Position numbers and translations under genes: made by a program. Shown here one piece after another: positions 1 through 29,555 of a DNA stretch of 29,555 nucleotides. The notes under the pieces were generated by a model that was not told the DNA's origin, ran no database searches, and saw nothing but the letters and a program-made list of their open reading frames with translations. Origin of the DNA: Nanopusillaceae archaeon (lineage in GTDB: Archaea; Nanobdellota; Nanobdellia; Nanobdellales; Nanobdellaceae). How positions within the stretch are numbered: the first letter of the stretch is position 1; each line of letters starts with the position of its first letter. The stretch spans positions 1-29,555 of the forward strand of contig JAVYNJ010000004.1 in the NCBI GenBank assembly GCA_038735675.1, given 5' to 3'.

Positions 1-285
1 GAAAGACATGTAAATAAAGCAAGAGAAGTTTATAACTTGTTAAAATATTCTTTTAATGCTTATTATGATGATTCTGGAAGTATAGGAAAAAGATATAAAA
101 GACAAGATTCTATAGGTACGCCGTTTTGTATAACAATTGATGAGCAGACATTCTTAGATAATTCTGTTACAATAAGATTTAGAGATACAAAAGAGCAAAT
201 AAGAATAAAAATAGATGAAATTAAAGATTTTTTAAAAGAAAAATTAAGTTTAGATTTTTTAGAAGAAGTTATTAAAGACATGTAG
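1..285 (+). CDS. glyS: Glycine--tRNA ligase, C-terminal fragment (anticodon-binding domain); the 5' end lies outside the window
   Basis: The frame is open from base 1. The sequence [27 protein letters not shown]...[11 protein letters not shown] matches the conserved class II GlyRS anticodon-binding block (SIGKRYRRQDEIGTPF...TVT.RDRD). Confidence 0.7.
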
Positions 286-327
286 TAACTATTCTTTTTT
301 TAATATCTCAAGAAAATATATTTTAAA

Positions 328-1935
328 ATGAATAAAAAAATAGCGTTCGTATGTATGGAATTTTCTATTGAAAAACTTCCAACATATGCTGGAGGGCTAG
401 GAATACTTGCAGGAGATCTACTTTATACAGCAAATGATTTGGGTATACCGTTTTATGGTGTTACTTTTATAAGTAGAAAAGGATACGTTAAGTATAAAAT
501 AAAAGATAGAGATCTGATCATAGAGACTGAGGATTATGACCCTATAGAATATTTTTCAAAAATCGATGAAACCTATTCAATAAAATTAAAAAATTTAGAA
601 ATAAAATTTGACGTCTGGAAATATTCTTTGCCAAATGCCAAGCTTTATTTAATAGATACAAATAGACCAGATAATCCAGATTGGATAAGAGAATTAACAG
701 ATAGACTATACTTTGAAAAAAATGAGGAAGAAAAATTGCTTAAAGATATTTTATTAGGATTGGGAACATTAGAAATATTTGATAAGCAAGGAATAGAAAT
801 TGATAAATATCATTTGAATGAATCTCATGGTGGATTTTTAGCAATAGAATTATTTAAAAGGTATAATAGTATTGAAGATGTTCGAAAAAAAGTTGTTTTT
901 ACGACCCACTCTATTGTTGCTGGACATGATGAATTTTCTTATGATTTAGTAGAAAAATATTATAATATTCCAGATGAAATAAGAAAAATTTCTCCAAATA
1001 AATTATCTTTAACAAAAGTTTTATTTGAATTATCTGGAAAAAATAATGCGGTATCATGGAAACATAGAGAAGTTACTAAAAAATTATTTGATGTAGATTT
1101 AGATTATATTACAAATGGTGTTTATCATTTTAGGTGGATAAACAGAAAAATGGCAAATTTATACGATATATATTTACCAGGATGGAAAAAAGAACCGGCA
1201 AAATTAGCTTATGCGGATTATATTCCTGATTCAGAGTTTTATAAAGTTAGAAGTATACTTAAAGAAGAATTGATAAACTTCATAAACACAGAATCTTATC
1301 AAAATAAATCTTTTTCTCATGATAGAATATTAATTTCTGTTAGAAGAAGATTAGTAGAATATAAGAGATTTCACATGCCTTTGTGGAGATTAGAATTATT
1401 TGAAGAATTGAATAAAAAATATAAAATACAATTTTTAATATCTGGAGCATTTCATCCTGCAGATACCTACGTTCAAAATACAATAAAATGGATTATTGAT
1501 ATTATGTCTACTTTAAATACACCCATAGCTTTAATACTTAAAAGAGGAATAGAATTAGAAAAGTATATTATTTCTGGAACAGACATATTTTTGCATATTC
1601 CTAGACCACCATTAGAAGCATCTGGAACTTCATGGATGAGAGCAGCAATTAATGGAGTTCCAGTTTTAGCTTCTAGAGATGGTAGCGTAATAGAAGGAAT
1701 TATTGATGGATACAATGGCTGGTTATTTGGAAAAAATAGAATTTATTTAGATGAACCATATAATGAAGATGAAGATGTTTTAGATTTTTATAGAAAACTG
1801 GAAGAAGCTTTTAATTTGTACAGATATGAACATAGAGAGTATTTAAGAATATGTAAAAATGCTATAAAAACTATTGGACCAATATTTAATACTTATAGAG
1901 TTTTAAGAGAATATATTAGAAGAATATACGAATGA
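328..1935 (+). CDS. glgP: Alpha-glucan (glycogen/maltodextrin) phosphorylase family protein (GT35-like), short 535-aa form
   Basis: The N-terminal YAGGLGILAGDLLYTANDLGIPFYGV, the central RRRLVEYKRFHM (YKR motif) and the C-terminal PRPPLEASGTSWMRAAINGVPVLASRDG blocks all match alpha-glucan phosphorylases. The position of the PLP-binding Lys is Arg (see findings). Confidence 0.7.
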   Translation: MNKKIAFVCMEFSIEKLPTYAGGLGILAGDLLYTANDLGIPFYGVTFISRKGYVKYKIKDRDLIIETEDYDPIEYFSKIDETYSIKLKNLEIKFDVWKYSLPNAKLYLIDTNRPDNPDWIRELTDRLYFEKNEEEKLLKDILLGLGTLEIFDKQGIEIDKYHLNESHGGFLAIELFKRYNSIEDVRKKVVFTTHSIVAGHDEFSYDLVEKYYNIPDEIRKISPNKLSLTKVLFELSGKNNAVSWKHREVTKKLFDVDLDYITNGVYHFRWINRKMANLYDIYLPGWKKEPAKLAYADYIPDSEFYKVRSILKEELINFINTESYQNKSFSHDRILISVRRRLVEYKRFHMPLWRLELFEELNKKYKIQFLISGAFHPADTYVQNTIKWIIDIMSTLNTPIALILKRGIELEKYIISGTDIFLHIPRPPLEASGTSWMRAAINGVPVLASRDGSVIEGIIDGYNGWLFGKNRIYLDEPYNEDEDVLDFYRKLEEAFNLYRYEHREYLRICKNAIKTIGPIFNTYRVLREYIRRIYE

Positions 1936-1980
1936 AGAAGGACGAAAACTCTGAAAAGTGATGATGGACCAAAACGCAGA
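1932..1980 (+). ncRNA. C/D-box sRNA unit A (49 nt)
   Basis: Layout: C box AUGAAGA 1932-1938, 12-nt guide, D' CUGA 1951-1954, 3-nt spacer, C' GUGAUGA 1958-1964, 12-nt guide, D CAGA 1977-1980. It is a GC-enriched island in AT-rich DNA. The C box overlaps the TGA stop of the upstream CDS. Confidence 0.6.
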
Positions 1981-2028
1981 TGATGAATTTGCCGAGTTCA
2001 GATCGATGAAGAATTCTACCCATGCTGA
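1981..2028 (+). ncRNA. C/D-box sRNA unit B, fused directly to unit A
   Basis: Layout: C (A)UGAUGA 1980/1981-1986, 12-nt guide atttgccgagtt, D' CAGA 1999-2002, 3-nt spacer, C' AUGAAGA 2006-2012, 12-nt guide, D CUGA 2025-2028. A T7 run at 2036-2042 is a plausible archaeal terminator. The D' guide is complementary to AACUCGGCAAAU, which I recall as a conserved 23S rRNA segment. Confidence 0.6.
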
Positions 2029-2030
2029 AA

Positions 2031-2957
2031 CTAAATTTTTTCTTCTGTGTTAGATAGAATTACAAATGGTTCTGGATTTACATATTTTCTAAACCATCCA
2101 ACAAAAATTATAGAAGGAACATAATCTCTTAATGTACAAGATCCATCAAATGGCCATGTCCTTGCGCTGTCTGAATAATATGTGCACATTGTGTTAGAAA
2201 TATTTACAAGTTTTCTATACATTCCTCCTCCAGAAACCCATGAATTTGTATCCCTAGATAAATCCAATAAAAGATTTAAAGAGTGATTTGTCCAAATTAT
2301 TTGTGGATTTAAACTTAAATTAACAATTGTTCCAGCTGTTGGTCTCCCCAAATTAATAGGTCCAAAAACTAAAATCCATCCAGTAGTTGTAAAGGTGTTT
2401 GTAAGTTGAGTTCTATTAGTTAATTGATATCTTACTCTATAGTTATCTAAATCTCTTCCTGGTTGTTGATATACGCGAATTCTTAACATAGTTATGTTTA
2501 CAGGAACTAGATCACCAAAATCAGAAGGTCTAATTAATATTTCATTTCTTGCATCATGATAGTATGTGTTGAAAGTATCTTCTGGATTAGATGATCTAAA
2601 GCCCCACGTTGTATTAGGAACGTTTGGAAATATTTCTCATTCAGTCCAAATAAATACTTTAGAAATATCACTTAAACTTGTAGCATCAGGATTTCCATAA
2701 TATAAGTAAATTGTTTTATTTGAAAATGCGGTTAAATTAACTCTCACCCAAATTCTTGTATTATCGGTATTGCATCCACTTTCTATCCAATAGTTTAATA
2801 AAGTTAATCCATCTGAATCCGTAAATCTTATATCACCACAATCCGATCTCATTTTTCCTTGAGAAATCAAAGTTTGTGTATCCAATATAATTAAAACTTG
2901 ATAATCTATCAAATTTTGAACAGATCTTTCTAAAATATATATTGGAGTTCTAAAATT
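2031..2957 (-). pseudogene. DUF2341 (concanavalin/LamG-like lectin fold) protein, interrupted by one in-frame TGA and lacking an ATG start
   Basis: The sequence FRTPIYI...LIDYQVLIILDTQTLISQGKMRSDCGDIRFTDSDGLTLLNYWIE...IWVRV...IYLYYGN is the DUF2341 signature. ORFs 2637-2912 and 2031-2489 are in the same frame. The 147 nt between them (2490-2636) are open. The only interruption is TGA at 2637-2639. Confidence 0.55.
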
Positions 2958-2969
2958 CTATGGTTCTAA

Positions 2970-3416
2970 CTATGGTCTTTCTAATACTTCAGAAAAAAAT
3001 ATTGCTTTTTCAAATTTTTTTCCATTACAACTTATAATCTCAATTTTATTCCAACCATTTTTAATATTATCTAGTCTTATTCTTGCAATTTCAGATGGAT
3101 TTAATAAATTGTCTTTTAGAATTTCTTCTATTTCGTATGAAAAATTTATTAAATTACCATTTACATAAACTTTAAAACAACTTAAATCTAAAGAAAGTTT
3201 TCCAATATTTTTTATTTTTATTTCTGGTAAACTTATTTTATCATCTAAAATTTCAATTATTTCAAATGTAGATTTTTCATATTTTTGTATGTTTTTTAAA
3301 ATGATATTTGCCAGATTGTTTATATTGTAATTTAAGTAAAATAAAAAAATAGAAATTGCTATTAAAAAGAATAAAAAACTAAAAGCAGTTCCAATAATAA
3401 TTGAATTTGTTTTCAT
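2970..3416 (-). CDS. FlaF/FlaG-like protein (N-terminal TM helix plus beta-sandwich-like domain)
   Basis: It has an N-terminal hydrophobic helix (IIIGTAFSFLFFLIAISIFLFYL). The motif IKIKNIGKLSLDLSCFKVYVNGNLI resembles the V.N.G...L......V.G block of archaellum FlaF/FlaG proteins. Its start overlaps the upstream gene by 4 nt. Confidence 0.45.
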   Translation of the reverse strand: MKTNSIIIGTAFSFLFFLIAISIFLFYLNYNINNLANIILKNIQKYEKSTFEIIEILDDKISLPEIKIKNIGKLSLDLSCFKVYVNGNLINFSYEIEEILKDNLLNPSEIARIRLDNIKNGWNKIEIISCNGKKFEKAIFFSEVLERP

Positions 3417-3871
3417 GTTAAGCTACAAGTATTATTATAGATATAAACTATTTTTTCATCATAAGACCCAACATTTGAAACTACTTTTACAGAATATATT
3501 CCATCAGATAAATTAAAAACAGATATTTTTAATGTTTCATGTTTATGCCATGCAGAATCATTAAAAATCTTATATGCAAAAGATATGGATATTTCGCTAT
3601 ATCTACCATTAATAAAAAATTTTGTTAAGTTCGGATTTAGGATAGTGTTTCCTCTATTTGTTACATAAAATGATACAACTCCATTTTCATAAGAACAAGA
3701 ATCAATGTCAATTACAGATTGTAATCTATCAGAAATTATTTTTTCTCTACTTATTATTGCTCCCTGTATTTCTGCTATATTTTTGAACAATCCAGAAGCA
3801 AGTAAATATACGGCAACTATAGTAACTATGAAAAGTAAGACATATGATATTACAGTTGCAATTCCTTTCAT
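3413..3871 (-). CDS. FlaG/FlaF-like protein with a class III (prepilin-like) signal peptide
   Basis: MKG|IATVISYVLLFIVTIVAV resembles archaeal KG|(V/I)(S/A)(P/T)VIATVLL prepilin-type N-termini. SFYVTNRGNTILNPNLTKFFINGRY matches the FlaF/FlaG-type beta-domain motif. Confidence 0.5.
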   Translation of the reverse strand: MKGIATVISYVLLFIVTIVAVYLLASGLFKNIAEIQGAIISREKIISDRLQSVIDIDSCSYENGVVSFYVTNRGNTILNPNLTKFFINGRYSEISISFAYKIFNDSAWHKHETLKISVFNLSDGIYSVKVVSNVGSYDEKIVYIYNNTCSLT

Positions 3872-3907
3872 AAAATAAAATTATTTTTTAGAAACTTTAT
3901 TTATTAT

Positions 3908-3979
3908 GGGCCCGTAGTCTAGCGGTAGGATTCCGGCCTCGCTAGCCGGAGGTCCCGGGTTCAAATCCCGGCGGGTCCA
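3908..3979 (+). tRNA. tRNA-Ala (anticodon CGC)
   Basis: Hand-folded cloverleaf: acceptor GGGCCCG/CGGGTCC with the G3:U70 alanine identity pair, anticodon stem CCGGC/GCCGG, loop CTCGCTA, T arm CCGGG-TTCAAAT-CCCGG, discriminator A. No CCA is encoded. Position 37 is T, which is unusual. Confidence 0.85.
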
Positions 3980-4017
3980 ATTTTTAATAATATTGACTTA
4001 CAATTAGAATATATAAC

Positions 4018-4088
4018 GCGCCGGTCGTCTAGTGGTAGGATGCGGGCCTTCCAAGCCCGTGACCCGGGTTCAAATCCCGGCCGGCGCA
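4018..4088 (+). tRNA. tRNA-Gly (anticodon UCC)
   Basis: Cloverleaf: acceptor GCGCCGG/CCGGCGC, anticodon stem CGGGC/GCCCG, loop CTTCCAA, T arm CCGGG-TTCAAAT-CCCGG, discriminator A. No CCA is encoded. Confidence 0.9.
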
Positions 4089-4091
4089 ATC

Positions 4092-4679
4092 TTAAATTAA
4101 AAAAGAAATAAGATGTCTTAAAACATTATCTAGATCTTTATGATATTTTTTATAATACTTTATATACATTATTGTTTTTTTATCCAATTCTTTTGGTAAA
4201 AAAGATTTTATTTTGTCATAGTCCCCTTCTATAATAGCTTTTCTTATGTAGCTAGAGTTTAAAATATTGGTTTTTTTCTCATAATAAACATTTATATGCA
4301 ATGAATATAATCTTGCTATTAGAGAAACTATTTTGTATGCTAGAAATCTATCTAAATCTCTAGTATAAATCAAAAATTCTTTCTCTCCAGTAGATTTTAA
4401 AATATTCAAAAATTTTATGAGTAGTTTTTTATCTAAGACATTTATAGGTAAAATATAATATTTTCTATGATCTATATAATTTTCTAGAATAGAAGAGATG
4501 TATTTATATCTATAGTTAATTGGAATTGGATTTTTTGGTGATAAAATTTCTTTTTCATCTTTTTGAAGATATGTGGGTATTACTAGAACTAAATCAGTTT
4601 TATTAGATAATTTTAGTATTGTCTCTAAATGTTGTTTATGGAATGGCTGAAACTTCCCGATGAAGATACCTACTACCAT
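4092..4679 (-). CDS. nadM: Nicotinamide-nucleotide adenylyltransferase-like cytidylyltransferase-family protein (archaeal NadM type)
   Basis: GIFIGKFQPFHKQHLETILKL matches the archaeal NMNAT motif G(R)FQPFHKGHLEVIKK, with HxGH appearing here as HKQH. The C-terminal SSYIRKAI matches the SGTEIRRR motif. Confidence 0.6.
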   Translation of the reverse strand: MVVGIFIGKFQPFHKQHLETILKLSNKTDLVLVIPTYLQKDEKEILSPKNPIPINYRYKYISSILENYIDHRKYYILPINVLDKKLLIKFLNILKSTGEKEFLIYTRDLDRFLAYKIVSLIARLYSLHINVYYEKKTNILNSSYIRKAIIEGDYDKIKSFLPKELDKKTIMYIKYYKKYHKDLDNVLRHLISFLI

Positions 4680-4696
4680 CTCTTCTAAGTAATTAC

Positions 4697-4712
4697 AAAT
4701 TTTATATATATT
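4697..4712 (+). promoter_or_regulatory. Putative TATA box for the ATPase operon (a short or absent leader is implied)
   Basis: The sequence tttatatata at 4701-4710 lies about 26-35 nt upstream of the ATG at 4736, inside the 56-nt divergent spacer. Specificity is low in such AT-rich DNA. Confidence 0.3.
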
Positions 4713-4735
4713 GTTAAAGATGTTTAAAATATTTT

Positions 4736-6046
4736 ATGGATATTATAATAGGAAGAACTCAGGATGAAATTGAAAAATATGGTAAAGAAGGGACAATTTT
4801 TATCGGAAAAGAATATATAAAGATGGAAAATGCTCTTTCTCTTGCAAATGAAGTTTATTTAGATGTCAATTTTCCACATATAATTTTAATTGTTGGAAAG
4901 AGAGGGCAAGGAAAATCTTATACATTATCTTCAATTATAGAAGGAATATCTCTGTTAGACTATTCATATAGAAAAAATATAGTCAATTTAGTTTTTGATA
5001 CAATGGGAATATTTTGGACAATGAAATTTCCGAACTATAGGGAAGCAGAATTATTAGAAAGATGGAATATGAAACCAAAAGCATTAGATAATGCAAAAAT
5101 ATATGTACCTGAAGGAATTTATGAAAAATACGAAGATTTAAAAATCCCTGTTGATGATACCTTTACTATTAATCCGCATGATTTATCAGAAATCGATTGG
5201 ACATTGGTTTTTAATTTAAATCCAATATCATTGAAAGCAGCATATTTGCAAAGAATAATTAGAGAGCTTAAAAGAAGAAATGAGGATTATTCTATAGAAA
5301 ATATAATCAATTATATTGAGAAAAAAAGTTTAGATCCAAAAATAAAAGAAATTTTGATAAATTATTTTGAAAATGCAAATTCCTGGGGATTGTTCTCGGA
5401 AAAAGCTACACAATTGAAGAAAATTTTAACTCCTGGAGATGTAATAATATTAGATATTTCTTTATATACTACAATACTGGGTGGATGGTCTGTTAAAAAT
5501 TTAGTAATTGGATTAATCTCTAAAAAAATATTTTATGAAAGATTACTTTGGAGAAAAAAAGAAGAATTAGAAGAAGCATACTTGGGATTTGAAATTAGAG
5601 ATAGAGAAATGCCTCTCATTTGGATATATATAGATGAAGCACATGAAGCCATTCCAAAAGATAGTATTACTCCTGCTACAGAACCATTGTTACAGATAAT
5701 AAGAGAGGGCAGACAACCAGGAATATCGTTAGTTTTGGCAACGCAACAACCAGGAAAATTATTAATTGATGCAATTTCTCAGTCTGATATAGTTATATCC
5801 CATAGAGTTACTGCAAAAAGCGATATAGATGCTCTTAATGAAGTTATGAAAAATTTTACAGCTCAGGATATTGAAATATATATGAATGAAAATCTTCCAA
5901 AAAGAAAAGGGGCAGCAATAGTATTAGATGATAAATCAGAAAGAATATATCCAGTTCAAATAAAACCAAGATTTTCTTGGCATGGAGGTCAAGATGCTCA
6001 GTTAATTAGAAAAAGAATATGGTTAGAGGAATATTCAAAAAAATAG
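4736..6046 (+). CDS. HerA/FtsK-superfamily P-loop ATPase (DUF87-type)
   Basis: Walker A is HIILIVGKRGQGKSYT. Walker B is LIWIYIDEAHEAIP. The block GISLVLATQQPGKLLIDAISQSDIVISHRV is typical of HerA/VirB4/FtsK-class ATPases. No PilB/FlaI-type motifs are present. Confidence 0.7.
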   Translation: MDIIIGRTQDEIEKYGKEGTIFIGKEYIKMENALSLANEVYLDVNFPHIILIVGKRGQGKSYTLSSIIEGISLLDYSYRKNIVNLVFDTMGIFWTMKFPNYREAELLERWNMKPKALDNAKIYVPEGIYEKYEDLKIPVDDTFTINPHDLSEIDWTLVFNLNPISLKAAYLQRIIRELKRRNEDYSIENIINYIEKKSLDPKIKEILINYFENANSWGLFSEKATQLKKILTPGDVIILDISLYTTILGGWSVKNLVIGLISKKIFYERLLWRKKEELEEAYLGFEIRDREMPLIWIYIDEAHEAIPKDSITPATEPLLQIIREGRQPGISLVLATQQPGKLLIDAISQSDIVISHRVTAKSDIDALNEVMKNFTAQDIEIYMNENLPKRKGAAIVLDDKSERIYPVQIKPRFSWHGGQDAQLIRKRIWLEEYSKK

Positions 6047-7614
6047 AAGGAATAATATCTCTAGTTGTATTTATTTTATTTTTGATTTTTTATTTTAACG
6101 TTTATGATATTACGATATTTAATGATTCTAATAATGAAATTTACAGAAAAATACAAACCATAGAAGAAATTTATAATAAGCTAAAAAAAGAAGGATATAT
6201 TGTTAGTTTTAGAGTTTATATATCAAAATATTCTAAAGAAATTTTGTGTAATTTAAATAACGAAGAATTAAGAAAAGAACTTTGTTACAATCATCCTTTT
6301 TTTATTCCAATAAATCTTAGTTTTTTATTAAAAAATGATGGAATATTAAGTAATACAAATAATACTCTTTTTAAAAAAGACCTTGGAGGATTTGTATATC
6401 TAAATTTATCTTCTTTTGAATGTGAAGAAGAAGAGTATATTTTAATTGAAGTAAAAGGTCCAATAAATTCTCCAAAAATTGTATTTGTTACAACTCCAAC
6501 TATTTACTATTGGTTAAATAGTGGTTTTAATGTAACAGTAGAATCTAATGTAGAGGCAGAATTTAGTTATTGTTATTTATCGGAAAATGGAACATGTTTA
6601 GAATCTAATACTGGAAAATCTTATGGTATAATAATAAAAATAGATTATCTTACATCAGAAAAAGCAATTTTTAATGTTTCAAAAGGTATTAATGGAAATG
6701 CAGAAGCCTTTAATATTCAAAATTTAGATTATTTTCAATATAAAATAATTTTTGAGCCAAAATGTTATTTAGATATGGAATTTTTAGTATCTGAAAATAT
6801 ATATTATGATTTTCAAGACTATATGAATTTAAAGTGTTCAAATTATTTTATGAGTAATTCTAAAATATATTATGACTTTCAAAACAAGATTTTAATAGAG
6901 GTATATTACAAGTTATCTCTTTATAGAGAAGCTCTTCTATCCAATCCAAATATAAAAAATGTTGGAATAGCATGTATACAATACTATAAGGAATTTAACA
7001 ATAGTATATTTAATGTTTATAGAGTTTTATTTTCAAATAGTTCCTGGTTTTTTGAAATAGCAGAATATAATATTTCTAATTTAAATCAGCAGTTTAATTT
7101 ATTCAACTGGTCTTTTAGATTTTCTAGTTTTATTCCAGATGAGTACTTTAATTTTACAAACTTTGAAAACTTCAAAAATAAAAACATATTCACAAATAAA
7201 ATAATGCTTCGAAAATTGAGTAATTCTTATTGTAAATACGTTTTATTGTTTTTTGATGATATTTACAACACTACTTTTTACGGAAATAAAACAGCAAATG
7301 TAATCATATTAAGTGATCAAAATTTCTTAAGACCGAGAATACATTATTTTTGTATTAATCAAACAATGGACAATCTAGCTATTGATGTATATTACGGTTA
7401 TTCTATGCCCATGTACGAGCTAAAATACATTAATAAAGTATATTATATAGATATAAAAGATTTAGAAGAAGACGATAAAACATCTTTTTATTTGAAAAAT
7501 TTAAATATTTCTGTTGGAAATAAAGTAAATAAACCATACTCTAAAGGATATAATGTTTATATTAAATATAACAATAAGCTAATAGAGGATTATTTAATAA
7601 TTTACATAAAATGA
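6019..7614 (+). CDS. Large membrane-anchored or secreted Asn/Tyr/Phe-rich protein of unknown function
   Basis: The N-terminus MVRGIFKKIEG-IISLVVFILFLIFYF is a single hydrophobic helix. There are more than 12 N-x-S/T sequons and several Cys. An internal repeat (N/K)IYYDFQ(D/N) occurs twice, about 23 aa apart. It overlaps the ATPase gene by 28 nt. Confidence 0.5.
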   Translation: MVRGIFKKIEGIISLVVFILFLIFYFNVYDITIFNDSNNEIYRKIQTIEEIYNKLKKEGYIVSFRVYISKYSKEILCNLNNEELRKELCYNHPFFIPINLSFLLKNDGILSNTNNTLFKKDLGGFVYLNLSSFECEEEEYILIEVKGPINSPKIVFVTTPTIYYWLNSGFNVTVESNVEAEFSYCYLSENGTCLESNTGKSYGIIIKIDYLTSEKAIFNVSKGINGNAEAFNIQNLDYFQYKIIFEPKCYLDMEFLVSENIYYDFQDYMNLKCSNYFMSNSKIYYDFQNKILIEVYYKLSLYREALLSNPNIKNVGIACIQYYKEFNNSIFNVYRVLFSNSSWFFEIAEYNISNLNQQFNLFNWSFRFSSFIPDEYFNFTNFENFKNKNIFTNKIMLRKLSNSYCKYVLLFFDDIYNTTFYGNKTANVIILSDQNFLRPRIHYFCINQTMDNLAIDVYYGYSMPMYELKYINKVYYIDIKDLEEDDKTSFYLKNLNISVGNKVNKPYSKGYNVYIKYNNKLIEDYLIIYIK

Positions 7615-7940
7615 GAGGATGGATTGTTTTATTTGAAACAATAGTTTCTATAATTATATTAACTACAGCATATTTGGTTTTTATTAATTATGTTAGAAAT
7701 AGAGAGAATATAGAAAATATTGGTTTTAAATTGAATATTGAAAATTTTAGAAATTTCGTTGAAGATTGTTATCCAGAAAAGATTTATGTAATATATAATA
7801 TTTCTTCAGGTACATATATAGTATGTTTAAAAGGAAATTTAGGAGATTTGGAAGATACTAAGAACTATACATTCTATGGAAAGTATTTATTTTCTGGTTA
7901 TAAACAGTACGATCCATTTATTTTAATTTTATACAAATGA
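7611..7940 (+). CDS. Small pilin-like protein (class III signal-like N-terminus)
   Basis: MRG|WIVLFETIVSIIILTTAYLVF has a basic residue then Gly, followed by a hydrophobic helix with Glu at +6. ATGA overlaps occur at both ends. Confidence 0.45.
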   Translation: MRGWIVLFETIVSIIILTTAYLVFINYVRNRENIENIGFKLNIENFRNFVEDCYPEKIYVIYNISSGTYIVCLKGNLGDLEDTKNYTFYGKYLFSGYKQYDPFILILYK

Positions 7941-8383
7941 AGTCACAATATATTCTTATATCAGCAATAATTATAGTTTCGATACTATCATATTATATTT
8001 TGAGTGTTTTAAAAACAAATATTGATATAAAAAGCAACCTCTTTGAATATGTGAAAAATTTTGAAAATGAAATTTTTTATATTTCTAAAAATTTTGATAA
8101 ATCTAAAATTTTAGATTTTGTTCAGGTTTATAGAGATTACTTAATTTCTAATCAATTAGAAATGAAATATATTTGTATTGTTTCAGAAAAATTTTATGAT
8201 AATTCAATAAATGAATGTTCCAATCAAGAGGAAAACTGCTGTTATGTAATAAGAACACCTACATATTTTGAAAATTTAAAATATTGTAACGTCTCTTTTT
8301 TATTTAAGGAAATGAATATGATTTGCATATGTTATAACATTTCTAAAGAAAATAATTTTTATATAAACTTAATATGTGTTTAG
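7937..8383 (+). CDS. Small membrane-anchored Cys-rich protein, possibly pilin-like
   Basis: MKS|QYILISAIIIVSILSYYILSV is a short charged N-terminus followed by a hydrophobic helix. The C-terminal domain carries 9 Cys. It is coupled to the upstream gene by an ATGA overlap. Confidence 0.4.
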   Translation: MKSQYILISAIIIVSILSYYILSVLKTNIDIKSNLFEYVKNFENEIFYISKNFDKSKILDFVQVYRDYLISNQLEMKYICIVSEKFYDNSINECSNQEENCCYVIRTPTYFENLKYCNVSFLFKEMNMICICYNISKENNFYINLICV

Positions 8384-8853
8384 CAATTTTCTATAAAAAT
8401 TTGATTAAAAATTATGTTTGTTTTTATACATAGCTCTCTAGTAAAATTTAATTCTTGGTTATTTAAAATAATATAATTATAAGTGTTTTTTGAAATATTA
8501 TAATAAAATAAAGAACCTCTTTTTTCTATACTTATGTTTATATGAGCAGATTCTGTATTATATTGAGTTCTTGAAGTGTAAGTAGCATATATTATATTTG
8601 AATCATTTAAGAAAATAATTTTAGAGCCTAAAGGTAGTTGTTTTTTAAAAGTAAAGCTACATATCCCGCAATTTCTATAAATGCTTAAAATTGCATGATA
8701 TTCGTTAAGTAAACTAATTATATTTTCAATCTCCAATTTTGTTTTTTCTCTTTCAGTTACGTAATAACTATAATAAAGCACATATGAAAGAGCGAGGAGA
8801 GAAAAAGAAACATATATTAAAAATTCTATAAAAAGACTTATGCTTTTTTTCAT
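8380..8853 (-). CDS. Small pilin-like protein (class III signal-like N-terminus)
   Basis: MKKS|ISLFIEFLIYVSFSLLALSYVL resembles prepilin leaders of the KKGFTLIELLIV type, with Glu at +6. Its stop codon overlaps the stop of the convergent gene (TTAG at 8380-8383). Confidence 0.45.
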   Translation of the reverse strand: MKKSISLFIEFLIYVSFSLLALSYVLYYSYYVTEREKTKLEIENIISLLNEYHAILSIYRNCGICSFTFKKQLPLGSKIIFLNDSNIIYATYTSRTQYNTESAHINISIEKRGSLFYYNISKNTYNYIILNNQELNFTRELCIKTNIIFNQIFIENC

Positions 8854-8910
8854 AAAAATAGTATTTTTTATTTTAATTTAAATCTTTAATTTTATTTTAA
8901 AAATTAAATA

Positions 8911-9390
8911 TTATTTTTTATTTTTTAAAAGCTCATTATAAATCTCTGTTGAAATTTTATCTATAATGCTTCTTCCTAAGTTAGATATAATTCTTCCCTT
9001 TTTTTTACCATCTACAACTTTTACAACCAAACCGCATTTTTCCAATTGCTGTAAAATTAATCTAACAATTTTTCCATATCCTTTTTTAAATTTTCCTGGT
9101 TCCATTCCTCTTTTTCGTAATCCTCCATATTTTTTTCTTAATCTAGATACTCCTATTGGTCCTTTTAAATAAACCATCCTCAATATCGAAGCAGCTCTAT
9201 AATACCACCATCCTGGTGAGTTATCATAGTTTTTATCTGCTGGAAAATCTGGAGGTCTTTCTCTATCCGGACCTGTCTTTACAAATTTTGCCCAATATGG
9301 TGGTTTTAATTCTTCTTTATAATTTTCAAATAAATATTTTGCTAATCTTTCAACTAAAATTTGTCCAGGTACTTCATGAGCTGTTGGCAT
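8911..9390 (-). CDS. rps19e: 30S ribosomal protein S19e (eS19)
   Basis: VPGQILVERLAKYL...PPYWAKFVKTGPDRERPP...WWYYRAASILRMVYLKGPIGVSRLRKKYGG is the eS19 family signature. Confidence 0.9.
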   Translation of the reverse strand: MPTAHEVPGQILVERLAKYLFENYKEELKPPYWAKFVKTGPDRERPPDFPADKNYDNSPGWWYYRAASILRMVYLKGPIGVSRLRKKYGGLRKRGMEPGKFKKGYGKIVRLILQQLEKCGLVVKVVDGKKKGRIISNLGRSIIDKISTEIYNELLKNKK

Positions 9391-9442
9391 TCAAAGAAGA
9401 TTATAGTATAATCTTTAAAAATAAAACTTATTATAATTAAAT

Positions 9443-9661
9443 ATGTATTCTCATACTAAAAAAGTAGGACCAGCAGGAAGATTCGGATCTAGATATGGAA
9501 GAAAGATAAGAGAAACCATAACTGAAATAGAAAGTCAATATAAAAATAAAAGACTTATATGCCCGTTTTGTAATTATTTGTCTGTAAAGAGAGTAGCGTA
9601 TGGTATATGGGAATGCAGAAAATGTGGCAAAAAACTTGCAGGTAAAGCATATACAATATGA
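9443..9661 (+). CDS. rpl37ae: 50S ribosomal protein L37Ae (eL43)
   Basis: TKKVGPAGRFGSRYGRKIRE...CPFC...VKRVAYGIWECRKCGKKLAGKAY is the eL43 zinc-ribbon signature. Confidence 0.9.
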   Translation: MYSHTKKVGPAGRFGSRYGRKIRETITEIESQYKNKRLICPFCNYLSVKRVAYGIWECRKCGKKLAGKAYTI

Positions 9662-9798
9662 TCTATTATTTGTGTATAAATTGTGGAAGAAAAGTTCCAC
9701 ATGAACAGGTTAAAAAAAGAGTGAAATGTCCATATTGTGGAGGAAAAATATTGATTAAAACTCGACCTAATTTTGTAAAACATCTTAAAGCTAGATGA
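9658..9798 (+). CDS. rpoP: DNA-directed RNA polymerase subunit P (Rpo12/RpoP), 46 aa; below the ORF-track size cut-off
   Basis: Hand translation gives MIYYLCINCGRKVPHEQVKKRVKCPYCGGKILIKTRPNFVKHLKAR. The pattern Y.C..CG...CPYCG.RIL.K.R is the RpoP zinc ribbon. ATGA overlaps link it to L37Ae upstream and the next gene downstream. The position after L37Ae is the conserved archaeal one. Confidence 0.75.
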   Translation: MIYYLCINCGRKVPHEQVKKRVKCPYCGGKILIKTRPNFVKHLKAR

Positions 9799-10001
9799 AG
9801 ATAATAATCAAAAATTTAGATATAGATTTTTTAGAATCTTTAAATTTTTTAAAAAACAAAGAAAAGATTTCAATAGATTTAAGTTCATTAGAAATAATTT
9901 TAAATGTAAATTCTATTTCAAAATTAAGGGCAATAATGAATCTGATATTTAGATTAATGAAAATATATGAAGACTTGGGGAGGACCCTGTCCAAATTGTA
10001 A
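9795..10001 (+). CDS. pcc1: KEOPS complex subunit Pcc1-like protein
   Basis: The C-terminal [22 protein letters not shown] resembles the Pcc1 motif (S.LRAa.NS.LRw.kv). Its position downstream of L37Ae and RpoP agrees with the archaeal exosome-superoperon neighbourhood. Confidence 0.5.
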   Translation: MKIIIKNLDIDFLESLNFLKNKEKISIDLSSLEIILNVNSISKLRAIMNLIFRLMKIYEDLGRTLSKL

Positions 10002-10416
10002 TTCTAATGAAACAGAAATAAATTATATAGAATATAATCTTCCTAATGTAGGTAATATTTTAATTTATTCATTTTTATGCAAAAAATGTAATTTTAGATA
10101 TTCAGATATTATCCCACAATCAATAAATTTTAATGAATACGAAATAACAATAAATGGAGCAGAAGATTTTAATAAAAAGATCTATAGAATTCCTGGATTT
10201 AAAATAATACTAGAGGAGGTTGAAATCGAAATAATTAATGTTTCTCAATCAAAATATCTAATCTATACTGTAGATGGATTTTTACAAGAAATTATAGATT
10301 TTCTTAAAACTTTAGAAAAAGAAAATGATATTATAAAAGAAAAAATAAGTTATCTAAAAGAAGTTTTAGAAGGTAAAAAGAAATTAAGAATAATTATAAA
10401 AAAGATTACTTCTTAA
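9967..10416 (+). CDS. ZPR1-type zinc-finger protein
   Basis: [41 protein letters not shown] matches the ZPR1 zinc-finger pattern (CP.C...t....iP.fg.v.i.sf.C..Cg.r..dv). Confidence 0.65.
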
Positions 10417-10921
10417 TTACCTTCTTTATATATTCTGTTGCATAATTTTTATCTTTCCAATCCTTAATCTTTACCCACTTTCCAGGTTCTAATTCTTTAT
10501 AGTGTTCAAAGAAATGTTTTATTTCGTTTTTTATAGCTTCTGGTACATCTTTTATATCCTTTATCCATGAAAATCTTGGATCAATCTTATCTAAAAGTAC
10601 GGCAATTAATTTTTCATCTTTTCCTTTTTCATCCTCCATTTCTAATAATCCTATTGGTCTTACTTTAACAACACTTCCAGGAAGTAAAGGATCTGAAGAA
10701 ATTATTAAAACATCTAAGGGATCTCCATCATCACATAATGTATTTGGAACAAAGCCATAGTTAAATGGATAATGCATACTTGTATATAATATTCTATCAA
10801 CAACCAATGTTCCTAATTCCTCATCATATTCATATTTTATTCTACTTCCCTTACTTATTTCTATTACAACATAAAGTTCTTCAGGTGGTTTAGGACCAGG
10901 AGGTAAATTTTTAAGTCCCAT
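10406..10921 (-). CDS. ppa: Inorganic pyrophosphatase (family I)
   Basis: [54 protein letters not shown] is the soluble PPase signature. Confidence 0.9.
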
Positions 10922-11302
10922 TTATTTTTGAGTTTCTTGTTCACTTACACCAGAAGATATTTCTTTTATCCTCCATATTTTAGCAAAGGAAGGAGTAGCT
11001 ATAATCCAATCGTTTCCAACTCCAACAATATCCCCATTAATTGCATTTATTACAGATTTTATTCTGTTTATAACTTTTTTTAGTTCTACAATATCTTTTT
11101 CTTCTTTTAATTTTCTAATATCTATAAAGGCAATTGTATTTCCTTCTCTTAAAGTATCTACAACTGCTTTTACATCAGAAGAGTCTTTTAATACGAATAC
11201 TCTAACCCAAATTTTTGTTTCTTCAGCTTTTTTTATCGGGACAATTTCAATATAATCTTTAACTTTTTCTTCCTTTTTCTTAAAGAAGGGTAAAGATACC
11301 AT
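10922..11302 (-). CDS. sepF: SepF-like cell-division protein (DUF552 family)
   Basis: VLKDSSDVKAVVDTLREGNTIAFIDIRKL......LKKVINRIKSVINAINGDIVGVGNDWIIATP follows the SepF core pattern. Confidence 0.65.
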   Translation of the reverse strand: MVSLPFFKKKEEKVKDYIEIVPIKKAEETKIWVRVFVLKDSSDVKAVVDTLREGNTIAFIDIRKLKEEKDIVELKKVINRIKSVINAINGDIVGVGNDWIIATPSFAKIWRIKEISSGVSEQETQK

Positions 11303-11336
11303 AATTATTTTTTAGTTTGATAAAATTTTTAATATA

Positions 11337-11690
11337 TTATTTGTTAGTCTTTTCTGATGTTCTAAGAAGTTTTTCTATTTCGTTTTGCAAAATTGTTAAC
11401 TTTTCTCTTAGTTGTCTTTCCTGTTTATCTATAGATTGTAACCTTATATTTAGAATATCTTTCTTCTCTTTTAATTCTTCTAATAATTTATTTTTATCTT
11501 TTTTTATTAAAACATTACCAACTAATTTGAATATAATCTCTCCTTCTTTTAAATTCTCTAATTCCTTTATAGCATTTTCAACTTCGATTAAATCTTCCTC
11601 TAATTTTTGTTTTTGATACAAAAATGCTAGATAAGTTTGTCTTAATGTCTCGAATTCTTCTAATTTTTTGTTAATAAGTTCCTCATTCAT
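11337..11690 (-). CDS. pfdB: Prefoldin subunit beta
   Basis: It is a coiled-coil protein with a central IIFKLVGNVLIKKDKNKLLEELKEKKDILNIRLQSIDKQERQL block, which matches the prefoldin beta hairpin region. Confidence 0.8.
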   Translation of the reverse strand: MNEELINKKLEEFETLRQTYLAFLYQKQKLEEDLIEVENAIKELENLKEGEIIFKLVGNVLIKKDKNKLLEELKEKKDILNIRLQSIDKQERQLREKLTILQNEIEKLLRTSEKTNK

Positions 11691-11718
11691 CTTATTATAA
11701 ATTACACAAAAAATTAAA

Positions 11719-13455
11719 TTACTTATGCATAAATATAAATTTGTCTTTTTCTTTTTTCAAGAAGCCATATCTTATGGCATGTATAATTTCTCCATCATTT
11801 ACAAATTTTAAATTAGATTCTCCAATAGCATTGATAATACCTGAAGGTTCTAAAATTTTAATATTTATAGAATCCTCTTCTGAAACCCACTGAACTATTT
11901 TTGCATTTATTTTCTTTGCATCCTCCAAACTATCACTTATATATTTGCATATTGCCTTATCTTCTTCTATTTTTTCTACTTCAATATTAAAAGCATCCAT
12001 TAATCGTAAGTATTTGTTATTTAATACGTCTGACTTTTCTAAATAGAAAATATTGCTTTTTATTATGATTTTTCTTTCACCTAAATCTTCTTTTGGATGA
12101 TTTTTAAGTATAACTTCTTTTGGAATTTTTATATTTCTAATAATAACTTTTATAGGATTTCTTATTATAAAAAATCTTTTTGAAAAACTATCAATTATCT
12201 CTCTGTTATAAGAATGTATTCTTTCCCAATCAATATAAGAATCTACTAAAGAAATTCCAATTTCCAAAACATATTTTTTTATTGCTTTAGGTTGTATTCC
12301 TCTTCTTCTTAAAGCCATTAAAGTTGCTAAAAATGGATAATCCCAACCATCAATTTTGCCTTCATTTATTAATTTCCTTATTTCTGATTTATGCAAAGGA
12401 ACGTCTTTTACTAAAAAAGCGCCATAATTTATAATTTTTGGCATTTTCCATCCAAAATAGTCAAATATATATTTTTGTTTATATGTATTTACTTCATGTT
12501 CCTTCATTCTAAATACGTGAGTAATCTCCATAAGATGGTCGTCAATAGATACGGAAAAATTATATGTTGGCCAAACCCAAAATTTTTTTGCATAATTTTC
12601 GCCATATTTATATAATAACCAAGGATGGGGATTTTTTTCAGGATTTATTACTCTAAATGCAATCCAATCTCTTATTGATGGATTTGGATGATTAATATCT
12701 GTTTTTATTCTTAAAACAGCTTGACCCTCATCATATTCTCCGTCTAACATTTTTTTAAATTGCTCTAAATTCCAATCAATATCTTTACTTCTATGTTCGC
12801 AGGCAATTCCTTTTTTTCTATTATCTTTTATTTTTTCGCTATTACATAAATCTACATAGGCGTATCCCAATTCAATTAATTTTTTTGCATAAGTATAATA
12901 TATATTCAATCTTTCTGATTGTATATATATTTCATCAATTTTATCTTCAATTAACCATTCTACATCATGAATTATTTTTTCATATGCTTCAATCAAAGGT
13001 TTTTTGACTTTTGGATCTGTATCTTCAAGTCTTAAAATAAACTTTCCATTATACTTTTTAGCAAAATAATAACTTAAAACTATGGCTTTTGCATGTCCTA
13101 TATGTAAATATCCTGAAGGATTTGGAGCAAATCGGGTTTTAACCTTTCCATATTCTGCCTCTTCTAAATAATCGATTTTATCTTTTTTTTCTTCCTTTTT
13201 TGCTGCTAAAATTTCTGGGAATTCATTTTCTAAAATTATCTTAGCCTTTTCTTTATCAATTATATTAATTTTTTCAACAATTTCCTTAATCTTTGGTATA
13301 TATTTTTTGATATCTTTTTTAATTTCTGGAATTTCTGCAACTACTTTAGATACAACAGAATTTAAGTCTATTTTATCATATTTTACTTTACAAAATAATG
13401 CCCATTTTTTTGCTATATCTTCAAAATTCATTTTTAAAATATTTTTATTGCCCAA
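11719..13455 (-). CDS. gltX: Glutamate--tRNA ligase (archaeal type)
   Basis: RFAPNPSGYLHIGHAKA (HIGH motif) and the overall layout match archaeal GluRS. The true start may be the second Met (13431), which would remove the 22-nt overlap with spt4. Confidence 0.85.
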   Translation of the reverse strand: MGNKNILKMNFEDIAKKWALFCKVKYDKIDLNSVVSKVVAEIPEIKKDIKKYIPKIKEIVEKINIIDKEKAKIILENEFPEILAAKKEEKKDKIDYLEEAEYGKVKTRFAPNPSGYLHIGHAKAIVLSYYFAKKYNGKFILRLEDTDPKVKKPLIEAYEKIIHDVEWLIEDKIDEIYIQSERLNIYYTYAKKLIELGYAYVDLCNSEKIKDNRKKGIACEHRSKDIDWNLEQFKKMLDGEYDEGQAVLRIKTDINHPNPSIRDWIAFRVINPEKNPHPWLLYKYGENYAKKFWVWPTYNFSVSIDDHLMEITHVFRMKEHEVNTYKQKYIFDYFGWKMPKIINYGAFLVKDVPLHKSEIRKLINEGKIDGWDYPFLATLMALRRRGIQPKAIKKYVLEIGISLVDSYIDWERIHSYNREIIDSFSKRFFIIRNPIKVIIRNIKIPKEVILKNHPKEDLGERKIIIKSNIFYLEKSDVLNNKYLRLMDAFNIEVEKIEEDKAICKYISDSLEDAKKINAKIVQWVSEEDSINIKILEPSGIINAIGESNLKFVNDGEIIHAIRYGFLKKEKDKFIFMHK

Positions 13456-13637
13456 ATACCCGGTTTTAGGTTTTTTCTTTTTGAAATTTCGGAATTTTCA
13501 GGATTTATTATTATTACAAATCCACTAAATTCCTCTGAAAAATCTTTAGATCCACAATACGGACATTGAATAACATTCGGTAATAATATTGCTTTACAAT
13601 TTCTACATACTTTTTTCTTTTGGATTTTTCTTGGCAT
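13434..13637 (-). CDS. spt4: Transcription elongation factor Spt4 (RpoE'')
   Basis: The zinc ribbon CRNC...CPYCGS is followed by FSGFVIIINPENSEISKRKNLKPGIWAIKI (Spt4 pattern w.G.v.i.dPe.S.ia..l......G.YAikv). It sits directly downstream of rpoE', as in other archaea. Confidence 0.75.
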   Translation of the reverse strand: MPRKIQKKKVCRNCKAILLPNVIQCPYCGSKDFSEEFSGFVIIINPENSEISKRKNLKPGIWAIKIF

Positions 13638-14179
13638 TATTTTTTCTTGCTTTTTTCTTCAAGCCATTCTATTTTTCCTAATCCTGGTTGTTTCATTGTT
13701 AAAGATACTCTAATATTAGTTATATCTTTATAACTTACGGTTATAACTCTTGCTTTTACTATATCTCCAATTTTTAAAACTTTGTTTGTTTTTTTACCAA
13801 CTAAAGCTTCCTTTCCACTGATGGAAACTTCGTCATCCATTACTTGTGATATATGTACAAGACCATCTATAGGACCAATATTTAAAAATACTCCAAAATC
13901 AGCAATTCCAGATACAATTCCATAAGTTAGCTCATTTATTTCTGGTTTGTAAGTGTAAGCACTGAATACAACTTTATAATATACTCCCCCATCTTCTGGT
14001 ATTACAACTCCCAAATCAACTTTCTCTATATCTTTTATTGCTATAATTATTCCAATATCTTTTCTTACTAATCCAATATATGAAGAAATTAATATGTTCT
14101 TTATATTTTCTATTTCATTTTCACCAAGTTCTTTTGGAGGTATTCTAACTACGTCCTCTATCTTAGTTTCATAAAACAT
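13637..14179 (-). CDS. rpoE: DNA-directed RNA polymerase subunit E' (Rpo7)
   Basis: The N-terminal MFYETKIEDVVRIPPKELG, followed by the S1 domain GIVSGIADFGVFLNIGPIDGLVHISQVMDD, matches Rpo7. Confidence 0.8.
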   Translation of the reverse strand: MFYETKIEDVVRIPPKELGENEIENIKNILISSYIGLVRKDIGIIIAIKDIEKVDLGVVIPEDGGVYYKVVFSAYTYKPEINELTYGIVSGIADFGVFLNIGPIDGLVHISQVMDDEVSISGKEALVGKKTNKVLKIGDIVKARVITVSYKDITNIRVSLTMKQPGLGKIEWLEEKSKKK

Positions 14180-14187
14180 TGTAAAAA

Positions 14188-14212
14188 TTCTATATAAAAA
14201 ATTTATAAAATA
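14188..14212. promoter_or_regulatory. Putative back-to-back TATA boxes in the 43-nt divergent spacer between rpoE' and the primase gene
   Basis: The sequence ttctatataaaaa (14188-14200) lies about 25-30 nt upstream of the ATG at 14223. The sequence atttataaaata (14201-14212, read on the minus strand) lies about 25-30 nt upstream of the start at 14179. Specificity is low in AT-rich DNA. Confidence 0.3.
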
Positions 14213-14222
14213 TTATTTTATA

Positions 14223-15575
14223 ATGAGTTTAAAAAGAAAGATAAAGGAATTTTATGCTTCAAATTCTGAAGTAATCGAAGATATAGTAATCGTATCTAAA
14301 AATAGGGAAGTTGCATATCTACTAGAAAATAATAAATTCGGTCAAAGACCATCTATAATAGAAAATAAAGGAGATATATTTTCTTATATAGATAAAGGAG
14401 CAATATCTTTTCATATATCTTTAGAAAGATGGTCGGATCCAATGTTGTTAGAAAATGTAAAGTCTAGGAAAGAATTGGAAGAAATAAGAATAGGTTGGGA
14501 TCTAATTATCGATATTGATTCAAAATCTGTAGATATAGGAAAAATCGTTACAAGAAATATTATTAACTTTTTAGAAAATAAAGGAATAAAAAAAATATAT
14601 CTAAAATATTCGGGTGGAAAAGGATTTCATATTGCTATTCCTTGGGAAATTTTTCCAAAAAGAATTGATTATTTAAAAAAAGGAGAAATTGTTGAAGAAG
14701 ATACAGTAAAACTTTTTCCAGATATTGCTAGAATTATTGCTATGTATTTGGTTGAAAAAATAAAAGAAAAAGTAGAAGACGAAATATTAAAAAAATTTCC
14801 AGAGATTGAAAAGGAAAAAAACGAAAAGGAATTGTTTTTTTCCGTTGTAGAAATAGATACTATTGCTATTTCTAATAGACACTTAATAAGATGCTTATAT
14901 TCTATAAATGAAAAAACTGGAAGATTATCTATTCCAGTTGATATTAAAAATTTAGAGAATTTTAATCCAGAATACGCCACTCTTGATAATTTTATATATG
15001 AAGGAATCCCATTTTTAACAGAGGAAATCAAAGAAAGAGAAGAAGCAGAAAAACTATTTAGAGATGCAATAAATTGGAAAATAAATAAAGATTTGTTTTC
15101 AATAGAATATATAGTAAAAACGGTAAATAAAATAGAAACTAAAAAAATAGAAAAGGAGCTTATTAAAGAAAAAAGAAAGCATAGAGAAAAAATTACTGAA
15201 GATTATTTTCCTCCATGTATAAAAAATATTTTATCTGGAATAGATGATGGTAGAAAGAGATCAGTATTTATATTAATAAATTTTTTGTATCATATAGGAT
15301 GGTCATATGAAGAAATAGAGAAAAAAATTAAAGAATGGAATAATAATCTTAATGATCCTTTGAGAGAAAGATATGTAGAATATCAGTTAGAATGGCATAA
15401 GAAAATATATAATTCTAAAAAATATTATTTACCTCCAAATTGTAATAATGATATGTATTACAAAGAAATCGGTGTTTGTCAACCAGATAATATTTGCAAA
15501 TATATTAAGAACCCCTTACTTTATCCATATAAAAAATTAAAGTTAAGTAAAGATAAAACTATAAATTCTTCTTAG
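14223..15575 (+). CDS. priS: DNA primase: PriS catalytic domain fused to a PriL C-terminal-domain-like (4-Cys) region
   Basis: Catalytic motifs are WDLIIDIDSK (DxD), YSGGKGFHIAIPWE (SGxxGxH) and RCLYSINEKTGRLSIP. The C-terminal part contains PPCIKNIL...GRKRSVFILINFL plus three further Cys (PPNC, GVC, NIC). Confidence 0.7.
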   Translation: MSLKRKIKEFYASNSEVIEDIVIVSKNREVAYLLENNKFGQRPSIIENKGDIFSYIDKGAISFHISLERWSDPMLLENVKSRKELEEIRIGWDLIIDIDSKSVDIGKIVTRNIINFLENKGIKKIYLKYSGGKGFHIAIPWEIFPKRIDYLKKGEIVEEDTVKLFPDIARIIAMYLVEKIKEKVEDEILKKFPEIEKEKNEKELFFSVVEIDTIAISNRHLIRCLYSINEKTGRLSIPVDIKNLENFNPEYATLDNFIYEGIPFLTEEIKEREEAEKLFRDAINWKINKDLFSIEYIVKTVNKIETKKIEKELIKEKRKHREKITEDYFPPCIKNILSGIDDGRKRSVFILINFLYHIGWSYEEIEKKIKEWNNNLNDPLRERYVEYQLEWHKKIYNSKKYYLPPNCNNDMYYKEIGVCQPDNICKYIKNPLLYPYKKLKLSKDKTINSS

Positions 15576-15610
15576 AAGTTTTATATTTTTAGAAAAACAA
15601 AAATAATTAA

Positions 15611-16102
15611 ATGCCAAAAGAAAGAGTAGTCGATGGTCTTACATTTTCATATTCTGGGATAATAAACTTTGTAGATTTATATAAATCATTAAAAAATTTT
15701 TGGGAAGAAAAAGGATACGATTTTATAGAAAAAAAGCATGAGGAAAAGATATTTGAGGATGGAACTAAAAGTATTAAATATGAATGGTATTGTGAAAAAA
15801 AAGTAACAGATTACGCAAAATATATTTTTGAGTGGACTATTTCAATAGAAAAATTAAGATTAATAAAAAAAGAAGGCATAACACATGAATATGCAGAGAA
15901 TTTACTTTTAAAAATAAATGGTGATTTAGAGTTAGATTATGATAAATATTTTGGAGATAAACCATTTGGAATATTTTTAAGAGCTCTTTTTGAAAGATAT
16001 TTAGTAGGAGATGAAATAAGGACTCATAAGAAAAATATAAGTTCTATTGCAAATAATTTCTTAGATTTATTAAAAACACTAACAGGATCTTATAAAACAT
16101 GA
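15611..16102 (+). CDS. Hypothetical protein (member 1 of a tandem paralog pair)
   Basis: It is a clean ORF coupled by an ATGA overlap to the next gene. It shares the block F....(D)(L/F)Y.SLK....E..G(Y/W) with its neighbour. I recognise no family. Confidence 0.5.
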   Translation: MPKERVVDGLTFSYSGIINFVDLYKSLKNFWEEKGYDFIEKKHEEKIFEDGTKSIKYEWYCEKKVTDYAKYIFEWTISIEKLRLIKKEGITHEYAENLLLKINGDLELDYDKYFGDKPFGIFLRALFERYLVGDEIRTHKKNISSIANNFLDLLKTLTGSYKT

Positions 16103-16626
16103 AAGAAGATATATATAAATCCTCTGTAAAATTTAGATCTAAGTTTTCACCTCAGGATTTTTATCAATCTTTAAAAAAACAAATTGAAAATTACGGATGG
16201 CAAGGAAAATTAGGTAAAGATTATTACGAAACTTACCAATATTATAAATTATCTCCAGAAGGCCTATTATTCGTAGAAAGTATTTGGGAAATGAGAAAAG
16301 AATATTGGAAAGAAGAACCTAAAATAAATTGGGAAATGAAAATAACTATAAAGATAAATAACTATAATATCTCAACACAAACTGGAGAAATAGAAATAGA
16401 AATTTCTTCCTCTCATGAAATTGAAGATATAAAGGAACCAGAAGCAAAATCTTTCTTAGAAATACTTTTATCATATTTTGGTATCACCCCCCATTTTTTA
16501 AAAAAAGAATATGAAAAGGCAAGAATAGCAGGAACCGGAATTAAGGGAAGATCTGCTAGAGATCTGTATATAATATGCGAAAAAATAAAAGAATGGATTA
16601 TTAATTATTTCAAAGGCTACTATTAA
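16099..16626 (+). CDS. Hypothetical protein (member 2 of a tandem paralog pair)
   Basis: DFYQSLKKQIENYGW in this protein aligns with DLYKSLKNFWEEKGY in the upstream protein. I recognise no family. Confidence 0.5.
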   Translation: MKEDIYKSSVKFRSKFSPQDFYQSLKKQIENYGWQGKLGKDYYETYQYYKLSPEGLLFVESIWEMRKEYWKEEPKINWEMKITIKINNYNISTQTGEIEIEISSSHEIEDIKEPEAKSFLEILLSYFGITPHFLKKEYEKARIAGTGIKGRSARDLYIICEKIKEWIINYFKGYY

Positions 16627-17012
16627 GGATTGTAGATTTCTATATTTAATTCTTTAGCCCTCTTTATTATTTGTTCTCTTTTTCTCCTTCCTACTGTTGA
16701 AGCAATTACAGCTATTTCTTTTTCTTTGTCAATTTTTTCTAATTCTTCTATATTATGAACTAAAACAGGCCTTTTTCCGTTTCTTAATAATCCTTTAACT
16801 TCCCTTGGAGAGCCATATCCTACTTCTACCATTTCTGGTTTTCCTTTTATTTTCTTTCTTATCTTATTATGTATTCCCTTTGGTCTTCTCCAAGAGTCTT
16901 TTCTATTTTTTAATCTGATCTTTTTATACCAATATACTCTCAAATATTCTGGTTTTTTTCTTTTTATTTTCTTTCTTATTCGTAATAAACTGAAAATATT
17001 TGTTCGCTTCAT
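16623..17012 (-). CDS. rpl32e: 50S ribosomal protein L32e (eL32)
   Basis: WRRPKGIHNKIRKKIKGKPEMVEVGYGSPREVKGLLRNGKRPVLVHN is the eL32 signature. Confidence 0.9.
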   Translation of the reverse strand: MKRTNIFSLLRIRKKIKRKKPEYLRVYWYKKIRLKNRKDSWRRPKGIHNKIRKKIKGKPEMVEVGYGSPREVKGLLRNGKRPVLVHNIEELEKIDKEKEIAVIASTVGRRKREQIIKRAKELNIEIYNP

Positions 17013-17050
17013 CTTATAAATTTATGTATAAAAGTAAAATCTTCTTAAAT

Positions 17051-17584
17051 TTATGGCTTTTCAATTATATATAAGCCATCCTGAAATTTTCTTAAATCTT
17101 TTTCTTTAATTTTTGTTAGGGCTTCTAGTCTACCAGCAAAATTTCCTACAATTTCTATATCGACACCCTCTACTATTACTATATCTCCCTCTATTTTCAC
17201 GTTTACACCTTCTGGTATTTCTAATTCTCTATTTTTTCTTTCACCCAAAAAATTTTCTATTATAAATTTATTATTTTGTATCTTCATTTTAAATGGAAAA
17301 TGAACGTAAACAGCTTTTAATTTATATTGAAAACCATGCAAAACGCCATTTATCGCATTTTTTATATGTGATGCTAAGGTATAAAGATGTTTTGCTTCCC
17401 TTCTAGTTGCGAAATATGCTTTTAAAATCAAAATGTTATTTTCAATAGTTATATATATTCGTGGGTGTTCTATTCTTCTTTCTACCTTTCCTTTTGGACC
17501 GCTAACAATTATTTTATTTTCTTTGATTTCAATATTTACATTTTCTGGTATATTAATACTCTCTTCTATAATACGGTATCTCAT
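17051..17584 (-). CDS. rpl6: 50S ribosomal protein L6 (uL6)
   Basis: IPENVNIEIKENKIIVSGPKGKVER... and the duplicated L6 domain layout match uL6. The operon position before L32e also fits. Confidence 0.9.
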   Translation of the reverse strand: MRYRIIEESINIPENVNIEIKENKIIVSGPKGKVERRIEHPRIYITIENNILILKAYFATRREAKHLYTLASHIKNAINGVLHGFQYKLKAVYVHFPFKMKIQNNKFIIENFLGERKNRELEIPEGVNVKIEGDIVIVEGVDIEIVGNFAGRLEALTKIKEKDLRKFQDGLYIIEKP

Positions 17585-17609
17585 TTTTTCTTGTTTTTTG
17601 AAAAATTTT

Positions 17610-18137
17610 TTAAGCTTCTTTTAATACTTTCACTTTGAATTTTTCTTCGAGAAACTTTATTACTTCTTCTTTGGTAGTTCTATGCCTTTTTGGTATTTTT
17701 GCCTTTTTTATTTTTCTATACATTACCCTGTATCCTGGTCTTTTTACAGTTACGCAAACATCCATTCCAAACATTCCAATTTCCGGATCATATTTTAATC
17801 CTGGTATCCAAACATACTCTTTTATTCCGAAACTAAAATTGCCAAATTCGTCAAATTGACTTTCTTTTAAAGTATTGTTTACAGCTTTTAGAAGCCATCT
17901 TAATGCTTCTTCTGCTTCTTTTTTTCTTAAAGTTAATTTTAATCCAATTTCCAATCCTGGTCTTATTCCCCAAGCTTCTATTCTTTTTTTTGCCTTTGTT
18001 CTAACAGGTTTTCTATTTGGAAACATTTTCATTAATAACTTTTCAGCCTTTTCTAATGGTTCTCCTGGTTTACCTACCCCTATGTTTATTGTAACTTTAT
18101 CTATTTCAATTCTTCTCATTACATTTTCAGATTTCAT
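17610..18137 (-). CDS. rpl5: 50S ribosomal protein L5 (uL5)
   Basis: MRRIEIDKVTINIGVG......FGIKEYVWIPGLKYDPEIGMFGMDVCVT matches uL5. Confidence 0.9.
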   Translation of the reverse strand: MKSENVMRRIEIDKVTINIGVGKPGEPLEKAEKLLMKMFPNRKPVRTKAKKRIEAWGIRPGLEIGLKLTLRKKEAEEALRWLLKAVNNTLKESQFDEFGNFSFGIKEYVWIPGLKYDPEIGMFGMDVCVTVKRPGYRVMYRKIKKAKIPKRHRTTKEEVIKFLEEKFKVKVLKEA

Positions 18138-18865
18138 TTTAATGTAATAAGAGGTTTTTCTTCGCCTACAACTATTCCATATTCTGCGATAGTTTCCTTT
18201 AACTCTTTAGTTTCGAGATCTTCGTAAATAATAAATCTAGTATTTCCAAAACATTTTTTATATATTTTTAGCTCTTTTAGTTTACCAAATGATCCTGCTT
18301 TATGTCCTTTATAAAAAAATAGCAATGCTTCTGTTTTTAATTTTAATATTTTCTTTATTTCGTTATTCTTTAAATCTACAAATAACGAATCTCCAGTTTT
18401 TATATTATTATCGTCAGTTAAAAAGTTTCTTCCATCGAATCCTGTAATTTGTATTTTTCCATTTTTTATCATGGTCTTTTTAATTATTTTTATTATTTTT
18501 AATCCGTCTTCTTCTTTTGAAATTTCTACTAATTTTAATTTATTATTTGTAGACATAGTAACTCTATAATACTTGTCAATATCTATAATTCCAATTGTAT
18601 CAAAAAGTCCGGCAGGATACCTTATATCTTTAACAGGCTTTCCGTTTATTGTAATAGATCCTTTTGATAAAGCGTATTTAACTTCATTTTTTGTTTTAAA
18701 TAATTTTAAATAGTCTCTTAGCCATAAAACAATTGGCATACAAAGTTCAAATTTTATTCCTGTTGTTAAAGGTCTACAAATCCAATAGCTTCCTTTTCTT
18801 GGAATTGGCCATTCTTTTGGTGCAGCTATTCTTCTTAAATGTCTAGTTCCAGATACATGCGCCAT
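18134..18865 (-). CDS. rps4e: 30S ribosomal protein S4e (eS4)
   Basis: GTRHLRRIAAPKEWPIPRKGSYWICRP...LRDYLK...INGKPVKDIRYPAGLFD is the eS4 signature. Confidence 0.9.
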   Translation of the reverse strand: MAHVSGTRHLRRIAAPKEWPIPRKGSYWICRPLTTGIKFELCMPIVLWLRDYLKLFKTKNEVKYALSKGSITINGKPVKDIRYPAGLFDTIGIIDIDKYYRVTMSTNNKLKLVEISKEEDGLKIIKIIKKTMIKNGKIQITGFDGRNFLTDDNNIKTGDSLFVDLKNNEIKKILKLKTEALLFFYKGHKAGSFGKLKELKIYKKCFGNTRFIIYEDLETKELKETIAEYGIVVGEEKPLITLK

Positions 18866-18866
18866 T

Positions 18867-19364
18867 CTATATATTTTTTCCTATTTCTTTAGCCTTTTTT
18901 ATATCATCTTCACTAACAGAAAAGTTTTTAATAATCTCTTCTACTATTCTAGAATCCTTTATTTTTCTGTTTAATATTTCTATTCTTTTTCTATCAGACA
19001 AATTTAACTTTAAAATTTCTACTTTGGAGTAATGTATTGGATAATAAACTTCTTTTCCAGATTTGTTAATATATTTTGCCTTATCTATGAAAATTCTATA
19101 TCTTTTTGCATCAACTTTTACTACAAATCCTTCTAAGTTTTTAAACTTTCCTCTAAGAATTTTAACATAATCTCCAACTCTTATAGGGATACTTCTTATT
19201 TTTGCTATTTCTCTAATTTTTTTTGACAAAGGAGAACACATTATTTTTCTTCTTATGTGTATAGGAGCGTTAATTAAATATTTTCTTTGTTTTTTAGGTT
19301 GTTTAGAAAACTTCCAGCTTTTAGACCAATTAGAGTAGTCTATATTTTTGAATTTTAAAACCAT
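18867..19364 (-). CDS. rpl24: 50S ribosomal protein L24 (uL24), with a long C-terminal extension
   Basis: SKQPKKQRKYLINAPIHIRRKIMCSPLSKKIRE plus the KOW segment IRVGDYVKILRGKFKNLEGFVVKVD match uL24. About 45 extra residues at the C-terminus have no obvious family match. Confidence 0.85.
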   Translation of the reverse strand: MVLKFKNIDYSNWSKSWKFSKQPKKQRKYLINAPIHIRRKIMCSPLSKKIREIAKIRSIPIRVGDYVKILRGKFKNLEGFVVKVDAKRYRIFIDKAKYINKSGKEVYYPIHYSKVEILKLNLSDRKRIEILNRKIKDSRIVEEIIKNFSVSEDDIKKAKEIGKNI

Positions 19365-19365
19365 T

Positions 19366-19767
19366 TTATACTATGATGCTAGCGATTTTTCCAATTTCTG
19401 GCCATCTTTCTACAGCTTCTTTAGCTACGGGACCTCTTATTATAGTTCCTGCTAAATTTCCTGCTTCATCTTTCAATAAGACACAAGCATTATCTTCAAA
19501 TTTTATTCTAGTTCCATCAGCTCTTCTATATTCTTTTCTTTGTCTTATTACTATTGCTCTCATAACTTTACCCAATAATGAAATATCTCCTTCTTTTACG
19601 CTTACTACTATTAAATCTCCAACTCCAGCTTTTGCTAATCTTCTTTTAACACCTTTATATCCGATAACCTGAATTAGTTGTACAACCTTTGCTTTTGAGT
19701 TGTCGGCGACTTTTAAATAAGCTCCCGTATTTAATGACCTAACAACTCTTGCGGATATCGGTTTCAT
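19366..19767 (-). CDS. rpl14: 50S ribosomal protein L14 (uL14)
   Basis: [40 protein letters not shown]...[23 protein letters not shown] is a strong uL14 match. Confidence 0.95.
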
Positions 19768-20096
19768 TTTTTACCCAATACAACGAAGTTTACTGTTTTA
19801 GATAATGGCCTTGTTTCTCCAATTATAACAATATCTCCCTCTTTTATTTCAGATAAACATTCTGGGACATATGCTTTTATAGTGCTTCTTCTTTTCTCAT
19901 ATCTTTCATATTTTGGAATGTAAACATATCTATACATTTCTATTTTTGCAATTTTATGTTTAAATTTTATTACTTTTCCTTCAAATAAAAAACCATGTAT
20001 TCTTATCTCTCCATGCCAAGGGCATTTTTTTTCATTACAAACATTTGTTGGTGGGGAAATTCCGTCAATTCCGATATCTTTAGTATAAGGACTCAT
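19764..20096 (-). CDS. rps17: 30S ribosomal protein S17 (uS17)
   Basis: [59 protein letters not shown]....[21 protein letters not shown] is the archaeal uS17 pattern. Confidence 0.9.
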
Positions 20097-20132
20097 TATT
20101 CAAAAAATTTAGCAATATATTTATAAATGTGT

Positions 20133-20181
20133 ATGAAGAATAATCCCATTGCTGAAAAATGATGATAGATGGGCGTGCAGA
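20133..20181 (+). ncRNA. C/D-box sRNA unit C (49 nt), immediately upstream of the 5S rRNA
   Basis: Layout: C AUGAAGA 20133-20139, 12-nt guide, D' CUGA 20152-20155, spacer aaa, C' AUGAUGA 20159-20165, 12-nt guide, D CAGA 20178-20181. The geometry and box variants are identical to unit A at 1932-1980. Confidence 0.55.
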
Positions 20182-20212
20182 TTTAAAAATATTTTTCAAA
20201 ATATAGAAAAAT

Positions 20213-20328
20213 TAGGGCGGCCAAAGTGACCGGGAACCACCCGTTCCCATTTCGAACACGGAAGTTAAACCGGTCCACGTCCGCGATAGTACTGGCGCAA
20301 GCCGGGAAATCGCGGAAGCCGCCCGCTC
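20213..20328 (+). rRNA. rrf: 5S ribosomal RNA (solitary, not linked to 16S/23S in this window)
   Basis: It is a GC-rich island. The terminal helix pairs GGGCGGC (20215-20221) with GCCGCCC (20318-20324). The internal CCCATTTCGAACACGGAAGTTAAAC matches the conserved 5S loop B/helix III region (compare E. coli CCCATGCCGAACTCAGAAGTGAAAC). The ends are good to about 3 nt. Confidence 0.9.
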
Positions 20329-20339
20329 CTAAATATTAT

Positions 20340-20627
20340 TTACATTATTGGAAATCTTTTTACATTTCCACAATATAAACATCTGTATATTATTTTTCCA
20401 TTTCTAACTCTTATAGATAAAGTTTTTCCAGGAATCCAAATAGTATAACATTTTTTACAAAATTTATTTCTTAAATTTTTTATAATTTTTATTTTTGCCT
20501 TCTTTTTTATTTCTAGGATAATCTGAATATACCTTCTAGAAAGGCTAGGATCTTTATCAAATATTTCTAGAGCTTTTTTATATAAATAAAAGATTCTATT
20601 TATTGCTATTTTTTTTATATCTTTCAC
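20340..20627 (-). CDS. rnp4: RNase P protein component 4 (Rpp21/Rpr2 family)
   Basis: An N-terminal helical region (RIFYLYKKALEI...SRRYIQIILEI) is followed by the zinc ribbon FCKKCYTIWIPGKTLSIRVRNGKIIYRCLYCGNVKRFP, as in Rpp21. Confidence 0.75.
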   Translation of the reverse strand: MKDIKKIAINRIFYLYKKALEIFDKDPSLSRRYIQIILEIKKKAKIKIIKNLRNKFCKKCYTIWIPGKTLSIRVRNGKIIYRCLYCGNVKRFPIM

Positions 20628-20968
20628 TTTAGATTTATATCTATTCTTTGAATTTCTTTTTTATCTAAATTTTCAACAACTATAGATATTTTGTCATTAA
20701 TGTCGTACTCTAATCTTGGTATTTTTATTTCAATGTTTTCTTTTTTATATTTTTCTATAGATATTATCAATGGAGAAATTAAGGTAAAATACATTCTAAA
20801 TCTTAAATTAGTAAATTGATCTTTAATTTCGATTTTTTCTGTATAAATTTTAAATTTTTTAATATATGGAGAATGATTTTTTATTGTTATTAAAAGTTTT
20901 TTAGAATATTTTGGATCTAAAATAGGTTCTACTTTATATTCAAGTATCCATTTATCTGAGATTTCCAT
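20624..20968 (-). CDS. Hypothetical protein (114 aa) embedded in the pth2-rnp4 operon
   Basis: The ORF overlaps both neighbours (17 nt and 4 nt). I recognise no motif. Confidence 0.45.
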   Translation of the reverse strand: MEISDKWILEYKVEPILDPKYSKKLLITIKNHSPYIKKFKIYTEKIEIKDQFTNLRFRMYFTLISPLIISIEKYKKENIEIKIPRLEYDINDKISIVVENLDKKEIQRIDINLK

Positions 20969-21311
20969 AATAAAGTTTTAAGTTTCCAGTTATTTTATCT
21001 ATTTTTTCTTCTTCATCTGGTCCTATTGCAATGCATGTTATAGTATTTGGAGGAAGTTCTGTTAATCCAGCATCTCTAATTAAAACACAAACTAGATTAT
21101 TTTTTTTAGCTAATTCATAGTAATTTAACAATTCCTTTTCATTTTCTACAGATAAAATAACCTTTTTAGCTCCTTCAGATAACCATTTGTCTAATATTTC
21201 TTTTTTAGACAATAAAGCAGCTTCTAATGAAGCATGAGCTACTTGTACACACATTTTTCCGCAAGAAATATTCAAATCTTTTCTTACAATTATAACTTGT
21301 TTGTATTTCAT
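20952..21311 (-). CDS. pth2: Peptidyl-tRNA hydrolase, archaeal type (Pth2)
   Basis: KQVIIVRKDLNISCGKMCVQVAHASLEA...KKVILSVENEKEL......VCVLIRDAGLTELPPNTITCIAIGP is the PTH2 signature. Confidence 0.9.
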   Translation of the reverse strand: MKYKQVIIVRKDLNISCGKMCVQVAHASLEAALLSKKEILDKWLSEGAKKVILSVENEKELLNYYELAKKNNLVCVLIRDAGLTELPPNTITCIAIGPDEEEKIDKITGNLKLYYGNLR

Positions 21312-21694
21312 ATTAAATTTTTTAATTTTTCTAATAATAAAGAATATCTAATTTCCATCTCCTTTCTCTTTTTAAATTCTTCAGTATAGAGGTTTCCAAT
21401 ATTTTTTATTTCATTATCTATTCTTTCAAATATTTTTTTTATATTTTCTGTTTCTTTATTTAAATAATTTAACCATTCTTTAATTTCAGATACTTTTTTA
21501 TTGTTATTTTCTCTTACATCTTCTATATCTTTTTCCAAATTTTTTAATTTGTTTTCAATATTCGAAATTTTCTCATTAATATTTTTTATTTCATTTAAAA
21601 TTTCAGCTAATTTGTCGGTGAGTGATTCATAAGCTCTTTTTAGATCGTCTATTCTAAGTAGTTCTTCTATTATCTTTTCATAAGAATCTGTCAT
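21308..21694 (-). CDS. Hypothetical coiled-coil protein
   Basis: Heptad-like K/E/N/I-rich sequence runs throughout. It is the first gene of the operon and is joined to pth2 by a 4-nt overlap. I cannot assign a family. Confidence 0.45.
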   Translation of the reverse strand: MTDSYEKIIEELLRIDDLKRAYESLTDKLAEILNEIKNINEKISNIENKLKNLEKDIEDVRENNNKKVSEIKEWLNYLNKETENIKKIFERIDNEIKNIGNLYTEEFKKRKEMEIRYSLLLEKLKNLI

Positions 21695-21726
21695 AATATT
21701 TATTATAAACTATCGTATTTTTATTA

Positions 21727-22245
21727 ATGATACTTAAGCTGCACTTTTCGATATCTTTAATATTATCATATATAATATATTTTGTGTTTATGAATTTTGA
21801 CAGATATTCGGCTTTATCGTTATCAATAATAACTGCGAAATTTTCTACAATACCGGATATGGATTATAAAATATCTTCTTGGACTAATAGACAAATATCG
21901 ATATTAGAAAGAAAGAAAATATATTATTTTGTAATTCCATATTATCTTTTCTTAAAGTTTTTAGCAAAAATGTTTAAACATAGAGGAATTACTCACTCAA
22001 TTTATTTTGTCTTACTTTTCTTATTTTTAAAATTTGTATTTTCAAATATATTTTTTATTTTGGCTCTTTCCTTTGCATTGCATATATTAGAAGATATTTT
22101 TACAGTTTCAGGTGTTGAAATATTTTATCCTTTAAGTAATTTTAAAATAAGGATTCCTCTATTTAACAACAAATACAAAGAAATACAAGAAAAAATTTCT
22201 ATAATATTTCTAATACTCTTTTTTATTACTTTTTTATTATTATAA
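21727..22245 (+). CDS. Membrane-bound metal-dependent hydrolase-like protein (DUF457/YdjM family)
   Basis: It is polytopic and hydrophobic. The motifs IPDMD, HRGITHS and LHILEDIFTVSGVEIFYPLS match the DUF457 pattern (PD.D...HRG.THS...H...D..t..Gv.l.yP.s). Confidence 0.6.
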   Translation: MILKLHFSISLILSYIIYFVFMNFDRYSALSLSIITAKFSTIPDMDYKISSWTNRQISILERKKIYYFVIPYYLFLKFLAKMFKHRGITHSIYFVLLFLFLKFVFSNIFFILALSFALHILEDIFTVSGVEIFYPLSNFKIRIPLFNNKYKEIQEKISIIFLILFFITFLLL

Positions 22246-22250
22246 TAAAA

Positions 22251-22778
22251 ATGAGAGTTTTTATAGCAATAGATTTACCAGAAGAAATAAAAAACAAAAT
22301 TGTTTCATATTATAAGGAAATTAAGGGAGTTCATGGAAAATTTGTAGAAAAGGAGAACTTACATATAACTCTCAAATTTCTTGGAGAATTACAGCCGAAT
22401 ATTGTAGAAAAAATAAAAAAGGAGTTGGAAAATATAAAATTCTCAAAGTTTAATATAGAAATTGGAGGTTTTGGAAATTTTAATAATAGAGTGTTATGGT
22501 TTGGAGTAAAAAAAGGAGCAAATAATCTAATTATGTTGAAAAAAGAAATAGACAATGTTATAAAAAAATTTGGCTTTTATGAGGAAGATTTCTATCCTCA
22601 CATTACTGTTCTTAGAATTAAACAAATATTATCAAGATCAGATTATAATCATACTTTAGAAAAATTATCGTCAGCAAATATAGGCGAATTTATTGTAGAG
22701 GAGTTCTCTTTAAAGCAAAGTATATTAAGATATGAAGGTCCGCTATACTTAGACATAGCAAGGTATAAATTAATTTAA
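22251..22778 (+). CDS. thpR: RNA 2',3'-cyclic phosphodiesterase (ThpR/LigT, 2H phosphoesterase)
   Basis: MRVFIAIDLPEE matches the family N-terminus. The two H-x-T/S motifs are present (LHITLKFLGE and PHITVLRIK). Confidence 0.8.
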   Translation: MRVFIAIDLPEEIKNKIVSYYKEIKGVHGKFVEKENLHITLKFLGELQPNIVEKIKKELENIKFSKFNIEIGGFGNFNNRVLWFGVKKGANNLIMLKKEIDNVIKKFGFYEEDFYPHITVLRIKQILSRSDYNHTLEKLSSANIGEFIVEEFSLKQSILRYEGPLYLDIARYKLI

Positions 22779-22803
22779 ATCTTAACTAAAGATGTAAAAG
22801 AAA

Positions 22804-22995
22804 ATGGGTAGTACAGGATTATTACCTGAAGTTAAATTAAGAAAGTTTGAAAGAATATTTATATGTAGAAAATGTAAATCTAGAATACGTGCAGATCCAG
22901 TTAAAGTAAAATTAGGAAAAGTAAAATGTAGAAAATGTAAATCTAAGGATTTAAGACCTAAAAGATCAGAAATTGTATTAATAGGGTCGAAATAG
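22804..22995 (+). CDS. rpl40e: 50S ribosomal protein L40e (eL40)
   Basis: IFICRKCKSRIRA......KCRKCKSKDLRPKR matches the archaeal eL40 zinc-ribbon pattern. Confidence 0.7.
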   Translation: MGSTGLLPEVKLRKFERIFICRKCKSRIRADPVKVKLGKVKCRKCKSKDLRPKRSEIVLIGSK

Positions 22996-23001
22996 TTAAA
23001 G

Positions 23002-24060
23002 ATGTATTTTTTACTATTATATATATTTTTTCTTTCTGCTCTTTTTCAATTTTTAAAAAAAATTGGGAAAAATGTAGAATATAAGTACATATATGGTCTT
23101 TATAAAATTGGAAATAGACTAGATTTTCTGGAAAAAATTAGTAAATCTAAATTAATAAAAATTTTTGAATACGCAGCTATTCCTATAGGGTTTATTTCAA
23201 TGATAGTTGCAATTTACTTTATTTTTTATGGTATAAAAGCAAGGATACCAACTGTGGTTCCGGTTATTCCTGGTTTAGAAATATATGGAATAAAGTTTCC
23301 AATTTTTGAAGTAATATTAGCAATATTTATTTCAGCTCTAGTTCATGAATTAGCCCATGCTTTATTAATTATAAAAAATAAAATAGAAATAAAATCCTTT
23401 GGAATTTTCTTTTTTGGGCCATTTCTTGGAGCCTTTGTTGAACCATCCGAAGATATATTTAAATTGAATAAAATTAAACAAATATCTATTTTTAATGCTG
23501 GAATATTAGCAAACATTCTTTTGTCTTTATTTGTTGCTCTTTTGATATATATTTTATATAGTTCTAATATTCTTAGCTCAGAATCGTATGTTTATATTGT
23601 GGGGAAAGTTCCAAATGTTACCAACGTTGAAAATCTTTCTTTTGAGACAAATGAAAGAGTTTTATTTATTGGTAATAAAGAAATTAGAGAGTACAAAGAC
23701 ATAGTAGAAGCGTTAAGTAATTATTCTCCAGGTGATAAAATTGAATTAATTACTGATAAAGGAAAATATATAATAGAATTATCTGAAAGGGATGGAAAGC
23801 CATTTATAGGATTATATTTTGCTCAGAAAGTAAAATTTGGAATGGTATTTAATATATTGTTTTGGATATTTATAATAAGTTTGGGTATTGGTTTAGGAAA
23901 TTCTTTACCGATATTTACATTAGATGGTGGACAAGCACTTAAAGCATTATTAAATATTCTAATTAAAGACGATAAGAAAGCTTCAAAATTACATATTTTA
24001 GTTAGTTATTTAATTTTAGCAGCACTAATATTAAATTTTGTTTTATTATTTGGCAAATAA
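23002..24060 (+). CDS. Site-2 protease family (M50) membrane metalloprotease with an internal PDZ-like insert
   Basis: The HExxH motif is in a TM segment (LVHELAHALL). The NxxPxxxLDG motif is present (GNSLPIFTLDGGQAL). There are multiple TM helices. Confidence 0.8.
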   Translation: MYFLLLYIFFLSALFQFLKKIGKNVEYKYIYGLYKIGNRLDFLEKISKSKLIKIFEYAAIPIGFISMIVAIYFIFYGIKARIPTVVPVIPGLEIYGIKFPIFEVILAIFISALVHELAHALLIIKNKIEIKSFGIFFFGPFLGAFVEPSEDIFKLNKIKQISIFNAGILANILLSLFVALLIYILYSSNILSSESYVYIVGKVPNVTNVENLSFETNERVLFIGNKEIREYKDIVEALSNYSPGDKIELITDKGKYIIELSERDGKPFIGLYFAQKVKFGMVFNILFWIFIISLGIGLGNSLPIFTLDGGQALKALLNILIKDDKKASKLHILVSYLILAALILNFVLLFGK

Positions 24061-25191
24061 ATGCTTTATAAATATTGTAGCATAACTTCCCTTTTTTAAG
24101 TAAAAATTTAATATTATAGAATTATCTTTTATATCATATTTTAAATCTCTTACATTTGATAATACTTCTCTTTTAATACTTTTTAAGGCAAGAGATGGTT
24201 TGTTTTCGAAATAAAGATCTTTAAGATTAATATTTTCATTTTTTAATATATTCATATAGATTTCTCTAAATTCACTATCTATTTCATATTCTTTTAAGTT
24301 ATATCCTATTAAATCTAATGATTTATTTTTTAATTTTTCTATAGTTTCCTTGTCTTTTGATATGTAAAAGTAATCTTCGGCAATTTTGATTTTCGCTATA
24401 TTTTTAGATTTTTCCTCTATGTATTTAGATAAAATAAGATTCCATATATAAGATTGGTAGGAATGTAAGAATAATTTTAACAATCTTTTGTGAATGCTCT
24501 TAAATGCTTTACGATAATTTCCATTTTTTATTAAAGAATTTAATATACTCAGTTCTATATCTAACCATTTAGGGTAATATTTTATTGCTTCTTTAAATTT
24601 TCCCCAATTTTCTTTTAGCCATTTTCTAGCAAATTTTGCTTTTTCGTTCTCTTTATCAGAATAAAATGTTAGGATTATTTTTATTGCTTCCTCCCAATTT
24701 CTATTTATTATTTCTTTTCCAACAAGATGATTTATATATCTAACACTTCCAAATCTCTGTTCATCAAAATAATTAAAAAATAAATCTTTGAATATTTTTA
24801 AATTTTCTTTAAATATTTCAAACTCTTTTTCTTCTACATCTCTTATTTTTATAGAAAAGTAATTTTCAACGATATCTGATATTCTTATAGGGTTATCAAA
24901 ACTTCCAATATATCTTAGTTTTACATTTCCAAAATCATATCTATCTTTAAATTCTTTTAAATTTTCTATTGCAATGTATTGTTCAGATATAGTTTTTTTA
25001 TCTTTTTCCCCGGCAAAAAATATTCTTTTTTTTGATATTTTTAAATTCTTAGCAACAATTTTTATCGCTCTAATGGTACTTAAATTTTTTTTCCACATCA
25101 AGAAATAAGCATATTTTGTTCCTAAATTTTTAGATTTTAGATCTATTATTTCTTTTACGTAAAAATCTTCAGGATTTTCTTTTATTTTCAT
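24046..25191 (-). CDS. truD: tRNA pseudouridine synthase TruD/Pus7 family
   Basis: The N-terminal IKENPEDFYVKEI and the catalytic block FFAGEKDKKTISEQY (G.KD) are typical of TruD. Confidence 0.8.
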   Translation of the reverse strand: MKIKENPEDFYVKEIIDLKSKNLGTKYAYFLMWKKNLSTIRAIKIVAKNLKISKKRIFFAGEKDKKTISEQYIAIENLKEFKDRYDFGNVKLRYIGSFDNPIRISDIVENYFSIKIRDVEEKEFEIFKENLKIFKDLFFNYFDEQRFGSVRYINHLVGKEIINRNWEEAIKIILTFYSDKENEKAKFARKWLKENWGKFKEAIKYYPKWLDIELSILNSLIKNGNYRKAFKSIHKRLLKLFLHSYQSYIWNLILSKYIEEKSKNIAKIKIAEDYFYISKDKETIEKLKNKSLDLIGYNLKEYEIDSEFREIYMNILKNENINLKDLYFENKPSLALKSIKREVLSNVRDLKYDIKDNSIILNFYLKKGSYATIFIKHLFAK

Positions 25192-26330
25192 ATTTTAAAT
25201 TCCCAATTCCACATTTCTGAAGCCAACTTCCCATCAAACATATATTTATCTAAATTTATTTTGTTTCTGTTTTTTTGTATTTCCTTTAAAAAGTTCCATA
25301 TTTTATTTGCAGTATATTCCTTCAATTCTCCAGTTGTCAGCTCACCACTTCTATATTTTTCTTCAATTTCTTTTAATTTTTTGTCATTCTCTTCAAAGAA
25401 GATAGACAACCAGAAAAAACAAACATCTATTTCTGGTTTTCCTCCAAATTTTCTATGTTCCTCCAATGTAGCCCCACCACCGGAGAAAGCATATTTATAT
25501 ATTTTCTGTTTTATTGTCTCAAAATCATCGTCGACAAATATTGCTGATTTTGGATTTGATGCGGACATTTTTGTATATGGTCCTTGCAAACCCCAAACAA
25601 ATTTTGATAAAATTGTAACTGCCTTTTTTCTATTAAATTTCTCAGCAATATCTCTTTGTAATCTAAAATAAGGGTCTTGGTCAATTCCACAGGGAATTAA
25701 TGGTATATTTTTTTCAAAAAATGTAGGAGCAATTTGTAGGGCAATATAAAAAGGTAAACCAACCGATGCAGAATCTGAGAATCCAAATACTTTTTTTGCT
25801 TCGTTTAAAGATATTTCTTTAGCAATATATATTGCAGGTTTATAAAGATGCTTAATATATACAGAATTAATAAATATAAAAGTTCTGTCTGGATCAAAGC
25901 CAAGAGCGGCAATAGTTTTTGCATCTTCTATAGCGTAATTATAAATTTCTTCATAATTATCTGCTTTTTTAGCCCAATATTTTTCTTCATCTGGGAGTTG
26001 AATATAAACATTTGCGTTAAATTTTTCTTGAAACCATTTAGTTAAAATAAAAGGTATTAAATGTCCTATATGCATTTTACTTTTTGAAGGCGCTCTTCCA
26101 GTATATAAAAAGAATCTTTCTCCTTTTAGGTAAGAATTTAATAATTTATCAAAATCTCTATGTGCGTAAAAAAATTTTCTTTTTATTAATATATGCACAT
26201 TTCCAGCTATTTTTTCTAAATTCTTTATTATACTTTCATCTATTTTACTTACACCAAATTCTTTAATTAACCTATCGTAATCTTCTTCAGATTTTATATT
26301 TACTTCCCAAGGAGTTACATTCATATTCAT
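25188..26330 (-). CDS. trpS: Tryptophan--tRNA ligase (archaeal/eukaryotic type)
   Basis: VTPWEV, YTGRAPSKSKMHIGHLIPF (HIGH) and KMSASNPKSAIF (KMSKS variant) are typical of archaeal TrpRS. Confidence 0.85.
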   Translation of the reverse strand: MNMNVTPWEVNIKSEEDYDRLIKEFGVSKIDESIIKNLEKIAGNVHILIKRKFFYAHRDFDKLLNSYLKGERFFLYTGRAPSKSKMHIGHLIPFILTKWFQEKFNANVYIQLPDEEKYWAKKADNYEEIYNYAIEDAKTIAALGFDPDRTFIFINSVYIKHLYKPAIYIAKEISLNEAKKVFGFSDSASVGLPFYIALQIAPTFFEKNIPLIPCGIDQDPYFRLQRDIAEKFNRKKAVTILSKFVWGLQGPYTKMSASNPKSAIFVDDDFETIKQKIYKYAFSGGGATLEEHRKFGGKPEIDVCFFWLSIFFEENDKKLKEIEEKYRSGELTTGELKEYTANKIWNFLKEIQKNRNKINLDKYMFDGKLASEMWNWEFKI

Positions 26331-26416
26331 AATAGATCCTAAATTTTATTTAAAGTATTTTAATGCTACTTTAAATACAATTTCTTTTTATTTTTAAACT
26401 ACTAATAGAAATTTAT

Positions 26417-26501
26417 GCCGCGGTGCCCGAGTGGACCAAGGGGTCTGGCTCGAGACCAGATCCCCGAAAAGGGGGCGAGGGTTCGAATCCCTCCCGCGGC
26501 G
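26417..26501 (+). tRNA. tRNA-Ser (anticodon CGA), class II with a long variable arm
   Basis: Acceptor GCCGCGG/CCGCGGC, anticodon stem TCTGG/CCAGA with loop CTCGAGA, long variable arm TCCCCGAAAAGGGGGC, T arm GAGGG-TTCGAAT-CCCTC, discriminator G. No CCA is encoded. Confidence 0.9.
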
Positions 26502-27023
26502 CTATTTTGTTAAACTTAAATCAATTAAAAAATCTTCTAAATCAAAAACAAACTCTCTTCCTTTAGTTGTTATTAAATTATCGTCTATATAACAAGGTAA
26601 GTCAATAAAGCTTACTTTTAAGTTTCTTACGACTTTCATATATTCTGGAAAATCTATGTTATTAAAAGTGATCATTCTTCCGTTTATTAACTCCATTTTT
26701 GCAATACCTATTTGTGCTAAGGAGGATAAGATAACTGGTTTTTTTGAATATAAAAATCTTGCAAAAATAGCAGAAACTTCTGGCGTAAGTAATTCTTTAA
26801 ACCCATCATCAGATATAATTATTAAATCATCAAAAAAAGTATCTTTAAGTAAAAATATTTCTTTTATTGAAAAATCAGGAAAAATTTTCGAACCATACTT
26901 ACCAATAGCTACTTTTTTATTAGGTGTAGCCACATATACTTTTCCCTTAATAATTTCAATAAAATTTACAAGATCTTCTTCTGAAAAACCTTTTGTCGGT
27001 AATATTATTAAATGATATCTCAT
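26502..27023 (-). CDS. Hypothetical protein, weakly DJ-1/PfpI (class I glutamine amidotransferase-like) fold
   Basis: The layout resembles DJ-1/PfpI (LIILPTKGFSEEDL...FDDLIIISDDG...KPVILSSLAQIGIA), but the nucleophile-elbow Cys position reads Ser/Leu. The similarity was judged by eye only. Confidence 0.35.
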   Translation of the reverse strand: MRYHLIILPTKGFSEEDLVNFIEIIKGKVYVATPNKKVAIGKYGSKIFPDFSIKEIFLLKDTFFDDLIIISDDGFKELLTPEVSAIFARFLYSKKPVILSSLAQIGIAKMELINGRMITFNNIDFPEYMKVVRNLKVSFIDLPCYIDDNLITTKGREFVFDLEDFLIDLSLTK

Positions 27024-27091
27024 TATGTAATATTCTACTTTTTATAATAAATAATCTTTTTATCTTTCAGAATAAACATAAAATTATATCA

Positions 27092-28720
27092 ATGGTATCC
27101 TTAAATGAATTAAGGCAAGAAAAAATAGGAGAAAAACACAAATTATTTGAAGCTAAAATAGTTATAGATAATCCAAGATATAGATTAGAACAAATTTACT
27201 TTTGGTTACTTGATTTTCTTAGAGATAATTTAAAATTAAATGTTCTAAAAATATCTGACGAATTTGGTGGTTCTATTGCTTCTGCCTTTTTTACTGATAT
27301 TGTCAGAAGAGAAATAACTATTTTAGATAATGCAACTAAACTTGGAGGATTAATAAATACAATAATAAAATCTATAATAAGTATAGACAATGAATATAGA
27401 ACTATTATTGCTGAAAGAATTGCTAGATACGATGAATTAAAATCTGATAATCCTGAAATTTCATTTGTAGCCCTAAAAGCTTTAAAGTCAATATGGTTAG
27501 ATAATGTTGATTCTAAGAAAGGGGCTACTAGCTTAATGAATCTTAGAGGAAGACTTGGATATTCTACAATAGTAGATCTATTTATTGCTGTTGAATATGA
27601 GGAGAAGTTGAGAGAACTTATTAAAAAAGAAATAGTAAATAAAAGTGTATTATCTCACAATAATTTTATAGATATTTCATATTACGAAAAAAATAATATC
27701 GTTAATGAAAGAGTTATATCTATTCTAAAATCAAGATTAACAGAATTTTATAATTGGTTAGAGCAATCGGAAAAATATATAAGAGAAAGAGAAAGGATGC
27801 TAAAAGCATATTTAATTCATCAAATAAATTCTTTAGTATATTATACTGAAATAGCAAAGCCTTATCTTAAAGCAGCAAAAATGTTAATTCAAAAAAACTA
27901 TGATAATCCGGATTTGGTAAAATCTCTAGAATCTGTAATGATAGAAATCGATCTGTTAGCTTCTGATGCAGAGAAAGAAATTAGTGAATGGGATTTTAAT
28001 AAAAAAGAATTAGTTACTAAAAAATATATACCAGTTTATGAAATTAATATCTTGTCAAGATCTAGACCAACTTTACAAGCCATATCTCCAGAAAGATCTC
28101 CAATTTATACATATTTTGGAAGAATAGATATTATTTATAGGGCATATTTATTAGAAAAAAGTGAATACGATGAACTAATTGCTTCTAAAGAAATTGAAGA
28201 CCTTTTATATATTGAAGGACTAACTGAAGAATTTTTAAAGCAAATAGCTTCAGCTATTTGTAATTATTATATATTTGATAAAATTATTTCAAATAAAGAT
28301 CTTTTAGAGGAAACAAAAAAATATTTTAAAAAGACAGATATAAAGAAACCAGAGGATATAACTTGGACTAGAGAGTTTATTGAGAATTTAGAAAGGGTTG
28401 ATAAAAATATAACAAGAGGATTAGAATGGATAAAGAAATATCTTCCATTAGAGAAAAATAAAGAAGTAAAAAAGAACAATAAGGAAACTAAAGAAAGTAC
28501 AGTTTCTATGTTATTTCCAGCATATAAAGATTTTTTAGATATATTTTATAAATTATTCGAATTTATTGTTTCCTTTGGAAAAGATTTATCTGCTTTGAAA
28601 TATTCAAATGTAAAAAAGAAAATAGAGATAGAAAAAGAAAATTTAAAGATGTCGATAAAGGATAAGGGATGGACCATCTATAATGCGTTTAAGAAGACTT
28701 TTGGACTATTAAACTACTAA
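27092..28720 (+). CDS. Large (542 aa) predicted alpha-helical protein of unknown function
   Basis: It is a long clean ORF. I place the start at the second Met (MVSLNELRQEK) because the first 33 codons of the track ORF overlap the divergent gene and read as low-complexity sequence. I recognise no catalytic motif. The composition is highly charged and helical. Confidence 0.5.
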   Translation: MVSLNELRQEKIGEKHKLFEAKIVIDNPRYRLEQIYFWLLDFLRDNLKLNVLKISDEFGGSIASAFFTDIVRREITILDNATKLGGLINTIIKSIISIDNEYRTIIAERIARYDELKSDNPEISFVALKALKSIWLDNVDSKKGATSLMNLRGRLGYSTIVDLFIAVEYEEKLRELIKKEIVNKSVLSHNNFIDISYYEKNNIVNERVISILKSRLTEFYNWLEQSEKYIRERERMLKAYLIHQINSLVYYTEIAKPYLKAAKMLIQKNYDNPDLVKSLESVMIEIDLLASDAEKEISEWDFNKKELVTKKYIPVYEINILSRSRPTLQAISPERSPIYTYFGRIDIIYRAYLLEKSEYDELIASKEIEDLLYIEGLTEEFLKQIASAICNYYIFDKIISNKDLLEETKKYFKKTDIKKPEDITWTREFIENLERVDKNITRGLEWIKKYLPLEKNKEVKKNNKETKESTVSMLFPAYKDFLDIFYKLFEFIVSFGKDLSALKYSNVKKKIEIEKENLKMSIKDKGWTIYNAFKKTFGLLNY

Positions 28721-28721
28721 G

Positions 28722-29555
28722 ATGGAAGAAGTATTTAAAAGAAGACAATCAACATCAACAAATCCAGAAATAGTAAATCAGTTGGAAGAACTTGAAAATA
28801 AAATAAGATTAGGATATCCTGGAGTAGAGATAAATCTAGCTACATTCAGACATTGGTCTCAAATTCCAAAAGAAATATGGGATGAAATTGCAAGAAAAGC
28901 AAGAGTAAATAAAATAGATTTAAGTATTCATGCGCCATTTATATCTAGTCAAGGGAACATATTTCCAATATTAACTGGAATGCGAACTAGCGAAAGCGGG
29001 TATATTATTGACGATTTAGGTAAAGAAAAGGTTGCGTATGAATTAAAATCTATATTAGATACAGCAGCCAATCTTGGAAGGATTTATGGAGATAGTATAA
29101 AAGTGGTTATTCATGCCACTTCAGCAATATCTGGAATTTCTTGGGATAAAAAATATGAAGAAAAATTGAAAGAATTTTTAAGAGAAAATCCTGAGAAATT
29201 TAATGATTTAAAAAATAAGTTAGTTTATTTAGGATTATTAAAAAAGGAAGATTTATATAAGATTAAGGATCCTAATGACTTACCAGCATGGGTATTTTCA
29301 ATTTCAATGCCAACAGTTACAGAATTACCTAAAGGATATATAATAACAGGGTATTTGGATCTATATGATAGACATCATCTATCTGAAAAGCTCATGGAAA
29401 TGCAAGAGAAAATAGCTAAAAAGGAAATAGAAGAAACAATTGTGGACAGGTTATATAAGTACAATGAAGAATATTTTAATAAAATTTTAAGGGATGTTTT
29501 AGAAAAGATTGATAAACTGGGAAAAGAAATAAAAAAGTTAAATAATTTATATTTT
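28722..29555 (+). CDS. Hypothetical protein, N-terminal region resembling xylose-isomerase-like TIM-barrel / AP-endonuclease-2 fold; the 3' end lies outside the window
   Basis: The ATG lies 1 nt after the upstream stop, and the frame stays open to the window end (278 codons). GYPGVEINL...IDLSIHAPF...LGRIYGDSIKVVIHA resembles the G.d.vEl / ls.HaP / vv.H pattern of that superfamily. This ORF is not in the supplied track because it has no stop in the window. Confidence 0.4.
   Translation, partial: MEEVFKRRQSTSTNPEIVNQLEELENKIRLGYPGVEINLATFRHWSQIPKEIWDEIARKARVNKIDLSIHAPFISSQGNIFPILTGMRTSESGYIIDDLGKEKVAYELKSILDTAANLGRIYGDSIKVVIHATSAISGISWDKKYEEKLKEFLRENPEKFNDLKNKLVYLGLLKKEDLYKIKDPNDLPAWVFSISMPTVTELPKGYIITGYLDLYDRHHLSEKLMEMQEKIAKKEIEETIVDRLYKYNEEYFNKILRDVLEKIDKLGKEIKKLNNLYF

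Follow-up and report, generated by a model that had tools for sequence, protein, structure and literature searches.

The window analysed here, a stretch of 29,555 nucleotides from a Nanopusillaceae archaeon, contains the gene for a 436-aa ATPase followed by four genes that we call the cassette: a large gene encoding a 531-aa protein, two small genes, s1 and s2, on the same strand, and the convergent small gene s3 (Table 1). From the ORF coordinates, the ATPase gene and the large gene overlap by 28 nt (6019-6046), and the remaining overlaps can be read in the sequence as ATGA (7611-7614 and 7937-7940) and TTAG (8380-8383). The five ORFs of the preliminary description, with their coordinates, overlaps and quoted motifs, were all reproduced from the sequence and its translation. 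Moreover, the expected conservation and co-localisation in related genomes was observed, since the order and overlaps of the five genes are the same in Nanobdella aerobiophila, strain YN1, NZ13-N and other Nanopusillaceae. All five are genuine genes with conserved counterparts in hot-spring nanoarchaea. A TATA-like AT-rich element lies in the 56-bp divergent spacer between an NMN adenylyltransferase gene (minus strand) and the ATPase gene (plus strand), its centre preceding the ATPase start codon (ATG) by about 31 nt. This element could be an archaeal promoter producing a leaderless transcript, from which the ATPase unit and the cassette unit are probably co-transcribed.

Table 1. Features of the locus and its flank (positions in the window)
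Feature	Coordinates	Strand	Length	Evidence
DUF2341 ORF	2637-2912			Pfam 1.3e-20
Second member of ArlF/ArlG-like pair	2970..3416	-	148 aa	weak NCBIfam ArlF, E 0.061
ArlF/ArlG-like protein, MKG/IATV...	3413..3871	-	152 aa	NCBIfam ArlF 4e-10, ArlG 3e-9
TATA-like AT-rich element TTTATATATA	4701..4710	.		read directly from sequence
HerA-clade ATPase gene	4736-6046	+	436 aa	ORF coordinates verified
Large cassette gene	6019-7614	+	531 aa	ORF coordinates verified
Small cassette gene s1	7611-7940	+	109 aa	ORF coordinates verified
Small cassette gene s2	7937-8383	+	148 aa	ORF coordinates verified
Convergent small cassette gene s3	8380-8853	-	157 aa	ORF coordinates verified

All four cassette products have one to three basic residues at the start and then a hydrophobic stretch of about 20 residues. 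In the 531-aa protein this N-terminus (MVRG/IFKKIE, the slash marking the putative cleavage site) leads into a hydrophobic helix and a beta-rich remainder with 10 Cys and 16 N-x-S/T sequons, as opposed to 6.7±2.2 in shuffled sequences (z = 4.2). Its 28 homologous matches (531-755 aa) belong to Nanopusillaceae only, and no match was found in Pfam, NCBIfam or PDB. The AlphaFold model is poor and unreliable (pLDDT 43.8), a long N-terminal helix (residues 2-56) and beta strands being all that it shows, and the protein is a candidate adhesin-bearing pilin-like subunit. The N-terminus of s1, MR[GSN]/W-x4-E, is kept in all homologs. The s2 product starts with MK[STN]/QYIL before its hydrophobic stretch and has eight Cys, six of them invariant in seven orthologs, so that both the sequon richness of the 531-aa protein and the Cys-rich nature of the 148-aa protein noted previously hold. 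The s3 product shows M[KR]x/[IVL]SL[FW][IV]EFLIY and four invariant Cys. Cassette proteins contain 1.4-3.0 sequons per 100 aa, versus 0-1.0 in nine cytosolic controls, and 2-10 Cys each, many invariant. Their homologs occur only in Nanopusillaceae/Nanobdellales-like genomes, including those of the cultured strains MJ1 and YN1. The cassette is a lineage-specific set of extracytoplasmic proteins with pilin-like N-termini, and sequons, Cys and the conserved Glu described below agree with the earlier description of these products as prepilin-like membrane or secreted proteins.

Three of the four proteins share an N-terminal motif composed of [KR]-x, five residues, Glu and a hydrophobic stretch. 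A Glu at +6 had been attributed to two proteins; this is correct for the 109-aa and 157-aa proteins but incomplete, as the 531-aa protein also has it at +6 from the [KR]-x site. The motif is present in three of the four proteins in most clade genomes (at loci L008 and L087 the strict pattern is restricted to s1 and s3), and in none of 122 other N-anchored ORFs. Similar signatures are G/FxxxE in bacterial pilins and Q-x-S-x-E in the DUF361 proteins of Methanococcus. At the putative cleavage site, position -1 is variable (G, S, N, D or C), which is atypical of prepilin peptidase substrates. In the s1 homolog P0162 the leader is lengthened (MSKRG/WLTYLE) and in the s1 counterpart at locus L089 it is gone (MLQVLE), the position of the Glu being unchanged in both. 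This constant distance between the Glu and the basic site fits a defined mature N-terminus.

Among the window proteins scanned there was no T2SSE, T2SSF, A24 peptidase, NurA, Mre11 or Rad50 domain, in keeping with the previous statement that the window carries no platform protein, prepilin peptidase or NurA/Mre11/Rad50 partner; ORFs beyond those domain-scanned were identified by synteny with loci L001 and L003 only. The FlaF/FlaG-like (ArlF/ArlG-like) pair and the DUF2341 ORF were found where they had been placed, across tRNA-Ala and tRNA-Gly from the cassette, the smaller pair member with the weaker match. The 152-aa member also matches Pfam Arch_flagellin (5.9e-5), has homologs downstream of the ATPase and large genes at locus L011, and is possibly associated with the cassette; its partner is homologous to L011 12940-13380 (E 1e-12). 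In a single lineage, represented by L089, the cassette adjoins T2SSE and T2SSF genes. The order there is HtpX, ATPase, 541 aa, 92 aa, 130 aa, two T2SSF and T2SSE, the T2SSF genes occupying the place of s3, which is found at every Nanopusillaceae locus. The T2SSE gene is FlaI-like (NCBIfam FlaI, 1.5e-121) and the T2SSF pair is a FlaJ-like split platform. This arrangement agrees with the "subsystem 4A" layout described for some Nanoarchaeota, with two platform genes, ATPase, pilin and adhesin (bioRxiv 10.64898/2026.04.22.720090). The cassette was absent from all 35 other T2SSE loci scanned. It has been reported that MJ1 encodes ArlB/H/I/J and YN1 FlaBDEHIJF, and archaellum-like filaments were seen in both (bioRxiv 10.1101/2023.10.27.564410; PMC11420986).

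The most likely explanation, to which we give about an even chance, is that the cassette is a filament minor-subunit and adhesin set co-transcribed with an unrelated HerA-like translocase. It is conceivable, if rather unlikely, that the four proteins are instead uncleaved N-anchored surface glycoproteins that form no filament, again with an unrelated ATPase, and reside in the S-layer, in the attachment-organelle cone or in a host-recognition complex whose members the conserved Glu would keep together in the membrane. The variation at -1 is in favor of this possibility, as is the fact that Pfam, NCBIfam and PDB profile searches detected no pilin fold or pilin-family homology for the cassette. 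Likewise, a recognisable prepilin peptidase was reported missing from two nanoarchaeal genomes (PMC4858521), and the Nanobdellales attachment organelle has no genes assigned to its cone, portal or barrier. However, the spacing between Glu and basic site is fixed whether the leader is lengthened or absent, T2SSE and T2SSF genes adjoin the cassette in L089, and a 55-residue N-terminal helix is predicted, with low confidence, for the 531-aa protein, all of which count against this possibility.

The ATPase carries Walker A (GKRGQGKS), Walker B (IYIDEAHE) and LATQQPGKL...ISHRV motifs, and a C-terminal P..WHGG motif that is invariant throughout its family. It matches Pfam DUF87 (E 2.7e-13; 51 bits, cutoff 23.2), and the top Foldseek matches of its AlphaFold model (pLDDT 88, pTM 0.89) are HerA of T. 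kodakarensis (3e-19) and of S. solfataricus. These two lines of evidence agree in placing it in the HerA/FtsK class and not in the PilB/FlaI class, as originally proposed. Matches to other superfamily models, including VirB4, TrwB and FtsK in Pfam and NCBIfam, are marginal (Pfam TrwB_AAD_bind E 0.092, FtsK_SpoIIIE E 0.038), and no transmembrane segment is predicted. The 436-aa protein is a compact soluble HerA-clade P-loop ATPase. That it could be the double-strand-break repair HerA of the organism, with NurA, Mre11 and Rad50 encoded elsewhere, is suggested by those structural matches to the repair enzymes of Thermococcus and Sulfolobus and by the name HerA given to the ortholog P0022 in the Nanobdella genome annotation (one source). 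We nevertheless regard this as improbable, given that the protein scores 26.7 bits with the HerA equivalog of NCBIfam, for which the cutoff is 970, and that its N-terminal domain in the AlphaFold model has only about 45 residues, short of a full HAS barrel. Moreover, as had been anticipated, NurA, Mre11 and Rad50 adjoin the ATPase in none of about 87 homologous loci, nor are there Mre11- or Rad50-like ORFs within ±10 kb.

More than 4,358 homologs of the ATPase were found, and the family is present in at least 594 Nanoarchaeota species genomes, with 45-58% identity and the same length (mean column identity of alignment A1, 61%). Outside the close clade, about 75 loci showed neither the cassette nor any other conserved partner or operon. 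The neighbours there are mostly housekeeping genes, frequently HtpX, DnaG, a KH protein, RIO kinase, FEN1 and TopoVI, and a MiaB-like radical-SAM gene follows the ATPase at 58% identity. N-terminally anchored ORFs are not enriched around the ATPase (6.0% near versus 7.2% farther). Copies from the clade retain 79 of 82 near-invariant family positions and, judging by their sequences, give no indication of having acquired another function. The ATPase is an ordinary ortholog of a near-ubiquitous Nanoarchaeota family, and since it is phylum-wide, partnerless elsewhere and unchanged in the clade, we consider the cassette as separate from it. On the other hand, every one of the nine clade genomes with a long enough contig has the ATPase gene next to the large gene, the stop codon of the first overlapping the start codon of the second, and the pair is intact though both flanks are rearranged. 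Such persistence is a classical signature of functional coupling and counts against a reading in two units. It also favors one apparatus comprising the four proteins and the ATPase, the latter powering assembly or transport; in Nanobdellales this might be the attachment-organelle gate, filament or tube, or a Ced/VirB4-like transfer machine. The superfamily members VirB4 and inovirus pI/Zot do assemble filaments of small membrane proteins, and the cassette-bearing MJ1 and YN1 form an attachment organelle whose parts include a cytoplasmic gate and a filament of 7-8 nm. Still, this is the least probable of the readings, as the cassette is absent elsewhere in the range of the family, the ATPase has no clade-specific change, membrane segment or polytopic membrane partner, its VirB4, TrwB and FtsK matches are marginal, and canonical FlaI/FlaJ genes are available, adjoining the cassette in L089. 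The same distribution, neighbourhood and conservation data, together with the archaellum machinery encoded by MJ1 and YN1, speak against the earlier idea of a HerA-type motor for pilin-like proteins, and a HerA-driven apparatus is unsupported.

According to the explanation in two adjoining units, the ATPase would form a ring and perform ATP-driven translocation of nucleic acids, by analogy with solved HerA hexamers, in a phylum-general role independent of the adjoining genes. Each cassette product would be inserted in the membrane by its short basic N-terminus and single hydrophobic helix, its extracellular domain being N-glycosylated and disulfide-bonded. After presumed leader cleavage, these proteins would join a type IV filament as its minor subunits, assembling with one another by their N-terminal helices, and the 531-aa protein would be the subunit that bears the adhesin. 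Such a filament could be either an archaellum or a pilus used in adhesion. The filament itself would be built by a canonical FlaI/ArlI-type ATPase and a FlaJ-type platform encoded elsewhere in the genome.

VirB4, CedB and inovirus pI (Zot), ATPases of the FtsK-HerA superfamily that assemble or supply filaments of membrane proteins or channels for DNA, are to our knowledge the sole precedent for the HerA-type motor first proposed. The window ATPase belongs to the same superfamily but has no membrane anchor, its model matches are marginal or absent, and no CedA-like polytopic protein accompanies it. With HerA of the HerA-NurA system and of the anti-phage systems (Sir2-HerA, DUF4297-HerA) it shares the RecA-like core and a helical insertion, with Foldseek E-values of 1e-19 to 1e-13 and the DUF87 match. 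It differs in length, being shorter by about 100-150 residues, in its N-terminal beta domain of only 45 residues, in scoring far under the equivalog cutoffs, and in having an adjoining nuclease or effector in none of the approximately 87 loci.

Regarding the cassette, bacterial minor-pilin and pseudopilin tip complexes (GspH-I-J-K; FimU-PilV-W-X with PilY1) also comprise four co-encoded pilin-like proteins, one of them much larger, and GspK has no conserved Glu, as is the case for s2. However, these complexes belong to another domain of life and show no detectable homology, the analogy being functional only. Compared with archaeal type IV filaments, the cassette matches none of the pilin or archaellin families in sequence, its Glu is at +6 rather than +5, its -1 residue is not limited to G or A, and the window has a HerA-like gene heading the transcription unit and no secretion ATPase, platform or peptidase. 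Nevertheless, as in the "subsystem 4A / system 1" loci of some Nanoarchaeota, which include a PilY-like adhesin (bioRxiv 10.64898/2026.04.22.720090), and in the Methanococcus Epd pilus, the cassette combines several small proteins having a short basic leader, a hydrophobic helix and a conserved Glu near the N-terminus with one large adhesin-like member, and in L089 it adjoins a T2SSE gene and two T2SSF genes.

The ATPase contains the Walker A (GKRGQGKS) and Walker B (IYIDEAHE) motifs of a P-loop ASCE core, and its match to Pfam DUF87, the HerA central domain, reached 51 bits against a cutoff of 23.2. Its AlphaFold model, obtained with an alignment of 28 sequences (pLDDT 88.4, pTM 0.89), was compared with the PDB by Foldseek, and all of the top 50 matches were HerA-type proteins or TdpA (E 3e-19 to 1e-12), with Thermococcus HerA-NurA as the best one (3e-19) and Sulfolobus HerA also leading. 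Sequence matches in the PDB were anti-phage and repair HerA proteins. The assignment to the HerA class made in the preliminary description is thus borne out, both by DUF87 and by the HerA-type rings found in the structural comparison, which indicates a relationship to HerA and not to FtsK, VirB4 or PilT. However, in the model only about 45 residues, forming three strands and one helix, precede the Walker A motif, so that the usual HAS barrel appears to be shrunk to a small beta domain. No transmembrane segment was predicted in the ATPase. The NCBIfam equivalogs for repair and anti-phage HerA aligned to its C-terminal half only and far under their cutoffs (NF040819, 26.7 bits against 970; NF040937, 22.4 bits against 800), and matches in PHROGs and PADLOC were limited to generic superfamily models (terminase, FtsK, HerA, mad8), the PADLOC HerA and mad8 models being remote homologs. 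Thus, judging from its sequence and modelled fold, the ATPase is a member of the HerA clade of the FtsK-HerA superfamily but not a canonical repair HerA: its barrel is incomplete, its scores are far below the equivalog cutoffs and it lacks linkage to NurA, Mre11 or Rad50. Adjacency of these genes in relatives would have pointed to a repair HerA; motif searches within 10 kb on either side of the ATPase in about 87 loci revealed no Mre11- or Rad50-like ORF, and no NurA linkage was seen among the neighbour clusters.

An identical ATPase has been deposited from a Nanopusillaceae metagenome-assembled genome (P0001), and more than 4,358 homologs were found, orthologs from other orders being 45-51% identical over their full length. 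The family alignment (A1) has a mean column identity of 61% and an invariant C-terminal P..WHGG motif. A pattern scan with one genome per species, which gives a lower bound, located the family in at least 594 genomes, all labelled Nanoarchaeota, Woesearchaeota or similar. When ORFs were called and clustered in 83 non-redundant loci, no conserved operon partner of the ATPase was found outside the closest clade. The recurrent neighbours were housekeeping genes, such as those for the HtpX protease (31 of the 83 loci), DnaG primase (29 loci, immediately upstream in 12), a KH protein, RIO kinase, FEN1, topoisomerase VI and a Trm5-like methyltransferase; a MiaB-like radical-SAM gene comes directly after an ortholog with 58% identity. 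ORFs with a single N-terminal hydrophobic helix were not enriched within two genes of the ATPase (17/282, against 71/990 farther away). Moreover, of the 82 positions with at least 97% conservation elsewhere, 79 are retained in the ATPases of the clade, by which we mean the cassette-bearing Nanopusillaceae/Nanobdellales-like genomes, and the other three show conservative replacements (S to T, Q to K/R, Y to F). We conclude that the ATPase of the window is a typical representative of a family found throughout the phylum and that what it does cannot hinge on the four genes downstream of it. Literature searches on DUF87 or NurA/HerA together with DPANN retrieved nothing relevant.

Two loci from other genomes deserve mention. 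In locus L005, from a Nanoarchaeia genome whose ATPase is 51% identical, the gene for a large protein with faint Ig/cadherin-like matches and terminal hydrophobic segments precedes the ATPase and shares 4 nt with its start; apart from the clade loci, no second example of a large surface protein coupled to the ATPase family was seen. In the Pacearchaeales-like locus L023, a gene convergent to the HerA-like gene encodes a protein with a T2SSE-like P-loop and KH domains, which is PINA/MJ1533-like and not a pilus ATPase.

Coordinates and N-terminal patterns of the features discussed (the arrow marks the putative site after the leader; s1 to s3 are the three small cassette genes; L-numbers are loci of ATPase relatives)
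Feature	Locus	Position	Strand	Description
152-aa ORF	window	2031-2489	-	follows the DUF2341 ORF; rich in R, T, G, P
DUF2341 ORF	window	2637-2912	-	91 aa; TTG start; no N-terminal helix; abrupt end
ArlF/ArlG-like pair	window	2970-3871		
TATA-like TTTATATATA	window			about 31 nt upstream of the ATPase start, in the 56-bp divergent spacer; read from the sequence
ATPase	window	4736-6046	+	436 aa
Large gene	window	6019-7614	+	531 aa; MVRG↓I.K.(I/V)E
s1	window	7611-7940	+	109 aa; M(R/K)(G/S/N)↓W....E
s2	window	7937-8383	+	148 aa; MK(S/T/N)↓QYIL; no Glu
s3	window	8380-8853	-	157 aa; M(K/R)x↓(I/V/L)SL(F/W)(I/V)E
Primase	window	14223-15575		450 aa; small-subunit match at residues 98-241, large-subunit match at 286-409
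Large surface protein	L005	3697-8004		1,435 aa
PINA/MJ1533-like protein	L023	11479-12861		460 aa
s1	L089	9621-9899		starts MLQVLE
ArlF/ArlG-like pair	L011	12499-13380		homologous to the pair in the window

The positions previously assigned to the five ORFs proved exact, and the coding overlaps are present in the sequence (28 nt at 6019-6046, ATGA at 7611 and 7937, TTAG at 8380). Besides the TATA-like element, no further promoter or terminator could be called in the AT-rich archaeal DNA of the window (G+C about 25%); a sigma-70 promoter and terminator scan, whose model is inapplicable to archaea, gave no more sites than shuffled sequences. Codons 1-9 of the large gene (MVRGIFKKI) share their DNA with the disordered C-terminal tail of the ATPase, so the strong conservation of this leader may partly reflect dual coding. 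In Nanopusillus and Nanobdella the corresponding overlap is down to 16-19 nt, and in L089 and L011 only 4 nt remain. Elsewhere in the window, both DNA primase domains occur in one protein, which is thus a fused PriS-PriL primase. The DUF2341 ORF and the ORF that follows it occupy the most G+C-rich part of the window (0.30), which may represent a fragmented or recently acquired gene of the DUF2341/lectin type.

Every ATPase gene whose product has 65% or more identity to that of the window is succeeded by a homolog of the large gene, with overlapping stop and start codons. The nine clade loci are those of the window, NZ13-N, Nanobdella aerobiophila MJ1 (AP019769), YN1 (AP031373), three further Nanopusillaceae and two more distant genomes, L089 and L011. 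The Nanopusillaceae keep a fixed order of large gene, s1, s2, convergent s3 and the gene for ribosomal protein S19e. The downstream ORFs are thus conserved and co-localised with the ATPase among relatives, the ATPase and the large gene being adjacent in 9/9 clade genomes. Searches for distant homologs yielded matches confined to the clade: 28 for the large protein, about 10 for s1 and 4 for s3. Between genera, the cassette proteins (large protein, s1, s2 and s3) are about 30-35% identical, as opposed to 66-78% for the ATPase, a pattern which is typical of surface proteins. Their sequon density is 1.4-3.0 per 100 residues, compared with 0-1.0 for nine cytosolic proteins encoded in the window; 16 sequons, several of them at invariant positions, occur in the large protein (z = 4.2 relative to shuffles). 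Each cassette protein also has 2-10 cysteines, many of them invariant. Given the excess of sequons and the invariant cysteines, the cassette proteins are predicted to be extracytoplasmic glycoproteins. PADLOC had no match to the four neighbours and PHROGs found nothing for the cassette.

All four cassette proteins start with a leader and a hydrophobic helix, and three of them have a common N-terminal signature that is kept across orthologs. In the large protein, s1 and s3, a Glu stands six residues past the basic-x site and is followed by about 20 hydrophobic residues. The Glu remains in register in one s1 homolog with a longer leader (MSKRG↓WLTYLE). The s1 protein of L089 has no basic leader and no in-frame start exists upstream; counted from the initiator Met, its Glu is residue 6, as if the protein were produced in "mature" form. 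Within the clade loci the expression [KR]-x↓x5-E matches cassette proteins only, and none of 122 N-terminally anchored ORFs elsewhere has it; a motif both common and unique to these proteins indicates that they belong together. The surface and pilin-like character ascribed earlier to the neighbours of the ATPase is therefore supported by sequons, cysteines and this signature.

The motif resembles Gly↓Phe-x3-Glu of bacterial pilins and the Q-x-S-x-E of the EppA-cleaved DUF361 proteins of Methanococcus (PMC2910488). However, whereas class III signal peptides are defined by a basic leader, G/A/S at -1 and then a hydrophobic helix, the residue at -1 of the putative site is G, S, N, D or C in the cassette proteins, which is unusual for prepilin peptidases. 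Pilin and archaellin models of Pfam and NCBIfam (PF04021, Arch_flagellin and others) did not match the cassette proteins, and two nanoarchaea have been reported to lack a recognisable prepilin peptidase (PMC4858521). Together these points weaken the pilin reading, under which the leaders would be cleaved and filaments formed. The model of the large protein (25-sequence alignment, pLDDT 43.8) has a low-confidence helix at 2-56 and beta strands, and gave nothing below E 0.4 with Foldseek against the PDB; its fold, then, cannot be called. PDB profile searches with the ortholog alignments of all four proteins gave chance-level matches only, and profile-profile comparison among them detected no paralogy beyond the N-terminal helix. 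A DUF2341-like segment (IWV.LN...) suspected by eye in the large protein was discarded, since its comparison with the DUF2341 ORF of the window by hhalign reached only E 0.29 and none of 25 homologs had a Pfam match.

As the preliminary description had stated, the window has no platform protein, prepilin peptidase or NurA/Mre11/Rad50: domain scans of the 29.5 kb detected neither T2SSE (FlaI/PilB type) nor T2SSF, nor prepilin peptidase A24 (PibD/FlaK/EppA), nor NurA, Mre11 or Rad50. In L089, HtpX, the ATPase, the large gene, s1 and s2 succeed one another and are directly followed by two convergent T2SSF genes (NCBIfam ArlJ/FlaJ) and then a T2SSE gene (NCBIfam FlaI, 1.5e-121). A metagenome scan with this FlaI-like ATPase found 35 other loci, none with the cassette or the HerA-like gene, so that the adjacency in L089, telling as it is, stands as one instance. 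Downstream of the ATPase and the large gene in L011 come an NTPase gene (NTPase_1), a ferredoxin gene and two ArlF/ArlG-like genes. Such a pair thus occurs near the cassette in two arrangements, in the window and in L011, and not in Nanobdella, YN1 or NZ13-N. MJ1 encodes ArlB/H/I/J and has archaellum-like filaments of 7-10 nm (bioRxiv 10.1101/2023.10.27.564410), and YN1 encodes FlaBDEHIJF (PMC11420986), indicating that a conventional motor for pilin-like proteins exists in these organisms.

The most parsimonious view is of two neighbouring units in a compact genome. One would be the soluble, phylum-wide HerA-type translocase, with a housekeeping role, and the other the clade-specific cassette of four surface glycoproteins. 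By way of their pilin-like N-terminal helices, the latter would most likely co-assemble into a filament of the archaellum or pilus type, made by machinery of the FlaI/FlaJ type, and serve there as its minor and its adhesin-bearing subunits. That the ATPase is instead functionally coupled to the cassette, as motor of the pilin-like proteins, seems unlikely: the main point for it is that the ATPase and the large gene are adjacent and overlapping in every clade genome while both flanks are rearranged, but comparative genomics gives a HerA-powered filament or transfer machine, as proposed earlier, no support, the ATPase being phylum-wide and without conserved partner. It has been described that the Nanobdellales attachment organelle has a cone, a portal, a barrier or gate and a 7-8 nm tube (PMC11104419, PMC11420986, bioRxiv 10.64898/2026.06.04.730037). 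The pilin-like proteins could form a filament or tube of 7-8 nm passing through the cone portal into the host, with a HerA-type hexamer as the cytoplasmic "gate" that assembles this filament or pumps macromolecules along it. This would provide a filament or transfer machine powered by a HerA-class instead of a PilB-class ATPase. The restriction of the cassette to a clade including MJ1 and YN1, both organelle builders, and the adjacency kept across rearrangements are compatible with such a role, which we nevertheless hold to be very improbable for the ATPase and the four proteins. Ced/Ted DNA import, VirB4-type conjugation and an anti-phage HerA system find no support, since VirB4/TraG models did not match the ATPase beyond E of about 0.1, the cassette neighbours have a single N-terminal helix in contrast to the polytopic channel proteins of those systems (CedA/TedA, VirB6-like), and no effector (Sir2, DUF4297) adjoins the ATPase, unlike the HerA-effector pairs of anti-phage systems.

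The compact HerA-like ATPase is among the better-conserved uncharacterised proteins of Nanoarchaeota and usually stands alone. Its phylum-wide, solitary occurrence shifts the question from which filament it drives to which nucleic-acid transaction reduced genomes need it for. Cultivable Nanobdellales symbionts (N. aerobiophila MJ1, YN1 and YN4) are available, and symbionts of this kind display unusual archaella that bear thorns and are corrugated in their proximal segment, another appendage of 15 nm and the attachment organelle. Since the cassette is limited to this lineage, has one N-terminal signature and is present in cultured strains, it offers a specific candidate for one of these structures that can be put to the test. 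A type IV filament "subsystem 4A" has been described for some Nanoarchaeota, with two platform genes, an ATPase, a pilin and an adhesin, and the layout of cassette and machinery in L089 matches that description (bioRxiv 10.64898/2026.04.22.720090). It is reasonable to regard the cassette as a candidate for experiments in the cultured strains and as a new form, peculiar to this lineage, of an already known type of system.
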